Shown: positions 1-64,000 of the stretch, piece after piece | Position numbering within the stretch: the first letter of the stretch is position 1 | How the letters are laid out: each line of letters begins with the position of its first letter | DNA from: a virus | Length of the DNA stretch: 64,000 nucleotides | Virus record (IMG/VR): IMGVR_UViG_3300037246_002669 | Span: 1-64,000 of that record | Direction: 5' to 3' (one strand) | The notes under the pieces: generated by a model | The model's input: only the letters and a program-made list of their open reading frames with translations | Told to the model about the DNA's origin: nothing | Databases searched by the model: none | Made by a program: the position numbers and the translations under genes

Positions 1-900
1 GTACGTGCACCATGTATGTGTCCTATATATACCCTTATGTATGTGTGTGTGTTTGTTGTTACCTATCCTCCAAATTTCATGTCGTGAATACCCTATGTAT
101 GCTATGCGTGTTCATGTGTTGTGTTGTGTATATGTAACATGTCCTACTCTCCAAATTTCATATGCGTGTAATGTATGCGTGCGCATGTGCATCAGTGTAA
201 TGCATTGACTTGATGCATGTTCATGCGTGTATGTGTTATGCACAATGCAGCGTATGCATGTGTTGTGTATGTAGTACGTGCATGTCCTATCCTCCAATTT
301 TCATATACGTGTAATGTATGCATGTGCATGTGCATGGGGGGTGGGTACTTGCGTGTAATGTATGCATGCACATGTTCATGTGTCATAGAGGGTAACGTGT
401 CATATAGTGCAATGCAGTATGCATGTGCATGGGGGTGGGTACTGATGCAGTATGATACCCAATAACCATAGGCTTATCGGTATGCATGTGCAGGTAGAGT
501 ACATGGTGTATGCAGCATAGGGGAGTAGGTACTGTGAGCATGTATGGTATATAAGGTAAGATTGTCCTACTCTCCAATTTCGTATGCGTTACGCAGTAAG
601 GTTGCCCATGTAGGGGGATTGGATAAAGCATGGGCAATGATCGTTACACGACACAAGGCAGTTGCGTAGGCCAGGGTAGGTACTTCGTAGTGTTGTTGTA
701 TATGTCACAGTGCAGTATAGGGGAGGATACTCGCCCAAATTCATGTATATCGTGTATGCGCATATGCGGTGAGATACTGTACTGTCCCTGCATAGCACTT
801 ACTGCATACGTAGGATCACTGCTCTTGCCTCCCAATTTTAGGGCGAGAATATGTGTAAATGTCACTGATATGCATTTCACTGCAAAACACTGGCATGAGC
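1..900. repeat. Non-coding, purine/pyrimidine-alternating low-complexity region with repeated CCTAYYCTCCAAWTT motif
   Basis: Copies of cctaYYctccaaWtt(t)cRt at 62-80, 143-161, 286-304, 566-583 (degenerate at ~728, ~828). 41-bp near-duplicate at 138-178/281-321. Background of tgca/tgta/tatg runs. ORFs here are compositionally spurious (C/M/V/H/Y-rich). Confidence 0.8.
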
Positions 901-1178
901 GTTCATGATACCGTTATTTTCGTGCAATTTATTGCAAATGGAGTGTAACCTATTGTAATCATTAGCCAACACACTCAGAAACTACTCTGTAGGCATGGTA
1001 CGGTTACCCTGGTGCATCGCATAACTTGTATGGGGTATAATGGGAACGTGGTCGCGGGAACGTTTGAGTGTTACTTAGGAGGGAATAGGTACCATGGCAT
1101 AGGGGCAACTGTGCCGGTACTTTGTGGCACTATATACCGATTAAGGGGGTTTATGTATTAGTAGCATCGTATGACTCA

Positions 1179-1661
1179 TCATGATTGTATCCTCCATCCT
1201 CGCCATTGTGCCTCCGTGACAAAGTTTAAGCAGTCCAGGAAGTGGGGGCACTCTCCGTACTTGGAACATCTGCCTGAACTTTTCCTCTCCACGATCCTGC
1301 ACCCATGGATCGTCACCGGTCCGACAATCTTGGACTTCTGATTTAGTACCTTGCCCCCCTGTAACCTGCCACAGTGTTGGCAACGGTACCGAACTTTACG
1401 CATTTCCTCGATGATTTCAGCACCCTTATCAATCGCATTTCGATACGTCTGAGCAGTAATGTTTCTTTCATCCCCACAGTCCGGGCATACTGCTTTGCAA
1501 CGCCGGGGAACTTTACCTGCATTGTTGCGCTTCATGCTACACGGCCCGCATATCACATTACGGGCATTGCCGTATTTCTTTAGCGCTTTTTTATACCCTT
1601 GTTTACTCTTCAGTGTCCTCTTCTTCTTACAGACAGGACACGACACTTGATAAGGCATCAT
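1179..1661 (-). CDS. Multi-CxxC zinc-finger protein
   Basis: CPVC, CGPC, CPDC, CQHC and a C-x4-C-x5-C tail. ATG at 1661 overlaps the upstream stop (ATGA). Confidence 0.7.
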   Translation of the reverse strand: MMPYQVSCPVCKKKRTLKSKQGYKKALKKYGNARNVICGPCSMKRNNAGKVPRRCKAVCPDCGDERNITAQTYRNAIDKGAEIIEEMRKVRYRCQHCGRLQGGKVLNQKSKIVGPVTIHGCRIVERKSSGRCSKYGECPHFLDCLNFVTEAQWRGWRIQS

Positions 1662-2095
1662 TCCTCCTTGTCCCGTCGGGCTTGCATTCGATGTTCCTTC
1701 AAAGACTCCCCAATTACGGACGGATAATAACTCCACCACATGACCTTCTCTCCGGGCAAATACAGCCTATCACCGGGCCGTTGCCAGACTCCACCACTAT
1801 CTCCCCTGTAATAAGCAAGCCGGTTGAGCGTCCCCCGGTCCGAAACTGTGACGACCGCAGCACTCCAGTGGTCCTGTGTCCCCTCCGGTTGTTCCTCGGA
1901 AGCCTTCTTCCATTCCGGCCGGTCACTGCCTTCCTCCCGAATGGCCCCCCTATCTTTCAGGTACTCGTGAAGTTCGTATGCTTTACACCAAACACAATAT
2001 CGTTTGTCGCCTAATCTCCTTGTGGCATCGTGTTCACACCCAATGGCGGCACAAAACTCACCCGACCGATACTGCCCTATTCTGGTATTCGTCAT
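1658..2095 (-). CDS. Hypothetical protein
   Basis: ORF with AAGGAG RBS; coupled to the downstream gene. Confidence 0.65.
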   Translation of the reverse strand: MTNTRIGQYRSGEFCAAIGCEHDATRRLGDKRYCVWCKAYELHEYLKDRGAIREEGSDRPEWKKASEEQPEGTQDHWSAAVVTVSDRGTLNRLAYYRGDSGGVWQRPGDRLYLPGEKVMWWSYYPSVIGESLKEHRMQARRDKEE

Positions 2096-2119
2096 TGCTC
2101 TCATCTCCTTTATTGAAAA

Positions 2120-2311
2120 CTACGGCAGCATAGCCCGTACAAGACAGTCCTGTGCTTCCAGCAGTTTCCGCATCCCTGCATCTTTCTCCATTCCGTTTGG
2201 CAAATCAATATCCATTTGAAGGGCAAGATCCACAATTGGCTTACTGATTGCCTGTAAATGGGGTGGTAAATGTTTATAGACAAAATACTGTAAAAGGGGA
2301 TGGGGTTTCAT
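2120..2311 (-). CDS. Small helical-hairpin protein, Acb2/Tad1-like sponge candidate
   Basis: FxYxHLPPHLQxxSKP...EKxAGxRKLLEAxDCxVRA, a recurrent small phage protein pattern. Function is inferred. Confidence 0.6.
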   Translation of the reverse strand: MKPHPLLQYFVYKHLPPHLQAISKPIVDLALQMDIDLPNGMEKDAGMRKLLEAQDCLVRAMLP

Positions 2312-2312
2312 T

Positions 2313-2756
2313 CTATGTCTCCTTGTCGGTATCCTTCATTCGTATTTCAGAGAGCAGTCCTACATTTCCTTTGCAACATACTCCGTACTTGGATGTGGTG
2401 GGGAGAGCAGGCCAGCCTTTTTTGTACTCTCGCAGTTCCGGATGCCGGTTAGTAAATAAAAAGAAAGCAGTCAGGCATACGTCAACCGCCTCTTTCATTA
2501 CCAGTTTGTCCGACTCATCGGTCCTGCCTTTTCTGGGGAATAAGACCGGGAACAACTCTGACAGTTCTTCTGCCAATTTCATCCAAATTATCTCCGGGGT
2601 TTGATCCTCCCACGGTCCGTAAGACTTTCCTTCGTCGTCATCGCCACTCGCCACATCCCGTCTCTGTAGTTTCAACTCCATTTCCTTCATGAACACCGCA
2701 AGAGAAGGACGAACAATTACCCCGTCAATCTCGATTCCTCTAACTTTGAAGCCCAT
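2313..2756 (-). CDS. MazG-like all-alpha nucleotide pyrophosphohydrolase-fold protein
   Basis: KLAEELSEL...KEAVDV (EExxE...ExxD) pattern; GGAGG RBS. Confidence 0.5.
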   Translation of the reverse strand: MGFKVRGIEIDGVIVRPSLAVFMKEMELKLQRRDVASGDDDEGKSYGPWEDQTPEIIWMKLAEELSELFPVLFPRKGRTDESDKLVMKEAVDVCLTAFFLFTNRHPELREYKKGWPALPTTSKYGVCCKGNVGLLSEIRMKDTDKET

Positions 2757-2856
2757 TCATACCTCCTGAAATAACATAGCATAGTCCTTCGGGCCGGGAG
2801 GATCTTTGCGACCTCCACAGATGCGTTCCCGGCCTTCGGACTCCTTTCGGTAAAGA

Positions 2857-3369
2857 CTACCCAGTGTAATACATTCCGTCACGGAATAACTCTATCGTTC
2901 GTTCCCTCCGATATGCAAGACCGTTACTTTTCTTCCCGCCCGCGTAGATCCATCTGCGCATCTCATGAGGAACAGCATCATAGCACGCGGCATTCACCCG
3001 CTGCAAAAGAGTACTATTCCGGAAGGCGGATCTTCCCACGTTGAAAGTGAAGATCACCAAAGCGTCAAACCGCCGTTGGCCCAGTAACTTCCAACCAGTG
3101 TAGCACCTGACGCAATCCTCATACCGGGCAAGATCATTTGAGAGCAAATCATAAGCTTCCTCCGAGGTGATTCCCCCGGAGCGGTAGTCTATGATATGCC
3201 CATTGGTGAGGATAATCTTTCCGGACCGCAGTTCACTTCGCGTCAGCAAGTGTCCTATCCCTATGGTAGGGCATCCCCCCTCATCCGGATAGACTGCAAG
3301 TTCGGTTCCTTCCAGTAGTGCAAGCATCCTCAGTCCGGTGGGACTTAACTTCATGGTGTTGTTGTCCAT
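2857..3369 (-). CDS. Endolysin, GH24 lysozyme
   Basis: LEG...YPD...PTIGIGHL catalytic triad region, FDALVIFTFNVG, STLL, RW...GL..RR..E. Confidence 0.92.
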   Translation of the reverse strand: MDNNTMKLSPTGLRMLALLEGTELAVYPDEGGCPTIGIGHLLTRSELRSGKIILTNGHIIDYRSGGITSEEAYDLLSNDLARYEDCVRCYTGWKLLGQRRFDALVIFTFNVGRSAFRNSTLLQRVNAACYDAVPHEMRRWIYAGGKKSNGLAYRRERTIELFRDGMYYTG

Positions 3370-3863
3370 TATTTACCTTTTCCTTTCCTGAATATATTAC
3401 CGATTCGAAGCAACCTGGACTTCCCTGTGAGATTCGGTGCTGGCTCACGAGGAGGTGAGATACTGGGTATCGCCACTGGGGAGATGAAATCGCCAGGAAC
3501 TGAAATAGGAGAATTTACCGCTGCACTATCTTCCTGTTCCCTCATATAATCATCCATTTCCTCCAACAAGGATCGCACTATATCTACCAGCAAAGATAAA
3601 ACGGAATCAGTGGAGTTCTGAAGTCCTGAGTATCCTTCAAGATACTCTTTTGTCACCCACCGATGCATCCTTGGCATCCGCCGTTCAGGGTGAGAGGTAC
3701 TTAAAGTGCGATAGTTCTGCTTCTCTACCGTAATGAGATACCGGCGACTGGCGATGTCGTAGTGCGCACCAGCCTTTATTCCCGACTCATCAGGAGGGAG
3801 GCCGGTCGCGCGCATGACAACTTCCCTCATCATATCAGAAGGGATCGACCTACTCGTAGCCAC
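3369..3863 (-). CDS. Hypothetical protein
   Basis: 164-aa ORF in operon, stop/start coupled. Confidence 0.6.
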   Translation of the reverse strand: MATSRSIPSDMMREVVMRATGLPPDESGIKAGAHYDIASRRYLITVEKQNYRTLSTSHPERRMPRMHRWVTKEYLEGYSGLQNSTDSVLSLLVDIVRSLLEEMDDYMREQEDSAAVNSPISVPGDFISPVAIPSISPPREPAPNLTGKSRLLRIGNIFRKGKGK

Positions 3864-4233
3864 GATACTTCCTCACTTCCCTGGGAGGATAGCCATCTTC
3901 CCGTAAATACCATGGGGGTACCGGGCCGCAGTGTAAAAGTCTTGTGAGGTAAACTGCCCGTCTAAGCAATTTGTAAGTAGCGAATCCTCCTGCAATTTGC
4001 AAGTTATTGCAAATCTTGCGTTTCTCCTTGTACGTGTATCCCTCAGACTCCATTTTGAACACGAAGATGACGATTGTCTCCCATGAGTCAGGAGTGGTCC
4101 AGTTCTTCAGCCTCTCCTCTCTGTCCTTCTTCGCCCTCTTGATTCCCTGTTTAATCCTTTTCTTGGTGGACTTTGCCTCCAGCCGTTTCTTCAGACCGGG
4201 AACCTTCTCTTTCTTTCTCTTCTGTTTAGCCAC
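3850..4233 (-). CDS. Basic hypothetical protein
   Basis: GTG start at 4233 after GGAGGTG RBS; Lys/Arg-rich N-terminus. Confidence 0.6.
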   Translation of the reverse strand: MAKQKRKKEKVPGLKKRLEAKSTKKRIKQGIKRAKKDREERLKNWTTPDSWETIVIFVFKMESEGYTYKEKRKICNNLQIAGGFATYKLLRRAVYLTRLLHCGPVPPWYLREDGYPPREVRKYRGYE

Positions 4234-4252
4234 GCCGTCACCTCCTCGTTGA

Positions 4253-4558
4253 TTAAAGCATATTAAGGATACGTTCCCTGTCCTCGAACTCCTGCCGTTT
4301 GAACCAGACGACTGCAGCGGCCAGTGCAATCTCCAGTTCCTTATCCTTGCGGTCGTGCATACCTTTGCCTACCATTTTGACCAGTGCCCTTCTTGCGGCC
4401 AGCAAATCGGAACCTGCGCATTCCCTGATATTGTTCAATTCCCCCTTACCGCCTGCAGTTTCGAATGTCTGCTTGAGTTTTTCGATGAAAACTGCTGCCA
4501 ACTTGCGGACATCCCTTACATGGTCCTGATTGTGGTGTGTTATTTTGGGTCTTGGCAT
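4253..4558 (-). CDS. Hypothetical protein
   Basis: GGAGGG RBS, 101 aa. Confidence 0.6.
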   Translation of the reverse strand: MPRPKITHHNQDHVRDVRKLAAVFIEKLKQTFETAGGKGELNNIRECAGSDLLAARRALVKMVGKGMHDRKDKELEIALAAAVVWFKRQEFEDRERILNML

Positions 4559-4628
4559 TTGTTCCCTCCATTATGGTCCTGATTGTGAGTATAATGTACA
4601 ACCCCCACTATGTAATTTCAAACAGGAG

Positions 4629-7600
4629 TTACCGCCCGCCGCGAATACGTAGTTTCCGCCCGCTTCCCCGATTAAGGGATAGCCGACCTCCTCCTGCTTT
4701 GCCTCGACGTACTGCTCGTACTGGTTTCCCGAACGAAGCCAATCTGGTCTTCATGGTATGGGTTATCCCTGCCAGCGCATCCGAAACATCTTTGGTACCT
4801 CCTGGCGGGTGTTCAATTTTTTTTCCGTTATGGACGATTTCTCGAAGTTCCTTAGAAGCAGTGGCGTGCCGTGGAAGCAGAATGCGCTTATCTTTGATAC
4901 TATTCTTCACTTCCGCGTAAGGATCTACGGAGGTATCCACCGACAAAATCCCAGACTTTATCCGAGACTTTCGCCACGACTGCAGCATCATTGTGGACTG
5001 GAAACTATCCGCAGTTGCAAACTTCAAATTCATGATCCCCCGAAGGTAAAGTACCAGATCGCGCACTAACTCCAGATCAATTTCACCATTGGGGGGAGCA
5101 TTGAGACGGAGCAGCCCATCTACTGTGTAAATTGGCACCCGGGCATCTCTGATCTCCACAAAATCATTCCGTTTGTGGTCATAATATCGGGAGGGAGGCA
5201 GCAACTTATACCCTGAGATATGGCCTATACCGAACCCCGCAGCATCTCCAGTTACTCCAACGTCCACATGGGATGCAAACTCAATCGCAGGGTCCATTAT
5301 GTGATCATTGATGTAATCAATATTGACTAATTGGTCCCACACTGGATGGTCCGGATCACCTCCAGTTATGAGATCAATCACACACTCTTCGACAGTGAAA
5401 AGTGACTGCCCTTCAAACAGTTTTTCGTGTTCCTCTTGTGCCCATTGAATCTCTTCTCGGTAGGGAATAAATGGACTCTTGATACCTGCCGCAATCCCCG
5501 CGAAATCTCGGAGGGCATCCTCGATATTGCGTTCGAAGTCTGTCTTGTATTCCGTGGGAACCTCGATGACATCCTCCAGGTCAATCGCCTCTTCGCGAGT
5601 ATCAATGACTCGTGAGCGTTTTGCCTCGTTGCCAACTTCGACCAGGAACTTTTCCCCGCAGAACCTGTCAGCAGGAAGTGCCTCCCATTGGGACATTTTC
5701 ATGATAAAAATATTGGTCTTTCCGTTCTTACGAACTTCACTTGCAGCCTCTTCAATTTTTCTGGCAGTGAAATCCTCGGTGTGATTGACCGACGACACCA
5801 AAAGCAATTTCCCGGGCAGTTTTCCCTTCTGCTGGAAACGAGATTTCATTCGCCGAATCAATTGCATATAAACCTGTTCCGCTTGATCATAATCCGAGTC
5901 TCGGCGGTGCGCCGCTTTTTTTGAGTCCGTGGTGGTCGCCATGAAGTTCATCTCATCAATTGCGCCCCCGAAAACATTCATACCGATGGCTGCTGTATCG
6001 GCACCACCAACCGGGAGCACTTCTATATTCTTGGGAAACCGAAGTTCACTTTTGACCTTTGGGTCAAATGGAAAATGTTTTGCGAAGTAAGGACTCAACT
6101 TCAGACGGGCACAGAACTGGGTGAAAACAACCTTTTTTGCCAGTCGCTCACTGAGAGATTGCTGGATAAAAATGATAGAAGAACCTGGAGCCAAATCAAA
6201 CTCAATTTGGGGGTTGAAATAGGTACTAAGAGTGTACAGCATGTACCCCATTGCCATATCTGTGAAAAAGTTTTTACCTATCCCGATTGCCCCCGTATTC
6301 CGAGAACATACTGAATTTATTACGTATTCACTCTCTCCGAACGTTTGAATCATGAAGACACCGGGGCCGTCTACGGTCAGGCAGTACACGTCCTCTTCGT
6401 ATCCAAGGCACTCGACTTTCGCCACCACGTGGTTGCGGCCTTTATGTTTTTGCTTTGGAGATAACGGCATGTGGGTATCCCGGAACTCCTTGAAGGTCAG
6501 GCCTACTTGCTTCAGGAGACTATAAACCTTCGTCACCGAACAACCTAATGCGGCAGGCAGGTCTTTGAATACCCGGCACTGGGCAGCAGTTTCGAACAGA
6601 TCATCAGTGGTGATGTCATCTCGTTTATTCGGGTGTGTTTCGTTTACCTTGTGCATCCTATCAGCGCGAGCTATTTTCTCTTGGGTTCCTTCCTCCGAAT
6701 TCCAGTACTGATTTGCGTAGAAGGAAGCATGTCCAGAGTTATTCAGTTTGATCATTCTTTTGGACGCCTCAACTCGCTGGTTTGGATCATTCCACCGGAG
6801 GCACTTTCTTGCGTTCCGGGCAGCTATTACTGACCTCTCCTCCAGTGGTCGTGCGTTGTAATCGCCAATTGCCTTCAACGACTGGCACATGTGCATTTTC
6901 TTGTGATCAGGAATCCAGTACCAATCCATATTGGCGGGACTGTTGTTCAGGGAGTTGAAGTCTTCGTGATGGATGTCATATCCCTTTATGCGAGACTCCC
7001 CAGTGAGGTGCCTCATAACTGTTTTGTGAACGAACTCCCCCTTTCCTCCTTTCTGCCGGTGAACTTCCCTAAGATAGTAACTGCCCTGTTTGTTCGTTTT
7101 TTCCCGATTTGCATAGAATGAGGCCAGTCTGTCCCCGGATTGAAGGTTTTGTATCTGAACTTTCTCCCCATCGGTGTTAATGAACTGGTGACGTGCATTT
7201 CCTTTGACATGGGTTCCGTCTGTGAAGGTGACCCTCCAAATCTCATCAACTCCGGTCTTATGAGGGAGCCTTCCTTGCGCCGGGACCATCTCGCCCTGAA
7301 GATAGGAATACAGCCAAAACTCTTCTCCTTCTGGGATGGTTTCGGACAACTCCTTCAGTGTAGGCATGCTGCCGTCCAGCAACGGAACTACAGTGTCACC
7401 GGTCAGGCACAAGACTGCTTCCACATAATCCTGTTCTGGCTCATGGAACAGCCGCCACAACTCCTCTTTAATGGCCGGTCGGATATATCCTTTTTGTGCG
7501 AAAAATTCCTTACTCTCGGCAAACTCAATTACGTCCACAACACGCTTCACCCATCGGCCCCTTTGTTGTGTCAGGAAGGACGCATCTTTGGACTCCACAG

Positions 7601-7814
7601 CTTTTGCGAAATTGGAGATAAAGTTAAGGATATCTTCTTGGTTGAAGTATTTTTTTCCTTTGATCTTGAAGGTAGGGCAGGCTTTAACCATCCATTCCAG
7701 AAACCCTGCTTCTTGCTTTGACATACCCATCTGATGAACTGCCTTCGCCATACTGAGAAGGGCAGCATTGTAAGGGACTATATGCATCGACGATTTGTTA
7801 ATCATGAGCATCAT
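4629..7814 (-). CDS. terL: Terminase large subunit, intein-containing
   Basis: Walker A (T)GAIGIGKN, Walker B GAIDEM, LLVSS, nuclease HVDVGVTGD, ADSFQS, EHPPGGTKDVSDA; next to TerS. Confidence 0.92.
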   Translation of the reverse strand: MMLMINKSSMHIVPYNAALLSMAKAVHQMGMSKQEAGFLEWMVKACPTFKIKGKKYFNQEDILNFISNFAKAVESKDASFLTQQRGRWVKRVVDVIEFAESKEFFAQKGYIRPAIKEELWRLFHEPEQDYVEAVLCLTGDTVVPLLDGSMPTLKELSETIPEGEEFWLYSYLQGEMVPAQGRLPHKTGVDEIWRVTFTDGTHVKGNARHQFINTDGEKVQIQNLQSGDRLASFYANREKTNKQGSYYLREVHRQKGGKGEFVHKTVMRHLTGESRIKGYDIHHEDFNSLNNSPANMDWYWIPDHKKMHMCQSLKAIGDYNARPLEERSVIAARNARKCLRWNDPNQRVEASKRMIKLNNSGHASFYANQYWNSEEGTQEKIARADRMHKVNETHPNKRDDITTDDLFETAAQCRVFKDLPAALGCSVTKVYSLLKQVGLTFKEFRDTHMPLSPKQKHKGRNHVVAKVECLGYEEDVYCLTVDGPGVFMIQTFGESEYVINSVCSRNTGAIGIGKNFFTDMAMGYMLYTLSTYFNPQIEFDLAPGSSIIFIQQSLSERLAKKVVFTQFCARLKLSPYFAKHFPFDPKVKSELRFPKNIEVLPVGGADTAAIGMNVFGGAIDEMNFMATTTDSKKAAHRRDSDYDQAEQVYMQLIRRMKSRFQQKGKLPGKLLLVSSVNHTEDFTARKIEEAASEVRKNGKTNIFIMKMSQWEALPADRFCGEKFLVEVGNEAKRSRVIDTREEAIDLEDVIEVPTEYKTDFERNIEDALRDFAGIAAGIKSPFIPYREEIQWAQEEHEKLFEGQSLFTVEECVIDLITGGDPDHPVWDQLVNIDYINDHIMDPAIEFASHVDVGVTGDAAGFGIGHISGYKLLPPSRYYDHKRNDFVEIRDARVPIYTVDGLLRLNAPPNGEIDLELVRDLVLYLRGIMNLKFATADSFQSTMMLQSWRKSRIKSGILSVDTSVDPYAEVKNSIKDKRILLPRHATASKELREIVHNGKKIEHPPGGTKDVSDALAGITHTMKTRLASFGKPVRAVRRGKAGGGRLSLNRGSGRKLRIRGGR
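6297..7409 (-). mobile_element. Intein (371 aa) with HNH-type homing endonuclease in terL
   Basis: Begins CLTGDTVV, has block B (KGNARHQF), HNH-like IHHEDFNSLNN, block F (EDVYCLTV), ends SRN followed by Thr(+1) just before Walker A. Confidence 0.9.
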
Positions 7815-8550
7815 CCTCCATGTCTACTATTTCCCCGTCGAGGACATACACGCCTGTTTCAGGGTCGTACTCTAATGTCGTAGTAGCTTCCTCGATTAGC
7901 CCTGCCAAATTGTTAGCTGCAGCTACCATAATAGAACCGCGTTCGCCTATCTGTTCCATTACACCGGAAAAGGTACTGTGAATGGTGAGGGTGTGTTCAC
8001 TTGGTTTGGAGTCCAGGATACCCAACTCGATCTGTAGTTTGGTGTACTGATCCAGGGAATCCACTAATGCCTTGAAGACTGTATCTGTCTGTTTCAACGG
8101 CATCTTCATCTGCTTTTCTTTTTCCCTCAACATCACGAATCGGTCAGTCTGTTCCTCTATGAGCCACGCCATCCTCCCCAGACTGTCCAACTTCTCGGAA
8201 ACCCGTTTGGCCCTTCCATTCAAATCGGTTGACTTACTCTCCCCGCCCGCCTTTTCCATCGCCTGATTTGCCAACTGAATCTCGGGTAGAATTTTGGTTT
8301 TGAAATCCCTCAAAGGTCTTGCCAGCGACTTCGCTGAGGCACCACTTACGCCCCACTCTGTCATGGCAATTTTGGCTATGTGGGACGCAGACTGCCCCCG
8401 TCTCAGTCGGTAAAACACTTCGGCAAGTTGTTTGTCTGAGAGATGTTTTAACCATGATCCCCTCGTTTTCTTGGGAGTAACTGCGATCCGCAACTTTTTC
8501 AGTAGAGTTTTTGCAGCCTCGGACACGTCCCCTTCGATGGTACTGGCCAT
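7798..8550 (-). CDS. Terminase small subunit (DUF3486/Mu gp27-like)
   Basis: N-terminal HTH-like segment plus coiled coil, directly upstream of terL. Confidence 0.65.
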   Translation of the reverse strand: MASTIEGDVSEAAKTLLKKLRIAVTPKKTRGSWLKHLSDKQLAEVFYRLRRGQSASHIAKIAMTEWGVSGASAKSLARPLRDFKTKILPEIQLANQAMEKAGGESKSTDLNGRAKRVSEKLDSLGRMAWLIEEQTDRFVMLREKEKQMKMPLKQTDTVFKALVDSLDQYTKLQIELGILDSKPSEHTLTIHSTFSGVMEQIGERGSIMVAAANNLAGLIEEATTTLEYDPETGVYVLDGEIVDMEDDAHD

Positions 8551-8553
8551 AGG

Positions 8554-9390
8554 TTACTCCTCCCCGAATATCTCTTCGTAAGAATCAGAATCATGAGTTG
8601 GGGGCAACTCCACCTGTTCCGCTTCGTCAAGTGTATCGCGGAACCGTTCGATGAAGCCGGGAGCATCCAACTTTGCAATAAATTGCAAAATTACGGAATC
8701 CATTGTCACTCCCTCGGCGAGGCATGTCCGGCCAAACTCCAGTACACGTTTGTAGTCATTGCGTCCAGCCATTTTAACCCATATGTGGTCCTTCCCCCCA
8801 AAATCTAAAACCATGAAATGAGCAGGAAGGGTGTCTCCGTACCTTGTAAACAGCCGATTAAGAATATTGGTCAAATCGTCCACCGTCTTGATGGCATCCT
8901 TCGCCCGGTCGAACTCCTTCTTCATGCCACTATCTGGGAGAGATTCCCTTGCACTGGCTATCATTCCTTCCAACTCTGACGCGTCCGAATAAGCGAGCCC
9001 GGCAGCAACTTCCTCTATGGATCGGTTTTCCATGAGGTGATTTACCATGCCCATAAGTTTCTTCTGGTTCGTGGTGCCCTTGATCTTGTTCATCCTGACA
9101 GTTTGGAACATCTGTTCGTCAATGTCGATGTCTCGGATGATACAGGGCAACTCCTGTTCCTCCAGAAACTCCATGGCAAGAAATCTATGCTCCCCATCGA
9201 TGATACTGTACTCGAATCCATCCGGTGAATTTTCCAGCGGAGCGACCAACACCGGTTGTACAAATCCCAGGTCCTCGAAATTCCCTACAAGAAAATCGAA
9301 TTCCTCGTTCCTCATCTCGTTAGGGTTCCAATCATTGGGCCTGATTTTATCTATACGGATCATCACTATTTCCGGCATTTCTATTGGCAT
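8554..9390 (-). CDS. ParB/Srx N-terminal domain protein
   Basis: IRPNDWNPNEM...GFVQPVLV...IIDGEHR...MNKIKG ParB-N signature. Confidence 0.88.
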   Translation of the reverse strand: MPIEMPEIVMIRIDKIRPNDWNPNEMRNEEFDFLVGNFEDLGFVQPVLVAPLENSPDGFEYSIIDGEHRFLAMEFLEEQELPCIIRDIDIDEQMFQTVRMNKIKGTTNQKKLMGMVNHLMENRSIEEVAAGLAYSDASELEGMIASARESLPDSGMKKEFDRAKDAIKTVDDLTNILNRLFTRYGDTLPAHFMVLDFGGKDHIWVKMAGRNDYKRVLEFGRTCLAEGVTMDSVILQFIAKLDAPGFIERFRDTLDEAEQVELPPTHDSDSYEEIFGEE

Positions 9391-9399
9391 GTTTCCCCC

Positions 9400-10899
9400 T
9401 TATTTCCTGACAAGTTCCCACGGTATGTGAGTTGTTTTCCATCCGAAATCTCTTCGTAACCTCCAGAACATCCTCCATCTCCATGGTAAGTGTTTGTGAT
9501 ACTTGGCCGACTTAAAATAGTCATACTTCAGGATATCCACCCCGGCCATGGAGGGCAACTTAACTTCAGCGGGCACTTTCATCAGATTAACTTTTTTGAT
9601 TTTCAGCCGATCAAGTTCCCCCATGAGAGTCTTGATGGTATTGGTGATCTTGTCCCCTTCGTTCTGTTCTCTGAAGAAATCCAGCATGCTACTTTCAAAC
9701 AGTTCATTCGTGTCAGCTTTCTGCAGAATATTAGGGATAAAGTAATCCTCATACCATGTGACGAACAAAAGATAGGCGTCCTCCCGGTTTTTATAAATCC
9801 AACTGATTTTCGCTATTGCCTCGACGGGGTTTTTAACATAAAAGGGATACTCAACCCCGCACAAACTTCGACTCCATTTGGCGTCTACCATAACACCAAT
9901 GACCCCTAACTTCAACAGTTCGACTAAGCCCTTGGGAAGCCCCTCCGTTCTGGAAAAAGAGATAAAAACATTAGCGTCTTTTGCCAATTCCCAGAACTCC
10001 TCGCGTTTGGGGTGTTCCACGTCCAAAAACTTGTAGTCATTGGCATACTCAGGGATCATGTTCAGACTGTTGGTAAACAGTTTCACTTTTAAATCATAAC
10101 CATCTGGGATCAACTTGGCATGGATAACTTTGAGGGTGTCATGTACCAGATCAAATCGTCGGGTGGTTATCTGCACGCGCTGTGAGAAAATAACTTTGAA
10201 GGGACTTTGCGCCATGAAAGAATCATACGCCTCATCACTGAGAGGATAATTATCATCTAAAGGATGGGATGGCCATGTCACAACCAGCTTCTTGTCAAGT
10301 TCCCTCACACGACTGGGAGAAAGCCACTTTTTAGCTTCCGTCATAATGCCCTGTTTCTCCCAGTCAGCCTGAATAAATGACTGATGGAATGCCATATAAC
10401 TGGAAAGCGTAGACAGGGAAAGCGTGGCCTCGTCGATAGTTCCCCGCTTGCACGCAATCGTTTCTTTGAATGGCAGAAACGGGAATGTTTCATATAGAAC
10501 CATATACTTCTGCAAGGGTCCGGTGGTGTTAGTGATTCTTCTCCACCACAGTGCGTTGTTCCGGTTGGTCAAGAGGACATCCCAATCTCCGTAAGGCCCC
10601 CACTCTTTAGCGAGGTTCTGCACTTCGTCGGTGGGAAGCCATGTTTCTCTGTAGCGGCAGGATCTGCGTTTTACGTAGAGAGGAGTTATGCGCGGATGAT
10701 CTATGTCCACATCCACAGTGAAGGAGTATTCAGGATCGGGTAGCAGGAGGTACACTCTTCTATTTTTGCCTTTCTCCAGCCATGCTCTTGCAATTTGCAG
10801 GCATGTGAAAGTAGGGGCACATTTACTGAGCACCGGGGATGTAAAAACCGGGTCCACAAGCATTTTCAGGTCGTCGGGCATCTTGAACTTTTTCACCAT
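9400..10899 (-). CDS. GT-B fold glycosyltransferase (possibly DNA-modifying)
   Basis: C-terminal ANVFISFSRTEGLPKGLVELLKLG (ExxxxxxxE) motif; start MVKKF after AGGAG. Confidence 0.72.
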   Translation of the reverse strand: MVKKFKMPDDLKMLVDPVFTSPVLSKCAPTFTCLQIARAWLEKGKNRRVYLLLPDPEYSFTVDVDIDHPRITPLYVKRRSCRYRETWLPTDEVQNLAKEWGPYGDWDVLLTNRNNALWWRRITNTTGPLQKYMVLYETFPFLPFKETIACKRGTIDEATLSLSTLSSYMAFHQSFIQADWEKQGIMTEAKKWLSPSRVRELDKKLVVTWPSHPLDDNYPLSDEAYDSFMAQSPFKVIFSQRVQITTRRFDLVHDTLKVIHAKLIPDGYDLKVKLFTNSLNMIPEYANDYKFLDVEHPKREEFWELAKDANVFISFSRTEGLPKGLVELLKLGVIGVMVDAKWSRSLCGVEYPFYVKNPVEAIAKISWIYKNREDAYLLFVTWYEDYFIPNILQKADTNELFESSMLDFFREQNEGDKITNTIKTLMGELDRLKIKKVNLMKVPAEVKLPSMAGVDILKYDYFKSAKYHKHLPWRWRMFWRLRRDFGWKTTHIPWELVRK

Positions 10900-11000
10900 T
10901 TTTGGATCTCCTGTACTTGGTACAAAAAAGCCCCATGAGCATAGGGACTGCCGCACAGGGACTTCTTAGGTAGGTAACAATTTTTTAATGGAATGAACTG

Positions 11001-12014
11001 TTATTTTTCGGCGCGTTTTGTCAATAGCCATTCCACACAATCTTGAATTACTGGACCTACTTTAGCATCCCATGCATGTTTAACTTGCCGTGGAGCAAGT
11101 CCTCCTATTGCCAACTTTGCCCTTAATGCCGGCAGCCACCACAAAGTATCAATGCAGGAGGGTTGCCCTGTGGCATCCTCATCCGTAACATAATTGACTA
11201 TGTCCATGGGCATGTAAGCGGAAACAAGTAAAAACCACGTTGTTCGAAAAGTAACCAAGTCATTGCTAAACATACGAAACTTTGGCAGGTGGTTCCGTTC
11301 AAACATCCCCATGGCTGTTTTACCGGCAAAGGTATGCATGTCAAAGCAGTACCAGGGGATATCAACCGTGATTGGTTTCCGCCTTTCCCCCACTCTATTA
11401 ATCCATCGGGCAATGCCATCCTGAATATCCAGGGCAACTATCTTCGGGTCAATTCCTCGGAAAGCCGTCAAAAGCATTCCAGTCAAGCAAATGAACCGAT
11501 CCCCAAGCATACCGCCCTTGAAAACTCGCTCCTTCATTAGGTCCAGGGCAGCCAATTCGTACTCTGATGGATCGAATATAGATAGAGCATAGTCATATAC
11601 GGAGTTGGCCACGGAAGAGGGCTCACCGTCCCCCACCTCCTCCATGATGTGCCGGGCAGCTTCCAGTTCAGGGTGGTTGTTGCAGAAAGAACTTGAGGGT
11701 TCCCTCATCATAAAGTAAAGTCCATGAGTGTCTTTACTTTTTGTTGCCACCACCAGTTTGTAGATGAACTTCCTCAAATCATCATCTGATCGCATTCCGG
11801 GAGGGGTTTTCATAAACTCGGCATACTCACCTATCATATGCCATGCCTCTTCGACAACAAGAGTAACCATCCTCCACTCCAGCCACGACTTTTGTTTGTA
11901 ATCGGAAAATAACATATCCAGCGCCGTTTTAGCCAGATCCAGATCGCCCCGCCTGATAGCTTTTTGGATGGCCGACCGGGAACCATACATCATATCATCA
12001 TTGCATAACCTCAT
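11001..12014 (-). CDS. MgsA/RarA C-terminal-like domain protein without ATPase
   Basis: SAIQKAIRRGDLDLA and PWYCFDMHTxxG motifs; no Walker A. Confidence 0.55.
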   Translation of the reverse strand: MRLCNDDMMYGSRSAIQKAIRRGDLDLAKTALDMLFSDYKQKSWLEWRMVTLVVEEAWHMIGEYAEFMKTPPGMRSDDDLRKFIYKLVVATKSKDTHGLYFMMREPSSSFCNNHPELEAARHIMEEVGDGEPSSVANSVYDYALSIFDPSEYELAALDLMKERVFKGGMLGDRFICLTGMLLTAFRGIDPKIVALDIQDGIARWINRVGERRKPITVDIPWYCFDMHTFAGKTAMGMFERNHLPKFRMFSNDLVTFRTTWFLLVSAYMPMDIVNYVTDEDATGQPSCIDTLWWLPALRAKLAIGGLAPRQVKHAWDAKVGPVIQDCVEWLLTKRAEK

Positions 12015-12066
12015 TTCAAACTCATCTCCTTTTGCAATAAATTTCAAATCCCGACTTGATATACCA

Positions 12067-12095
12067 GTTCTAATATATGGTCAATTTATTGTCAA
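12067..12095 (-). promoter_or_regulatory. sigma70-type promoter (TTGACA-17-TAGAAC)
   Basis: Exact -35 with 17-bp spacer; palindrome variant 12031-12048 just downstream. Confidence 0.55.
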
Positions 12096-12118
12096 ACTTA
12101 ATAAGATAAAAAGAGCAC

Positions 12119-12151
12119 AAAAAAGGTGCCGCCCATGATAGACAGCACCTT
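12119..12151 (-). terminator. Intrinsic terminator
   Basis: AAGGTGCTGTC...GGCGGCACCTT followed by U-run, after the 12167 gene. Confidence 0.75.
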
Positions 12152-12166
12152 GCCTCGTGCCGGAAC

Positions 12167-13189
12167 TTACCCTTTGATTCCGAGAAGATCGTCGATTGAT
12201 TCTGACTTCTTCGATGCGGCTTTGTCGGGGGACTTCGCTGTTACCTTTCCCTTTGTCCGGGGAGGAACGGTCTTTTTCGCAGCAGTTCCCTTTTTCGCGG
12301 GCGGGGACTTCTTTGCCCCAGGGGACTTCTTTTTCGCGGGCGTGGACTTCTTTGTGGCATCCTTTGCGGCAGCAGTCTTTTCCTTTGCCAGGGACTCCTC
12401 CGCTTTGGCCTTCATGACCTCTGCGGATGACTCATCCCCCTCATCTTCGGAAGGGGACACGGCCAACTTCACCCCGTAGATTTTTTCGAGGAAGGCGATC
12501 TGGTTTTCCAGGGTCACTGTTTCCATATCGGTGCCGGAAGTCTGCATCCACTCCTGGGCAATGTACACGAGCGCGTTGACATCGTTCTCCGTGTCGAGTA
12601 CTTTTTTGGCAGTATTGATGGCTTCGGTCATGATGCTGCCTTCGTCGGAGTTCATGGTGAGTTTCATCACGACCGGGAGATTTTCCGGACCGCCAGACTC
12701 CCCGGTCTTTTTCTTTTTCCCAACATACATTTTCACTGCCTCGATCACCTCGTCGGTGGTCATGTCCTTGGCCTTATCCATCCACTGTTTGTGATTTGTC
12801 TTGTCGATGATGCGGGACAGTTCCTTCATCTTTGTCCAGCCCATCTTCTGAACTTCGTTGTCGTCAAGGTCCAACTCTTTCACGATGTCGGCGATATCCA
12901 CGAGATACATGGATTTGCGATAATGGATATCCAGTTCGTCTGACACGAATTCGGTAAACCCCTTGCGGCCCTTTTTATACCCCCACTGCTCGTGCATGTC
13001 GCTGTGGTACGCCTCGTACAGCAAATGGGCCAGTTTGATGTACCCCTGGGAGATATCCCTGTCAGCGGATTTGATCTCCTTGTAAACGACATCGTGGCGC
13101 TCATGGGTACTGATCTTGGTACCGGTGGCGGAAGTAGTTTTGGTTTTGGTACCGGTGGCGGAAGTAGTTTTGGTTCTCTTGGCAGACAT
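12167..13189 (-). CDS. Hypothetical protein with histone H1-like Lys/Ala/Pro tail
   Basis: 340 aa; KKSPGAKKSPPAKK tail; 30-bp coding duplication near the N-terminus; strong RBS. Confidence 0.75.
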   Translation of the reverse strand: MSAKRTKTTSATGTKTKTTSATGTKISTHERHDVVYKEIKSADRDISQGYIKLAHLLYEAYHSDMHEQWGYKKGRKGFTEFVSDELDIHYRKSMYLVDIADIVKELDLDDNEVQKMGWTKMKELSRIIDKTNHKQWMDKAKDMTTDEVIEAVKMYVGKKKKTGESGGPENLPVVMKLTMNSDEGSIMTEAINTAKKVLDTENDVNALVYIAQEWMQTSGTDMETVTLENQIAFLEKIYGVKLAVSPSEDEGDESSAEVMKAKAEESLAKEKTAAAKDATKKSTPAKKKSPGAKKSPPAKKGTAAKKTVPPRTKGKVTAKSPDKAASKKSESIDDLLGIKG

Positions 13190-13252
13190 GACACATCTCC
13201 TTTAAATTAGGTACTTCTTTGTTGTGATTTACTCGGTTAAAATCAACAGGTA

Positions 13253-14851
13253 TTATTTTCCGCCGTTTTTCCTGCGGAGTTGTCGAACTTTACTATTTGC
13301 GTTCTTTTTGTCCAACACTTCAGGAGTGGACACACTCCGGGCACGAGCTGCACACCATTCCCGGATTGCCCTCACTTCCGTTTCATCCCGGGTGGACTGG
13401 GGAACTACCAGCGAAATGGCTTCCAGAATATGTTCGGATGTAAACTCTACCCCCTCATTGAATGCCTTAAACATAGCATCTTCAATGACACCCTCGATTT
13501 CAGCACCCACAAAACCATCGGTTTTTTTTGCGAGTAAAAGGGTTTTGTAATCGTCCGGATCACGACCTTTTTTACGGATGTGAATGCAGAAGATAACTTC
13601 ACGTTCCCCCTGCTGCGGAAGATCGGTTGCCCATACTTCATCCAATCGACCCCGACGATATAGCATGGATGGCAGGGTTTCCACATCGTTAGCAGTTGCC
13701 ACCAACATTACCGGTGAGGTAGTTTCCTGCCTCCACGTTAAAAGAGTGGTGACAACTCTCGACATGACGCCCCCGTCATTCTCCCCGGAACCATTTCCGC
13801 CCTTTAGACCCTTGTCGATTTCGTCGATCCAGAGGACAACCGGGGAGACTGCTTCGATTACATCCAGAGCCATTCGAATGGCTCTTTCGGACTCACCAAC
13901 AAGACTTTTCATGATCTTGCCCATGTCCATCCGAACCAGCGGAATTTTCAGGTGAGTACTGCAGGCTTTTGCGGTCAGACTCTTCCCGGTGCCGGCAGGG
14001 CCTACGATAAGCATACCCTTGGGATATGGCAGCCCGTACTCCCTTGCCTCATCAGTGAAAACCCGTTCCTTCAATTGCAGGTCAGCTTTAAGGGCATCGA
14101 ACCCGCCCACTGTCTCCATTGACTCGGCAGTGTCAATATATTCCAGCACATCTGATTTCCGAACCGCCTCCGCCTTTGCCATGTGAATGGCCTTAACATC
14201 CACTCCCTCATGCATGGCAATTGTCAGCGCCAAGGCGTTTTCAGCTCCGATCATGGTAAGCCCTACTGCCGCGTTGGCAGCACCAGCGACAAGAGCATCC
14301 ATTTCCTCACTGTCTTCCGGAAGTTCGATATCATCGGAATATGTGTCCAGGAGGGAGGCGAACTCTTCGGCGATTTGATCTTTGGTAGGTAGTTTGCAAC
14401 TGTGGTACGTAATAAGGTGCTGCAGTTCAGGCGGGAGTGTGACATGGGTTCCGATAAGAACGATACTATTTCCGGTGATACGGGCAGCTTCAATGGAGTC
14501 GGCCAACTGCTGGACAATTTGGAAGTTGTCAATAAACTGACGGACGTTATGACACACCAAAATGCAAGAGTGCCCCTCATGCTTTTCAGGATTCCATGCC
14601 TGCACAAATCCCAATGCTTCCAGAAAATCCTCGATGTCTTCGTGACTTTTCATATGTTCGTTGGCATCCCCGGCTAATCCGGATCGCAAACCAGTTGTAC
14701 ACTTCCATACTGCAAGGGTGGAAGATCCAAGGTTAAGTTCCACCATTGCCCGCCGTACTTCAGTTTCGGCAGCATTGGGTTCCTGTGTCTGCATGAGCAC
14801 ACAAGGGTAATTGGCGACAAGGTAATTCTTGATGGTAGGTTGCTCTGCCAT
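13253..14851 (-). CDS. AAA+ ATPase, Ycf46-like
   Basis: GPAGTGKS, LWIDEIDKG, VATAND, RRGRLDE; degenerate N-terminal AAA; C-terminal IREWCAARARSVS typical of the Ycf46 family. Confidence 0.88.
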   Translation of the reverse strand: MAEQPTIKNYLVANYPCVLMQTQEPNAAETEVRRAMVELNLGSSTLAVWKCTTGLRSGLAGDANEHMKSHEDIEDFLEALGFVQAWNPEKHEGHSCILVCHNVRQFIDNFQIVQQLADSIEAARITGNSIVLIGTHVTLPPELQHLITYHSCKLPTKDQIAEEFASLLDTYSDDIELPEDSEEMDALVAGAANAAVGLTMIGAENALALTIAMHEGVDVKAIHMAKAEAVRKSDVLEYIDTAESMETVGGFDALKADLQLKERVFTDEAREYGLPYPKGMLIVGPAGTGKSLTAKACSTHLKIPLVRMDMGKIMKSLVGESERAIRMALDVIEAVSPVVLWIDEIDKGLKGGNGSGENDGGVMSRVVTTLLTWRQETTSPVMLVATANDVETLPSMLYRRGRLDEVWATDLPQQGEREVIFCIHIRKKGRDPDDYKTLLLAKKTDGFVGAEIEGVIEDAMFKAFNEGVEFTSEHILEAISLVVPQSTRDETEVRAIREWCAARARSVSTPEVLDKKNANSKVRQLRRKNGGK

Positions 14852-14965
14852 TAATATATACTCCTCAAGTTTAAGGTCAAACAGGCACCGAATTATTTCC
14901 CGACAAACCGTATGCCTATTGAAGGGGGGATGAATCGTATTTCCTGTTTCCCTCCATTCACGTAC

Positions 14966-14994
14966 AAGCTAACACTGGATGTTTTTTGTGTCAA
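14966..14994 (-). promoter_or_regulatory. sigma70-type promoter (TTGACA-17-TAGCTT, extended TG)
   Basis: Consensus spacing upstream of the AAA gene. Confidence 0.7.
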
Positions 14995-15060
14995 GGAATT
15001 TCCATTAAAAATTTGCAATTTGTTGCAAATAGTTGGCAAATCACTGAAACCATACATAAA

Positions 15061-15621
15061 TCAAGAAGAAGGTTTGAAGAGCGCGTGTTGTTTATATATG
15101 GAAACTATAACATTTTTCTCGTAAACAGTGAGTTCCCGTTTCGGGAAGTCAGGATTGACCACATGATATCCCAGGTCCGCGAGAGCCAGCGAGAAAGTTT
15201 GGTCATTGTCAGGAAACTCCACTCCCCACTTCTTATAAACTGCGAGTGGCATTTGATCTTTCTTCATGTTACCTTTGCCACTTGCCCACTTTTTGATTGC
15301 GGAACTTGAGATAGGGAGGGGCGCTTTACCATTCCGTAACCATGCAAAAGTTTTCACTACACCACCCAGTTCAGCGAGGCCGGTGATGCTACTTGTGCCG
15401 CCTTTTCCGACTTTACCGAATGCATAATCTTCAACGAAGACCACATCTTCCGGTTGCGTGTTCTCCAAGAGCGTGTTAGCTATCTCCCGGTATCGAGCGA
15501 GGGATAACGTCTCCGGGGTAGTTTTCACATGTGTTGACCAGCAGTACACCTCATCCGGCCCCACTATGGTCATTCCTGTTCCAGCCAATGACAAATCAAG
15601 CCCTACTGCCCTTCGTACCAT
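15061..15621 (-). CDS. ruvC: RuvC-like Holliday junction resolvase
   Basis: GLDLSLAGTG, VFVEDY, LAELGGVVK, IKKWASGKGN..K, DNDQ..S..LA. Confidence 0.85.
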   Translation of the reverse strand: MVRRAVGLDLSLAGTGMTIVGPDEVYCWSTHVKTTPETLSLARYREIANTLLENTQPEDVVFVEDYAFGKVGKGGTSSITGLAELGGVVKTFAWLRNGKAPLPISSSAIKKWASGKGNMKKDQMPLAVYKKWGVEFPDNDQTFSLALADLGYHVVNPDFPKRELTVYEKNVIVSIYKQHALFKPSS

Positions 15622-15632
15622 CGTATTCTCCT

Positions 15633-16688
15633 TTATTTACGTTCTTCCCGCCTTCGCACCTCAGCGAGTTTCATGCAGTCTTTCTTCACCGGGCAGGACT
15701 TACTCTGATAGCAGCCAAAATCGGATTTGTCACACTTTGCATTAACAGCAGGCAGTTGATGCGGATAGTTTTCTATGCCTCTACTGTATGAGCGCAACTT
15801 ATCTTGCATCCTCCCCATTAACTTTTCGTTCCTTTCCACCCGGAACATCTTCATGGGCAAAGTTTTAGCCATATACCCTTTCGAGATGTACAATATATAT
15901 CCCACTTCTTCGTCAATTTCAACAGGTAATCGCGACTTGCTGTGATTGCATGAGGACATGTACCCGCTAATTTGCCAAACATGCTCTATATCGGGTGCCT
16001 TCAACTTTGTGAAAAGATCCCCGGACAATGATTTAATCTCAGTAACTCGCAACTTGTTTCCCCAGGAGCGTTTTGCAAGAAACATATCAGGATGGCCGGT
16101 CATAGGGAACTCTCCGTGTGTTTCCAAACTATGTTCTTCGTAAACAAAAGCAGCAGAAAGTGCCCCGCAGTGGTCACACTTCCTTTTAGAGGAGGGAGGA
16201 GGGCCAAAGTACACTACCTTGCTGCACGCTAAACACTTCCACCACCCACGTCTTCTGTCCCCAAATATCGCATCCCCGTTTTGTGCCCAATAATGAAGTG
16301 CATCCCCGATACCGAATGTTATCTTCATTTTGAAGTTTGCGGACTTTTCAAACTCCACTTTATTGTGACTGCCGATGCAGCATTGTCGAATACAGGTTTT
16401 GTACAGTCCTGAAGCGCGGGGTTTTCGGATAAAGAGGGTTTCCACTCTGCCCAGCAGTTTTACATGATCACTGGCAAGAGTGAAAGGATCGTACTCCTTT
16501 TCATAATCATCATTACCAGTGACCCCCATCTGCGGCGGTTTCGGAGTCCCTTGCGACATATCCGGGAACAAATTCTGGGCCGGGAAATCCCCAAGATCTT
16601 CGGACAAATCGTTTTTTACTTGAGTAGATCCTTTTTCCGTAGATGCATTCCGTCGAAGGAGGCTACTTGCCGACTCTGCAAATGTCAT
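15633..16688 (-). CDS. Cas4-like PD-(D/E)XK exonuclease
   Basis: RASG...C.R, G.ALH, GHPD, EIKS, QxxxY, C-terminal Cys cluster, internal CxxC pairs. Confidence 0.75.
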   Translation of the reverse strand: MTFAESASSLLRRNASTEKGSTQVKNDLSEDLGDFPAQNLFPDMSQGTPKPPQMGVTGNDDYEKEYDPFTLASDHVKLLGRVETLFIRKPRASGLYKTCIRQCCIGSHNKVEFEKSANFKMKITFGIGDALHYWAQNGDAIFGDRRRGWWKCLACSKVVYFGPPPSSKRKCDHCGALSAAFVYEEHSLETHGEFPMTGHPDMFLAKRSWGNKLRVTEIKSLSGDLFTKLKAPDIEHVWQISGYMSSCNHSKSRLPVEIDEEVGYILYISKGYMAKTLPMKMFRVERNEKLMGRMQDKLRSYSRGIENYPHQLPAVNAKCDKSDFGCYQSKSCPVKKDCMKLAEVRRREERK

Positions 16689-16707
16689 TTCCTTACATCT
16701 CCTCCAA

Positions 16708-17265
16708 TTAGATTATTTTCTTTAACTCTTTATACAGGGTAATTCCTTCGTCGGTCATCACTTCATCAGTCCCCTGAGTAGGATCAATCCACCTGTATAA
16801 TGACCCAACATTTTTCTCCATCCGGTACCAGTGCTCGGCCAGTTCCCGGTCCTTACTCTTTCTATGCAGATCGTACTGGATGTCATCCACCAAACACAAG
16901 AGGGCTGTAAGATACGAAGCAGACCGGTACTTAACTTCCGTGACCCGTTCCAGTATGAACTGCGCGATTTTCTTTATCTTTGACTGATATCTATCATATT
17001 TTTTCTGGGGCAGTATCGGGTCAACTGCACCTCTGAAGATACGTTTGCGGATATGGATATCTCTGCCACGTATCCCGACGATAATGGTTTTGACAGTAGG
17101 TGGAAGGGTATTTCCTCTGTCATGCCGAGTCACAAGTTCGTAAAGAAATGACTCTATTATATCGGCAGTTAAATACTGTTGTTCGATGGAGCGATTCCAT
17201 GGAGCAACACCTTGACCTTCTTTCATTTCACGTTTTCGCGGTTCCAGTAAATTACTCATTACCAT
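16708..17265 (-). CDS. Hypothetical protein
   Basis: In-operon ORF. Confidence 0.6.
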   Translation of the reverse strand: MVMSNLLEPRKREMKEGQGVAPWNRSIEQQYLTADIIESFLYELVTRHDRGNTLPPTVKTIIVGIRGRDIHIRKRIFRGAVDPILPQKKYDRYQSKIKKIAQFILERVTEVKYRSASYLTALLCLVDDIQYDLHRKSKDRELAEHWYRMEKNVGSLYRWIDPTQGTDEVMTDEGITLYKELKKII

Positions 17266-17740
17266 AAAACTCCTTGTTGAGAGTCCAGGGAATAACCAAT
17301 AATTTCAAATGAGGGAATGTCTGCCGGAAGTGAGCGAGTTTCTTTTTCTGTGACACTCCCCATTTCCCCTTAACTTCCAGAAAAACTCCATAATCGATCA
17401 GGAAGAAATCGGGCAGGTACGACTTTCCGTCAAACTTTATGGTAAACGGTTCAAAGTCAAACTTTATGTTGTTCTTCTGTAGCCATGTAGCCACATGATA
17501 TTCGTACAGTGACCGGAAAAAGCCATGCAGGAACGGCGTATCACCGGAAACCGTATCTTCGTGGGGGTGAGCGGAGCCCTTCGTGCGGTCAAACCATACT
17601 TTTTGCTGCGCGTTCCTTGTCGCCCATTTGATGATGCATTCCTTTGAGCAAACGTAATCTCCCTCATGATCCAGATATTTGAACTGGGAAGCCTCCACCA
17701 TTTGCAATTTATTGCAAAATTGACACAATTTCCTCGGCAT
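17252..17740 (-). CDS. PD-(D/E)XK endonuclease with N-terminal Zn finger
   Basis: RSLYE...YLPDF...LEVKG; CQFC/CSKEC. Confidence 0.8.
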   Translation of the reverse strand: MPRKLCQFCNKLQMVEASQFKYLDHEGDYVCSKECIIKWATRNAQQKVWFDRTKGSAHPHEDTVSGDTPFLHGFFRSLYEYHVATWLQKNNIKFDFEPFTIKFDGKSYLPDFFLIDYGVFLEVKGKWGVSQKKKLAHFRQTFPHLKLLVIPWTLNKEFYGNE

Positions 17741-17774
17741 AACGTCATCTCCTCAAATATACGTATTCCGTATG

Positions 17775-18881
17775 TTACATCCGACTATCCATTTCTTCTT
17801 TGACGGCGTCGATAATAGCCCGTTGCGCAAGCCAGTAGTATTCCGGTTTTGTCTGCCACAACGTTTTGATCTGATCCAGCGTGGCAGCCTGAATGCCCAT
17901 CAACTGCCATTTACTCCCGACTTTCTCCACGATACCGAATTTCTTTGCATGGGTCATTACGGTAGCATAATCATCCACCTGTCCAATATTCAGCCCCAAC
18001 TCAGGGATAGGTTCGGTTGCCCTCACGTACTCTGCCACTCGCCCGAATGTCAGAACTTTTGACTTTCGGATTGCTACTGAATGACGGGTGGCCAGATCTT
18101 TACCCGAAGCAGTCCCAGCTTTGAACTTTTTCTTGTCAGGATCGGTAAGGGATTTTTTAGCACACCGGAATAGCAATGAAAACTCGTGTTTCATACCATG
18201 CCCGCCCGACATCGTTTCAGGATCTCCAAACATCTGGCCAATTTTCATACGTAATTGGTTAGTAAAAATTACAGTCACCGGGTGTCCGTTCTTCCGTTCT
18301 TGTATCATACGCTGTTTCAATTTCCGAACCATACGCCCAATCATTGCGGCCTGTTTTCCTATGAATCCCTGTTCTGCCTCGGAATCCATTTCTCCTGCAG
18401 GTACGAGAGCCGCCAGGGAATCTATCACTACAAGACCGCAGTCATCTGCAGTGATTGTCTGATCTGCAATATTGACGTGCTGTTCTCCGTAATCTGCATA
18501 CCCGATATGAACCCGGTCCATATCCATCCCCACCCGTTCGGCCCAGTCCCTGTCCAGGGTTCCCTCAACTTCCCCCCAGTAGGTATTCATACGCAAAGCA
18601 GATTCAGAACATGAGCAGAATTCAGCATGTTGAAAACATCGCCAGCATAACTTCCCTGCCATTGCCACTGCATTCATAGTCAAAGTGGTCTTCGAGCCGC
18701 CCTCCGGTCCCCAGAAACAACTTGAACCCCACAGTGGCAGTCCTCCTCCAGCTATCATGTCTACAGAAAACACTCCGGTAGGGAGACGTGGCGGATCACG
18801 TTGCAGTTCCTTGCCGGTTCGTATAGTGCCCATCCCGTACTTTTTGTTTTGCATCTCTCGCAGATCCGACATGTTCGCCAT
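17775..18881 (-). CDS. recA: RecA-like recombinase
   Basis: PTGVFSVD..GGGLP, GPEGGSKTT, VIDSLAAL, IFTNQLRMKIG.MFGDPET.SGG. Confidence 0.92.
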   Translation of the reverse strand: MANMSDLREMQNKKYGMGTIRTGKELQRDPPRLPTGVFSVDMIAGGGLPLWGSSCFWGPEGGSKTTLTMNAVAMAGKLCWRCFQHAEFCSCSESALRMNTYWGEVEGTLDRDWAERVGMDMDRVHIGYADYGEQHVNIADQTITADDCGLVVIDSLAALVPAGEMDSEAEQGFIGKQAAMIGRMVRKLKQRMIQERKNGHPVTVIFTNQLRMKIGQMFGDPETMSGGHGMKHEFSLLFRCAKKSLTDPDKKKFKAGTASGKDLATRHSVAIRKSKVLTFGRVAEYVRATEPIPELGLNIGQVDDYATVMTHAKKFGIVEKVGSKWQLMGIQAATLDQIKTLWQTKPEYYWLAQRAIIDAVKEEMDSRM

Positions 18882-18886
18882 TAGGA

Positions 18887-19180
18887 CTACTCCCTTGTTT
18901 CAGCTTCGTGTTTCTCGAATTCCATTGTTATCAATTTGTCCACCAACTTGTTCAAGGAATCATACGTGGAGCCGACTTCTTCCACGTAACAAGGAAGGGA
19001 AATTGTCACTGATCCCTTCACTGTTCCATAAGGAAATGAAAACCCCTTACTGACAGCAATACGGGCCGGGTCAGTAACGAACGGGCGGATGTTTATCTTT
19101 TCCACAGATCTCTTCAACCTGCCATTTACAGTTGCCGTAACCTCTATCTCACCATCCTCTTTAAATACCTGTCGTGCCAT
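18887..19180 (-). CDS. Hypothetical protein
   Basis: In-operon ORF. Confidence 0.6.
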   Translation of the reverse strand: MARQVFKEDGEIEVTATVNGRLKRSVEKINIRPFVTDPARIAVSKGFSFPYGTVKGSVTISLPCYVEEVGSTYDSLNKLVDKLITMEFEKHEAETRE

Positions 19181-19185
19181 TGAAT

Positions 19186-19614
19186 TTATTCCTCCCAGTT
19201 GGATTCTAAATAATTACCGACATCGGTTAATGATAAAAATTTACCCTCACCATACAGTTGGAAAGCTTTTTTAATCAGGATATACTGCCCCTCGGTGAAC
19301 ATCCTCCAATTCCGTGAAGACCTATGCCGGGGTTCCTGAATGATACCCTTTTCACAATACTTCCGAACAGTGATGACACTTTTACCGATGGACTTAGCCA
19401 CATTTCCTACGGAAAACAGGAGATTGCCATTTTCATCGACAGAACGCTTACCGTAATACTTTGGCGTATCGGCAGTCCGGCGGTGGTAAGACTGGCGGGA
19501 CTCTCTGGATATACGTTCCCTATACTGTTCGTCTGTTTCCCTCCTTTTCTTTCTCCGTTTTGCAATTTGTCTTCCCCCGCCTCTTTTATACCACTCTTTG
19601 TAGTCCCAGGTCAT
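19186..19614 (-). CDS. MerR-type HTH DNA-binding protein
   Basis: SVGNVAKSIGKSVITVRKYCEKGII...NWRMF; ATGA overlap with the helicase stop. Confidence 0.8.
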   Translation of the reverse strand: MTWDYKEWYKRGGGRQIAKRRKKRRETDEQYRERISRESRQSYHRRTADTPKYYGKRSVDENGNLLFSVGNVAKSIGKSVITVRKYCEKGIIQEPRHRSSRNWRMFTEGQYILIKKAFQLYGEGKFLSLTDVGNYLESNWEE

Positions 19615-20996
19615 CTGTGTGTCCTCCTTACAATATCCAAACCTTCTGCATTGTACTTGCCACTTCGCATTCTCCACCAGTTGGTAGCATCACTGTGAGC
19701 CACATCCACAATATCTATGAGTACCGGTGATTTCTTTCCTGGTAACTTACGTTCGATACGTCCCTTTGTCTGGGTAACGTCTGACTGCGGAGTCGCCAAG
19801 ATCATACCGGCCAAATCAGCAATATCAGTTCCCAGAGACATTTTCCCATATGTAGCGAAGATAACTGAAGCATTTTTCTCCGTCCAAAGCAACGCAGCCT
19901 TGTTCACCTTGCGTTTCTTCAATAAGCCATCACTTCCCCTATGAGGAATCATATCTGCATAAAAGCCAGTTTCGGAAAATGGGATACTATGAACGGTAGA
20001 GCACATATGGCGTAGAATAACCAACTGTTCAGTTCTGTCAGATATGACGACACACCTTCTTCCTGATGCATGAATCATACTCACATACTCACATATAAGC
20101 ATATTTCTTTGGACATTGGATGCCAATCCAGACAAGAGCATTCCTCTCCGTTGCCGGGCGTCCATGAAGGGAGGGACATACCCACTAAACCCTTCGAACT
20201 CTTGTCGAATTACAGTAGTTCGCAATCTTCCAGAAGATGATCCTATCAATCTACACTGTTCCACATGTTTTTCAAAAATTATATGCTTCCCATCTCGACG
20301 TTTAGTGGTTGCACTTGCTCCGATCCGGTACTTTGCATAAAACATGGAAGCAGACTTGGAGTGAGTGGCAGGAGGGATAGAGGCGTGAACTTCATCATAT
20401 ACAACAACTCCAAAGCCTTCCTTGAAGTCACTGCCCCATCGATCCAGCACAACAGAGTGAATAAGTCCAATTACCACTTTTTTATTTCGCCATACACCCT
20501 TGCCTCCATCTATAACTCCAATGTCCTTTTCACGGAGACTGGAGTGTTCCACGAAGCGATCGATCCACTGCTTTACAAGGTTTTTGCGTGGCACAATAAT
20601 TATGGTACTCCGGTTGATATGTTCCAGCATCTTTATAATTGCATATGTTTTGCCCCATCCCGGTCGTGCTTCCAGCATGTACCCAGTGTATCCGGCAGCA
20701 TACTTCTCATAAAACACCTCGAATACTCCCACTTGTTCAGGCCGAGGTTCACTGCGAACTTTCATATTAATTGGTCTGCCGGTTGTGCGCTTATCCAGGA
20801 CATGGGGAATTTTTGATGCAAACTTTAGAGGGAAGAAATGGCGAGGGCAGCCCACCCACCCATTCCTCACTTGATACATCCGAATAACTTCATCAGAAAA
20901 AGTAGGTCTGAATTCCATATCCGCAAGTACACGGGCAGGAACTTCAGTTAATGGAAGCCATATCAGCGAATCTATTGCAGCTTTTGAAATTCTCAT
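19611..20996 (-). CDS. SF2 DEAD/DEAH-like helicase
   Basis: PGWGKT, DEVH, SAT, GTDI, QTKGRIER. Confidence 0.9.
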   Translation of the reverse strand: MRISKAAIDSLIWLPLTEVPARVLADMEFRPTFSDEVIRMYQVRNGWVGCPRHFFPLKFASKIPHVLDKRTTGRPINMKVRSEPRPEQVGVFEVFYEKYAAGYTGYMLEARPGWGKTYAIIKMLEHINRSTIIIVPRKNLVKQWIDRFVEHSSLREKDIGVIDGGKGVWRNKKVVIGLIHSVVLDRWGSDFKEGFGVVVYDEVHASIPPATHSKSASMFYAKYRIGASATTKRRDGKHIIFEKHVEQCRLIGSSSGRLRTTVIRQEFEGFSGYVPPFMDARQRRGMLLSGLASNVQRNMLICEYVSMIHASGRRCVVISDRTEQLVILRHMCSTVHSIPFSETGFYADMIPHRGSDGLLKKRKVNKAALLWTEKNASVIFATYGKMSLGTDIADLAGMILATPQSDVTQTKGRIERKLPGKKSPVLIDIVDVAHSDATNWWRMRSGKYNAEGLDIVRRTHR

Positions 20997-21036
20997 GAGA
21001 GTCCTGTCAGAATTGTGCAATTTATTGCAAAAATAA

Positions 21037-21074
21037 TAATGCCGGAAAGATCCCGCAAGACCGATCCGGCATTA
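21037..21074 (-). terminator. Hairpin/terminator after the SSB gene
   Basis: 10-bp inverted repeat taatgccgga/tccggcatta followed by an A/U-rich run. Confidence 0.6.
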
Positions 21075-21109
21075 GACTACCTACTTACAGCGGGAAGATA
21101 AGGGCCGTA

Positions 21110-22888
21110 CTAAATCAGGTCGTCGATACTTGTGACCTTTTCCTTACTCTTCTTCTTTGCCGGTTCTTCATCTCCCGGGTCGTCGCAGCCGTGTTCATCC
21201 TTGAGGCAAGACATGATACTCTTCACGATGGAAGACAGTTTGTCACTGGCCTTGACTTTCACGTCCAGGTCTTTGGATTTGATGAACCTCTTGAGATCGG
21301 TTTTGTTCATGTCCTCCAGGGCTTCCTGAACTGCCTCGAAGTCGACTGCATCGGCATCGCCGCACACGGTCTCGACGATCATGTCAACGATGGCACCGGA
21401 CTTGTCGGTTTTCTTGACTTCCACATCCAGGTCGTTGTCGGCGATGTAGTCCTTCAACTCGCCCTTACTCATTTCCCCCAACTGCTCCCGGAGAGCATCC
21501 GCGTCCACTTCGCCGGAACTGGGGGTCATGACCTCGACGATCATGTCCACGATGGCGCCAGACTTGTCGGTTTTCTTGACTTCCACATCCAGGTCGTTGT
21601 CGGCGATGTAGTCCTTCAACTCGCCCTTGGACATATCTCCCAGTTCCTCCCTGAGGGCTTCCTCGTCAAACTCTCCGCCGGGGTCTTCGGGCATGGCCTC
21701 GATGATGGCCTCGATGATGGCCTTGGGTTTGTCGGTGGCCTTGACTTTCACATCCAGGCCGTTTTCATCGATGAAATCTTTGAGTTCGCCCTTGCTCATC
21801 TCTTCCAGTTTCCCCCGGAGAGCATCCGCGTCCACTTCGCCGGAACTGTCGGAAGGCATGGCCTCCAGGACCAGTTTGATCAGGTCCTCTTTTTTGGTAC
21901 GGGAGGTGAACTTGATGTCCAGGTCATTCTCCTCGATGAAATCTTTGAGTTCCCCCTTGGACATGTCGTCCAGTTTCTCCCGGAGTTCGGAGTTGTCACT
22001 CCCCCCTTCGTCGCCGGGGTCTTCGGGCATGGCCTCGATGATGGCCTCGATGATGGCCTTGGGTTTGTCGGTGGCCTTGACTTTCACATCCAGGCCGTTT
22101 TCATCGATGAAATCTTTGAGTTCGCCCTTGCTCATCTCTTCCAACTGCTCTCTTAACTCGGTCATGTCGTTGTTACTCCTCTTTGATTTGGCATCGCTAC
22201 CGTAAAGTTCCTCAAACGGATCATCACTCTCGGACCCGCCACCAACTGCAGATGGGTAATTTCCTCCCATAGCCGCATTCATATCTTCCGGAGTCTTTGG
22301 CGCAAACATTTTGACATACCCGAAAGGTTTGATCCACTCGTTGGCCTCCGACCGTTTAGCATCGGGAACCAGTTTTTTGAGTTCAGACCGAGAAAGAGTT
22401 CTGATATACTCAAAATCCTCTCCGGTACCGCACTCTGTTTTACTGGCTCCCCTTGACATTTCAAACACACATCCTGTAAGATCTCCGTCTCTTCTTTCGG
22501 ATTTCTTGAGGACCAGTTCCCTTGCTTTTCCTTTCGCCACGAACAACATCTTTGTGACTTTGTGTTGGTTGTCATCCTTGTCAGTCCACTTCCTCAGTTT
22601 CACACAAGTTCCGACTACCACATATGAAGGGGTATCACCGTCTTCGCAAGCCGGGCAGGTATCGCCGTCCTTGATACAGGTAACGTGGTTACCAAACTTT
22701 CCATTCACCTCCAAATTGTGCTCGTAAAAGAAAAACTCGGGATTGTCCAGGAAAACTATCTTGCACGATTCATCATTTTTCAGATAAAACCGCCACGGCA
22801 TCCCTCCCTGTTCTCTACGCAGGCGCTGTTGCGTATCGACTTCCTTGGACTGTTTACGTCCCTCCGCTCCTTTCGCATGCCAGCTCAT
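21110..22888 (-). CDS. gp32-like single-stranded DNA-binding protein fused to six ~55-aa helical repeats
   Basis: N-terminal WRFYLK..E..KIVFLD...EH...C.....CPAC; six xxMSKGELKDxxxxxxLD repeats; acidic tip. Confidence 0.7.
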   Translation of the reverse strand: MSWHAKGAEGRKQSKEVDTQQRLRREQGGMPWRFYLKNDESCKIVFLDNPEFFFYEHNLEVNGKFGNHVTCIKDGDTCPACEDGDTPSYVVVGTCVKLRKWTDKDDNQHKVTKMLFVAKGKARELVLKKSERRDGDLTGCVFEMSRGASKTECGTGEDFEYIRTLSRSELKKLVPDAKRSEANEWIKPFGYVKMFAPKTPEDMNAAMGGNYPSAVGGGSESDDPFEELYGSDAKSKRSNNDMTELREQLEEMSKGELKDFIDENGLDVKVKATDKPKAIIEAIIEAMPEDPGDEGGSDNSELREKLDDMSKGELKDFIEENDLDIKFTSRTKKEDLIKLVLEAMPSDSSGEVDADALRGKLEEMSKGELKDFIDENGLDVKVKATDKPKAIIEAIIEAMPEDPGGEFDEEALREELGDMSKGELKDYIADNDLDVEVKKTDKSGAIVDMIVEVMTPSSGEVDADALREQLGEMSKGELKDYIADNDLDVEVKKTDKSGAIVDMIVETVCGDADAVDFEAVQEALEDMNKTDLKRFIKSKDLDVKVKASDKLSSIVKSIMSCLKDEHGCDDPGDEEPAKKKSKEKVTSIDDLI

Positions 22889-22930
22889 TGTGTCCTCACT
22901 TTCGTTGATGTTTTTTCAGCCACATACCTA

Positions 22931-22959
22931 TAACTAACACCGATCAAAATTATTGTCAA
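22931..22959 (-). promoter_or_regulatory. sigma70-type promoter (TTGACA-17-TAGTTA)
   Basis: Spacer resembles the early promoters at 29777 and 30207; upstream of the SSB gene. Confidence 0.6.
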
Positions 22960-22969
22960 ATAACCTTTT

Positions 22970-23992
22970 TTATGATGCATTACGGAGTGCTCTGCGAAAT
23001 TGTTTTTCAGTTTCAATATCACCCGGATCTTCCGGATACTCACCATTAGCGAGGATTCCAGCAGAAGTCCAGTCAATTTTTAAAACCTGAGAAGTTTTTT
23101 CTTTGTACCTCCGAACCCTGGCGCATGCCTTATCACCTGCCTTATCCGCATCGTATCCTGAAAAGATAATATCGGAATTTACTGCTCCTAATTGTGCAGC
23201 AGTAACCGAAGACGTGCAAGAGGCAATTACGTTCATAAATCCGAATCCCACTGTTGACATGGCATCAAACTCTCCCTCCACCGTCATCACTGGCCGGTCC
23301 CAGTCTATTAAATGTAGTCCAAACCATATGCCATTGTTCCGCAACTTAGGGAACTCCATATGGGGGTACCCTGCAAGTTTTGAAGAGATAGTCCAGATAC
23401 TCTTTTTTACTCGTGTTCTTTCCCGTAACAGAAAAATCCTGCCGTGAACGTCAGTCATGGGAAATACAAAAGAACTGTTTTCCGGGTTGCATCTAAGTTT
23501 GAATCGTTTCCATGCAAACTCCGGTATGTTTCGTTCCGCCAAAAATGCACGCAACTTTCTTCCTTCAACTCCCCTGGTAGCCTCCAGCAGGGGATACTGC
23601 TCGTACACAAAAGAGGGAAGTGGTTCTTTAGCGGTGTTTTCCCCAATTTCCCATTCATCTCGCAAAGTGATTCCTTCAGCATCGGAATCATGCACTTCGT
23701 AACTGGCATATATTTTGGCAGCTTCGAAAGGATACGGAGCCCCCAGGACCCACATGGCATGAAGTAAGCGCCCCAAAGGTTTTCCCTCATCAGAACAGCC
23801 GAAACAATAGTACACCGAAGACTCCTTGTCACTGACAGATACTCCAAAACTCGGTCTTGTGTCAGCGCCCCTCCGATGGGCATAAGGACTCATGGGACAC
23901 TTGCAGTTAAGCCAACCGCGCCCGGTGTCCAGAATATCTTGCTCACGAATGCCCAGTGCAATCAAAAACTTTGTGACTCCATATTTATCCAT
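22970..23992 (-). CDS. DNA primase (Zn finger + TOPRIM)
   Basis: CP...H...YCFGC, VEGEFDA, YDADKAG, DPGD. Confidence 0.9.
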   Translation of the reverse strand: MDKYGVTKFLIALGIREQDILDTGRGWLNCKCPMSPYAHRRGADTRPSFGVSVSDKESSVYYCFGCSDEGKPLGRLLHAMWVLGAPYPFEAAKIYASYEVHDSDAEGITLRDEWEIGENTAKEPLPSFVYEQYPLLEATRGVEGRKLRAFLAERNIPEFAWKRFKLRCNPENSSFVFPMTDVHGRIFLLRERTRVKKSIWTISSKLAGYPHMEFPKLRNNGIWFGLHLIDWDRPVMTVEGEFDAMSTVGFGFMNVIASCTSSVTAAQLGAVNSDIIFSGYDADKAGDKACARVRRYKEKTSQVLKIDWTSAGILANGEYPEDPGDIETEKQFRRALRNAS

Positions 23993-23994
23993 GA

Positions 23995-25248
23995 CTACTC
24001 TGCCGCCTCGTCAATGATAACTTCATCCTGTTCGATGACCGTCCGTTCAGTGTCAAACATAATCCGGACTTTGCCTTTTTCACCTTCCCTGCCCTTCAGA
24101 AATTCGAGAATTTTGTAATCTACGGAACTCCAACTTCCAATTGATGCCTCATCCGTGGCAGATTCAGTTTCAATGCCGATTACAATACTTGCCAACTGCC
24201 CTACGGAGTCCGCACCGCCGATATTGGCAAGACTGCCTCCGCCCTTACGGTTGAACTGGTAGGTGGAGATTACTGGAATGTCCAGCGTCAACGCAAGTGA
24301 CTTTAGATATTCAGCAGTATGGGAGATCCTTTCCCATTTACTGCCAAACTTCAGATTGGACATCATAAGGTAAGCGCCATCCACATAAAGGGCATCGGGC
24401 CTCATCTCCTTTGCAAAGTTCCCGACATCCTCCACAGTAGTCATAAGATTACCTTGCAGGATGTAAAACGGGTGCCCATCATTGTGGGCATTTTCCAGTG
24501 ATACAATCCCGTTCCGCAACTTCTGCTCTCCCCAATGGGATAACCGCCCTAATCGGATTTGAGTTACACTAACTTGTTCTAATAAACCGAGTTGCCTTCG
24601 CGCCAACTGTTTCGCACTCATCTCCATGGTTACCACCATTGGAACTTTGTGTTGCTGGTAACCTGCGACAACTGCCTTACTTAATACGTAAGTCTTGCCC
24701 GATCCTGGCCTTCCGCAGATGGCTATGGAGTCACCTCCCTGTGCCCCATCAGTAACTTCGTCCATGTAGGGAATACCAAAAGATATCCCTTTAATCCCCC
24801 CACTCATTTGGCGATCTTTCGTATCCTCAAGAACTCCTTTCCCCAATTCATGCAGAGGGAATAATTGACTGGACGGGTTTATAACTTCAATTTCGGAAAC
24901 TGTGGACTTCAGGACGGAACGGGCTTCCGCCAATTTTCCCTCGTTTAACAACTCTCTCACCGAATTAGTGCCATCAGCAATGAGTCTACTTTCCTGCCTA
25001 ACTCGGAGTCGTGTAATCCAATACTCGATAGGTTCATTTGGATAATCCGGGAATGACAACTCCAAACTACGTTCAACTGTTTCTGGTTGGGGGAGTATCC
25101 CATACTCACCGGCATGTTCGGTGAGAAATTCGAACACTCTTTTTTCCTTATCGCGGAAATTATCAGGCAGGATACTATTGCGACTTAGAAAAGAGATGTG
25201 CCGCCTGTCCACCATTAGTCTGTGCAGCAGTATTAATCCGACTGACAT
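23995..25248 (-). CDS. dnaB: DnaB-like replicative helicase
   Basis: GRPGSGKT, TMEM, VDGAYL, LK.LA...IPV...Q.NR, KGREG. Confidence 0.9.
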   Translation of the reverse strand: MSVGLILLHRLMVDRRHISFLSRNSILPDNFRDKEKRVFEFLTEHAGEYGILPQPETVERSLELSFPDYPNEPIEYWITRLRVRQESRLIADGTNSVRELLNEGKLAEARSVLKSTVSEIEVINPSSQLFPLHELGKGVLEDTKDRQMSGGIKGISFGIPYMDEVTDGAQGGDSIAICGRPGSGKTYVLSKAVVAGYQQHKVPMVVTMEMSAKQLARRQLGLLEQVSVTQIRLGRLSHWGEQKLRNGIVSLENAHNDGHPFYILQGNLMTTVEDVGNFAKEMRPDALYVDGAYLMMSNLKFGSKWERISHTAEYLKSLALTLDIPVISTYQFNRKGGGSLANIGGADSVGQLASIVIGIETESATDEASIGSWSSVDYKILEFLKGREGEKGKVRIMFDTERTVIEQDEVIIDEAAE

Positions 25249-25250
25249 AT

Positions 25251-26012
25251 TTAGACTCCCGCATCGATTACACGCATACTTCTTTTCTCCATAGTGAAGT
25301 TCATCACAGTTGCCCCCTCTTCGACAAGCCCTGCCACTGGTTCCCCGTAGTTAGACACTATCTCCCCCATGATTTGAGCAACTACTTTCGCACCGAGGGA
25401 ACCACGATACTGTGCAGTGAATACCGTGCGCTTCTGATACGAGGTGCGGAAGTTCAGAAGATTATGGAAGTCGGTCTGCATTTTCGTGCATCCGCCTTTT
25501 TGCACATTGATGTTTTCCCATACCAGCAAACCGGTTGCCCGGTACTCCCCTATAAGATCGCCGACAGGATCGTTCGAGAAATCATCGGAAGGACGACTAC
25601 TCGTGAAAAGGTTCATAAGTTCGGAACTATCTGTGGTAGCCACTGGACTGTTGGTGGTCAGTGAGAACACTACCGGGAGCAAACTGGACACATTTTTAAG
25701 AAAAGTTTGGTTGTTACTCAGCACCAGGAGCCACGGCATTATCTCAGCATCGGAGGGTTCCGTGCCTCCGGTGTTGAAGTTCTGGAAGATAACATCATCT
25801 CTCGAACAGATAACATGTTCGGCGATCTTTGTGACAGCGGAAACGACTTTGTCGTTGGTTTGCAGCCTTTCCAAATTCTTGAGTGGATAACCCAGTCGGT
25901 TAAGGTTACGGAGTATCGCGGTAAGATCGCGTTTGGATCTTGTGTACTCCTCTAATTTCCAGGGAAAGATAAGTTCCTTTGCAGCATTGGGGTTCTTACG
26001 TAAAATCGTCAC
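25251..26012 (-). CDS. Degenerate DnaC/IstB-like helicase loader
   Basis: LLVWENI (Walker B-like), LLNFR....RTVFT; lies between initiator and DnaB; no Walker A. Confidence 0.5.
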   Translation of the reverse strand: MTILRKNPNAAKELIFPWKLEEYTRSKRDLTAILRNLNRLGYPLKNLERLQTNDKVVSAVTKIAEHVICSRDDVIFQNFNTGGTEPSDAEIMPWLLVLSNNQTFLKNVSSLLPVVFSLTTNSPVATTDSSELMNLFTSSRPSDDFSNDPVGDLIGEYRATGLLVWENINVQKGGCTKMQTDFHNLLNFRTSYQKRTVFTAQYRGSLGAKVVAQIMGEIVSNYGEPVAGLVEEGATVMNFTMEKRSMRVIDAGV

Positions 26013-27040
26013 TGTTGATGATCCTCCATGTCCATGTAAAAAATCCGATCTTTTTTGCCAGAAGTCGGAAAGTCTTGATCACTGCACCCGTCCTCCTCCG
26101 TGAATTTGCAAGAAATTGCAAAATTATCGTTATTCTCGTTTTCGTCGAGCCATGCCTCTATGTCCATCCGGTAAGTATAGAACAACTCGAAACTAAATGA
26201 CTCGGTAAGCACCGCCGATTTCTGCAGCCGGGCGCAAGCGACGGAATGGTAAAACAAATGCCATTTGTGGATTGCCCTTTCCAGCAGACTCCTTGCCCCG
26301 TCAGTCCCTTTCTCCTTTAGGAAATTCTTGGCCATCCCGTTAACCTTACCGGTCCTGCGTTCCCTGTACGGCAACTCACAATCTTCACAAAAGCCGACGA
26401 TAACCCTAAACATATCCGGAACTGTTAACTCCCGTTTCCCCTGCAACTTATTAATCTTCTTCTTTCGGGAGGCAGCACTCATTGCAAGTGCCTTTCGCAT
26501 TTTGTCTTTAATCGTTTGGGTTGACATAGGTAGCGTGACTCCTTGCTCTTTTATCCCACTATGTTGGTAATGTTCGACAACGAGACTTAGCATAGGTAAA
26601 AAGTCCTTTGCAATAGAAGCCCCTCTCATCTCTGCAGTTTCCGGAGTGCAAAAATGTCGTTCGTACTCAAATAATTCAAGTACTACTTTGGAAATGCCGG
26701 GCAGGTTCACGGTAATTCGAGTTTCCTGATATCGGTTACCTTGACGTTTAATCAGAAGACCCGCCTTTACCATTCGGGAAACTGCCTTCTTCACAGTGTC
26801 AGGTTCATAATATTGAAATCTGGAATCTACTGTCATAATTTGCCCATCGTCCGTAAAGTACTGTCCAGGATCTCCAAATCGCATTCCGGTAGGAACATAA
26901 AATCCGGTACTTCCCCGATAGAGAGATAATCTGACCGCATGCTCCATTACCGCAAGTTCGAGTTGCCCTATCATGTAGGGCAGATAGTCCAACGCAAATC
27001 CGTGCCATAATTTGAACATAATCTCCGATGCGCCCGACAC
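26009..27040 (-). CDS. Putative replication initiator (wHTH)
   Basis: DTVKKAVSRMVKAGLLIK wHTH-like segment; first gene of the replication operon. Confidence 0.5.
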   Translation of the reverse strand: MSGASEIMFKLWHGFALDYLPYMIGQLELAVMEHAVRLSLYRGSTGFYVPTGMRFGDPGQYFTDDGQIMTVDSRFQYYEPDTVKKAVSRMVKAGLLIKRQGNRYQETRITVNLPGISKVVLELFEYERHFCTPETAEMRGASIAKDFLPMLSLVVEHYQHSGIKEQGVTLPMSTQTIKDKMRKALAMSAASRKKKINKLQGKRELTVPDMFRVIVGFCEDCELPYRERRTGKVNGMAKNFLKEKGTDGARSLLERAIHKWHLFYHSVACARLQKSAVLTESFSFELFYTYRMDIEAWLDENENNDNFAISCKFTEEDGCSDQDFPTSGKKDRIFYMDMEDHQQ

Positions 27041-27345
27041 AATCGATACCCCTCACCCTCGTGAAAGATAATCTCACAAGATTTAATTATTATCAAACAA
27101 GCATTACCCTGAAGTAATTCACATTGCAATAAATTGCAAATTTAGAAACAGCCCCGACAGCTAAGATCAAGAAACGCCAGTCATGTAATGGTTATCTCAC
27201 TCCTCCCATTTATTTTCAAATAGCGTTATTGCAGTGCAGATAATCACAAGAGCATGGCAGTAGAAATATTCCTTGCTGCCTGCGTGGAGTGTAACGACTC
27301 GCTCTCTTTTGAACATCATGCTTGCTTATATATTATAATAAATAA

Positions 27346-27501
27346 TACTACACGGAGTGTAGTACTATGTTATAAGAGATGGGTGAGAATGGTGTAAGGG
27401 GGCATCCCAGTACCCCTATAGAACGTTTTTGAACTGTTTTTACACCTAAGTTACTGTGATCATTACATCACCTATAGGGGCATCCCAGTACCCCTATAGA
27501 A
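27346..27501. repeat. Candidate origin elements: 25-bp direct repeat and hairpins
   Basis: ggggcatcccagtacccctatagaa at 27399-27423 and 27477-27501; tactacac-gga-gtgtagta at 27346-27364; ctatagggg/cccctatag inverted repeat. Confidence 0.7.
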
Positions 27502-27661
27502 TTGCCTTTTCCCGTATTTAAGACTAATACCGTTGCCAAATTTCGCCATTTGCAAGTTATTGCACTACTGCGGTTATAGGAAGTGCGTCTAATTTTGCCT
27601 GTTTGACGATAATCTATTTTCACGATAATATAAAAGTAAACTGCATGATTTTTATTTACAC

Positions 27662-27690
27662 TTGACAACTCTGAAATCAATATGTATATT
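27662..27690 (+). promoter_or_regulatory. sigma70-type promoter (TTGACA-17-TATATT) on the plus strand
   Basis: Near-consensus with an AT-rich upstream segment; the only clear plus-strand promoter noticed. Confidence 0.7.
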
Positions 27691-27696
27691 ACCTAA

Positions 27697-27851
27697 CAAC
27701 GGCAGCACACTCTGCTTCGTGTACCAAACTGGCAAGTTTTCATCTCCTCACGATCGATAATGGTGCCCCGACCGCCACTATCGGTATGATCAATGCCAGA
27801 ACAAAAAAAGGGGTTTTTGGAGATCTCGCCCGGTCCCCATCTACCCCTTTT
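27697..27851 (+). ncRNA. Candidate small RNA
   Basis: Lies between the plus-strand promoter and a hairpin (aaaagggg/cccctttt); nested stems ctggca/tgccag and cgataatggtg/cgccactatcg. Confidence 0.35.
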
Positions 27852-27880
27852 CCATTGCCTTATTTCCTGCCTGATTCCCT

Positions 27881-28186
27881 TTATGAATAAGCCGCGATCA
27901 TCTTATCCACGTATCCTGGATCGGTCAATCTGGGAACCAGCATCATCACTTCGTACTCGATCGCCTCACTCCTTGCTGAGAATCCATCCCCCCTTTCTTC
28001 CGTGGTGAAGTCTGGAAGTATCTCCCACACCCTCCACAGTGCACTTTTACAGTCAAACCTTACATCGGATGCCCGGACTATTTTCGCGGTCCCCATTTCG
28101 CCCATTTCAGCCGCGATAGGGTTTGCCTCGTCGTACATAAACAGGACCCCACCTTCTGGATTTATAACTATCTCGTAATTCGGCAT
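27881..28186 (-). CDS. Hypothetical protein of the DUF1257/DUF2997 operon
   Basis: MPNYEIVINPEG...YDE...RASDV...F..RSEAI..EV; AAGGAGG RBS. Confidence 0.65.
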   Translation of the reverse strand: MPNYEIVINPEGGVLFMYDEANPIAAEMGEMGTAKIVRASDVRFDCKSALWRVWEILPDFTTEERGDGFSARSEAIEYEVMMLVPRLTDPGYVDKMIAAYS

Positions 28187-28262
28187 AAGACAATCCTCCT
28201 TACCTTTTAGACGAACTTGCAGTGGTCCAGGCCGATGCAGATAGACCCGGACCGAATTTAGA

Positions 28263-28451
28263 CTACGTGCGGACTGTAGCCTTTGTAGTGCCTTTATGGT
28301 AAAATTCCTGTTTCTTTTTGCACTCACTTACGGAACCCAGCGAGTTTTCCAGTTTTTTGGTGAACTCGGTACACTCCGTCCCTTTCCAGCCGGACTTCAT
28401 ATCGGTTGCCACTTCACCTTCAGGGGAAATGGTGATTTCCATGGTTTTCAT
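28263..28451 (-). CDS. DUF2997-like protein
   Basis: ITISPEGEV...G.KG.EC...T..LE..LG...K..EFY. Confidence 0.8.
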   Translation of the reverse strand: MKTMEITISPEGEVATDMKSGWKGTECTEFTKKLENSLGSVSECKKKQEFYHKGTTKATVRT

Positions 28452-28482
28452 GTTTACAACTCCTTTCCCGCAGCGGGGAGGA

Positions 28483-28896
28483 CTACCCGTTAACAGCCAC
28501 CTTCAGTACGATACTTCCATCCGAATTCACCTGCCGTTTGGTTACCATGGCCCCGGCGCGACTCAGGGATTTTTTGACGATGGCTTCCGAATAGTCCCGC
28601 ATAAGGATACCCCCATTTTTCCCTAACCGTCTTGCAAGGGAATTGTAATTGACATCGTTATCCCCAATGTACTGGGAGGCTCCCGCCACTTTGTCGTGTT
28701 TTGCCAGATAAGCAGTCCGACTGCCTCTCCCGGTGGCATCCATGTCCGTCAAGGTAGCGGTGGCCATAACTCCCTGCATGGTAGGTACACGGATCAGGTT
28801 CCCGTGTTCCTGAACTGTGACATTGTGTTTCGCGCATATACGTTTGAACAGCCCCACATCTTTGATCGCTACATCAATTTTCGTGTAATGACTCAT
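28483..28896 (-). CDS. DUF1257/Ycf35-like protein
   Basis: MSHYTKI...IKD N-terminus; Y.......A...G....DGSI.L.V C-terminus. Confidence 0.75.
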   Translation of the reverse strand: MSHYTKIDVAIKDVGLFKRICAKHNVTVQEHGNLIRVPTMQGVMATATLTDMDATGRGSRTAYLAKHDKVAGASQYIGDNDVNYNSLARRLGKNGGILMRDYSEAIVKKSLSRAGAMVTKRQVNSDGSIVLKVAVNG

Positions 28897-28931
28897 AGTA
28901 CTTCATCTCCTTTTATGCATTTACCCTGCCG

Positions 28932-29426
28932 TTATTTATGATTGATACGGATGAGGCGCTTACCTTTCCGCATTTTGGACTTGTCAACCGATATCAGGGA
29001 TTTGATCACTTTCACGGGCAGCACTTTTTGATTCCTGACGAACGAAGCTGACCGTCCGTCCGGGGGGAGCATACTCAAGATTTCGTTCCTTTGCAAAAAA
29101 GAAATTTGACCCCGGAATCGCATTCCAGTTTCAGACTGTGAGAAGGGGGTAATGGTGACATCAGCGCCCTCACTCAGTAGCGTAAAGTAAAACGACTGAA
29201 ACATAGATTGTTTCCCGAAAGCCGACCGCGACACAAACACTTTGCCAACTCTCAGATTAGTGGAGAATTCACCGGGATTTTGAAGGGACTCTTGCACCAG
29301 TCCTTCATTTCTGACTTTGTAAAAAGGAACTTCCTCCCCGTTTCGCACAAAAAATAACAGAAATTTTTCGGTGTCATGCCGGTTTTCATGCCGGTGGACT
29401 CCTCCCTTAAACGTAAAGATTGCCAT
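28932..29426 (-). CDS. Hypothetical protein
   Basis: AAGGAGGT RBS. Confidence 0.65.
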   Translation of the reverse strand: MAIFTFKGGVHRHENRHDTEKFLLFFVRNGEEVPFYKVRNEGLVQESLQNPGEFSTNLRVGKVFVSRSAFGKQSMFQSFYFTLLSEGADVTITPFSQSETGMRFRGQISFLQRNEILSMLPPDGRSASFVRNQKVLPVKVIKSLISVDKSKMRKGKRLIRINHK

Positions 29427-29451
29427 GATATTTACCTCCTTTCAAGATTAT

Positions 29452-29480
29452 AAAAGAGGGGATATCCGAAAATATCCCCT
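29452..29480 (-). terminator. Intrinsic terminator
   Basis: aggggatat/atatcccct stem plus U-run. Confidence 0.65.
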
Positions 29481-29485
29481 GATAA

Positions 29486-29719
29486 TTATCCCCATTTAAT
29501 AGTCATGACTCGACGGGGTCCTATCTCCCAGTGTTTCCCATTGTCAACAGCGAGGCGTTCAAAAGAATCCGCCTTGTCCTTTATTATCAGGACACGTGCC
29601 CATTGACCGTATGCCTTACCCAGCCACGCCTCTAACTTATGGATATTACCGATTTGTTCCTTGTTGGAAAATTCCCCGTTCGCATCCAATTTATAAACAG
29701 TGTATGTGTTGCCAGTCAT
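29486..29719 (-). CDS. Small early protein
   Basis: Has its own promoter and terminator; AAAGGA RBS. Confidence 0.7.
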   Translation of the reverse strand: MTGNTYTVYKLDANGEFSNKEQIGNIHKLEAWLGKAYGQWARVLIIKDKADSFERLAVDNGKHWEIGPRRVMTIKWG

Positions 29720-29776
29720 GATCGTATCCTTTCAAAAAGGTTAGGGCTGTGGGCCATTTCCTGCCCTGTTAGATAT

Positions 29777-29805
29777 AAGATACCACCGGGTAAAATCATT
29801 GTCAA
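29777..29805 (-). promoter_or_regulatory. sigma70-type promoter (TTGACA-17-TATCTT, extended TG)
   Basis: Near-duplicate of the promoter at 30207-30235; palindrome at 29814 abuts the -35. Confidence 0.8.
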
Positions 29806-29830
29806 GGTATTCGTGCAATTTATTGCAAAT

Positions 29831-29859
29831 AAAAAAGGGATACCCGAAAGTATCCCCCT
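29831..29859 (-). terminator. Intrinsic terminator
   Basis: gggatac/gtatccc stem plus 6 U. Confidence 0.75.
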
Positions 29860-29870
29860 TGGAAGTGGTA

Positions 29871-30158
29871 TTATTTGACCGGTTTCATATCGGCAGTGAC
29901 ACATGTATAGGATTTTTTTACCTTAACGAAAAGCCGGTAATTGTTACCAGCAGCAGCCATCGTTATTGCGAAGGGCCGTTTGCCTGCCTTGACGAATTTG
30001 AACCCTTTAGGAGTGAGTTTCCGGAGGACCTTGACATAATTGGCCCAATCCTCATATTCCTTTTCATCGTCCCAACGTTCCTTCAGGTTTAATAAGGTTG
30101 TCGCCACGTCACCATTGATCATTTCGATTATTGCCTTGTGTGCGGTTGCGTTGTCCAT
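29871..30158 (-). CDS. Small early protein
   Basis: GGAGG RBS; own promoter and terminator. Confidence 0.7.
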   Translation of the reverse strand: MDNATAHKAIIEMINGDVATTLLNLKERWDDEKEYEDWANYVKVLRKLTPKGFKFVKAGKRPFAITMAAAGNNYRLFVKVKKSYTCVTADMKPVK

Positions 30159-30206
30159 AGTGTCCTCCATTAAGGTTTGGGGTTGATTTCCTGCCGTGTT
30201 AAATAC

Positions 30207-30235
30207 AATCTAACACCGGTTAAAATCATTGTCAA
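30207..30235 (-). promoter_or_regulatory. sigma70-type promoter (TTGACA-17-TAGATT, extended TG)
   Basis: Consensus spacing; duplicate of the 29777 unit. Confidence 0.8.
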
Positions 30236-30305
30236 GGGAAAATATGCCGAATAATAAAAAAGGCCCTTATAATAAGAGATGCCCTTTTTGCAATAAATTG
30301 CAAAT

Positions 30306-30345
30306 AAAAAAAGGACCAGAAAAATTAATTTCCAGTCCCCTTTTT
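30306..30345 (-). terminator. Intrinsic terminator
   Basis: GGACTGGAAA/TTTCTGGTCC stem plus 7 U. Confidence 0.75.
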
Positions 30346-30357
30346 AAAATACGGTAT

Positions 30358-30531
30358 CATCATGCCGCTTTTCCTGTTAACCTATAATTTTATAGCATCA
30401 CCTCCCCCTACCAAACAAATGAATGTTGTATATAAAAGATAATAGCATCATGCCCCGTTTCCTGTTGCCCTACAGTTTTATAGCATCACCTCCCTTAAAC
30501 AAACAAAATGAATGTTGTATATAAAAGATAA
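30358..30531 (-). ncRNA. Candidate ncRNA made of two ~88-nt tandem units
   Basis: Units 30358-30442 and 30446-30531, bracketed by promoter 30525-30553 and terminator 30306-30345; no minus-strand ORF. Confidence 0.5.
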
Positions 30532-30553
30532 CACCTTCCTTAATTATTATCAA
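30525..30553 (-). promoter_or_regulatory. sigma70-type promoter (TTGATA-17-TATCTT, extended TG)
   Basis: Same architecture as the other early promoters. Confidence 0.7.
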
Positions 30554-30560
30554 GGGACCA

Positions 30561-30710
30561 TTATTCATCCTTCCTGTCGGGACGATGCTCCTCGTCCCCC
30601 TTCCATGCAGTTTCTTCTATGTCAGGCAGTGAAGTTGAAAGGATACTTTCCATCCCAGGGTCGACTTTCCACATTTTCTCGGCGGTTTTCTTTTCCTCCG
30701 GAGCACTCAT
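30561..30710 (-). CDS. 49-aa acidic protein (below the ORF-track cutoff)
   Basis: AAGGAGG RBS, then MSAPEEKKTAEKMWKVDPGMESILSTSLPDIEETAWKGDEEHRPDRKDE-TAA. Confidence 0.6.
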   Translation of the reverse strand: MSAPEEKKTAEKMWKVDPGMESILSTSLPDIEETAWKGDEEHRPDRKDE

Positions 30711-30725
30711 AAAACTTCCCTCCTT

Positions 30726-30764
30726 TATCTTGGCTCTTTACCTAAAGAGCATGACAGTATCTCA
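30726..30764 (-). promoter_or_regulatory. Bacterial SECIS-like element
   Basis: UGA, 11 nt, then GCUCUUU-AGGU-AAAGAGC; possible lower stem UGUC/GAUA. Confidence 0.6.
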
Positions 30765-31700
30765 GCGGCAGTGGGGATGATATACCGGCAGTCGAAACTG
30801 TGCTTCCCTATCAGCAACGGACATGTTGTCAAGATCAGCATACCTGGGAAACGGGATCACTCCAACGGTTTGAGCAGTGGGATCAACTGCCGGATCTGCA
30901 AGGGCCTCCTGGTACCTGTTAATGGCCTCGTTGATCTCGTAGATCATACCGTCCAGCAATTCACACACTGGGCATACTCGCCTGTCATTCATTGCGACGA
31001 CTTGCACTGTCTTGACCCCATTTCGAATACCTTCTTGCAAGGCAGCATGATGCCAACAATAGCCAGACTGCACTTCACAGTTGGCCTCATGGTAAAAAGC
31101 AGGCATGAGCGGGATGCGGGCAATTCGGGCTTGGAGTGCCGCCTTATCCACTAATCGTTTGGTCGGATCGGTACGCACTATCTCTTCCAGCCGCGTTATC
31201 TCATTTGTCATAGCATCGGCGAGACCATATGCCATGATGGAATGCACGTTAACAGCATACGCCCTTGCTACGTAATCTTCCCATTCTTCCAGCGTAATTT
31301 TGGCTGCCTTGCCTGATTGCACACGAACCCGTTCTTGTGACTTAATAATCACTTTCCGAAACACACCGGCCATTTCATCCCGGGCCGCATATCCAATGGA
31401 TAATCCCATGTCGAAAGGAATAGCAGCCAATGCCCCAGCTATGATCTGTGAATTCACTGAGAAGGTGTCACCGTCAACAATGAATGCATTTTTCACAGCA
31501 TCCAGCGCCTCCCCTATGACTTCGTTCGTCAGCCTGGAGAGTAGCATGGACAGTAGAATGGCTTCCGGTCCCCAGAACTTAATAGCCGGGTTGTCTTTCA
31601 GTGCCTCTTCTGCCAGTTTGCCCACATTTCCTGATTTGATAGTGAACATGAGATCCACCGGGGTCATCTTGACAAATGACTCTTCAGTGGCTAATTTCAT
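30738..31700 (-). CDS. Head morphogenesis protein (SPP1 gp7/Mu gpF-like); in-frame UGA at 30762-30764, probably Sec
   Basis: Follows portal (ATGA overlap); DRRVCPVC..LDG..Y and P.YHPHCR-UGA-DTVMLFR-UAA. Ends at 30762 if UGA is a stop. Confidence 0.8.
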
Positions 31701-33448
31701 GCGACTACTCCCTTCTGTGCCGTTTCTTGCAGAAGGCACAAAGTTTTGTAAATGGTGATATCTTCAGAAGTGAATAGTGTACCTTCGGTTTTTTCGGCAG
31801 CATTCGAGGGAAGCGTGAGCAGACTGGAAGAGGTGGTGTCAATCTTTTCAGCAATTTCCTCAATTCCTTTCAGTCTTCCCTGTTTTGCCAGTTCAAGGAC
31901 AATAGGGAGGGGGTAACTTGCCCATTCCTGGTCGAAAATACTCATCTCCAGTCCGAATGCTTCGTTTGCCCTGGCAATGGCGTGGTTGACAGTGAAAGCC
32001 CCAACGTCAGCAAATGACTTTACACCGGCACTTGTATCTTTGGAGCCGACAATACGCGGTCCCATGGAGCAGAACTTCCAGTCGAGGACGTTAAACTCCT
32101 TAAAGACAAGATGAAGGTTCACCCATGTATCGAAGTCTTCACGTTCCGGAATGAACACCTGTTCTTCAGCAACGGTCTGCGCAGCCTGTGCAGTTGCATG
32201 GGTATAACCATCACTCTGCCCAAGGTAAAGATCAGGAAGACGAAAACGGTACCGGATAGTCTTGTAGGTGTCAGTTAAATACCGGTTAAACATGCCGTCT
32301 TCTGCCCTGTACTCCCCGAGGGGTTTGATCTCGATTTTAGCCTGTCCCTTGTCATCCAACCCGACACTTTCTACATTCGATTCAAGCAGGAGGACTTTGT
32401 TCCAGTTTTCCACTCCCCTCATGCCCAGGATCATGCTTTCCAGATCTTCTACGGATTCATCCGTAAGCGTTCCTCCACTTACAGTGATAACCATGGGAGG
32501 AATGCCTTGGGAATCGAAAAGATCGTAGTTAACATACTGTGCCTTTCTTCTGCCTTTGATATCCAAAACAGCGCCGATCCACCGGGGAACCCCATAAGAA
32601 CTTGTGCCGAAGTCCTCCCGGAAGTGTTTGATTTCTGAAGCAATGAAGAGTGGTTTCTTTTCTTTTTTGATGAGACTGATGTCTTCGGGAGTCAGGTACT
32701 TCCCTGTCATATAGTCCATCACGCGCGGATCTCCATATTCCTTGAACCAGCGCAGCGTTCTCCCGTCTGGGCCAATCTGTGCAAATTTCCGGAAGGATTT
32801 ACGCATCGTAATACGGACCACTTCCCCGTTACGACGAAGTGGAACTGTAACCTCTATGCGATTTCTGTCCACTCTGGTAAGCCGAATGTTCTTGAAAGGC
32901 AGGCGGAACATCATCTGTATTTCTCCAACTGCGTTCCTCACAATTTCCACAGTAGAGTTACCTGTGCGCTCCAGATCCTTACGCAGTTTTTTGCGCACGG
33001 CCTTAAAATCTTCAGCATCGTTCACCTGCCCAAAGAAGTCAGCAAGTTTAACCCTGTTCTTCTTAGCGTTAGGTTCCTCTGCCATTTTCGTGTCTTCTCC
33101 CAGATAATGGAAGGTGTGCCCGAATCCGTCAACATTTTGCACCATGGCATCAATGTTTGACTGCAGGGCATCAGACTCTTCGTAGATTTCGAACAAACGA
33201 CTGATATTGTAGGGAGGTTCAATCAAATTTTGAGCACCGTAGAAATCTACAAAAAGATCCTCGTCGAAATCTACAGCGCGGGAAAAAATTCCAGGAGTAC
33301 CGGCATCCCCGTATGCCTGTTCCAGTTTCTGAGCAATTCGCATTCGCATAGCTCTCAATTTTTGCCGGTTATCCTTACTGGTTGTGCCTGATATTTGCAC
33401 TCCCGGCACAGGAGGGGCGTTTTTGGTTTTTACTACTTTCTCTGGCAT
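31697..33448 (-). CDS. Portal protein (PBSX/XkdE-like)
   Basis: LIEPPY, D.E.TGN..VE..R, FKEYGDPR, YGVPRWIG, F...GIP. Confidence 0.9.
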   Translation of the reverse strand: MPEKVVKTKNAPPVPGVQISGTTSKDNRQKLRAMRMRIAQKLEQAYGDAGTPGIFSRAVDFDEDLFVDFYGAQNLIEPPYNISRLFEIYEESDALQSNIDAMVQNVDGFGHTFHYLGEDTKMAEEPNAKKNRVKLADFFGQVNDAEDFKAVRKKLRKDLERTGNSTVEIVRNAVGEIQMMFRLPFKNIRLTRVDRNRIEVTVPLRRNGEVVRITMRKSFRKFAQIGPDGRTLRWFKEYGDPRVMDYMTGKYLTPEDISLIKKEKKPLFIASEIKHFREDFGTSSYGVPRWIGAVLDIKGRRKAQYVNYDLFDSQGIPPMVITVSGGTLTDESVEDLESMILGMRGVENWNKVLLLESNVESVGLDDKGQAKIEIKPLGEYRAEDGMFNRYLTDTYKTIRYRFRLPDLYLGQSDGYTHATAQAAQTVAEEQVFIPEREDFDTWVNLHLVFKEFNVLDWKFCSMGPRIVGSKDTSAGVKSFADVGAFTVNHAIARANEAFGLEMSIFDQEWASYPLPIVLELAKQGRLKGIEEIAEKIDTTSSSLLTLPSNAAEKTEGTLFTSEDITIYKTLCLLQETAQKGVVA

Positions 33449-33527
33449 ATGACCGTATCTCCTTTATCTTCTGTAAAAAAAATGACTGCTACTTGTAGGT
33501 AACAGCCACACTATAACTCAGGTTGCC

Positions 33528-36215
33528 TTACAGGTCAAAGTCTTTCATATCTGCCAAATTGGGGCCTATGGAAACATCGGAAAGTAATGGGACACTCAAC
33601 TTTATTCCAAAATCCCTTTCGATGGGAGGATTCTCCAATGCGGTTTTGATAATTCTTGCGTAGTATGGTAGATCAGCATCGGCCTTGACTTCGTAAACAA
33701 GTTCATCATGAATGAACAGGATAGGACGGAAAATCTCAGGGTCATGGCCTTGTTTCCGAATTTCATTTGCTGCCATGAGTACCACATCCGACGAAGGGGC
33801 CTGTATAGGATGGTTAATCGCCTGCCGTTCAGCCTCCCCCCTTATGTAGGGATCATTTGAATTGATTTCAGGCAATCTACGTTTCCGTCCCAATGGAGAG
33901 ATAACATAACCATGACGCCTGCAAAAATCAATGGTATCCCGGTGAAAAGTTTTAATACGTTTGTAGTTCCCAAAGAATTTGGCGATCCATGACTCCGCTT
34001 GATCTATGGTAAGGGCAAGTCCGTACTCTTGTTTTGCATATTGCACAAAACCCTTTGCGCTCATTCCGAACACTAATCCAAAGTTAACCGGCTTGGCATT
34101 CTGCCGGGCCTTTTTCTTTTCCTTGTCATTCATATTATTCCACTTGGCACCACTTAGTACTTTGCCAGTAGCCACATGAATGTCCTCCCCGGACCGGAAT
34201 ACTTTAATCATGGCAGGATCGCGGGACTGGTGGGCAAGCCACCTCAACTCAGACTGGGATTCATCAGCAGCTAACAGAACGTATCCTGGTTTGGCGGCAA
34301 TAAGACTTCGGACAATTCGCGCGGAAGGGCCTCGCTTGGGTATGTTCATTAAATTTGGGTCCGATGAATTTATTCTCCCGGTAACTGCCATGCACATACC
34401 GTATCTGGTATGAATACGCCCATCTGCCTTGATCGCTTTTTTGAATCCCCGTAGGTAGCGACTCCACAAAGTATGGTACATTTTGAACAACTCAAGGTTT
34501 TCCAGGAATGTTCTTGCTTTGGGAGGCAAGCGCATATCCAGCAGTAACTTTCTAACATTCTTATCAACACTGGGTTCTTTGGCCTTAGTGCGTTTGATTA
34601 CTTTCAGCCCGTATCCCTCGTCGGAAAACAGAATATCCCGCACTAACGTATCCCTCGTGAACTTTATGCCTTTGGCCTGATGGACTTCTTTCTCCAGTAC
34701 CTCCCTGGGAATGCATCCTGAGCACTGTACAGCAGCATCCTCCATGAGTAAAGCAACTTCTTTGGTGGCAATGGGGAGTTGATCCTTATCCACATATGCG
34801 CCGATTTCCTCCATTTCGAAAAGGGTATGTAGCGTAGGCATGGCAAATGTCTTAAAATAGTGTAGTGCCTCGGTCTCGTTTCGTTCTTTGAGAAACCGCA
34901 TCATGTTATGATAAGCCTGAAAGGTCACATCGGTATCGGCGCACGCGTACTGGGTTCTCTCATCCAGGGGAACGGCTATCATGTCCCCCTTTTCGTACTT
35001 GGCCCCAAATTCGGAGTTATAGTTCCCTTTCATGGTCGTGAAACTTTTTTGCACCTGTTCCAGACTCGCCATCTTGTAGATATTTTCTTCTATCAAATGG
35101 GCAAGCACCTGCAACTCTGCCTCCCATCCCCTAATAGGAATACTGACTTTCGAAATTCGACGGAAGAGAGTCCGAAAAACATGATAATCGAATGCACCAT
35201 TGAGGAAGGACTTCTTTATATCCTCATTCAGGAGCAACTGTGCCAACTCCCTTACTTTTTGCGCGAAGTCGGGTGTCTGTCTTGCCCCGATTGTAACCTC
35301 CTCTTTCTTCCGTTTGCCTTTCTCGTTAATTGCCCACCGATCCTGTTGCCACTGGATCACACACTCGTCGGAGTTGGGATCACATTCTTCATAAAATGTG
35401 ATACTGTATCCGGTTCCGGTTTCGTAAGTCAGACTGTAACTGATCATGACATATTCGGGATTTGCCCAGTCGAGCCCCTGCCCCTCAGTATCCAGGCCGA
35501 TTAATTTCCCTTCGAGAAAATCAGCCCAGTCTTCTCCCATCGGGCGTTCACTGTCAGTTCGGACCATCCGTACTCCGGGTTTTGGTTTCTTTTTTGGACG
35601 GTGCATCTCCGCCAGCGAAGTTATCTCACGGTAGGATGAATTGGTTTCGATTACTGGCGGTTGAAAGTCATTCTCTATCAGTTCCGATAACATCCGGATG
35701 TCTTCAATCAACTGGGCTTCCATCGCCATGTTGCGCATAATGAAATTGGGGTGCAAGGTAGCGATCACCCAGCAGGCGAACTCCTCGTTCCAGAACCACT
35801 GCCCGCGATTTTTCTTAATGCCGGACTTTCTCATGATCTGCCTGAATGCGAAATCTCCTGCACACAAAATAACCTTGGGTTTCACTTGATAGATAACCGA
35901 TTCGATGTAATGGCGGCAACTACTCAGTGTAGCAGTGACTTCTTTCCCGGATAATGTCCTTTTGTCCATTACACACCTGGACGCGGTCACGATAAACATT
36001 TCTCGCCAGTTGATACCATGTTGCTGGAGACGACTTTTCATCATCTCCCCACTATCTCCCTGTAAATGACCATCCCTTCCATGACTGCCACGCCCAAAAA
36101 AAGCGGGGGAATCGTCCACCAGTAATATATCGGCAGTGCGACTCCCCATGTAATACTTCTTCTGTACAGCTCCATGAAGGGGGCAATCGTGAAATTTACA
36201 CTCTCTACTCATCAC
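33528..36215 (-). CDS. polA: Family A DNA polymerase with N-terminal UDG-like and 3'-5' exonuclease domains
   Basis: LHP (UDG4-like), GLDTE, NGAFD, YACAD, TGRINSSDPNL, DESQSELR, K..NFG, HDE. Confidence 0.93.
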   Translation of the reverse strand: MMSRECKFHDCPLHGAVQKKYYMGSRTADILLVDDSPAFFGRGSHGRDGHLQGDSGEMMKSRLQQHGINWREMFIVTASRCVMDKRTLSGKEVTATLSSCRHYIESVIYQVKPKVILCAGDFAFRQIMRKSGIKKNRGQWFWNEEFACWVIATLHPNFIMRNMAMEAQLIEDIRMLSELIENDFQPPVIETNSSYREITSLAEMHRPKKKPKPGVRMVRTDSERPMGEDWADFLEGKLIGLDTEGQGLDWANPEYVMISYSLTYETGTGYSITFYEECDPNSDECVIQWQQDRWAINEKGKRKKEEVTIGARQTPDFAQKVRELAQLLLNEDIKKSFLNGAFDYHVFRTLFRRISKVSIPIRGWEAELQVLAHLIEENIYKMASLEQVQKSFTTMKGNYNSEFGAKYEKGDMIAVPLDERTQYACADTDVTFQAYHNMMRFLKERNETEALHYFKTFAMPTLHTLFEMEEIGAYVDKDQLPIATKEVALLMEDAAVQCSGCIPREVLEKEVHQAKGIKFTRDTLVRDILFSDEGYGLKVIKRTKAKEPSVDKNVRKLLLDMRLPPKARTFLENLELFKMYHTLWSRYLRGFKKAIKADGRIHTRYGMCMAVTGRINSSDPNLMNIPKRGPSARIVRSLIAAKPGYVLLAADESQSELRWLAHQSRDPAMIKVFRSGEDIHVATGKVLSGAKWNNMNDKEKKKARQNAKPVNFGLVFGMSAKGFVQYAKQEYGLALTIDQAESWIAKFFGNYKRIKTFHRDTIDFCRRHGYVISPLGRKRRLPEINSNDPYIRGEAERQAINHPIQAPSSDVVLMAANEIRKQGHDPEIFRPILFIHDELVYEVKADADLPYYARIIKTALENPPIERDFGIKLSVPLLSDVSIGPNLADMKDFDL

Positions 36216-36244
36216 GCTGTCTCCTCATTAATCAACTGCAGCCA

Positions 36245-36955
36245 TTACTCTACGGGACACGGAAGCCCGGATCTGTCAACGCACCCCAGCATACTAACCA
36301 CATTCATATCTGTTACTCCGTGGTTAGTTACCCTGCCGATAAGGATGTTATTTTCCAGGGAACCGTACTCGGCGAAAAAACGAACTGACTTGAACCGTAA
36401 TTTCAAGTAATCCGTGTAGTATGCATTCACCAGAACTCCTGTCTCTCTCTCTTCATCACATAGCCACACATAATCGGGGTACGCATATCGAGAAACCACC
36501 CACATATGGGGCGTGACTTCGACCAACTTCTTTTTCATGACCTCCGTACTCAACTTGTCCGTAATACGAGAAAGTGTCCCAACGGGGGTTTTGATGGCCT
36601 TCATCTTTGTAATATGTCGGGCGAAGATAACCATGCCAAGATTAGCGCAGAAGTGCTTCTGCTGGAAGGTGCCCTTCCACCACTTGTTATCAGGGTGGTC
36701 TTCGAATAGTGCCGTAAGGATCTCCTCTTTGGTACGTGCCCTTCTGGTATCCCATGCAACTCCTTTCTTGAGATTTTCCAGCCGCTCCGCCAATTTTACT
36801 GAGATCTCGATCCCAAAGGGAGTCAATTTACCAAGACCGCAAATTAAATCCTGTCTGTGCAAATTTTTGGTGATTTCATCCTCTGACAACTGGGGACTCT
36901 CCTCAGTATGGGAAGCAAGTGCGTCCATTTCCATACGAGACAATTTTAAACTCAT
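36245..36955 (-). CDS. Hypothetical protein
   Basis: GGAGG RBS before MSLKLS. Confidence 0.6.
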   Translation of the reverse strand: MSLKLSRMEMDALASHTEESPQLSEDEITKNLHRQDLICGLGKLTPFGIEISVKLAERLENLKKGVAWDTRRARTKEEILTALFEDHPDNKWWKGTFQQKHFCANLGMVIFARHITKMKAIKTPVGTLSRITDKLSTEVMKKKLVEVTPHMWVVSRYAYPDYVWLCDEERETGVLVNAYYTDYLKLRFKSVRFFAEYGSLENNILIGRVTNHGVTDMNVVSMLGCVDRSGLPCPVE

Positions 36956-37023
36956 TATATTTATTCCTCCATTGGGTTTTACCCCATCATAGCCCCGGTT
37001 CAAAGTAATTTCAAATTTGCAAT

Positions 37024-38001
37024 TTATTGCAAATAACTCGCAACTGTTGCCCCAAGTCCTTCCGTAAATCCTACCTGCGGGCGATATTTGAGTTGATCTT
37101 TGGCCTTATAGATATCAGCCTTGGAATGTTTGATATCCCCGATTCTATCCGATGTATGTTCGAATTTCCGGTCAACTCCAGTTATGCTGGAAATGGCAGA
37201 CACAAGGTCATTCAATGTATGAGATTCTCCCATAGCAATATTATAGGATTCTCCACTGGGTAACCCTGCTATTGTCAGCATAGCTTTGAGATTTGCGTGA
37301 ACTACATTGTCCACATAGGTAAAATCGCGGGACTGTTTTCCGTCTCCATGGATCTTAAACTTGTAATCCCCATCACGGCACGCCCGGATGATTTTGGGAA
37401 TCACGGCAGCGTACTCGGACTGGTCCGACTGTCGGGGACCAAACACATTGAAGTAACGCAAACACACTGTGGACAGTCCATGCATCTTCCAGTACATGTG
37501 CATGTACTCTTCAGATATGCACTTCTGCGCGGCATAGGGTGTTTTGGGGTTGAATGGCAGGGTTTCCATTTTGAATTCACAGTCCACATCTCCATACACC
37601 GAAGAGGACGAAGAGAACACAACTCTCTGCACTCCTGCAGACTTACAAGCATGCAATAGGGCAAGTGTACTTGTGGAGTTCGCCTTGTGGCTGTCCATGG
37701 GTTCCACAATGGACCTGGGAACCGAACCCAATGCAGCTACATGAAATACATAGCGACATCCGGACACTGCCAGTGCCGTGGCAACTTCATCTTCCACGTT
37801 GCCTATAATCACTCGGGGAGAGGAAACATCAAGTCTTTTTCCGTCCTCGCCCATCATTGCAGCCTCGACGTTCTCCATACTTCCGGTGGATAAATTGTCC
37901 AGTATGACAACTTCATATCCATACTTCAGCAAATGGTGCACCAAATGAGAGCCAATGAACCCGGCCCCTCCGGTAACGAGAACTTTTATATTATCACTCA
38001 T
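37024..38001 (-). CDS. NAD-dependent epimerase, WbpP-like UDP-GlcNAc 4-epimerase
   Basis: VTGGAGFIGS, HVAALGSVPRSI, SSSSVYGD, PYAAQK, LRYFNVFGPRQ, YAAVIP, GDG.QSRDFTYV.NVV.AN. Confidence 0.9.
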   Translation of the reverse strand: MSDNIKVLVTGGAGFIGSHLVHHLLKYGYEVVILDNLSTGSMENVEAAMMGEDGKRLDVSSPRVIIGNVEDEVATALAVSGCRYVFHVAALGSVPRSIVEPMDSHKANSTSTLALLHACKSAGVQRVVFSSSSSVYGDVDCEFKMETLPFNPKTPYAAQKCISEEYMHMYWKMHGLSTVCLRYFNVFGPRQSDQSEYAAVIPKIIRACRDGDYKFKIHGDGKQSRDFTYVDNVVHANLKAMLTIAGLPSGESYNIAMGESHTLNDLVSAISSITGVDRKFEHTSDRIGDIKHSKADIYKAKDQLKYRPQVGFTEGLGATVASYLQ

Positions 38002-38003
38002 CT

Positions 38004-38933
38004 TTATCCTCTTTTCCATGTATCGGCCCACTCTCGAATGTCGTAAATGGCCTGTTTCTTGATATACTCGCGGTGTTCTCCACATTTACGAGTTACTTCC
38101 TCCAATACGGAACGGTGATGTCGGTTACTTCCACGCATACTGTCCGCGTGCTTTGCCGCCAAGGACTTTCCACCAAAGAGGTAAGTGGCGATAAGGCGAT
38201 TTCTGTTAAAATCATCGGCATTCCACGAGTATCCCCTTTTCTCCCCGTGGTGGTGCAATGGAAGAGAATTAACGATCCACTTCCGCATCCCGAGAACTGC
38301 CATGGTAAAGTTAATGAAGTTTTCCCCACCTCCATAGATGCCAAACTCCGGGTGCCATCCACCTAACTTCTCATAAATGGAACGGTGCATCATCATACCG
38401 CAGGTACTCATGCAGGGCACTTCTGTAACGGAATTGCCGGGATCTCTGAAACTGCAGAAAGTATAATGGAAGACTCCCTCATTCCTTTTATCCACGAGAG
38501 AATACTGCAGCCGCTTCTCCTCCATGATGTGATAAGTTAAGGGCAAATGGAAGGTGCCATTCATGTAATACTTTTTGTCACTCAGGTACGCATGGAACAT
38601 GTTCCGCAAGACTCCGCGTGGGACATAGCAATGAGCATCACAAAACCAGAATACATCACCGGTTGCATGTTGTATGGCAAAGTTCTTTGCTTGCCAGTGA
38701 GACAACTTGTCGGTATACCGGAGGTTGATGATGTTCTTGTGTTGCCTTTTTATCTCCTCCATGTAAGGCCAGCACCGATCAGACTCCCTGCCGATATTGG
38801 GACAGTGAGAATTATCAACTGCAATCAACTCCCACTCAAAAGGAGCCTCCCTCAGTTCCTCGATTATACTACGCAAGGTGAACGGAAGAACTGGCCACTC
38901 GTTAGCGTAAGGCACTATCACTGATAGTTTCAA
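38004..38933 (-). CDS. GT-A glycosyltransferase resembling polypeptide GalNAc-transferases (GT27/GT2)
   Basis: SVIVPYANEW..L..T..SI, ELIAVDN, FCDAHC (DxH), LGGW..F.IYGGGEN, distal His. Confidence 0.8.
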   Translation of the reverse strand: MKLSVIVPYANEWPVLPFTLRSIIEELREAPFEWELIAVDNSHCPNIGRESDRCWPYMEEIKRQHKNIINLRYTDKLSHWQAKNFAIQHATGDVFWFCDAHCYVPRGVLRNMFHAYLSDKKYYMNGTFHLPLTYHIMEEKRLQYSLVDKRNEGVFHYTFCSFRDPGNSVTEVPCMSTCGMMMHRSIYEKLGGWHPEFGIYGGGENFINFTMAVLGMRKWIVNSLPLHHHGEKRGYSWNADDFNRNRLIATYLFGGKSLAAKHADSMRGSNRHHRSVLEEVTRKCGEHREYIKKQAIYDIREWADTWKRG

Positions 38934-39339
38934 AATTTGCTCCTCCTTTTCTTAATCCTCTCAACTGCAGCAGGGCAGCTTTGAATGCGGGAAATCCCAT
39001 TATAAGGGAGGGAGTTCCCAGTGCAGCAATATCTTCAATGCGAAGTGATGCAAAATGCACTACAGTTGTCTGAATACCCCTTATCTGATAAGGAGCCATG
39101 TACTTTCCTTTGTGATACTTTAGGAAACCCTTACTTTTCTTGTAGTGCCCGTAATAGTCAATTGCAAATGAAATTTCATGGGGATGTACTTCGCCAATTT
39201 TCTTCCCGAATGCAGTTACGGCAAGTTTTCCCTGGCGCACGGATAGCATCTCCACTTTGCCAAGTTTCCCAGTAGCAATACCGTCAATTATCATGTTTTC
39301 CAGTTTCTGCAGATACTCCTCGAATGACATGGTATTCAT
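38902..39339 (-). CDS. Hypothetical protein in the glycosyltransferase cluster
   Basis: AAGGAG RBS before MNTMSF. Confidence 0.6.
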   Translation of the reverse strand: MNTMSFEEYLQKLENMIIDGIATGKLGKVEMLSVRQGKLAVTAFGKKIGEVHPHEISFAIDYYGHYKKSKGFLKYHKGKYMAPYQIRGIQTTVVHFASLRIEDIAALGTPSLIMGFPAFKAALLQLRGLRKGGANFETISDSALR

Positions 39340-39353
39340 TAGATTTACTCCTT

Positions 39354-40112
39354 TTACAGATGCAGACCGAACTCTTCTGCATAGTCCTCCACTTCCTGTG
39401 TTACACGGTCCACGGTAATCTCTTTCATACATATTTTGTCACTGATACAAGGACGGGGACTGTAACATCCCTCGGAGCACGACTTTGTGTTGACGATATT
39501 CCGGTGTACTGAATATCCCGACCACATGGGCAACGCAAATCCGCCGAAAATTACCACTGCAGGAGTTTCTACAGCACGGGCGATGTGCGAGATGGCCCCT
39601 TCCGCACATACTACCATTTTCAAGGAGGAAATGTGCTGCACAAGTTGTTTGACATCGTGGAACTTCGGGATGGGAGCGAAGCCGGTCTGTACTGCCAGTT
39701 CGTCAAATTCATCCCATACTTTTTTACCATGCCACTGTCTCTTATGCATAACCTGAACTCCAACATTTTTGAACTTGTCCCTCTCCTCCCGATAGCAGTA
39801 TATCTCAGGTCTAAGCACGGGATCGCAGTTGAAGAGCAGATCATATGCTTCTTTCACAATGCAAAAATCTGATATGATATGATGCACCCCGGGAGCTACT
39901 GCATGGATTGGATCTGGGTATCCCAGAAATACGCCAGCGTTAACTCTCCCCACTTGATCCACATAGGGATTTCTTTCCAGCAACTGTGGATAATTGGTGT
40001 TAACCACCACTTTGCAATCGGGATAGACTTCCTTAACCCGTCGCAGAGTAGGGGTAACGAAAAGAAGATCACCGATACCATTGAATGATTTAATCGTAAC
40101 TACCTTACCCAT
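39354..40112 (-). CDS. GT9-like (heptosyltransferase fold) glycosyltransferase
   Basis: GIGDLLFVTP.L..VK..YP, NPYVD, K.W, EGAISHIA.A...P.V.IFG, C..C...C...CM..IT. Confidence 0.85.
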   Translation of the reverse strand: MGKVVTIKSFNGIGDLLFVTPTLRRVKEVYPDCKVVVNTNYPQLLERNPYVDQVGRVNAGVFLGYPDPIHAVAPGVHHIISDFCIVKEAYDLLFNCDPVLRPEIYCYREERDKFKNVGVQVMHKRQWHGKKVWDEFDELAVQTGFAPIPKFHDVKQLVQHISSLKMVVCAEGAISHIARAVETPAVVIFGGFALPMWSGYSVHRNIVNTKSCSEGCYSPRPCISDKICMKEITVDRVTQEVEDYAEEFGLHL

Positions 40113-40141
40113 AATAGGAACTCCTCCTGCGTGCGGTTAGT

Positions 40142-41467
40142 TTATTTCTGGAATGTACTGCCGATCACTGGAAGGTAGTAGTTGCGATATATGGCGTCCC
40201 AGTTGTAGGTCACTCTCGCATGAGTTTTGGCCGTAAGGGAATTGTCGTTGTGCATACTGCCGAGGATCACCTGCACCACATCAGAATAGTACTGATTCTC
40301 GTCGGACGGTTGATGATGCATGTGATAGGAACCGAAGTCAAAATACAGTCCAGTCCCCCCATTGACTTCGGCCTGCATACATAAAGACTTGTTCAGGACC
40401 ATGAGTACCCCTGACATTGCAGCTTCAGGAGCCACCAGACCGAAACTTTCTTCTCTCGTGGGGAATATGAATAGATTGGACAGCACAAACAGTTTGTTCA
40501 GCATGCCACGCGGAATGCCAGTCTCGTACCGGGCACACCACATCGAAGTGAAAATCACTTCCTCATGGGGAATGAGGCCGCACCTCTTCGCAATTTTGAG
40601 ATACTTATCAACATTTTCCTTGCCATTTCTACCAGTGGCCCACTGGTTGGCGATCACCAGACATACAGACTTTCCACTGGCTTTGATTTGAGCAAACATT
40701 TTTATGATAACGTCTACTCTTTTCGCAGTGAGTCGGTCAGAACTTGCGGGATATATTTGCACCACATCGGCGGACAGGACTTTAGGGAACTCCCATACGA
40801 ATGCGCAAGTTTCCGAATCAAATTCAAACCATGTGCGAGGGTCTTTGATATGAGGGATCACAACCACATCTTCAATAGCCCCGTGATACTGTTCTGCAAC
40901 TCGCAATCTGTCGGTAGCATTGGGATACACTATCTTGTGGTTCGGGCGTAGCCCCTGTATTCTCCACCAGTCCCGACTTGCGGAAGGAACGGAGTGCACC
41001 CAGTGAAACCATCTGCAGTCAGCCACTTCCTGATTTCTTGAAGTCTCGATACAGCCCATGCCGTAAGGGAGAAACCAGCCAGTGAAAAGAAAGTCATGTG
41101 TGAATATGACATCTCCCGGTTTCAGGAAATCCAGAAGAACTTTTTCGGTTTTCTTCACCACTTCCAAGTGTTCCGGGGTGACATCGTTAATGGAAGTATA
41201 ATCCTTGAGATGAGCGAAAGGGATCTTCTGGTGAAGATTAATAGGAACCATGCCCCGTTCCTTATCTTCGGGCGTGAAGGGGGGAAAGAGACTGGAAACG
41301 TTGGAAGCATTGAACTTTTCATTCACGAAAATATGAACCTCATGCCCAAACTGCTGCAGCATTTTCGCTTGATCCACGACAATCCCGGTAAGACTGTAGC
41401 CAGGATTGAATTCCATGAAATTTGTGAGGATGGCAATTCTCTTCTTCTTAATCATTCGGTCCTCCAA
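40142..41467 (-). CDS. GT4-like (GT-B) glycosyltransferase
   Basis: G......A..L...GHEVHI, R....K, FIFPTREESFGLVAPEAAMSG, YNWD. Confidence 0.85.
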   Translation of the reverse strand: MEDRMIKKKRIAILTNFMEFNPGYSLTGIVVDQAKMLQQFGHEVHIFVNEKFNASNVSSLFPPFTPEDKERGMVPINLHQKIPFAHLKDYTSINDVTPEHLEVVKKTEKVLLDFLKPGDVIFTHDFLFTGWFLPYGMGCIETSRNQEVADCRWFHWVHSVPSASRDWWRIQGLRPNHKIVYPNATDRLRVAEQYHGAIEDVVVIPHIKDPRTWFEFDSETCAFVWEFPKVLSADVVQIYPASSDRLTAKRVDVIIKMFAQIKASGKSVCLVIANQWATGRNGKENVDKYLKIAKRCGLIPHEEVIFTSMWCARYETGIPRGMLNKLFVLSNLFIFPTREESFGLVAPEAAMSGVLMVLNKSLCMQAEVNGGTGLYFDFGSYHMHHQPSDENQYYSDVVQVILGSMHNDNSLTAKTHARVTYNWDAIYRNYYLPVIGSTFQK

Positions 41468-41556
41468 TCATTGTGGTTACGCTATTGCGCCCACTTTTTA
41501 TGAAAAAATGGATACCCTATTTGCAATTTATTGCAAATTTATTCAGATACCCATCT

Positions 41557-41585
41557 TTATTAGTACATATTCCATTTATTGTCAA
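41557..41585 (-). promoter_or_regulatory. sigma70-type promoter (TTGACA-17-TAATAA) for the glycosyltransferase cluster
   Basis: Exact -35; palindrome 41520-41537 about 20 bp downstream of the -10. Confidence 0.55.
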
Positions 41586-41587
41586 AC

Positions 41588-41887
41588 TCAGTGGGGTTTT
41601 TTCACTACATAGGTGGCGCACAAATAATGTGCCAAATACCCTACTGCAGCGTCCACTGGAACAAGTGCGAGTGTAATTGCCAGTATACTGGGGAAATCAG
41701 GTGATGAAGAACCTTCAAAAAACAGCAGTCTGATGCTCAGTATTGCAGCACACCATGCAACTGCAGCAAAAAATGCTATCATGCCAATTCTCAATTTTCC
41801 ATTGCGTGATATGAAAAAAACCCACGACACGGTTAGGGAGAAGATAATCAGCATCCCCAGCAGGATCTCCACGAGCAGAAACTCCAT
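41588..41887 (-). CDS. Three-TM membrane protein (holin/antiholin candidate)
   Basis: Three hydrophobic segments, 99 aa. Confidence 0.6.
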   Translation of the reverse strand: MEFLLVEILLGMLIIFSLTVSWVFFISRNGKLRIGMIAFFAAVAWCAAILSIRLLFFEGSSSPDFPSILAITLALVPVDAAVGYLAHYLCATYVVKKPH

Positions 41888-41902
41888 TCCACTAATCTCC
41901 TT

Positions 41903-42217
41903 TTAATTGTTATTGATACGGCGTTCAATGGTTTCAAGGGTTGCCTTTAAATCGGAAACCACTGAAGTCCCTTTTTCGGTCACTTCAATCAGGGAAGTAA
42001 ATTGCTTTGAGGCAATCTTCGCGGCTTCGTCCCTGTCATCCTTCGCAAACTTTCTAAGTTCCTCCCTTTCAGATTTGTGATTTTTAAGCAGTTCCACCCT
42101 TTCTTTGTTGTGGGTGGTTTGTAATGTTTTTATGTAAAAGCCGAGAGCCAGTATCATTACTCCCAGAATCCCATATTCCATAAACTTTTCGACTATCGTA
42201 ATCTCTACGCTTGCCAT
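41903..42217 (-). CDS. BhlA/UviB-like holin candidate
   Basis: One N-terminal TM (YGILGVMILALGFYI) plus coiled coil. Confidence 0.6.
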   Translation of the reverse strand: MASVEITIVEKFMEYGILGVMILALGFYIKTLQTTHNKERVELLKNHKSEREELRKFAKDDRDEAAKIASKQFTSLIEVTEKGTSVVSDLKATLETIERRINNN

Positions 42218-42258
42218 AGTGTCTCACCTCTATATGCTGCACTATACGAAAGGCCCAT

Positions 42259-42441
42259 CTATGCAGCGTTTACATTGTAAACTGTCCCCCCGATTCGAAC
42301 CCTGACTCTTGAAGCGGCAGTATTCACCCATAAGTTGACATCATCCGGGACATCTGCATCATCATCGGCGAAGGGAACTCTCGGAACTCTACTCTTGACA
42401 TCCCCCGATCGTGCGGGAACTTTTACAACTCCGGTCTTCAT
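42259..42441 (-). CDS. Small virion-associated protein (putative)
   Basis: AAGGAG RBS; shares a WxN beta motif with its neighbours. Confidence 0.55.
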   Translation of the reverse strand: MKTGVVKVPARSGDVKSRVPRVPFADDDADVPDDVNLWVNTAASRVRVRIGGTVYNVNAA

Positions 42442-42473
42442 AATTTTCTCCTTTGCAATTAATGGGTAAAATA

Positions 42474-42501
42474 TCTCCCTCCTTAGTCACGAGGAGGGAG
42501 A
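42474..42501 (-). terminator. Stem-loop after the Thr-rich gene
   Basis: tctccctcct/aggagggaga 10-bp stem. Confidence 0.5.
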
Positions 42502-42521
42502 CTTGGCACACTTAAATTACG

Positions 42522-42947
42522 TTAGGTTGTCGTTGTGGTGGTCGGTGCCGCAGTTGTCGTCGTTGTGGTCGGAGCAACTGTCGTCGTCGTTGTGGTCGGA
42601 GCTACCGTTGTTGTCGTAGTGGTCGTCGGGGGTAAAGTAGTGGTAGTGGTCGTCGGGGGTAAAGTAGTGGTAGTGGTCGTAGGTGCCACTGTCGTCGTGG
42701 TCGTTGCAGCAGAAACCTCCGTCAAATTGAAGGCCACTACTGCCCCATCGGGTTTTCTTATTTTCAACTTTTTCTGTGGATCATTTAGCCACATGGAAAG
42801 CCATTTCTGCGTCGATGCATCCGGATCTGACTGCAAAACCGGCAAGGTAGCGGTATGTTCTTTAGGATCTCCCGAGAAAGTTTTATAGGGTGCCGTCCCT
42901 CCCTCCCGGACAGTAGCGGACTCGTTGTACACTTGTTTCTTCATCAC
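42522..42947 (-). CDS. Virion protein with ~60-aa mucin-like Thr/Pro C-terminal tail
   Basis: ATTTTTVAPTTTTTTLPP... to the stop. Confidence 0.8.
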   Translation of the reverse strand: MMKKQVYNESATVREGGTAPYKTFSGDPKEHTATLPVLQSDPDASTQKWLSMWLNDPQKKLKIRKPDGAVVAFNLTEVSAATTTTTVAPTTTTTTLPPTTTTTTLPPTTTTTTTVAPTTTTTTVAPTTTTTTAAPTTTTTT

Positions 42948-44284
42948 TCCTCCGTTCCCAGCAGACTGACCGGGCCTATGTGCAAACGATTAGTGGAAGT
43001 TGCAATCCATATTTGGTCATCTTCCGTCTCACTCACAATCTCAGTCACCCCGATCACTATTACATTACCTTGAGGTACCCCACTAAATACTGCCTCTCCA
43101 TTTTCAATCTCTCGCGGCACTGTTATTTCAATACCCGTTAAATCCAAGGTCGTCGTTGTCGTGGTGGGTCCTACTGTGGTGGTTGTGGTGGGTCCTACTG
43201 TCGTTGTGGTGGTAGGCGCGACTGTTGTGGTTGTGGTCGGCGGTAAAGTGGTCGTGGTTGTGGTCGGCGGTAAAGTGGTCGTGGTTGGAGCCACTGTCGT
43301 TGTAGTCGTAGTCGGTGCCACTGTTGTAGTCGTAGTAGTGCCGGGAATTGTGGTGGTCGTAGTGGTGGGGGCCACTGTAGTAGTGGTTGTGGTGGGGGCC
43401 ACTGTGGTCGTAGTAGTGCCGGGAATTGTGGTGGTCGTAGTGGTGGGGGCCACTGTAGTAGTGGTTGTGGTGGGGGCCACTGTGGTCGTAGTAGTGCCGG
43501 TAATTGTGGTAGTAGTGGTCGTGGCCGGTGCCACTGTGGTCGTAGTAGTGGCCGGGGGACTTTGGTAGGGAGTTGTCGGAGGAGTAAAATTTTCTGACCA
43601 AACGGCTTCCCCTGTCACGACACGGAATTGATCCATAAACCCGTTGAGGTAGCCATTTCCTCCAATTTGCCTTCCAAGACGCAAGTAAGTAGGGCATACA
43701 TTAGAGGAAGTATTTAACCAAGTACCGTCAGCAATCCCATCAATATATAGGGTAACTGTGGCAGCTTTCCGGACTACGGCAATGTGATGGAAAACATCAT
43801 CAGTTATATCAATTGTGCCCTCTATTTTACGGGCACTGCGGTAATAAACAATAACTCCGCCAGTTATGTTGTTAATATTTGCCTGGGTTGCGTCTTCGGA
43901 GTTCTCTCCGAAAGCCCAAATCCTTCTGTGGTTACCTCCCGAAGTAGATTTTACGGCAGTTTTGAGCCAACACTCGACAGTGTAATCTCCGGTGGCTAAG
44001 ACGAATAAAGGATCAGTGGGGACATCTATATAAGAGTTAGTGCCATCGAAGTGAATGGATGATGTGCCAAACTTGGCAGCGGCAGTGGCGTGCTGCACGT
44101 CTCCATAAAGAGAGAGAATATGAGCATGAGGGGAACTGTCAACAATGTCTGTAGATCCGTCTGTAGTATCTGACTGAATGCATATACTACCTAATTCATA
44201 CATGTCAATGGTAGTGGTGGTAGTGGTAGTGGTAGGGGGTAACGTTGTCGTTGTTGTCGGCCCTACTGTAGTTGTCGTTGTCAT
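42944..44284 (-). CDS. LamG/concanavalin-A-like lectin domain protein flanked by mucin-like Thr/Pro tracts
   Basis: KFGTSSIHFDG, TVECW, FHHIAVV, LYIDG, G.MD.FRV; about 135-aa TTTTTVAP repeat region. Confidence 0.85.
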   Translation of the reverse strand: MTTTTTVGPTTTTTLPPTTTTTTTTIDMYELGSICIQSDTTDGSTDIVDSSPHAHILSLYGDVQHATAAAKFGTSSIHFDGTNSYIDVPTDPLFVLATGDYTVECWLKTAVKSTSGGNHRRIWAFGENSEDATQANINNITGGVIVYYRSARKIEGTIDITDDVFHHIAVVRKAATVTLYIDGIADGTWLNTSSNVCPTYLRLGRQIGGNGYLNGFMDQFRVVTGEAVWSENFTPPTTPYQSPPATTTTTVAPATTTTTTITGTTTTTVAPTTTTTTVAPTTTTTTIPGTTTTTVAPTTTTTTVAPTTTTTTIPGTTTTTTVAPTTTTTTVAPTTTTLPPTTTTTTLPPTTTTTVAPTTTTTVGPTTTTTVGPTTTTTTLDLTGIEITVPREIENGEAVFSGVPQGNVIVIGVTEIVSETEDDQIWIATSTNRLHIGPVSLLGTEE

Positions 44285-44324
44285 CTATCTTCCCCTCCCA
44301 TGATTTGCAATAAATTGCAAATTT

Positions 44325-44849
44325 TTAGATGAGACCGGCATTCAGGGTAACCCCATTAGAGGTACCGGCAATACTACTGATATGTAGGGCGATTTTCTCC
44401 GTTCCTTGGGTTTTCCATACTAATGTGGGGGATAGATAATTACCGGAAGATGACCCTTTACGAAAAGCAACTGATCCTATGCCCGAAGATTTTGACTCCA
44501 AAACTGCAATAACTGTAGTGCCTGTGGAATCAAACACAAGAGGAGTCACCACTACATCTCCGTCCACGGCAGAATGTTCCGGGTGTACCACGAGAACACT
44601 GTTGTCTCCCACATCCAGCACATTGTCAGTAAGATCAGCCGACAGGTTGGTGAGATCTACCCCATCCGCAACAGTGACTGGGGTACTGCCTCGATTAGCC
44701 TCAGGGACGAACTGCCTGGACGCGGTATCTACCACCTGTATATGCCTTGTGTTAGCACTCCCGTCCAATTCTGCCGCCTCGCGTGTTGCTATGTTGGGGC
44801 CAGTGGTAGCTTCTCTGACTTGAACTGATGTATTACTCTCAAGTGTCAT
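44325..44849 (-). CDS. Putative virion structural protein
   Basis: Beta-rich 174 aa in the tail gene block. Confidence 0.6.
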   Translation of the reverse strand: MTLESNTSVQVREATTGPNIATREAAELDGSANTRHIQVVDTASRQFVPEANRGSTPVTVADGVDLTNLSADLTDNVLDVGDNSVLVVHPEHSAVDGDVVVTPLVFDSTGTTVIAVLESKSSGIGSVAFRKGSSSGNYLSPTLVWKTQGTEKIALHISSIAGTSNGVTLNAGLI

Positions 44850-44903
44850 GTCTGTATTCTCCTTGATTAAGATTCACGCTATGTAGATTAAATACCATAT
44901 TAT

Positions 44904-45344
44904 CTACTGCCGGTCAATTGCCTCTTGCTGGGCAAGACTATACTCCTCCTCGATGTCCTCTGTACTGTACACCTCGAAAGAACAGGCCATACATTCCCAC
45001 ACACTTTTGTAGCCGTAGATGTTTTGCCTTCCTTTCGGGCGAGTTACTTTTCTGAGCCACATATCAGAGTCACACTTTTCGCAGTATTTTGCGGCTGAAG
45101 TATCATTGTGTACTGGAGGGTTTAAGTTTAAGCCGGAATCAGGTAAAACTGTTCCTTCAGGAATTTTTGCCAGTTCCTCATTGTACATTTCCTTTCGGTT
45201 AACGATGTACTGTTGCAATTCTCCCACTGTCACTCCCCTGGTCAGAATACCCTCCAGCATGGTAATCATATCTTCAACTTTCCCGAAGGAATAAGGAGCG
45301 AGTACCATTTCTATGATTTTCAATTTTTCTTTATGTAATTCCAT
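44904..45344 (-). CDS. Zn-ribbon protein
   Basis: CEKC...CMAC; AAAGGA RBS before MELHKE. Confidence 0.6.
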   Translation of the reverse strand: MELHKEKLKIIEMVLAPYSFGKVEDMITMLEGILTRGVTVGELQQYIVNRKEMYNEELAKIPEGTVLPDSGLNLNPPVHNDTSAAKYCEKCDSDMWLRKVTRPKGRQNIYGYKSVWECMACSFEVYSTEDIEEEYSLAQQEAIDRQ

Positions 45345-45357
45345 CAGTATTCCTTTC

Positions 45358-48300
45358 TTAGTCACACCACCACTCATAAACGGAAAGAGATGCCTGCGGT
45401 TTTCTACAACCAGTGCCCATTGTACACTGTGAATCGGAAGCACAGTGCCCGAAGCCGCCACACGAGGCGCAATACCCATCTGGCCACGTATTAGGTAGAC
45501 ACTGAGTCCTTCTGACAACTCGTTTACCTGCCTCTACAGTATCAGAATGGAATCCTGGGCCAGCGCCTCCGCAGCCTGCGGTGCGGCCATCAGAACATAT
45601 CCAATGCCAACTTCCGCCAACTGTTAGTATGTAACCATGGGCTAATTTGCCACACCTATCAGTAACGGTCACATGCGCCACTCCGCAATATCCCTCTACC
45701 GTACTAACTGTGTTATATCCCGAAGCGCCGGTATATTCAGATCCAATTGCAAATCCAGCGGATACTTCCCAGCGCAAAGGAGCTGTTCCTCCTATTACGT
45801 GGACACTACAAATGCCCTCTATAGTTTCGGGGCCATCCCACTCCATAGTTGGGAGTGTTTTCTCCATTGATTTAGAATCAGAATACCCGCAAGCCCCTTC
45901 CGCAGAAACTGTTACTAACTCAGTACAGGGATCTTCTTCCGCAATTTGGTTGGATTGACCCCCGGTCACCTCCTGGCCTAACGTCCATCCATCACTAACA
46001 TCCCACACGTAATTTGGCCTGCCTCCCACTATGCTAACACCCTGTTTGTCTCCACTGTAAGTTTCAGGCAATGTCATTACCATGTCCTCAATGGGAATTA
46101 TAGGAATTTCCAAGTCAACAACCTCTTCGCAGTAGTCAACGACAGTAACTGTCACATCCCCTTCAGTACATTCCTCAGTACCATGCATTTTGTTGGTGGT
46201 ACGGTTGGTTATTGGCATATCAAATTCAAATCCATTGGTGGCAGACCACTCATATGGGGGCCTCCCGCTACCTTCGAGGAGTAACTTTACAACTTGCAAA
46301 GCAGATACTTCGTCAGAAGAAGATGAGAGGACCAAAGGACCGTCTTCCCCCTCCACCTGTATTGCGAGGGAATCACTTTCATCGCAATCATCCGTAGCGG
46401 TAACTGTAATCTGGTCACTTATAGAACAGTCCTCGTTCGGAATTATTGTGTTTATCCTGCCATCTGCATCTGGTTCAGCCAGTTCAAACCCAGATCCTGA
46501 GAGGTCCCATTCAAAAGGTTCCATGCCCCCTCTCACACTAACTGCTTTACTAATTCCGTGAAATATAGTCTTCGGTCCCTTAACTACCACTTTCGGTTCT
46601 GGAGGTTGAACAGTGAATACCACTTCGGTATTACAGGCATCGGTGACGGTTACCTCACATATATCATACTGACTGCACGTACCATCCAGGGTAATATAAT
46701 TGGTATTCCCCATGGTTTGCGCGAAAGCTACGTTAAATCCCGCACTGACTGACCAGTTGAGAGGTTTCTTGCCTCCAACTGTGCCTACAGATACCCCTGC
46801 CGATGACGGAAACTTCGATGGGTTACCTGGAGATGCTGCAAATTGGGGGTTACCTCCCAACTGGACCGTACATGATACCGAATCATCGCAAATATCAGTA
46901 ACTGTAATTGTTACTTCTTCGCCTTCCGCACCAGTGCACCCAGAGGGAGCATGTAAAATATTTGTTCGATAACTTGTCGTAACATGTGCTAAAGTGCAGT
47001 TACCCCCACTTACTTCCCACGTAAAAGGGCCTGTACCGTAGATAATGGAAATGTCCTCCGATGCATTGGGCGCGATAAGTTCCGGGTTGGAATCACTGCA
47101 CTCTATTGGGAGAGATTCCGGAACGTTGAGGGTGGTGGATATTGTATCAAAGCAGGCATCTTCACATTCTACTGTGATATTTCCTTCAGCACAGATATCT
47201 CGGAATACCACATTATGGCGATCCCATGTCTCCAGCGTAACTATGTGTCCGTCTCCAGAAACCACACTCCACTGGAACGGTGGCACTCCATTTTCCAAAT
47301 ACAGTTCGGCATACCCGAAACCGTAAGTCCCAGTCCATGTGTCTTCATGCCATTTAAACTCCAGGGGCTCCGAAGTAACATGACAGTTCAACTGCGATTC
47401 GCAGGCATCTGTAGCCGCCAAATCGAAACCACCGGATGCCGCGCTACAGGGATCATCGGCCACGACTGTCACTTCCCGCCCTACTGGTAATGGGCCAGTT
47501 TCGGGGTTCTCCGGGTCAGAAGATACAATGTGGAAATCATCAGATCCACTCAGTTCCCATATTATATCCAAAGCTCCCCCAACTACCCTAAAAATAGCGG
47601 AACCGGAGGGAGGGAATTCTGTCGGGTTGTCGGGGTACCATTTAAATTCCTGTTCGTCTACTTCCACAGTAATACTTGCAGTCTGGTCACAGGCGTCTGT
47701 CAGCGTAACACTACATGTGGGTTCTATGCACTTTACGCTACTGGGAGTAATATAGTTGGTAGGGGCACTGGTGGAAGGCCACTTTAATACCCATCCAGGA
47801 GCACCGGGAGTTACTTCCCAGGAGTAGGGAGGTTTTCCCCCTCTAAAGTCCACCCGGTATTCTTCTCCGCGTTCTGCTTTATACTCTACCTCGAATACAG
47901 ACTCACTACTCGGTTCAGGGGAACTATAATGGATGCAGCACGTGTTTCTGGGAATTTCTGTGACAGGTATGTCGCATACTCTTGCACACTCATCTTCACA
48001 TCTGACCACAATTGGGCCACATAACTCCGCATCTGACCTATGTAAACACACAACTGGCCCAGTGTCATGATCCCTAAACTCCACACCCGATCCTTCTTCC
48101 ACTGACCAACTGTATCCTGTACAAGTCGGACCGTCCACAGGGAGCACGCCCACGAAATCGACGGATTCCGGATTATCGTGTATCTCAACCGGCAGGTAAC
48201 TCCTGTCTACCTTCAAATCCCCCACACAGCACAGTTTGGAAATTTGAATTCTTACAATGCAATCAGTGCCGCAATCATCTGTCACTGTCACACTTCCTTC

Positions 48301-49140
48301 AGCCCCTTCATTAGGATCACGGCAGGCACACTCACTTGCCCGCAATGTATTAGACATATCAAAAGAAGGGGGGCCGGGAAGCCACTCAATAGGATCGGTT
48401 TCGAAATGGCGAGGGGCTTCCACATCAGTAGCCATCCGCAGCCAGCCACCACTTGCGGTCCATGTGTAAGGAGGACATCCCCCGGTGATAGTAAGCAGCA
48501 CTCCCCTTGCAGGATCTACTTCCACCACCAGATTAGTTACGAGTTCTGTTTGGTGATATATGTCGATGACTTCGGAGTCACATTGATCGCAGCACGTCTT
48601 TTCCTTCACTTCATAAGAATCCGTGGTGACCAGATTCCCTTGACATACTTGAATGTGTGCAGGAGTAGGTTCGTGCGCATCCGGAGTGGCCTGCACTTCC
48701 ATATACTCCTTGTCATATTCTATCACCAAAACACCAGTCACAGGTCGGGATAATGACACTTTAAGTCCCTGGATTACGGGAGGGGGTTCAAATCCATCCA
48801 CAGTGCCTTTCCACCAGTACGCTATTACAGCAGTGACTAAATTACTCAGGACTCCGGTGTCCTCTTCAATGAAGACAACTTCGCAGGCGGATTCCTCTAT
48901 TTGGATCACCTCATTTACCACTATGGCCCCGTTGGTGGTACCTGCCGTGACAGGGAGTTCTGGCATATTGGTATAGTAACGAAAACGGGCAGTCTCCCCT
49001 ACGTCATAGGGAGGCCCGTTGATCCCGTTTTCTTCACAATTTTCTAAAACTGAACTTAGGTGAGCGGACAATTCAGCATAGATGTCTTCCTCTTCATCAG
49101 GAATATATGCCCGGAAAATGATGTCCAGAGTTTTCAGCAC
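45358..49140 (-). CDS. Large Cys-rich tail protein with about 10 Ig-like repeats
   Basis: Repeated GGxPPYxW...(V/I)TVTDxC units; 1260 aa. Confidence 0.75.
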   Translation of the reverse strand: MLKTLDIIFRAYIPDEEEDIYAELSAHLSSVLENCEENGINGPPYDVGETARFRYYTNMPELPVTAGTTNGAIVVNEVIQIEESACEVVFIEEDTGVLSNLVTAVIAYWWKGTVDGFEPPPVIQGLKVSLSRPVTGVLVIEYDKEYMEVQATPDAHEPTPAHIQVCQGNLVTTDSYEVKEKTCCDQCDSEVIDIYHQTELVTNLVVEVDPARGVLLTITGGCPPYTWTASGGWLRMATDVEAPRHFETDPIEWLPGPPSFDMSNTLRASECACRDPNEGAEGSVTVTDDCGTDCIVRIQISKLCCVGDLKVDRSYLPVEIHDNPESVDFVGVLPVDGPTCTGYSWSVEEGSGVEFRDHDTGPVVCLHRSDAELCGPIVVRCEDECARVCDIPVTEIPRNTCCIHYSSPEPSSESVFEVEYKAERGEEYRVDFRGGKPPYSWEVTPGAPGWVLKWPSTSAPTNYITPSSVKCIEPTCSVTLTDACDQTASITVEVDEQEFKWYPDNPTEFPPSGSAIFRVVGGALDIIWELSGSDDFHIVSSDPENPETGPLPVGREVTVVADDPCSAASGGFDLAATDACESQLNCHVTSEPLEFKWHEDTWTGTYGFGYAELYLENGVPPFQWSVVSGDGHIVTLETWDRHNVVFRDICAEGNITVECEDACFDTISTTLNVPESLPIECSDSNPELIAPNASEDISIIYGTGPFTWEVSGGNCTLAHVTTSYRTNILHAPSGCTGAEGEEVTITVTDICDDSVSCTVQLGGNPQFAASPGNPSKFPSSAGVSVGTVGGKKPLNWSVSAGFNVAFAQTMGNTNYITLDGTCSQYDICEVTVTDACNTEVVFTVQPPEPKVVVKGPKTIFHGISKAVSVRGGMEPFEWDLSGSGFELAEPDADGRINTIIPNEDCSISDQITVTATDDCDESDSLAIQVEGEDGPLVLSSSSDEVSALQVVKLLLEGSGRPPYEWSATNGFEFDMPITNRTTNKMHGTEECTEGDVTVTVVDYCEEVVDLEIPIIPIEDMVMTLPETYSGDKQGVSIVGGRPNYVWDVSDGWTLGQEVTGGQSNQIAEEDPCTELVTVSAEGACGYSDSKSMEKTLPTMEWDGPETIEGICSVHVIGGTAPLRWEVSAGFAIGSEYTGASGYNTVSTVEGYCGVAHVTVTDRCGKLAHGYILTVGGSWHWICSDGRTAGCGGAGPGFHSDTVEAGKRVVRRTQCLPNTWPDGYCASCGGFGHCASDSQCTMGTGCRKPQASLSVYEWWCD

Positions 49141-49154
49141 GATTTCTTCCTCCT

Positions 49155-49766
49155 CTACTCTTCCTCGGCGGCACCAACTGCAAATTGATAAGTGGTTTGT
49201 TTGTACTTTTCACCCTGGTCAGGAATTATCTGGCGCACTACCAGCAAAGCAGTAGCATCATACTCGTCCGGCAATACGGTAGGTTTGGGGTCGAATATCA
49301 CCATAATGGCAGTTGCCCTGGTCAGATAGGTTACTTTTACAATGCCTGTTACTACTGATGAAGTATTCGCAACCACAGAATTTGCGACAGCGTCATACAA
49401 AATGGGAGGTTGTGGCCGCATAGGTTCACAGCCAGTTATAACTTCTCCGATCCATTCCATGGAAGTAGGAGGTTCGAATGGTACTTGTGTTAATTCTCCT
49501 CCAGTTCCCTGAGTGATAGCGACTACTTCCTCAACTAATACTCCGGACGTGTACAGAATCCTGGCGGTTCCTCCTATCAGACTAACTTGCACAGGAGTGG
49601 CAAGTGGGGTTGTGTACAAGACCTCATATTCAACACCATCCACATAAGGACCTTCGACAGTAGGTTCGAGTGACGTGTGAATTTCATCTACTGTCAGAAC
49701 CCCATCATCAACTTCGATGACTGTCTTTCTAAACACTACAGTAGTTACATCGGTAATCTTTGCCAT
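49155..49766 (-). CDS. Tail tip-associated protein
   Basis: Position in tail block, beta-rich. Confidence 0.6.
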   Translation of the reverse strand: MAKITDVTTVVFRKTVIEVDDGVLTVDEIHTSLEPTVEGPYVDGVEYEVLYTTPLATPVQVSLIGGTARILYTSGVLVEEVVAITQGTGGELTQVPFEPPTSMEWIGEVITGCEPMRPQPPILYDAVANSVVANTSSVVTGIVKVTYLTRATAIMVIFDPKPTVLPDEYDATALLVVRQIIPDQGEKYKQTTYQFAVGAAEEE

Positions 49767-49774
49767 GACAGTAT

Positions 49775-50317
49775 CTACCCTCCGATTACCATAACGATCA
49801 CTGTAAACTCATCTTGCGATTTAGTTGAAATGGATAAAGAGTAGCGGGAGAAAGCGGCTTTATAATTTAAATCCAGTACTCCCAGGGCCGACTTGGAAGC
49901 AGTCACAGTGGTCCCTTCAGTGGCAATGGCCCCAAGGTTATCCCCGATCCATTCATAGTCTACAACCGACTTTATCGGTTTGGTAGCCGATACAGAATTA
50001 ACCCCGGAAGTAGTTGTAAACTGCAGTGTGTCATTGGAGGCAGCCAGTCCTCCCTCCCCCGTCACTCCACTCCCTTCGGAACGGATTGCACCCGGATCAG
50101 TGCTACTCACACTTGTCTTGATGACGATAGGCATATCTGCAGGGTATTTATATACACGAAAATACGCCTTCTCCCCGTAAAGGAATGTACTTTTTTCCTC
50201 TCCGTAGATTTCAATATGTTTTTCCGCGTCCAGTTCCACCACCAGTATTTGACCTTCTTCCAATGTTGTGGTACCGAACGTTACGACTATACTCTGTTTT
50301 GCCCCTATATCAACCAT
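49775..50317 (-). CDS. Tail tip-associated protein
   Basis: Position; shares a xxWIG motif with the 49155 gene. Confidence 0.6.
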   Translation of the reverse strand: MVDIGAKQSIVVTFGTTTLEEGQILVVELDAEKHIEIYGEEKSTFLYGEKAYFRVYKYPADMPIVIKTSVSSTDPGAIRSEGSGVTGEGGLAASNDTLQFTTTSGVNSVSATKPIKSVVDYEWIGDNLGAIATEGTTVTASKSALGVLDLNYKAAFSRYSLSISTKSQDEFTVIVMVIGG

Positions 50318-50567
50318 CGATTATGACCTCCATTTTGGCATTTTGAGACGCCAAAGATAGCACATTAAGAATCACATTCTCGCCCCCCACAACCAGTGCA
50401 TAGGTAACTTCTGAATTAACTGAGATCTTCTCATAAGATCTCGCTATTGTCAAACTGGTTCCAGTACGAATCCTGTACCGAAGGTTTCCTATATCTCCCT
50501 CAACAACTCCAGTGTGTACTTGCCGACTGTTCGGGGAATCATTTACTAAGAAGTCTATACCTGCCAT
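50310..50567 (-). CDS. Small OB-fold-like tail protein
   Basis: HTGVV...RYRIR pattern, downstream of the hub gene. Confidence 0.5.
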   Translation of the reverse strand: MAGIDFLVNDSPNSRQVHTGVVEGDIGNLRYRIRTGTSLTIARSYEKISVNSEVTYALVVGGENVILNVLSLASQNAKMEVIIDG

Positions 50568-52501
50568 TGTGTCACCTCCATAGTATGCAGTACTTTCGGT
50601 CCTGTTATCGCGACGACTACACTTTTTACCTGAAAGTTCCCCAATGCGGATATTTCGGCATCGTCTACGTGAACTATGTCCCCGTCCATTATTGAGATTT
50701 CGTAAGGGGCAGAAATAGATACAGTCTTCCGGTCATACCTGACAGTATCCAGGGCAGCAGTACCTGCAACCACTGCAATGGCTGGAGCGGCCAACAATTC
50801 ATCATGAAGGGGCGGAGCTGCCACATCCCCCGGGGGAATTGTAACATTCAGCGCCACATCTGTTTCTCCTGAAATACTCAATACTGCTAAAAGAACTTCC
50901 ACTGAATGACCCGTCAGGAGAAGGCGTTCGTACTCAGTGGTGTAAGTCAACTTGCACACTCCGTCTTGATTGTCAGGAATGGCGATTTCTCTACTGTTCA
51001 CATTAAAAACTGGTTGGCCGTACTGCTTACCGAACCACTCCACTCCCCCAGGTTCAAGAGTTTTTATCGGTCGGGTAGTTTCGCCAATGCCATTCCGGAC
51101 TATGACAGTCTCATCCTCAATTTCTTCGATGAGTCCGCTCCCGAGACCCTGAACTGTCCCATCGGTGACAAACTGCACCGGGCCTCCAGGTGGACGATTG
51201 CCTGCCCAATATAGGCGCACGTGCGTAGGTTCCCCCACATCAGGACTTTCTTCCTCTATTCGGTAATCTGGCAACTCAATCGCTGTTGTCTGACGAGATA
51301 CTTCAATCGTGTTTGCCCCTGTCCCTCTTTCGTAATCAGTGGACACAGTTATCATGTTGGATCTGTCATATCGGGCAACTGCAGCAGTCGTGGGAATATG
51401 GATGGGCCGGGCAGTAAATTTACTTCTCACAATTAAAGTGCCGTCTGGTTGTGAACGAACAACGGCACCAATGGCTTCCGCAATTTCTGAAATTCCGGCA
51501 AGTGGTTGCCCGTTATATGAATAAGTTTGAGGAAGTACCCAATCTTCGCAATCCCATACAATGACTACGGGGTCCATTCCCGAATTATCGTTCAACAGAG
51601 TGGTAGCCACTGCACTTGCGAGTGCGGGAACTTCCAATGCCAAGGCAATTTCTTCGCGGTAGGGAGCATCCCATAATGCAGACTTACTTCTTCCCCACAA
51701 ACTGAATAGATCCTCGGTACCATGTTGGTCTTCCAGTATGTAATCGTACACTTCCTCATTCAATATAATTTGGAGAGTATGCGCCCCCTCCGTAAGACTA
51801 CTTTTCCGGAACAGGTCACTGGAAATAGAAGCCAGTTCTATTTGATTGTGGATGTCGTCTTCGGTGAAGGACATGGACATGGATGTCACTTGATTTGTGA
51901 TGTCCCCTCCGTCCAGTAATATACTCCATGTAACATTCGGGGTAATAGGGATCACGTTTTGCAGGGCATTTATACTTCGCCGAGTACCTGAGATATAATC
52001 CACTAATGCCAGATCATTAAGATGACTGAATATGTTAGATATGGGATTGCCGGACATTGCATTCCTGAACTCATGGATACCCCCGACACCTTCTGATAGT
52101 GTCAGCAGCGAAGACTTCAGCCCGGTTAATTCCCCTGATAGGTTATTTGCAATAAATTGCAAATTTCCAATAGGATCTCCCTTCAGAAGAGAGGACATTA
52201 CCAGTTCAATTCCAGTAATGGCTTCCGATAGTTTATTAATGTGTACTTGTTGTCCGGAAAGATCTCCGGAAAGGGAACTTCTTATGACACGATCTCCGGA
52301 AACAGGATCGCCGTATAGTAGAGAATTGATCGCCTTGCGAAAACTACCAGTGGCCTCCAATAGACCAAGGGGGATAGATTGGTTCCCCTGCAATCCAAAT
52401 CCTACCATAATTACAGGGGAGCCACTGGTTCCTAAAGGTCGGAACACTATACGACTTCCCGTGTACTGTTCACCTGTATTGAATAAAAGTACAAGGGACA
52501 T
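50555..52501 (-). CDS. Baseplate hub/Tal-like tail protein
   Basis: ILLDG.DIT, LWGRS..A, I.EIAEAIGAVVRS.PDGTL.V, GDIVHV.D. Confidence 0.7.
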   Translation of the reverse strand: MSLVLLFNTGEQYTGSRIVFRPLGTSGSPVIMVGFGLQGNQSIPLGLLEATGSFRKAINSLLYGDPVSGDRVIRSSLSGDLSGQQVHINKLSEAITGIELVMSSLLKGDPIGNLQFIANNLSGELTGLKSSLLTLSEGVGGIHEFRNAMSGNPISNIFSHLNDLALVDYISGTRRSINALQNVIPITPNVTWSILLDGGDITNQVTSMSMSFTEDDIHNQIELASISSDLFRKSSLTEGAHTLQIILNEEVYDYILEDQHGTEDLFSLWGRSKSALWDAPYREEIALALEVPALASAVATTLLNDNSGMDPVVIVWDCEDWVLPQTYSYNGQPLAGISEIAEAIGAVVRSQPDGTLIVRSKFTARPIHIPTTAAVARYDRSNMITVSTDYERGTGANTIEVSRQTTAIELPDYRIEEESPDVGEPTHVRLYWAGNRPPGGPVQFVTDGTVQGLGSGLIEEIEDETVIVRNGIGETTRPIKTLEPGGVEWFGKQYGQPVFNVNSREIAIPDNQDGVCKLTYTTEYERLLLTGHSVEVLLAVLSISGETDVALNVTIPPGDVAAPPLHDELLAAPAIAVVAGTAALDTVRYDRKTVSISAPYEISIMDGDIVHVDDAEISALGNFQVKSVVVAITGPKVLHTMEVTQWQV

Positions 52502-52513
52502 ATTGAGTTCTCC

Positions 52514-53938
52514 TTACTCTGCGTACCATCCAGCTACGGTCAAGTTGTCAGGTTCGGCACCTGTGCCTGCAGGGACATCTTCCTTCCACCAAATAGGCAA
52601 GGCTGCAGGACTGGTGGTGAATGTCACGGTATCACCTTCAAGCCACGTTCCACCCCATACTGCAGAAAGTACTGTGAAATATGGGGTTCCTGATTCGGGA
52701 TTATTGGGAGCGAAATTGGAGCCGGTACTTCCAGACCCCACACTTCCTGATTTGATGCCAGCACATGAGAAGGTACTACCCGTCAGAAAAGTGAGCGTGA
52801 AATCATCCTGTTCCGTTCCCTTGTTACTCAGCGTCAAGGGATTCGTGGTATCGTCGAAAGTTCCGGAGGCAGAAGTCACTACCCCGGAGGTTACTTCCGG
52901 AGACAACTCCGCCTGGGAGACACATCCAGCAACAAAGGTGTCCGCGATGTCGTAACTGCCAGCTACCTGTGCGGCCAGTTCCACGATGACATCATTGGTG
53001 GCAGGAGTGTACAGAAAGCAGTTCTCACGATATGTGACCACTACATCCGAGGCACTGTCGGGAGCGGCCAGCCAATTGATATCGACGGTCCATACTCCTG
53101 TCGCCATATTCAACTGTCCTGCATCACAGTATCCGGAGCACAACCCGTTGTGATCCACGTTCACGGTTTTCTCCACCGCCCCGATAGTGGCAGTAACAAC
53201 CGGGAGACTCCCTTCCTGCGTGCATACTCCGTTGGTCACATTGGCCAAGGTGGTTAGCGGAAGGTTTGTGGTGGCACCATTTCCAGTGGCAATCACTTCT
53301 CCAACGGTTTCCTTTTCCGCCAACTGAATCCACTCCTCGTCGGCGGAAGCATGAAAAGTCATCACCATATCGTTCCCGATATAAATACCGTTGGGATAAG
53401 TGATATCGTCCGTCTGCGCAATTTTGAGCCATGTGTCCACGGTGTACTGTACTGAATCTCCTGCTCGCACACCGGAATCGATAGTCTGTCCCGTCAAAAA
53501 CTTGTTACTGAGATGGACGATGCCTCCATTGGTAAATTCCGCATCGTTATTTTCCATAGTAAGGGAAAGGGAGGACTCCCCTCCCTCTAAGGCAACTTTT
53601 AAAATGCCTGTCCCTACCCATGTATAGTTCCCGGTGGCCAAATCTGCCTGGGTGTCCGTATGGGTGCCCCTTGCCTGCAGAAAGGAGTCCCCGCCGTTGG
53701 ACTTCATTTCCTGAAAGTACAGAGGATCATAAGCGGGGTCGTCATCTGCATTTTCATTTGTCATAAATTCCTTGCGATAGCGGTCGAGCCCGGCGATTCG
53801 CTGTGCTTTGGATACTCTCGGAAACAAGGAATGCCGAGCACCGGATATAACTTCCGATCGTGATTTTCTCCCGCCATTTGAAGCGGAATCCGTGACCACT
53901 TCTGACTTGTAAAATTTGATGTCACTCGCAGTTAACAT
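52514..53938 (-). CDS. Tail tip protein
   Basis: DIKFYKS...NGGR...LFPRVS...RYRK.F...PIWWK..VPAG, a pattern seen in siphophage tail tips. Confidence 0.7.
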   Translation of the reverse strand: MLTASDIKFYKSEVVTDSASNGGRKSRSEVISGARHSLFPRVSKAQRIAGLDRYRKEFMTNENADDDPAYDPLYFQEMKSNGGDSFLQARGTHTDTQADLATGNYTWVGTGILKVALEGGESSLSLTMENNDAEFTNGGIVHLSNKFLTGQTIDSGVRAGDSVQYTVDTWLKIAQTDDITYPNGIYIGNDMVMTFHASADEEWIQLAEKETVGEVIATGNGATTNLPLTTLANVTNGVCTQEGSLPVVTATIGAVEKTVNVDHNGLCSGYCDAGQLNMATGVWTVDINWLAAPDSASDVVVTYRENCFLYTPATNDVIVELAAQVAGSYDIADTFVAGCVSQAELSPEVTSGVVTSASGTFDDTTNPLTLSNKGTEQDDFTLTFLTGSTFSCAGIKSGSVGSGSTGSNFAPNNPESGTPYFTVLSAVWGGTWLEGDTVTFTTSPAALPIWWKEDVPAGTGAEPDNLTVAGWYAE

Positions 53939-53940
53939 CG

Positions 53941-54318
53941 TTAAACCTCCATGAGTTTGAGCCATACGTTATTGTAATTATCCGTACCCTCCGGGTTTGG
54001 GCGACCTACGACCGGATCTGCTTCGATCACAGGATGGTTTTCATGCCGAAATCTCACAGTGTAGGTTGTACCTTCATAAACTAATGAGTAGACCGCACGG
54101 GCAACACTGGCAAGTGCCCATAAACTGTCGAGAGTAGATTTGTCAATCCATCCACTGTCATTTCCTCCCAAAAGATCAATAAGAGTACCGCCCACGGAAC
54201 TCTGTTCCCATATAATCGGAGTACCATCCATCGCGGTCTCCGTTACTGCCTTTACCGGGGCAGCGCCCGTAACTGATCGGATCAGATCCGGCAGGGTTAT
54301 TCCTTCCAGTGCTATCAT
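53941..54318 (-). CDS. Distal tail (Dit-like) protein
   Basis: Directly after the tape measure; TLPD...DG......G..I.L...W...L.LMEV. Confidence 0.7.
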   Translation of the reverse strand: MIALEGITLPDLIRSVTGAAPVKAVTETAMDGTPIIWEQSSVGGTLIDLLGGNDSGWIDKSTLDSLWALASVARAVYSLVYEGTTYTVRFRHENHPVIEADPVVGRPNPEGTDNYNNVWLKLMEV

Positions 54319-57300
54319 CTTTTCCTCCCATTTGCCAGCCCTTTCCGTTTTAGGGCAATTCCCAGTGCTGATAATACATCAGTGTTACCTGCTACTGGAT
54401 ATTCGTTTCCGTCCACATGCAGTTTCATTATCCCCATGTTTTGCAGTTCAGGAATCTCCACAGAAGTGGCACGATTAGAAGTCGGGGCCATTGCCAGTGC
54501 GGGTACTTTAACGTCCGGAATATTAAAGGCAGGAGTAAGGGGACCTCCTTCTCGTAATTTCATTATTCCTGGAAATTGACTTGCAGATACGGCCATCCTG
54601 TTGAGCATGTCAAAGAATCCCATACCGTATCGTCTAACAGCTTCTTTCCGAATCATGAACTCCCCGGATTCCCCAAGAAACGGAATCTTGTCGCCCCCGC
54701 CATAGCCGCCCCCGGTCTTTCCTCCTCCGGTAATGTCCCGCCCTGTGGAAAGTGGTCCACCAGTTTTCAAGCCGGTAGGTTTACCTGTTGTCTTGTACCT
54801 TGTGGTGATAGTGATGGTTTTACTCCGCAGTCCGTCAATTTCTCGTTTCAACTTTCTCAGGGTAGTTAGAATATTGGAAGGAGTCAGAACCACCCTGACA
54901 CGAGAAGTACTATTTTGAGGGAGAGCGCGAATCAGTTTCTTCAACTCCTTAACTTTTTCAGAACCGGTGGTCTCTGCAACAACGTCAATAGACCTGTCCA
55001 TAACGGACAGGATAAGTTCCTGCAGGTACTCTACATCGTCATCTCCTCGCACGTTAGCAACTACGGCAATTTCCTTTCCATCCGGAAGATCATCTATAAG
55101 GGTTTTCGCCTGTTTGAGATCATCTTCACCGTCCACCCTGATATCGACAGCAACTTCTGCATCTTCGATATCGTCGAGTTGGTTCGCCACTTCCTTAAGA
55201 GTCTTTGTAACCTCCCTTCCGTCCACATTAATTTTCAGTTTCTCGCCGGTCACGCTATCGGTGAATTCTTTATATTTTCCCTTAATCTCATCAAGTTTTT
55301 CGATAAGAGGTTTCTCGGAAGAGGCAGTGCCAGTAAATTCAATAACTGCCTTTAGATCTTTTTCCTCCAGGGACTTGTGAAGTGCAGTGATCTCACTCAT
55401 GGCCTTTTCGAAATCTTCTATGGAAACCCGGACCTCCACATCGCTGAGTTTCTTCGACATCTCATCCCATTTGGCCATGATTTTATTGGCGGCAGATTCA
55501 AAAGCCTCCGCGCCTTCTTCTGCGGCTTTCTTCTGCGGTTGCAGTACATTGACAAGGATCTCTTCCCGAAGAACTTTGTACTGTCTGATTGCTTTCTCGT
55601 TGTTGATTTCCAGAGGCACGACAACGGTATCTGTGCCTTCTTTGATTTCCGTTGCCTGTTGCATGATCAGGTTCTGGACTTTGTTGTAGTACTGTTGGGC
55701 AATTTGGAAATCTTTAGCAGCCGCAAGTTTACGGGCCTGAGTAGTAAGACGGGCGATCTCTTTTTCCCTACTTGCATACTGTTCTACATCGGTCATGGTA
55801 CGGCGTTTGTATTCCTGGATGGAAGTTTCCGTTGATAGGTTGAAGGAAGCAATAACCTCGCCAAGTTTCTCGGCTACCTTTTTGTAATTCTCGGCAGCCT
55901 TCATCGCCTCTTTGTAGGATTTAACAGCTTGCTTTTCGAATGACTTCAACCCTTCTTCCACATTCATCAGCGGTTTGTTCAGGTCACCTACTGCACCACC
56001 CGCCTTCTCCACTTCTTTTTGCATTTCGATGAAAGCTCTTCTCAGCGGATCTGCCAAATCTGCCAAACCAGGGAAGGCGGAAACCAGTTGGATAAAGTCC
56101 TCAACGTTGTCAGTGAGATCTATGTTCCCAATTTTTACTCCCTGTTTTACAAAGTCTTCTGCAAAACGATTTATGGCAGCCTGTGCAGCTTCGGGTCGGT
56201 TGTTGAATTCGTCCCAGTAAGCAGAGATTTCACCCTTGGAACCCATGATCTGCAATTTTACCTGCGCAAGTTTGTCTCCCAACGTACCTACGGTCTTGCC
56301 GGTTCTCGTACCACTCTCCGATACTTCCCGCAACTTTTCTGCCAGTAACTCAGCAGCAGCCGCGCCTTCTTGGAACTGTACTCTACCAAGAACAGTTTCA
56401 TACTCTTCAAGGGCCTTTCCCCCATCTTTCAATTCCCCGGTAATACTGTTGATGGATGCCGCAGCGTTACTTGCAGCAACTCCAAGTGATCCTTCGGTAG
56501 TATCGGCCACCGCTATCAAATTATCACGAAGTTTTAATGCAGTGGTCCCGAATAGGACATTGTTGCCTCTCGCGATGTCAAGGGCTTTTGTGAAGGAAAG
56601 AAAAGCATCAGCAGCATCTCTCGTTTTTGCAGCCACTTTACCTTGTACTTCAATCTGTTCATCGGTACTTTTACCCAAAATGGCAAAAGCAGCAACCACT
56701 ACGCCGACTGCGGCAGCAATGGCGAAAAATGGGTGAGCGATTATCAATGCCCACAGGCCAGCCAAAGCAGTCTTTACCACCGCAACTGCTCCAAGAGCGA
56801 AAGCTATCAATTTCGCCTTTAGAGCACCTATCACTAAGCCGAATGCCTGAAACATACCGGCTCCTTGAATCAGGAAAGTGAATCCCATTTCTGCTACAAG
56901 GAAAGCAAATGCCTTCTGCAGACTACCCACTGCGAGTGCCACAGTTCCAATGGATATCACAAGCAATCCCAGTCCCCCAATGAGTCCGGTTATAAGTCCC
57001 GCGATCAATGGAAACTCATTTGCCAAATCAGCCAGGAGGGACAAGAAATTTGAAATGGTGTTCATGACTTTCGATAAAACTCCGAGCAGGGGTTTACCCA
57101 AGGCAGTCAGTAACCCGTCCAGTGCTGACTGAAACAGCGTGAAAGATCCAATCAGGTTATCTTCCATCACCATTGCCATGGTCTTCGCAGCACCGGCTGA
57201 AACATGATTTGCCACAGTGAGTTCTGTCAACTTCTCGATAGAGACTGACATTGCAAGAGCACCAGCGGCGGCAGTACGGCGGAAAATGGCAGCAGCAGAT

Positions 57301-58184
57301 GCCAAGTCCAGGTTGGCATCTCCGAGTCTTCTCATCGTCTCAGTGAGATTTATAGATCCATCTGCATTTTTGGCAACGGTCACTCCCAGTTTATCCATCG
57401 CCTCTCTTGCTTTTTTGGTGGGATCGGATAGTGATATCATGATACCACGTAACTGAGTTCCTGCAGAACTTGCTTGAATACCGTTGTCACCCAGAATACC
57501 AATGGCGGCGGCAACTTCCTCCAGTGGTACTTTAGCGGCAGCAGCAGCCGGTCCTACGTAAACCATTGCTTCTGCCATTTGAGTGATATCAGTATTTGCG
57601 CTTGAAGCAGTGTTTGCAAGTACATCTACGACATGCCCCAACTCCTCCACTGGGAGTCGCATTGCTGACAAGATATTTGAGGCAATATCTGCAGCGGACG
57701 CAAGATCAAGGCCACCTGCGGCTGCAAGTTCCAGGGAAGGACCAATGGTCTTTATAACTTCATTGGCCGTAAATCCTGCCTGTCCGAGAAATCGCATACC
57801 ATCTGCTGCTTCGGACGCGGAAAACTTTGTGGTCCTTCCAAGTTCTGCGGCTTTTTTGGATAGGGCATCAAATTCACGTTCAGCATCGGTGGTTACTGCC
57901 AGCACTCCTGACATTGACTTTTCGAAGGTGGCTGCGGCTTTAATGGGGAAAAATGCTGCGGTGGCAAGTCCGGCTCCTACAGCCACGAGGTTTCTGCCCA
58001 TCGTGAGCAAATTATCACCGGACTGCCTTAATTCGTCTATCTTCTTTTTTGCTTTGGCTGAAGAATCCCCAAAACCATCCATTCCCTTCTGAAGACCGGT
58101 GATCCTTTTCCGCAACAACTGAAGGGAACGTTCGGCTTTATCTTGCGCCGTAATAAGAAGTTCTAACTTTGCTTGAACTGTCAT
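54315..58184 (-). CDS. Tape measure protein (TP901-type)
   Basis: FEKSMS.V.A, LGRTTKFSA.EAA.GM..L, DVLA.TA..ANT, GIQASSAGT.LR; hydrophobic middle; GEFMIRKEAV. Confidence 0.95.
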   Translation of the reverse strand: MTVQAKLELLITAQDKAERSLQLLRKRITGLQKGMDGFGDSSAKAKKKIDELRQSGDNLLTMGRNLVAVGAGLATAAFFPIKAAATFEKSMSGVLAVTTDAEREFDALSKKAAELGRTTKFSASEAADGMRFLGQAGFTANEVIKTIGPSLELAAAGGLDLASAADIASNILSAMRLPVEELGHVVDVLANTASSANTDITQMAEAMVYVGPAAAAAKVPLEEVAAAIGILGDNGIQASSAGTQLRGIMISLSDPTKKAREAMDKLGVTVAKNADGSINLTETMRRLGDANLDLASAAAIFRRTAAAGALAMSVSIEKLTELTVANHVSAGAAKTMAMVMEDNLIGSFTLFQSALDGLLTALGKPLLGVLSKVMNTISNFLSLLADLANEFPLIAGLITGLIGGLGLLVISIGTVALAVGSLQKAFAFLVAEMGFTFLIQGAGMFQAFGLVIGALKAKLIAFALGAVAVVKTALAGLWALIIAHPFFAIAAAVGVVVAAFAILGKSTDEQIEVQGKVAAKTRDAADAFLSFTKALDIARGNNVLFGTTALKLRDNLIAVADTTEGSLGVAASNAAASINSITGELKDGGKALEEYETVLGRVQFQEGAAAAELLAEKLREVSESGTRTGKTVGTLGDKLAQVKLQIMGSKGEISAYWDEFNNRPEAAQAAINRFAEDFVKQGVKIGNIDLTDNVEDFIQLVSAFPGLADLADPLRRAFIEMQKEVEKAGGAVGDLNKPLMNVEEGLKSFEKQAVKSYKEAMKAAENYKKVAEKLGEVIASFNLSTETSIQEYKRRTMTDVEQYASREKEIARLTTQARKLAAAKDFQIAQQYYNKVQNLIMQQATEIKEGTDTVVVPLEINNEKAIRQYKVLREEILVNVLQPQKKAAEEGAEAFESAANKIMAKWDEMSKKLSDVEVRVSIEDFEKAMSEITALHKSLEEKDLKAVIEFTGTASSEKPLIEKLDEIKGKYKEFTDSVTGEKLKINVDGREVTKTLKEVANQLDDIEDAEVAVDIRVDGEDDLKQAKTLIDDLPDGKEIAVVANVRGDDDVEYLQELILSVMDRSIDVVAETTGSEKVKELKKLIRALPQNSTSRVRVVLTPSNILTTLRKLKREIDGLRSKTITITTRYKTTGKPTGLKTGGPLSTGRDITGGGKTGGGYGGGDKIPFLGESGEFMIRKEAVRRYGMGFFDMLNRMAVSASQFPGIMKLREGGPLTPAFNIPDVKVPALAMAPTSNRATSVEIPELQNMGIMKLHVDGNEYPVAGNTDVLSALGIALKRKGLANGRKR

Positions 58185-64000: not shown

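What the first reader, a model, noticed from the sequence alone, without database searches (positions are those of the whole stretch)
30726..30790. Candidate phage selenoprotein: UGA at the conserved Cys of the MuF/gp7 head protein plus a SECIS-like hairpin
Seen: the ORF reads ...VCPVC...P.YHPHCR-UGA-DTVMLFR-UAA. Known: this family ends in HPxCR(C/S) plus a short beta strand (e.g. CRCSTVP), so UGA occupies the Cys position and the read-through residues fit the strand. Exactly 11 nt after the UGA begins a perfect hairpin GCUCUUU-AGGU-AAAGAGC with a possible lower stem (UGUC/GAUA). That spacing and the GU-containing apical loop match the E. coli fdhF SECIS layout. It lacks a U-tract, so it is not a terminator. 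UGA acts as a normal stop elsewhere (ATGA overlaps at 19611, 26009, 31697, 54315, 59946), so this is not a code change. Inference: the phage borrows host SelABC to put selenocysteine into a virion protein, implying a Sec-using, probably anaerobic host and possibly Se-dependent control of head assembly.
Basis: partly seen in the sequence, partly recalled or inferred. Interest (0 to 1): 0.85.

Follow-up and report, generated by a model that had tools for sequence, protein, structure and literature searches.

The report
Probable selenocysteine codon in phage MuF
A 95-kb marine-sediment phage writes a UGA "stop" exactly where its only MuF head protein normally has a cysteine and follows it with a selenocysteine-insertion-type RNA hairpin, so the codon is probably, though not provably, read as selenocysteine, which I found reported for no virus of bacteria.

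Summary
The minus-strand MuF gene reads ...VCPVC...YHPHCR-UGA-DTVMLFR-UAA, and a perfect 7-bp hairpin starts 11 nt after the UGA. Its two closest homologs (87% and 81% identical) have Cys at that codon and keep the 7-residue tail. A separate assembly of the reads (about 14x) also shows TGA. The phage uses the standard code, has one MuF gene and no integrase.

In this clade the TGA is a singleton, so by the field's own rule it is only a "candidate". DNA of the Cys homologs, the host and minor read variants could not be reached.

My own IMG/VR scans found one independent case. L037, a distantly related 93-kb phage, has UGA at the other Cys of the same C-R-C motif. Its unrelated 6-bp hairpin puts the 4-nt loop (AGUU) at the same nt 22-25 as here (AGGU) and in E. 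coli fdhF (GGUC). That geometry occurs at 0.15% of TGA triplets, about 2% of gene ends and 0 of 28 control MuF slots.

Best reading: selenocysteine, about 0.6. Main rival: a tolerated nonsense allele.

The scan has reported UGA at the MuF cysteine on other phage DNA before. I used those notes as leads only. Eight apparent "UGA at Cys" hits are code-25 (UGA=Gly) phages.

The parts
30765..31700 (-). MuF/gp7-type minor head protein gene up to the in-frame UGA (312 codons from the ATG). Its ATG overlaps the portal gene's TGA (ATGA).
   Evidence: Pfam Phage_Mu_F (26.1 bits alone, 29.8 with neighbours in frame), PHROG 115 minor head protein. It is the only MuF gene in the genome.
30762..30764 (-). 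In-frame UGA at the second Cys of the H-x-x-C-R-C motif (residue 313): the candidate Sec codon.
   Evidence: homologs P0002 and P0003 have Cys here; a separate Logan assembly at about 14x also has TGA.
30738..30761 (-). Read-through tail DTVMLFR (7 codons) plus the natural UAA stop (30738-30740).
   Evidence: the tail is identical in P0002 and one swap away in P0003; a tail is present in every family member; residues 314-317 are modelled as a beta strand.
30733..30750 (-). SECIS-like hairpin: 7-bp perfect stem with 4-nt loop AGGU at nt 22-25 counted from the U of UGA. The natural stop begins at the last loop base.
   Evidence: The layout is compared with E. coli fdhF as described in PMC8659212 and with the 16-37 nt rule in PMC10778597.
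30726..30756 (-). Extended structure: a 4-bp lower stem (30753-30756 pairs with 30726-30729) enclosing the hairpin.
   Evidence: MFE -9.2 kcal/mol; z-score only -0.84.
30561..30724 (-). Downstream AAGGAGG ribosome-binding site (30718-30724) and a 49-aa acidic ORF (30561-30710). It shows the hairpin sits at a gene junction.
   Evidence: No PHROG match.
31697..33448 (-). Portal protein gene immediately upstream, translationally coupled to MuF.
   Evidence: PHROG 12 portal, E 1.7e-25. It is 32% identical to the portal beside L037's MuF.

Best explanation
The UGA at residue 313 of the phage's single MuF/gp7-type minor head protein is read as selenocysteine in a share of translation events. The host's SelB with Sec-tRNA(Sec) would be recruited by the small hairpin whose apical loop lies 18 nt after the UGA. 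Ribosomes that are not recoded stop there and release a 312-aa product. Recoded ribosomes add Sec plus DTVMLFR and stop at the natural UAA, which lies in the hairpin loop. Because Sec is only 8 codons from the end, the SECIS straddles the stop codon and runs into the intergenic spacer. Shown here: the UGA/Cys pairing, the conserved tail, the hairpin and its register, the standard code, the single gene copy, and the same layout in a second phage. Inferred: that SelB binds this hairpin, that the host has the Sec machinery, and that Sec rather than another residue is inserted.
For: (1) Both close homologs have Cys at the UGA position, and the tail is DTVMLFR or DVTMLFR. (2) Among 150 family representatives, only the window's protein ends at 'CR'; all others continue with a short strand, and the model puts residues 314-317 in a beta strand. 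(3) TGA is the consensus in a separate assembly of the run, with 0 differences over 1.5 kb at depth about 14. (4) The code is standard (TGA ends 27 of 121 ORFs), there is one MuF gene, no integrase or resolvase, and 91% coding density. A dead essential-type gene is therefore unlikely. (5) The hairpin begins 11 nt after the UGA, as in the minimal fdhF SECIS. Its 4-nt loop is at nt 22-25 with G23, 18 nt from the UGA, within the published 16-37 nt range, and is a small apical loop containing G (PMC8659212, PMC10778597, PMC1088965). (6) A bacterial SECIS placed after the stop codon is known to work for C-terminal Sec (PMC10778597, citing Arner 1999). (7) Independent case: L037 was found by protein motif alone. 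It has PPFHFR-UGA-RCAVDVS-stop in a 331-codon MuF ORF of a standard-code 93.5-kb phage (portal 32% identical). Its unrelated 6-bp stem puts loop AGUU at nt 22-25. That strict geometry occurs at 0.15% of TGA triplets, and the looser form at about 2% of gene ends. In each genome the MuF site is the only such TGA that ends a long ORF. (8) 0 of 28 slots in 14 MuF genes without a UGA in the motif have a Watson-Crick stem of 6 bp or more there. (9) L037's tail uses minor codons where the hairpin needs them (AGU 9%, CGU 9%). (10) The sample is marine sediment.
Against: In this clade the TGA is a singleton (1 of 3 sequences). By the rule in PMC1088965 that makes it a 'candidate', not a selenoprotein. 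No other standard-code MuF in IMG/VR has TGA at this same Cys in four motif scans. The hairpin is weak (-6.5 kcal/mol; the region's z-score is not significant). It has U17 paired rather than bulged and G rather than U at position 24, so it fails the E. coli SelB determinants. There is no Rfam match. The phage has no tRNA-Sec or SelB, and the host is unknown. This residue is H, D, G, S or T in other family members, so it is replaceable. C243, C246, H308 and C311 already form an invariant set. Sec at what looks like a structural metal site would be unusual. In both phages the natural stop is also in the same register as the hairpin, so a function tied to the gene end is not excluded. Contigs cannot show minor alleles.
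Confidence: 0.6

Rival explanations
1. Tolerated or recent nonsense allele. A single TGY-to-TGA change truncated MuF by 8 residues, the tail still looks conserved because the change is recent, and the hairpin is an unrelated gene-junction structure (mRNA stability or processing, or coupling to the next ORF).
For: Only 1 of 3 clade members has TGA. One base change is enough. The residue can be S, T, G, H or D in relatives. C243, C246, H308 and C311 are the invariant set. 12 of 121 gene ends in this phage have a perfect hairpin of 7 bp or more. With 87% identity, 7 unchanged tail residues are not surprising. The hairpin is weak and its z-score is not significant.
Against: No other family member lacks the terminal strand. 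The phage has one MuF gene, looks lytic and is otherwise intact, and TGA is the read consensus. A second unrelated lineage (L037) has TGA in the same C-R-C motif, there at the invariant Cys, with a hairpin in the identical register, p about 0.0015 to 0.02. 0 of 28 control slots have such a hairpin. This hairpin belongs neither to the phage's TTGCAA-box class nor to its GC-rich terminator class.
Confidence: 0.25
2. Read-through without selenocysteine. The UGA is decoded at low level by a near-cognate tRNA (Trp or Cys), or by a SelB-delivered Cys-charged tRNA(Sec)-like tRNA, giving a minority full-length product.
For: UGA is the leakiest stop codon, and phage Q-beta uses UGA read-through for a minor virion protein (established knowledge). 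A minor head protein is needed in few copies. Conservation of the tail fits any read-through.
Against: The UGA is followed by G, which is not a known leaky context (my own knowledge). Trp at a Cys/His/Asp-type position is unlikely to work. Outside SECIS, no bacterial mechanism is known by which a small downstream hairpin promotes read-through. The phage has no tRNA of its own.
Confidence: 0.1
3. Artefact or code change: a sequencing or assembly error, or a host that reads UGA as a sense codon (codes 4 or 25).
For: Eight IMG/VR MuF genes really do have TGA at this position because they use code 25, so the pattern can arise that way.
Against: Two assemblies agree at about 14x. In this genome TGA ends 27 of 121 ORFs, including the 1289-, 583-, 469- and 446-aa genes, and the 312 codons upstream hold no other TGA.
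Confidence: 0.03

Closest known systems
Bacterial selenoprotein genes with a SelB-bound SECIS just 3' of the UGA (prototype E. coli fdhF; minimal 17-nt upper stem-loop 11 nt after the UGA)
   Same: In-frame UGA paired with Cys in homologs. The hairpin starts at nt 15. The 4-nt apical loop lies at nt 22-25 with G23, 18 nt from the UGA and within the 16-37 nt range.
   Different: U17 is not bulged and position 24 is G rather than U. The stem is A/U-rich and weak. The element straddles the natural stop codon and runs into the intergenic spacer. The gene belongs to a phage and encodes a virion assembly protein, not an oxidoreductase.
Recombinant mammalian thioredoxin reductase made in E. coli with a bacterial SECIS placed after the stop codon (Arner et al. 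1999, as cited in PMC10778597)
   Same: Sec lies close to the C-terminus, and the SECIS lies partly or wholly outside the reading frame at the required distance from the UGA.
   Different: That is an engineered construct with the fdhF SECIS. Here the arrangement would be natural, and the hairpin sequence is unrelated.
MuF / SPP1 gp7 minor head proteins (Pfam PF04233)
   Same: Position directly after the portal gene, CxxC...HxxCRC motif, short terminal strand, and PHROG 'minor head protein' matches.
   Different: The second Cys of the C-R-C motif is written as UGA. This subfamily is distant from cultured-phage members (no tblastn hit in GenBank phages).
Poxvirus selenoproteins (molluscum contagiosum GPx1-like, fowlpox GPx4-like; PMC8310308)
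   Same: A virus relying on host Sec machinery.
   Different: Those are captured host peroxidases in eukaryotic viruses with eukaryotic SECIS elements. This is a phage structural or assembly protein with a bacterial-type hairpin.
L037 (IMGVR_UViG_3300022220_000003), MuF gene 11244-12263
   Same: UGA within the same C-R-C motif, 7 codons before the natural stop, a stem with a 4-nt A-G-N-U loop at nt 22-25, followed by the next gene's ribosome-binding site.
   Different: The UGA replaces the first (invariant) Cys. The stem sequence is unrelated (GACGUC). The genome has 59% GC. The portal is only 32% identical.

Membership tests
Bacterial-type selenoprotein gene (UGA plus SECIS) | In-frame UGA aligned with Cys in at least two homologs | tested here: met
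   P0002 and P0003 have Cys at column 313. 100 of about 135 wider relatives have Cys there.
Bacterial-type selenoprotein gene (UGA plus SECIS) | Coding sequence conserved on both sides of the UGA | tested here: met
   The tail DTVMLFR is identical or nearly identical in the homologs and is a family-wide strand. It is only 7 codons long, so statistical power is low.
Bacterial-type selenoprotein gene (UGA plus SECIS) | Stem-loop just downstream, apical loop 16-37 nt from the UGA, small loop containing G | tested here: met
   7-bp stem, loop AGGU 18 nt after the UGA. Criteria taken from PMC10778597 and PMC1088965.
Bacterial-type selenoprotein gene (UGA plus SECIS) | E. coli SelB determinants: bulged U17, G23 and U24 | tested here: not met
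   G23 is present, but U17 is base-paired and position 24 is G (against PMC8659212). This excludes an E. coli-type SECIS, not SECIS elements of other bacteria, which vary (PMC12013277).
Bacterial-type selenoprotein gene (UGA plus SECIS) | At least two different sequences keeping the in-frame TGA (rule of PMC1088965) | tested here: inconclusive
   At this same codon there are none in the clade or in four IMG/VR motif scans. At the neighbouring Cys of the same motif there is one independent phage, L037.
Bacterial-type selenoprotein gene (UGA plus SECIS) | Hairpin present in UGA forms and absent from Cys forms | tested here: inconclusive
   0 of 28 slots in 14 distant MuF genes without a UGA in the motif have it.
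Bacterial-type selenoprotein gene (UGA plus SECIS) | Host encodes selA, selB, selC and selD | not testable with these tools
   The host is unknown. The phage itself has no tRNA-Sec, no SelB wing domain and no tRNA at all.
Bacterial-type selenoprotein gene (UGA plus SECIS) | Selenium shown in the protein (75Se labelling or mass spectrometry) | not testable with these tools
   This needs an experiment.
Phage_Mu_F / SPP1 gp7 minor head protein (PF04233) | Profile match and position next to the portal gene | tested here: met
   Pfam 26.1 bits alone (cut-off 29.6), 29.8 with neighbours in frame. PF04233 is precomputed for P0001. PHROG 115 and 241 match. The portal lies directly upstream.
Phage_Mu_F / SPP1 gp7 minor head protein (PF04233) | CxxC ... 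HxxCR(C/S) motif followed by a short strand | tested here: met
   VCPVC ... HPHCR-UGA-DTVM strand.
Genome-wide stop-codon reassignment (codes 4 or 25) | TGA used as a sense codon throughout the genes and not as a stop | tested here: not met
   27 of 121 ORFs end in TGA, and there is a single in-frame TGA in MuF. Compare the true code-25 MuF genes.
Intrinsic (Rho-independent) terminator | G+C-rich hairpin followed by a U-tract | tested here: not met
   The stem is A/U-rich and is followed by CAAGAUAAAGGAGG and the next ORF.

The most novel reading that the evidence does not exclude
MuF head proteins form a natural family of phage virion selenoproteins. Different phage lineages have independently rewritten one or the other cysteine of the C-x-C motif as UGA and evolved a minimal SECIS that straddles the gene's stop codon. 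Production of full-length MuF, and hence of fully infective particles, would then depend on the host's Sec machinery and selenium supply.
Probability: 0.5. Interest if true: 0.85.

Novelty: new variant of a known kind. Interest (0 to 1): 0.72.

Why it matters
Selenocysteine insertion is known in bacteria, archaea, eukaryotes and two poxviruses. My searches found no paper describing it for a bacteriophage, and the 2026 review of the prokaryotic selenoproteome does not mention phages. If this is real, three things follow. Phages can exploit the host's SelB pathway, so gene callers systematically truncate such genes. Sec can sit in a structural or assembly protein packed into a virion rather than in an oxidoreductase. 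A very small SECIS can also work across a stop codon in nature. It would give a host-range marker (a Sec-using host) and a possible link between selenium availability and phage infectivity in sediments. A short reporter construct makes all of this directly testable.

Tried and rejected
- The search for related loci found no relatives with the MuF alignment in viral, metagenome and genome collections, with the portal in the viral collection, or with the epimerase in genomes as a host clue.
- A clade-specific C-terminal DNA pattern in the metagenome collection gave 0 hits.
- Searches for shorter proteins and with the family profile added no clade members.
- IMG/VR scans for TGA at this same Cys returned only chance matches and eight code-25 phages.
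- Rfam at a permissive threshold gave no SECIS or other credible hit.
- PDB searches by sequence and by Foldseek gave no informative match.
- Only one run holds the DNA, probably the source sample, and it is kept as contigs, so minor alleles and expression could not be assessed.
- Cultured portal relatives (Rhizobium, Rhodobacter and Pseudomonas phages) lack the full motif or lack MuF beside the portal, so they served only as partial controls.
- The odd tRNA-like gene in L037's phage is not a UCA tRNA-Sec.

Full report
**1. The observation.** The gene lies on the minus strand. From the ATG at 31700, which overlaps the portal gene's TGA as ATGA, it runs 312 codons to ...VCPVC...LPVYHPHCR. Then come TGA (30764-30762), seven sense codons DTVMLFR and TAA (30740-30738). 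Counting the U of UGA as nt 1, a perfect 7-bp stem occupies nt 15-21 and 26-32 (window 30750-30733), with loop A22 G23 G24 U25. A 4-bp lower stem encloses it. An AAGGAGG ribosome-binding site and a 49-aa ORF follow, with no U-tract.

**2. What the gene is.** It matches Pfam Phage_Mu_F (26.1 bits alone, 29.8 with neighbours in frame) and PHROG minor-head and head-morphogenesis families. It sits directly after the portal gene. The window belongs to a 94.9-kb IMG/VR virus record that is 96% complete and has 47% GC. TGA ends 27 of 121 ORFs, including the largest ones, so the code is standard. The record has no tRNA, no tRNA-Sec, no SelB domain, no integrase or resolvase, and only this one MuF gene.

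**3. The Cys/UGA pair.** Only two close homologs exist among 5.8 billion protein clusters. They are 87% and 81% identical and both are 320 aa, exactly 312 + 8. They end HPRCRC-DTVMLFR and HPRCRC-DVTMLFR. Among 150 more distant representatives, the residue after HxxCR is:

| Residue | Members |
|---|---|
| C | 100 |
| H | 14 |
| D | 9 |
| G | 5 |

Cultured relatives have S or T at this position. Every complete motif is followed by a short hydrophobic tail, and only the window's own protein stops at 'CR'. In a 33-sequence alignment C243, C246, H308 and C311 are invariant and C313 is nearly so. An AlphaFold model (mean pLDDT 79.5) puts residues 314-317 in a beta strand. No solved structure helped.

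**4. Is the TGA real?** One public run holds this DNA. It is a marine-sediment metagenome and probably the source sample. Logan's separate assembly of it gives a 12.4-kb contig at word depth about 14 with no difference over 1.5 kb. An assembler slip is therefore excluded. Minor alleles cannot be seen in contigs.

**5. Is the hairpin more than chance?** The strict geometry means a 4-nt loop at nt 22-25 closed by at least 6 Watson-Crick pairs.

| Measure | Result |
|---|---|
| TGA triplets in this genome with the strict geometry | 5 of 3380 (0.15%) |
| Of those, ending a long ORF | only the MuF site |
| Gene ends with a perfect hairpin of 7 bp or more | 12 of 121 |
| Gene ends with a hairpin placed like this relative to the natural stop | about 2% |

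Half of the gene-end hairpins are TTGCAA-N4-TTGCAA boxes and most of the rest are GC-rich terminators. This hairpin belongs to neither class. It is weak (-6.5 kcal/mol alone) and the region's fold z-score is not significant. On its own it would not be convincing.

**6. Comparison with known SECIS rules.** The E. coli fdhF minimal element is a 17-nt stem-loop at nt 15-31, 11 nt after the UGA, with a bulged U17 and with G23 and U24 in the loop (PMC8659212). More generally, the apical loop lies 16-37 nt from the UGA (PMC10778597) and is small and contains G (PMC1088965). The window's hairpin matches in start position, loop position and G23. It lacks the bulge and has G24. Bacterial SECIS elements are known to vary and to be hard to model (PMC12013277). 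A bacterial SECIS placed after the stop codon works when Sec is near the C-terminus (PMC10778597).

**7. Looking for recurrence.** The field's rule calls a single TGA sequence only a 'candidate' (PMC1088965). The clade could not be enlarged. Notes from earlier agents of this scan claim UGA at the MuF cysteine in several other phage genomes. I treated these as leads and ran my own IMG/VR motif scans.

- **Same Cys.** Four patterns gave only chance hits plus eight low-GC phages that read TGA as glycine throughout (code 25). These must not be counted as Sec cases.
- **Neighbouring, invariant Cys.** The pattern PPFHxx-TGA-RC gave one real case, L037, from a 93,466-bp phage with 59% GC.

L037 has a 331-codon MuF ORF with no other in-frame stop, ending PPFHFR-UGA-RCAVDVS-stop. 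In that genome TGA is the commonest ordinary stop (50 of 117 ORFs) and there is only one MuF gene. Its portal is 32% identical to the window's, and its MuF aligns only over the last 97 residues at 28%. L037 was found by protein motif alone, yet it carries an unrelated 6-bp stem (GACGUC/GACGUC) starting 12 nt after the UGA, with loop A22 G23 U24 U25. That is the same loop position as in the window and in fdhF, here with both G23 and U24.

In L037's genome the strict geometry occurs at 4 of 2643 TGA triplets. The loose form occurs at 1.4% of TGA triplets and at 3 of 125 gene ends. The tail uses minor codons where the stem and loop need them. In 14 MuF genes without a UGA in the motif (7 from cultured phages, 7 code-25), none of 28 slots has a Watson-Crick stem of 6 bp or more.

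**8. Weighing.** The blind recovery of the same layout in a second, distant lineage is the strongest evidence that UGA and hairpin belong together. With the Cys pairing, the conserved and structurally needed tail, the single gene copy and the intact lytic-looking genome, it makes selenocysteine the best explanation. I put it at about 0.6.

- **Caveat 1.** The TGA is a singleton in this clade.
- **Caveat 2.** The E. coli SelB determinants are not met.
- **Caveat 3.** In both phages the natural stop is also 8 codons after the UGA, so hairpin and natural stop share a register too.
- **Caveat 4.** The residue is replaceable in the family.
- **Caveat 5.** The host is unknown.
- **Caveat 6.** I could not read the DNA of the Cys homologs.

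| Explanation | Weight |
|---|---|
| Selenocysteine | about 0.6 |
| Tolerated nonsense allele with an unrelated junction hairpin | about 0.25 |
| Read-through without Sec | about 0.1 |
| Artefact or code change | about 0.03 |

**9. Novelty.** My literature searches found viral selenoproteins only in poxviruses (PMC8310308) and nothing for phages. The scan itself has reported this on other phage DNA. This window would be one more member, with the UGA at the second Cys, and it adds the code-25 caveat. I class it as a new variant of a known kind: bacterial Sec recoding used by a phage for a virion protein, with a SECIS that straddles the stop codon.

Noticed in passing
L004, L009, L011, L022, L023, L027, L028, L029 (IMG/VR contigs): Eight low-GC (26-34%) phage contigs read TGA as glycine throughout (code 25). 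Their MuF gene has HPNCR-TGA at the very position studied here, so they can be mistaken for 'UGA at the MuF cysteine'.
   Followed up: yes
Proteins P0040, P0052, P0084, P0089, P0101, P0020, P0038, P0085, P0048: MuF homologs carry inteins inserted exactly inside the metal motif: after HxxC (Cys or Ser nucleophile followed by ..GTEVYT..), and in one case inside the CxxC.
   Followed up: partly
G001 (record of L037) 26299-26368 = L049:1502-1571: The only tRNA-like gene of L037's phage scores higher on the Rfam tRNA-Sec model (26.8 bits, below the cut-off of 47) than on the general tRNA model. It has an 8-bp acceptor stem, a 5-bp T stem, no variable arm and an abnormal anticodon loop (UUUCGCAA; ARAGORN gives no anticodon). 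It is not UCA. Unexplained.
   Followed up: partly
G001 minus strand, TGA at 64634: A TGA with 129 open codons upstream and 95 after it, followed by a 6-bp hairpin in the same strict register (loop UUGA). It could be a spurious antisense ORF in a GC-rich genome.
   Followed up: no
window about 30355-30535 and about 29741-29810 / 30175-30240: Just downstream of the MuF operon lie two tandem copies of an ~85-bp repeat and two copies of a promoter-like cassette. Each cassette is near a GC-rich terminator and a TTGCAA box.
   Followed up: no
window 30287, 37024, 44325, 59500, 63163 regions (and 77201, 82312 beyond the window): TTGCAA-N4-TTGCAA palindromes make up half of the perfect gene-end hairpins in this phage. 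This agrees with earlier first-reader notes of an operator-like box.
   Followed up: partly
window 33528-36215 (minus strand): The family A DNA polymerase carries an N-terminal uracil-DNA-glycosylase-superfamily domain ahead of the 3'-5' exonuclease and polymerase domains.
   Followed up: no
L050, L051, L054-L059 (cultured Rhizobium, Aeromonas, Vibrio phages): Cultured relatives of the L037-type MuF have a reduced motif, with a single Cys in the first knuckle and HxxCR[S/T] at the end. The full four-Cys/His cluster is therefore not universal in the family.
   Followed up: partly

Follow-up and report, generated by a model that had tools for sequence, protein, structure and literature searches.

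Results

Gene content of the glycosyltransferase locus

The analyzed window comprises 64,000 nucleotides from the genome of an uncultured phage (94.9 kb, 96%-complete). The genes of a putative glycosylation cassette and the virion genes with poly-Thr tracts are compiled in Table 1. The open reading frame of the GT-A glycosyltransferase (termed phage GT below) was recovered with exactly the ends given in the original prediction; it starts with TTG, 7 nt past an AGGAGG ribosome-binding site. The open reading frame of the downstream epimerase extends to position 38085, but translation probably begins at the ATG at 38001, 2 nt past the stop codon of the phage GT gene. As read from the sequence, the epimerase is translationally coupled to the upstream GT27-like gene. 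Its affiliation with the UDP-GlcNAc/GalNAc 4-epimerases, with WbgU and WbpP as nearest relatives, is supported by the sequence comparison, and a homologue was present near the GT in only 7 of 70 related phage loci.

Table 1 Cassette genes and poly-Thr virion genes of the phage, with the evidence for each assignment
Feature	Coordinates	Strand	Evidence and remarks
UDP-GlcNAc/GalNAc 4-epimerase-like SDR	37024..38001	-	best PDB matches: WbgU (3.8e-66), 6wjb, 6dnt, WbpP
GT27-like (DxH) GT-A glycosyltransferase	38004..38933	-	309 aa; Pfam, family profile, AlphaFold model
Conserved neighbour, ~145 aa	38902..39339	-	homologue in 23 of 70 GT loci, frequently as the next gene upstream of GT
GT9-like (heptosyltransferase-like) short GT-B protein, 252 aa	39354..40112	-	PF01075 4.3e-6; NCBIfam heptosyltransferase models weak
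GT4-type retaining GT-B glycosyltransferase, 441 aa	40142..41467	-	PF00534; model pLDDT 93.7
141-aa protein with TTTTTVAP/TTTTTLPP repeats, C-terminal TTTTTT	42522..42947	-	translation
446-aa LamG/ConA-like domain protein, ~140 aa of Thr/Pro repeats	42944..44284	-	PF13385 1.4e-15; PHROG virion/baseplate families; 19 TTTT runs
Major tail protein, C-terminal (TTTTTATP)2TTTTTT	58855..59463	-	phrog_807 2.2e-26; translation
128-aa protein, mostly TTTTTVAP repeats, own RBS	60821..61207	-	sequence read
Head-tail adaptor, C-terminal TTTTTVAQSTTTTT	61220..61807	-	phrog_477 2.1e-12; translation
Major capsid-type virion protein, C-terminal GATTTTT	62122..63084	-	phrog_1623 9.9e-105; translation

The conserved neighbour of approximately 145 aa gave no lead in Pfam, PHROG or Atlas. 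A GT4 homologue was located within 10 kb of the GT in 57 of the 70 loci (upstream and on the same strand in 56), the GT9-like gene was present in 11, and the cassette adjoined a DNA polymerase in 18. The fold of the GT4 model was generic and BshA/MshA-like (Z ~15.8); the list of its structural matches was flat and made up of generic retaining GT-B enzymes, with GtfA at rank 23 (Z 12.9).

Motifs and domain architecture of the phage GT

The motifs that had been likened to those of eukaryotic polypeptide GalNAc-transferases (ppGalNAc-Ts, family GT27) were all found, and HMMER aligned them colinearly with ppGalNAc-T10 and PGANT9. In these alignments, SVIVPYANEW corresponds to SIIIPFHNEGW of the ppGalNAc-Ts, ELIAVDN pairs with EIVLVDD, FCDAHC with FLDSHC, GIYGGGEN (motif beginning at Y200) with IWGGEN, and LHHHGEKRGY with VGHIFRKRSPY. 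Thus, the HNE-W N-terminal motif, DxH together with the C-terminal His, and the GGEN-type motif of the ppGalNAc-Ts are all matched; D99-A-H101 and H228 pair with FLDSHC and with the GH of VGHIFRK, at the positions of the Mn2+ ligands of GT27. Differences are YGGGEN for WGGEN, VDN for VDD and, in the donor-pocket segment of the GalNAc-Ts, MSTC for MAGG; given the last of these, the donor of the phage GT may differ.

The noted absence of both a transmembrane anchor and a ricin-type lectin domain was likewise confirmed. The highest 19-aa Kyte-Doolittle mean was 0.95, and the first β-strand of the structural model begins at residue 2, without the type II anchor of GT27; all 309 aa match the catalytic domain, and Pfam returned GT2-type models only. 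Because anchor and lectin domain are both absent, the phage GT would act in the cytoplasm, whereas ppGalNAc-Ts are Golgi-lumenal enzymes with a signal anchor and a ricin-type lectin domain. Some animal ppGalNAc-T isoforms have no functional lectin domain.

Profile and fold comparison

The phage GT matched Pfam PF00535 (GT2) with 60.8 bits; since this model also spans GT27 catalytic domains, the match does not discriminate between GT2 and GT27. A PDB search with the single sequence (phmmer) gave no significant hit (E 0.065), and for this reason a profile built from 30 family members was used. Its best seven PDB matches were ppGalNAc-Ts with E-values of 1.6e-7 to 5e-6, spanning profile positions 3–264 and thereby nearly the whole domain. 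The AlphaFold model of the phage GT (pLDDT 93.3) retrieved in Foldseek, among the matches listed, exclusively ppGalNAc-Ts with E-values down to 1.6e-15. VIA-align superposed 285 of 309 residues on GalNAc-T1 at an rmsd of 2.8 Å (Z 26.9) and gave Z 25.7 for TgGalNAc-T3 from Toxoplasma, whereas the best non-GT27 fold reached Z 19.4, a gap of ~7 Z units. The GT-A catalytic domain is common, over its full length and with its C-terminal helical part, to the phage GT as modelled and to GT27 enzymes such as GalNAc-T1, T2, T10 and Toxoplasma GalNAc-T3. The GT27 reading of the original prediction stands insofar as profile and predicted fold support the catalytic domain of GT27, and not the ordinary polysaccharide GT2s, as the closest match; it is tempered by an identity to ppGalNAc-Ts of just 14–18% and by the MSTC segment.

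Pfam PF11397, which we take to be the GT60 model, matched none of the 30 family members at E ≤ 1, and GT60 entries were not among the fold-search results; the comparison with GT60 was made by Pfam model and description. PF02709 (Gal/GalNAc-T motif) gave a weak match in 2 of the 30 members and also matches related fusions. The GT60 enzymes (Dictyostelium/Toxoplasma Gnt1, trypanosomatid OGNTs) form a DxH group that neighbours GT27 within one clade, and the family has been reported from prokaryotes and protists (PMC7185993). They are cytoplasmic or Golgi polypeptide α-GlcNAc transferases, some of which are soluble, cytoplasmic, lectin-less DxH enzymes like the phage GT.

Conservation and distribution of the family

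Across 27 divergent members with identities down to 20%, only H101 of DxH, G202 and E204 of GGE, and the distal H228 were invariant; D99, E12, N41 and Y235 were kept in ≥90% of them. In the alignment this conserved set coincides with two elements of GT27, its DxH/C-His metal site and its GGE motif. Position 205, following E204, was occupied by N, H, Q or P and never by D or E. A GGEN-type motif is typical of retaining GT27, in contrast to inverting GT7, and the pattern at position 205 resembles the former more than the latter at the sequence level. The DxD motif and the post-GGE carboxylate base of inverting GT2 enzymes were both missing from the family, which has DxH instead.

Pfam, NCBIfam and the source names for the family offer nothing beyond GT2 or 'cell wall biosynthesis', as would be expected if the phage GT were an ordinary GT2 polysaccharide synthase with a coincidental likeness to ppGalNAc-Ts. 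The gap in Z to all other GT-A folds, the near full-length profile matches and the identity of the invariant residues already disfavour this assignment, which we consider very improbable.

The family comprises 121 clusters at E ≤ 1e-30, almost all of them viral; in cellular genomes it was found in 7 MAG contigs among 185,579 species genomes. A tblastn search of 50,697 GenBank phages gave nothing at 1e-5; at E ≤ 5 the best match was Tunturiibacter phage Tunturi_4 (21.6% identity), and actinophages were absent from the matches. A search for longer, fused forms retrieved tandem-GT fusions only and no lectin fusion. A distant relative (P0242), in which the DAH, GGEE and HH..RRGY motifs are kept, carries a fused domain of the PqqD type, a kind that binds peptides in RiPP pathways.

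Poly-Thr tracts in virion proteins

In the 94.9-kb genome, TTTT runs were confined to six open reading frames, all of them virion genes, five of which end in T5-6 (Table 1). The runs draw on all four Thr codons, and many of the Thr/Pro repeats read T-x-x-P, a favoured GalNAc-T context. Like mucin-type acceptors of ppGalNAc-Ts, the presumed phage acceptors are thus Thr-rich, Pro-containing repeats. The Thr-repeat gene next to the adaptor gene lies in frame with it; read-through of the adaptor TAG stop was set aside because the repeat gene is preceded by a separate GGAG site and starts with an ATG of its own. The proposal that the enzyme acts on virion proteins gained from these findings: the same genome encodes candidate Thr-tailed virion acceptors, and the link recurs across phages.

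Thr-rich open reading frames were located near the GT in 40 of 70 related phage loci but in none of 63 GT-less PolA loci (p = 4e-15). The PolA-centred loci were taken as control because a search for capsid relatives, intended as matched control, found none. Since such loci sample modules for replication and not for virion structure, pattern searches over whole records were added, in which Thr tracts were present in 48 of 70 GT loci or their parent records versus 0 of 24 records devoid of both GTs. C-terminal Thr tails were counted in 19 of 70 GT loci versus 1 of 76 control loci. Approximately 22 of the 70 GT loci had no Thr tract, many of these being fragments. The association of Thr tails with the GT is a correlation only.

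If the acceptor were not a protein but, for instance, a glycan or lipid carrier of the host envelope, as in serotype conversion or superinfection exclusion, or else modified DNA of the phage, the link to the Thr tails would be an indirect one. Such a role is the usual annotation of phage GT2 genes and agrees with the location of the cassette beside DNA polymerase in 18 of the 70 loci and with a weak PHROG match (2.1e-4), confined to the N-terminal half, to GtrB-like O-antigen conversion. However, GtrB-type enzymes are membrane proteins and the phage GT has no transmembrane segment, cellular genomes contain almost no members of the family, and the statistical link to the Thr tails is very strong. 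Glycosylation of DNA was set aside, as no thymidylate-synthase/hydroxymethylase homologue (PF00303) was found in the 96%-complete genome. Overall, a non-protein acceptor appears distinctly unlikely.

Which enzyme would transfer the first sugar

With a protein acceptor, either the phage GT or the GT4 enzyme could initiate. In Gram-positive bacteria, the glycosylation of Ser-rich-repeat proteins is initiated by GT4 enzymes; GtfA/B and SdgA/B O-glycosylate long low-complexity Ser/Thr tracts in the cytoplasm and belong to multi-GT cassettes that include a GT4, similar to the one described here. In those systems the GT4 initiates, a DxH GT-A enzyme is not known to take part, and it is host adhesins, not virion proteins, that are modified. 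By analogy, the phage GT4 might place the first sugar on Thr, and the GT27-like enzyme would merely extend it, using a sugar acceptor. The frequent proximity of GT4 to the GT fits this order of events, as do three incomplete records (G018, G041 and G042) that contain GT4 and poly-Thr runs but in which a GT27-like gene was not detected; of the three, G018 and G041 showed C-terminal Thr tails. On account of these records, the presence of Thr tails follows GT4 roughly as closely as it follows the GT27-like enzyme. In G018, a GT2-methyltransferase fusion occupies the place of the GT27-like gene, as expected of an exchangeable elongating enzyme.

The reverse situation was found in a 93% complete record (G005), in which three proteins, the major head protein among them, carry poly-Thr tails; the GT27-like gene is the sole PF00535 match, and neither a PF00534 match nor a GT4 homologue was found. 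Together with the peptide-binding type of domain fused to P0242, this record counts for the GT27-like enzyme as initiator. The structural matches of the GT4 model, generic and with GtfA far down the list, also speak against initiation by GT4. The DxH enzymes characterized so far use polypeptide acceptors (PMC7185993), again at variance with a merely elongating role. Initiation by GT4 is, in our judgement, credible but unlikely.

Discussion

Proposed role in virion O-glycosylation

The system most likely serves the O-glycosylation of virion proteins. The GT27-like enzyme is predicted to be a soluble, cytoplasmic GT-A glycosyltransferase of the Mn2+-type, placed in the DxH clade together with the polypeptide O-HexNAc transferases of GT27 and GT60. 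Late in infection, it would act alongside GT4 and, in this phage, the GT9-like enzyme, with the translationally coupled UDP-GlcNAc/GalNAc 4-epimerase probably supplying the donor. O-linked glycans would be placed on poly-Thr (Thr/Pro) tracts, which form the C-termini of the capsid, adaptor and tail-tube proteins and fill the fibre-like ones; the assembled virion would acquire a mucin-like sugar coat. Both the protein acceptor and this purpose are inferred. The GT27-like enzyme would most likely be the initiator, transferring HexNAc (here probably GalNAc) from a UDP-sugar to Thr hydroxyls, presumably with retention of configuration. On balance, we lean towards this explanation as a whole, in which a cytoplasmic GT27-like enzyme, GT4 and the epimerase glycosylate virion Thr tails and the GT27-like enzyme likely initiates.

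ppGalNAc-Ts are eukaryotic enzymes, whereas the phage GT belongs to a viral/prokaryotic setting. A functional precedent is found in the mycobacteriophages Che8, Corndog and Myrna, in which capsid and tail-tube subunits receive glycans at their C-terminal ends from phage-encoded GTs (Freeman et al. 2023, as cited in PMC12619734 and PMC12363180). The logic of a C-terminal tag combined with a GT cassette is common to both systems, here as read from genes. The enzymes differ, as Che8 gp108-110 had no detectable relation to the phage GT or GT4 (hhalign probability <1%), and the putative acceptor here is a homopolymeric Thr tail.

A more general proposal, which we make tentatively and consider somewhat doubtful, is that polypeptide O-HexNAc transferases akin to ppGalNAc-Ts, but cytoplasmic and lectin-less, form a lineage widespread among uncultured tailed phages. 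These enzymes would recognize poly-Thr as a portable tag at the C-terminus of capsid, adaptor, tail-tube and fibre proteins that are otherwise unrelated, and would thereby give the virions a mucin-like glycan coat.

Significance

Phage virion glycosylation has so far been shown in a few mycobacteriophages only, with unrelated enzymes. The present findings point to a much larger, almost purely viral enzyme family with a recognisable acceptor signature, the poly-Thr tails on major virion proteins. If the GT27-like enzyme initiates on Thr, it would represent a polypeptide glycosyltransferase resembling ppGalNAc-Ts but encoded by prokaryotic viruses, of which we found no literature report. A prokaryotic-virus branch of the GT27/GT60 clade would then be relevant to the origin of mucin-type O-glycosylation. 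A soluble enzyme and a short, genetically encodable tag would form a natural pair for the production of O-glycoproteins in the bacterial cytoplasm. For the phage itself, a glycan coat on the virion could affect stability, sticking to particles, host recognition and recognition by antibodies.

Virion genes and sugar-gene cassette

The parent virus record comprises 94,912 bases, of which the window is a part, and was rated 96% complete by CheckV. Almost all genes of the phage lie on the minus strand, and the PHROG matches to portal, capsid, adaptor, tail and tape-measure proteins indicate a siphovirus-like phage. The enzyme under study starts with TTG, seven bases past an AGGAGG site, and two bases separate its TAA stop from the ATG of the epimerase gene. 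A pair of short ORFs at 41588-42217 (99 and 104 aa), hydrophobic in part, separates the Thr-rich fibre-like genes from the glycosyltransferase cassette and may encode lysis proteins.

Virion, Thr-rich and sugar-related genes of the phage
Feature	Position	Strand	Remarks
Portal	31697-33448		PHROG match
SDR epimerase	37024-38001	-	sugar-gene run; ATG at 38001
GT27-like enzyme	38004-38933	-	309-aa ORF
Conserved protein	38902-39339	-	within sugar-gene run; no lead from Pfam, PHROGs or the Atlas
GT9-like protein	39354-40112	-	sugar-gene run
GT4 enzyme	40142-41467	-	sugar-gene run
141-aa protein	42522-42947	-	TTTT runs
LamG-domain protein	42944-44284	-	~140 aa of Thr repeats
Tape-measure protein	54315-58184		PHROG match
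Major tail (tail-tube) protein	58855-59463	-	PHROG match, phrog_807; C-terminal end (TTTTTATP)2TTTTTT
128-aa protein	60821-61207	-	TTTTTVAP repeats nearly throughout
Head-tail adaptor	61220-61807	-	PHROG match; C-terminal end TTTTTVAQSTTTTT
Major capsid-type protein	62122-63084	-	PHROG match, phrog_1623; C-terminal end GATTTTT
Tail proteins			further PHROG matches in window

Similarity to polypeptide GalNAc-transferases

The original prediction ascribed hallmarks of polypeptide GalNAc-transferases (ppGalNAc-Ts, family GT27) to the enzyme, and every motif quoted was found in the ORF. HMMER alignments showed the enzyme's motifs to be colinear with those of GalNAc-T10 and Drosophila PGANT9. The single sequence gave no significant match in the PDB (E = 0.065). 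A profile built from 30 family members (alignment A1) retrieved ppGalNAc-Ts as its top seven PDB matches (E = 1.6e-7 to 5e-6), with alignments spanning positions 3 to 217-264; TarP ranked after them, with an alignment limited to the N-terminal half. For the AlphaFold2 model of the enzyme on A1 (mean pLDDT 93.3, pTM 0.92), every match listed by Foldseek was a ppGalNAc-T (E down to 1.6e-15). An exhaustive structural comparison gave Z values of 26.9 for mouse GalNAc-T1 (rmsd 2.8 Å, 285 of 309 residues) and 25.7 for Toxoplasma GalNAc-T3, versus 19.4 for the best other fold, the chondroitin polymerase K4CP of the GT2-CHS group. The hallmarks go well beyond chance, and the observation is confirmed. 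The predicted lack of a transmembrane anchor and a ricin lectin domain also held: no hydrophobic segment was detected in the 309 residues, and there is no room for a lectin domain.

In a divergent alignment of 27 members (A4, down to 20% identity), H101, G202, E204 and H228 were the only invariant columns; D99, E12, N41 and Y235 were at least 90% conserved. H101 is the His of the DxH motif, G202 and E204 fall inside the GGEN-type motif, and H228 aligned to the His that binds the metal in the GalNAc-T segment VGH(I/V)FRK. The residue after E204 was never acidic in A1, which resembles retaining GT27 enzymes (GGEN) and not inverting GT7 enzymes such as β4GalT. Pfam returned nothing other than GT2-type models for the enzyme, and PF11397, which we take to be the GT60 model, gave no match at E ≤ 1 in 30 family members. 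According to Taujale et al. (PMC7185993), GT2-CHS shares a clade with GT7, GT27 and GT60, and the replacement of DxD by DxH is limited to GT27 and GT60. Identity to GT27 enzymes is 14-18%, however, and the enzyme has YGGGEN for WGGEN, VDN for VDD and MSTC at the MAGG donor-pocket segment of GalNAc-Ts. Because of this low identity, the motif differences and the GT2-only Pfam result, it is named GT27-like, and membership in GT27 is not claimed.

Distribution of the family

The family has at least 850 members in a 90%-identity collection, mostly of 300-320 aa and 45-50% identical to the enzyme. At a threshold of E ≤ 1e-30, a full HMMER scan of 1.84 billion representatives yielded 121 clusters, a number that rose to 259 with the threshold at 1e-10; the nearest Atlas clusters had a viral share of 90-100%. 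The IMG/VR search yielded 70 enzyme loci, whose contigs measure between 10 and 277 kb. In a set of 185,579 species-representative genomes the gene occurred on seven contigs, all from MAGs (Desulfobacteraceae, two; 'Deltaproteobacteria', two; proteobacterium, Thermoplasmatota bin and Thorarchaeota bin, one each), five of which also carried the GT4 gene; GenBank phages held no relative above 21.6% identity. The family is large, almost entirely viral and, so far, known from metagenomes alone. The two contigs binned to archaeal MAGs (L150 and L153; Thermoplasmatota and Thorarchaeota) may be mis-binned phage contigs or archaeal viruses; L153 also carries a GT4 homologue and a Thr/Ser-rich ORF. Three proteins (P0122, 601 aa; P0123, 740 aa; P0270, 723 aa) contain a second GT2-type domain in tandem fusion with the GT27-like domain, P0270 even a third; P0123 and P0270 exceed the Pfam Glyco_transf_7C cut-off.

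Modification of the host envelope, as by GtrB-type enzymes, is an unlikely role because the enzyme is soluble and its family is hardly found in cellular genomes. DNA glycosylation is likewise unlikely, since the genome lacks a thymidylate-synthase or hydroxymethylase homologue. Both alternatives leave the Thr tails of the virion proteins unexplained.

Poly-Thr tails as likely acceptors

Among 851 six-frame ORFs of at least 50 aa in the whole genome, TTTT runs occurred in six, all in the virion block, and five of these have a C-terminus of five or six Thr. The tracts draw on all four Thr codons, which suggests selection acting on the protein. The LamG/ConA-like protein starts with a Thr tract (MTTTTTVGPTTTTT...) and continues after its LamG domain with TTTTT(V/I)(A/P)(P/G) repeats and a small C-terminal domain, suggesting a lectin-fold head between mucin-like stalks. 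The 128-aa Thr-repeat ORF follows in frame immediately past the adaptor TAG (61207-61222); since it has a GGAG site and an ATG of its own, it appears to be a separate gene. Read-through of the TAG would give the adaptor a mucin-like stalk of ~130 aa.

Of the 70 enzyme loci, 40 had Thr-rich ORFs (at least 15 Thr per 30 residues) no more than 10 kb away, in almost every case on the enzyme's strand, versus none of 63 enzyme-less control loci centred on phage PolA (974 kb; Fisher p = 4e-15). Because these controls represent replication modules, whole records were also scanned for eight consecutive ACN codons. Such a tract was present elsewhere in 8 of 15 enzyme-positive records whose flanks had none, and in 1 of 25 enzyme-negative records, namely the GT4 carrier G018. 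C-terminal Thr tails were read in 19 of 70 enzyme loci and 1 of 76 control loci. Tails were seen on structural proteins of families that are not related to one another (phrog_1623 and phrog_29 for major head proteins, phrog_807 for major tail and phrog_49 for head decoration), so the tail behaves like a portable tag.

Candidate donor sugar and initiating enzyme

In 57 of 70 enzyme loci a GT4 homologue (40-55% identical) was found at a distance of no more than 10 kb; in 56 it lay upstream and shared the enzyme's strand. Seen from the GT4 gene, 57 of 80 loci have the enzyme downstream within 10 kb, and in most of the others the flanks are truncated. The GT4 model (pLDDT 93.7) predicts a generic retaining GT-B fold in which no family stands out (Z ~15.8 to BshA and MshA, 12.9 to GtfA). 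The epimerase is closest to WbgU (E = 3.8e-66), the UDP-GlcNAc 4-epimerases 6wjb and 6dnt, and WbpP, which suggests that the present phage uses UDP-GalNAc or another 4-epimer of this kind as donor. As a WbgU-like epimerase occurs in just 7 of 70 enzyme loci, the donor may differ among phages or be host-supplied.

The cassette is probably a virion protein O-glycosylation system. Within it, the GT27-like enzyme may well be the initiator, which would attach the first sugar to the protein. Its clade is one of polypeptide transferases, and the 93% complete record G005 encodes three Thr-tailed proteins, the major head protein included, with the GT27-like gene as sole PF00535 match and neither a PF00534 match nor a GT4 homologue. 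Also in its favour, a distant metagenomic relative (P0242, 423 aa, E = 1e-29 to the profile) retains the DAH, GGEE and HH..RRGY motifs behind a fused N-terminal PqqD-type domain, a peptide-binding type known from RiPP pathways, and may be a peptide glycosyltransferase of such a pathway. Alternatively, the GT4 enzyme could add the first sugar: three incomplete records (G018, G041 and G042) combine GT4 and poly-Thr runs without a GT27-like gene, C-terminal Thr tails being read in G018 and G041, and in G018 (82% complete) a GT2-methyltransferase fusion stands in its place. At the G018 locus (L231:9977-17403) the GT4 homologue precedes genes for this fusion, for a papain-like cysteine protease and for a radical-SAM protein; elsewhere in the G018 record, L234:1109-2124 encodes two proteins with long C-terminal poly-Thr tails. 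Overall, the reading of the gene as a soluble GT27-like enzyme that would act on virion proteins in the cytoplasm is in large part supported, and a peptide acceptor, the donor sugar and the initiator role are predicted.

Relation to known phage systems

The mycobacteriophages Che8, Corndog and Myrna glycosylate capsid and tail-tube C-termini with their own glycosyltransferases (Freeman et al. 2023, as cited in PMC12619734 and PMC12363180). The present phage, for which this is proposed from its genes, shares the idea but differs in enzyme family and in its homopolymeric Thr tag. Che8 gp108-110 showed no detectable relation to the GT27-like enzyme or GT4; virion C-terminal glycosylation is therefore known, and the enzyme family and Thr tag are new. 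In our literature searches GT27 appeared for bacteria and viruses solely as automatic CAZy labels, and no work on a ppGalNAc-T-like enzyme from a phage turned up. The finding bears on glycobiology, phage biology and glycoengineering.
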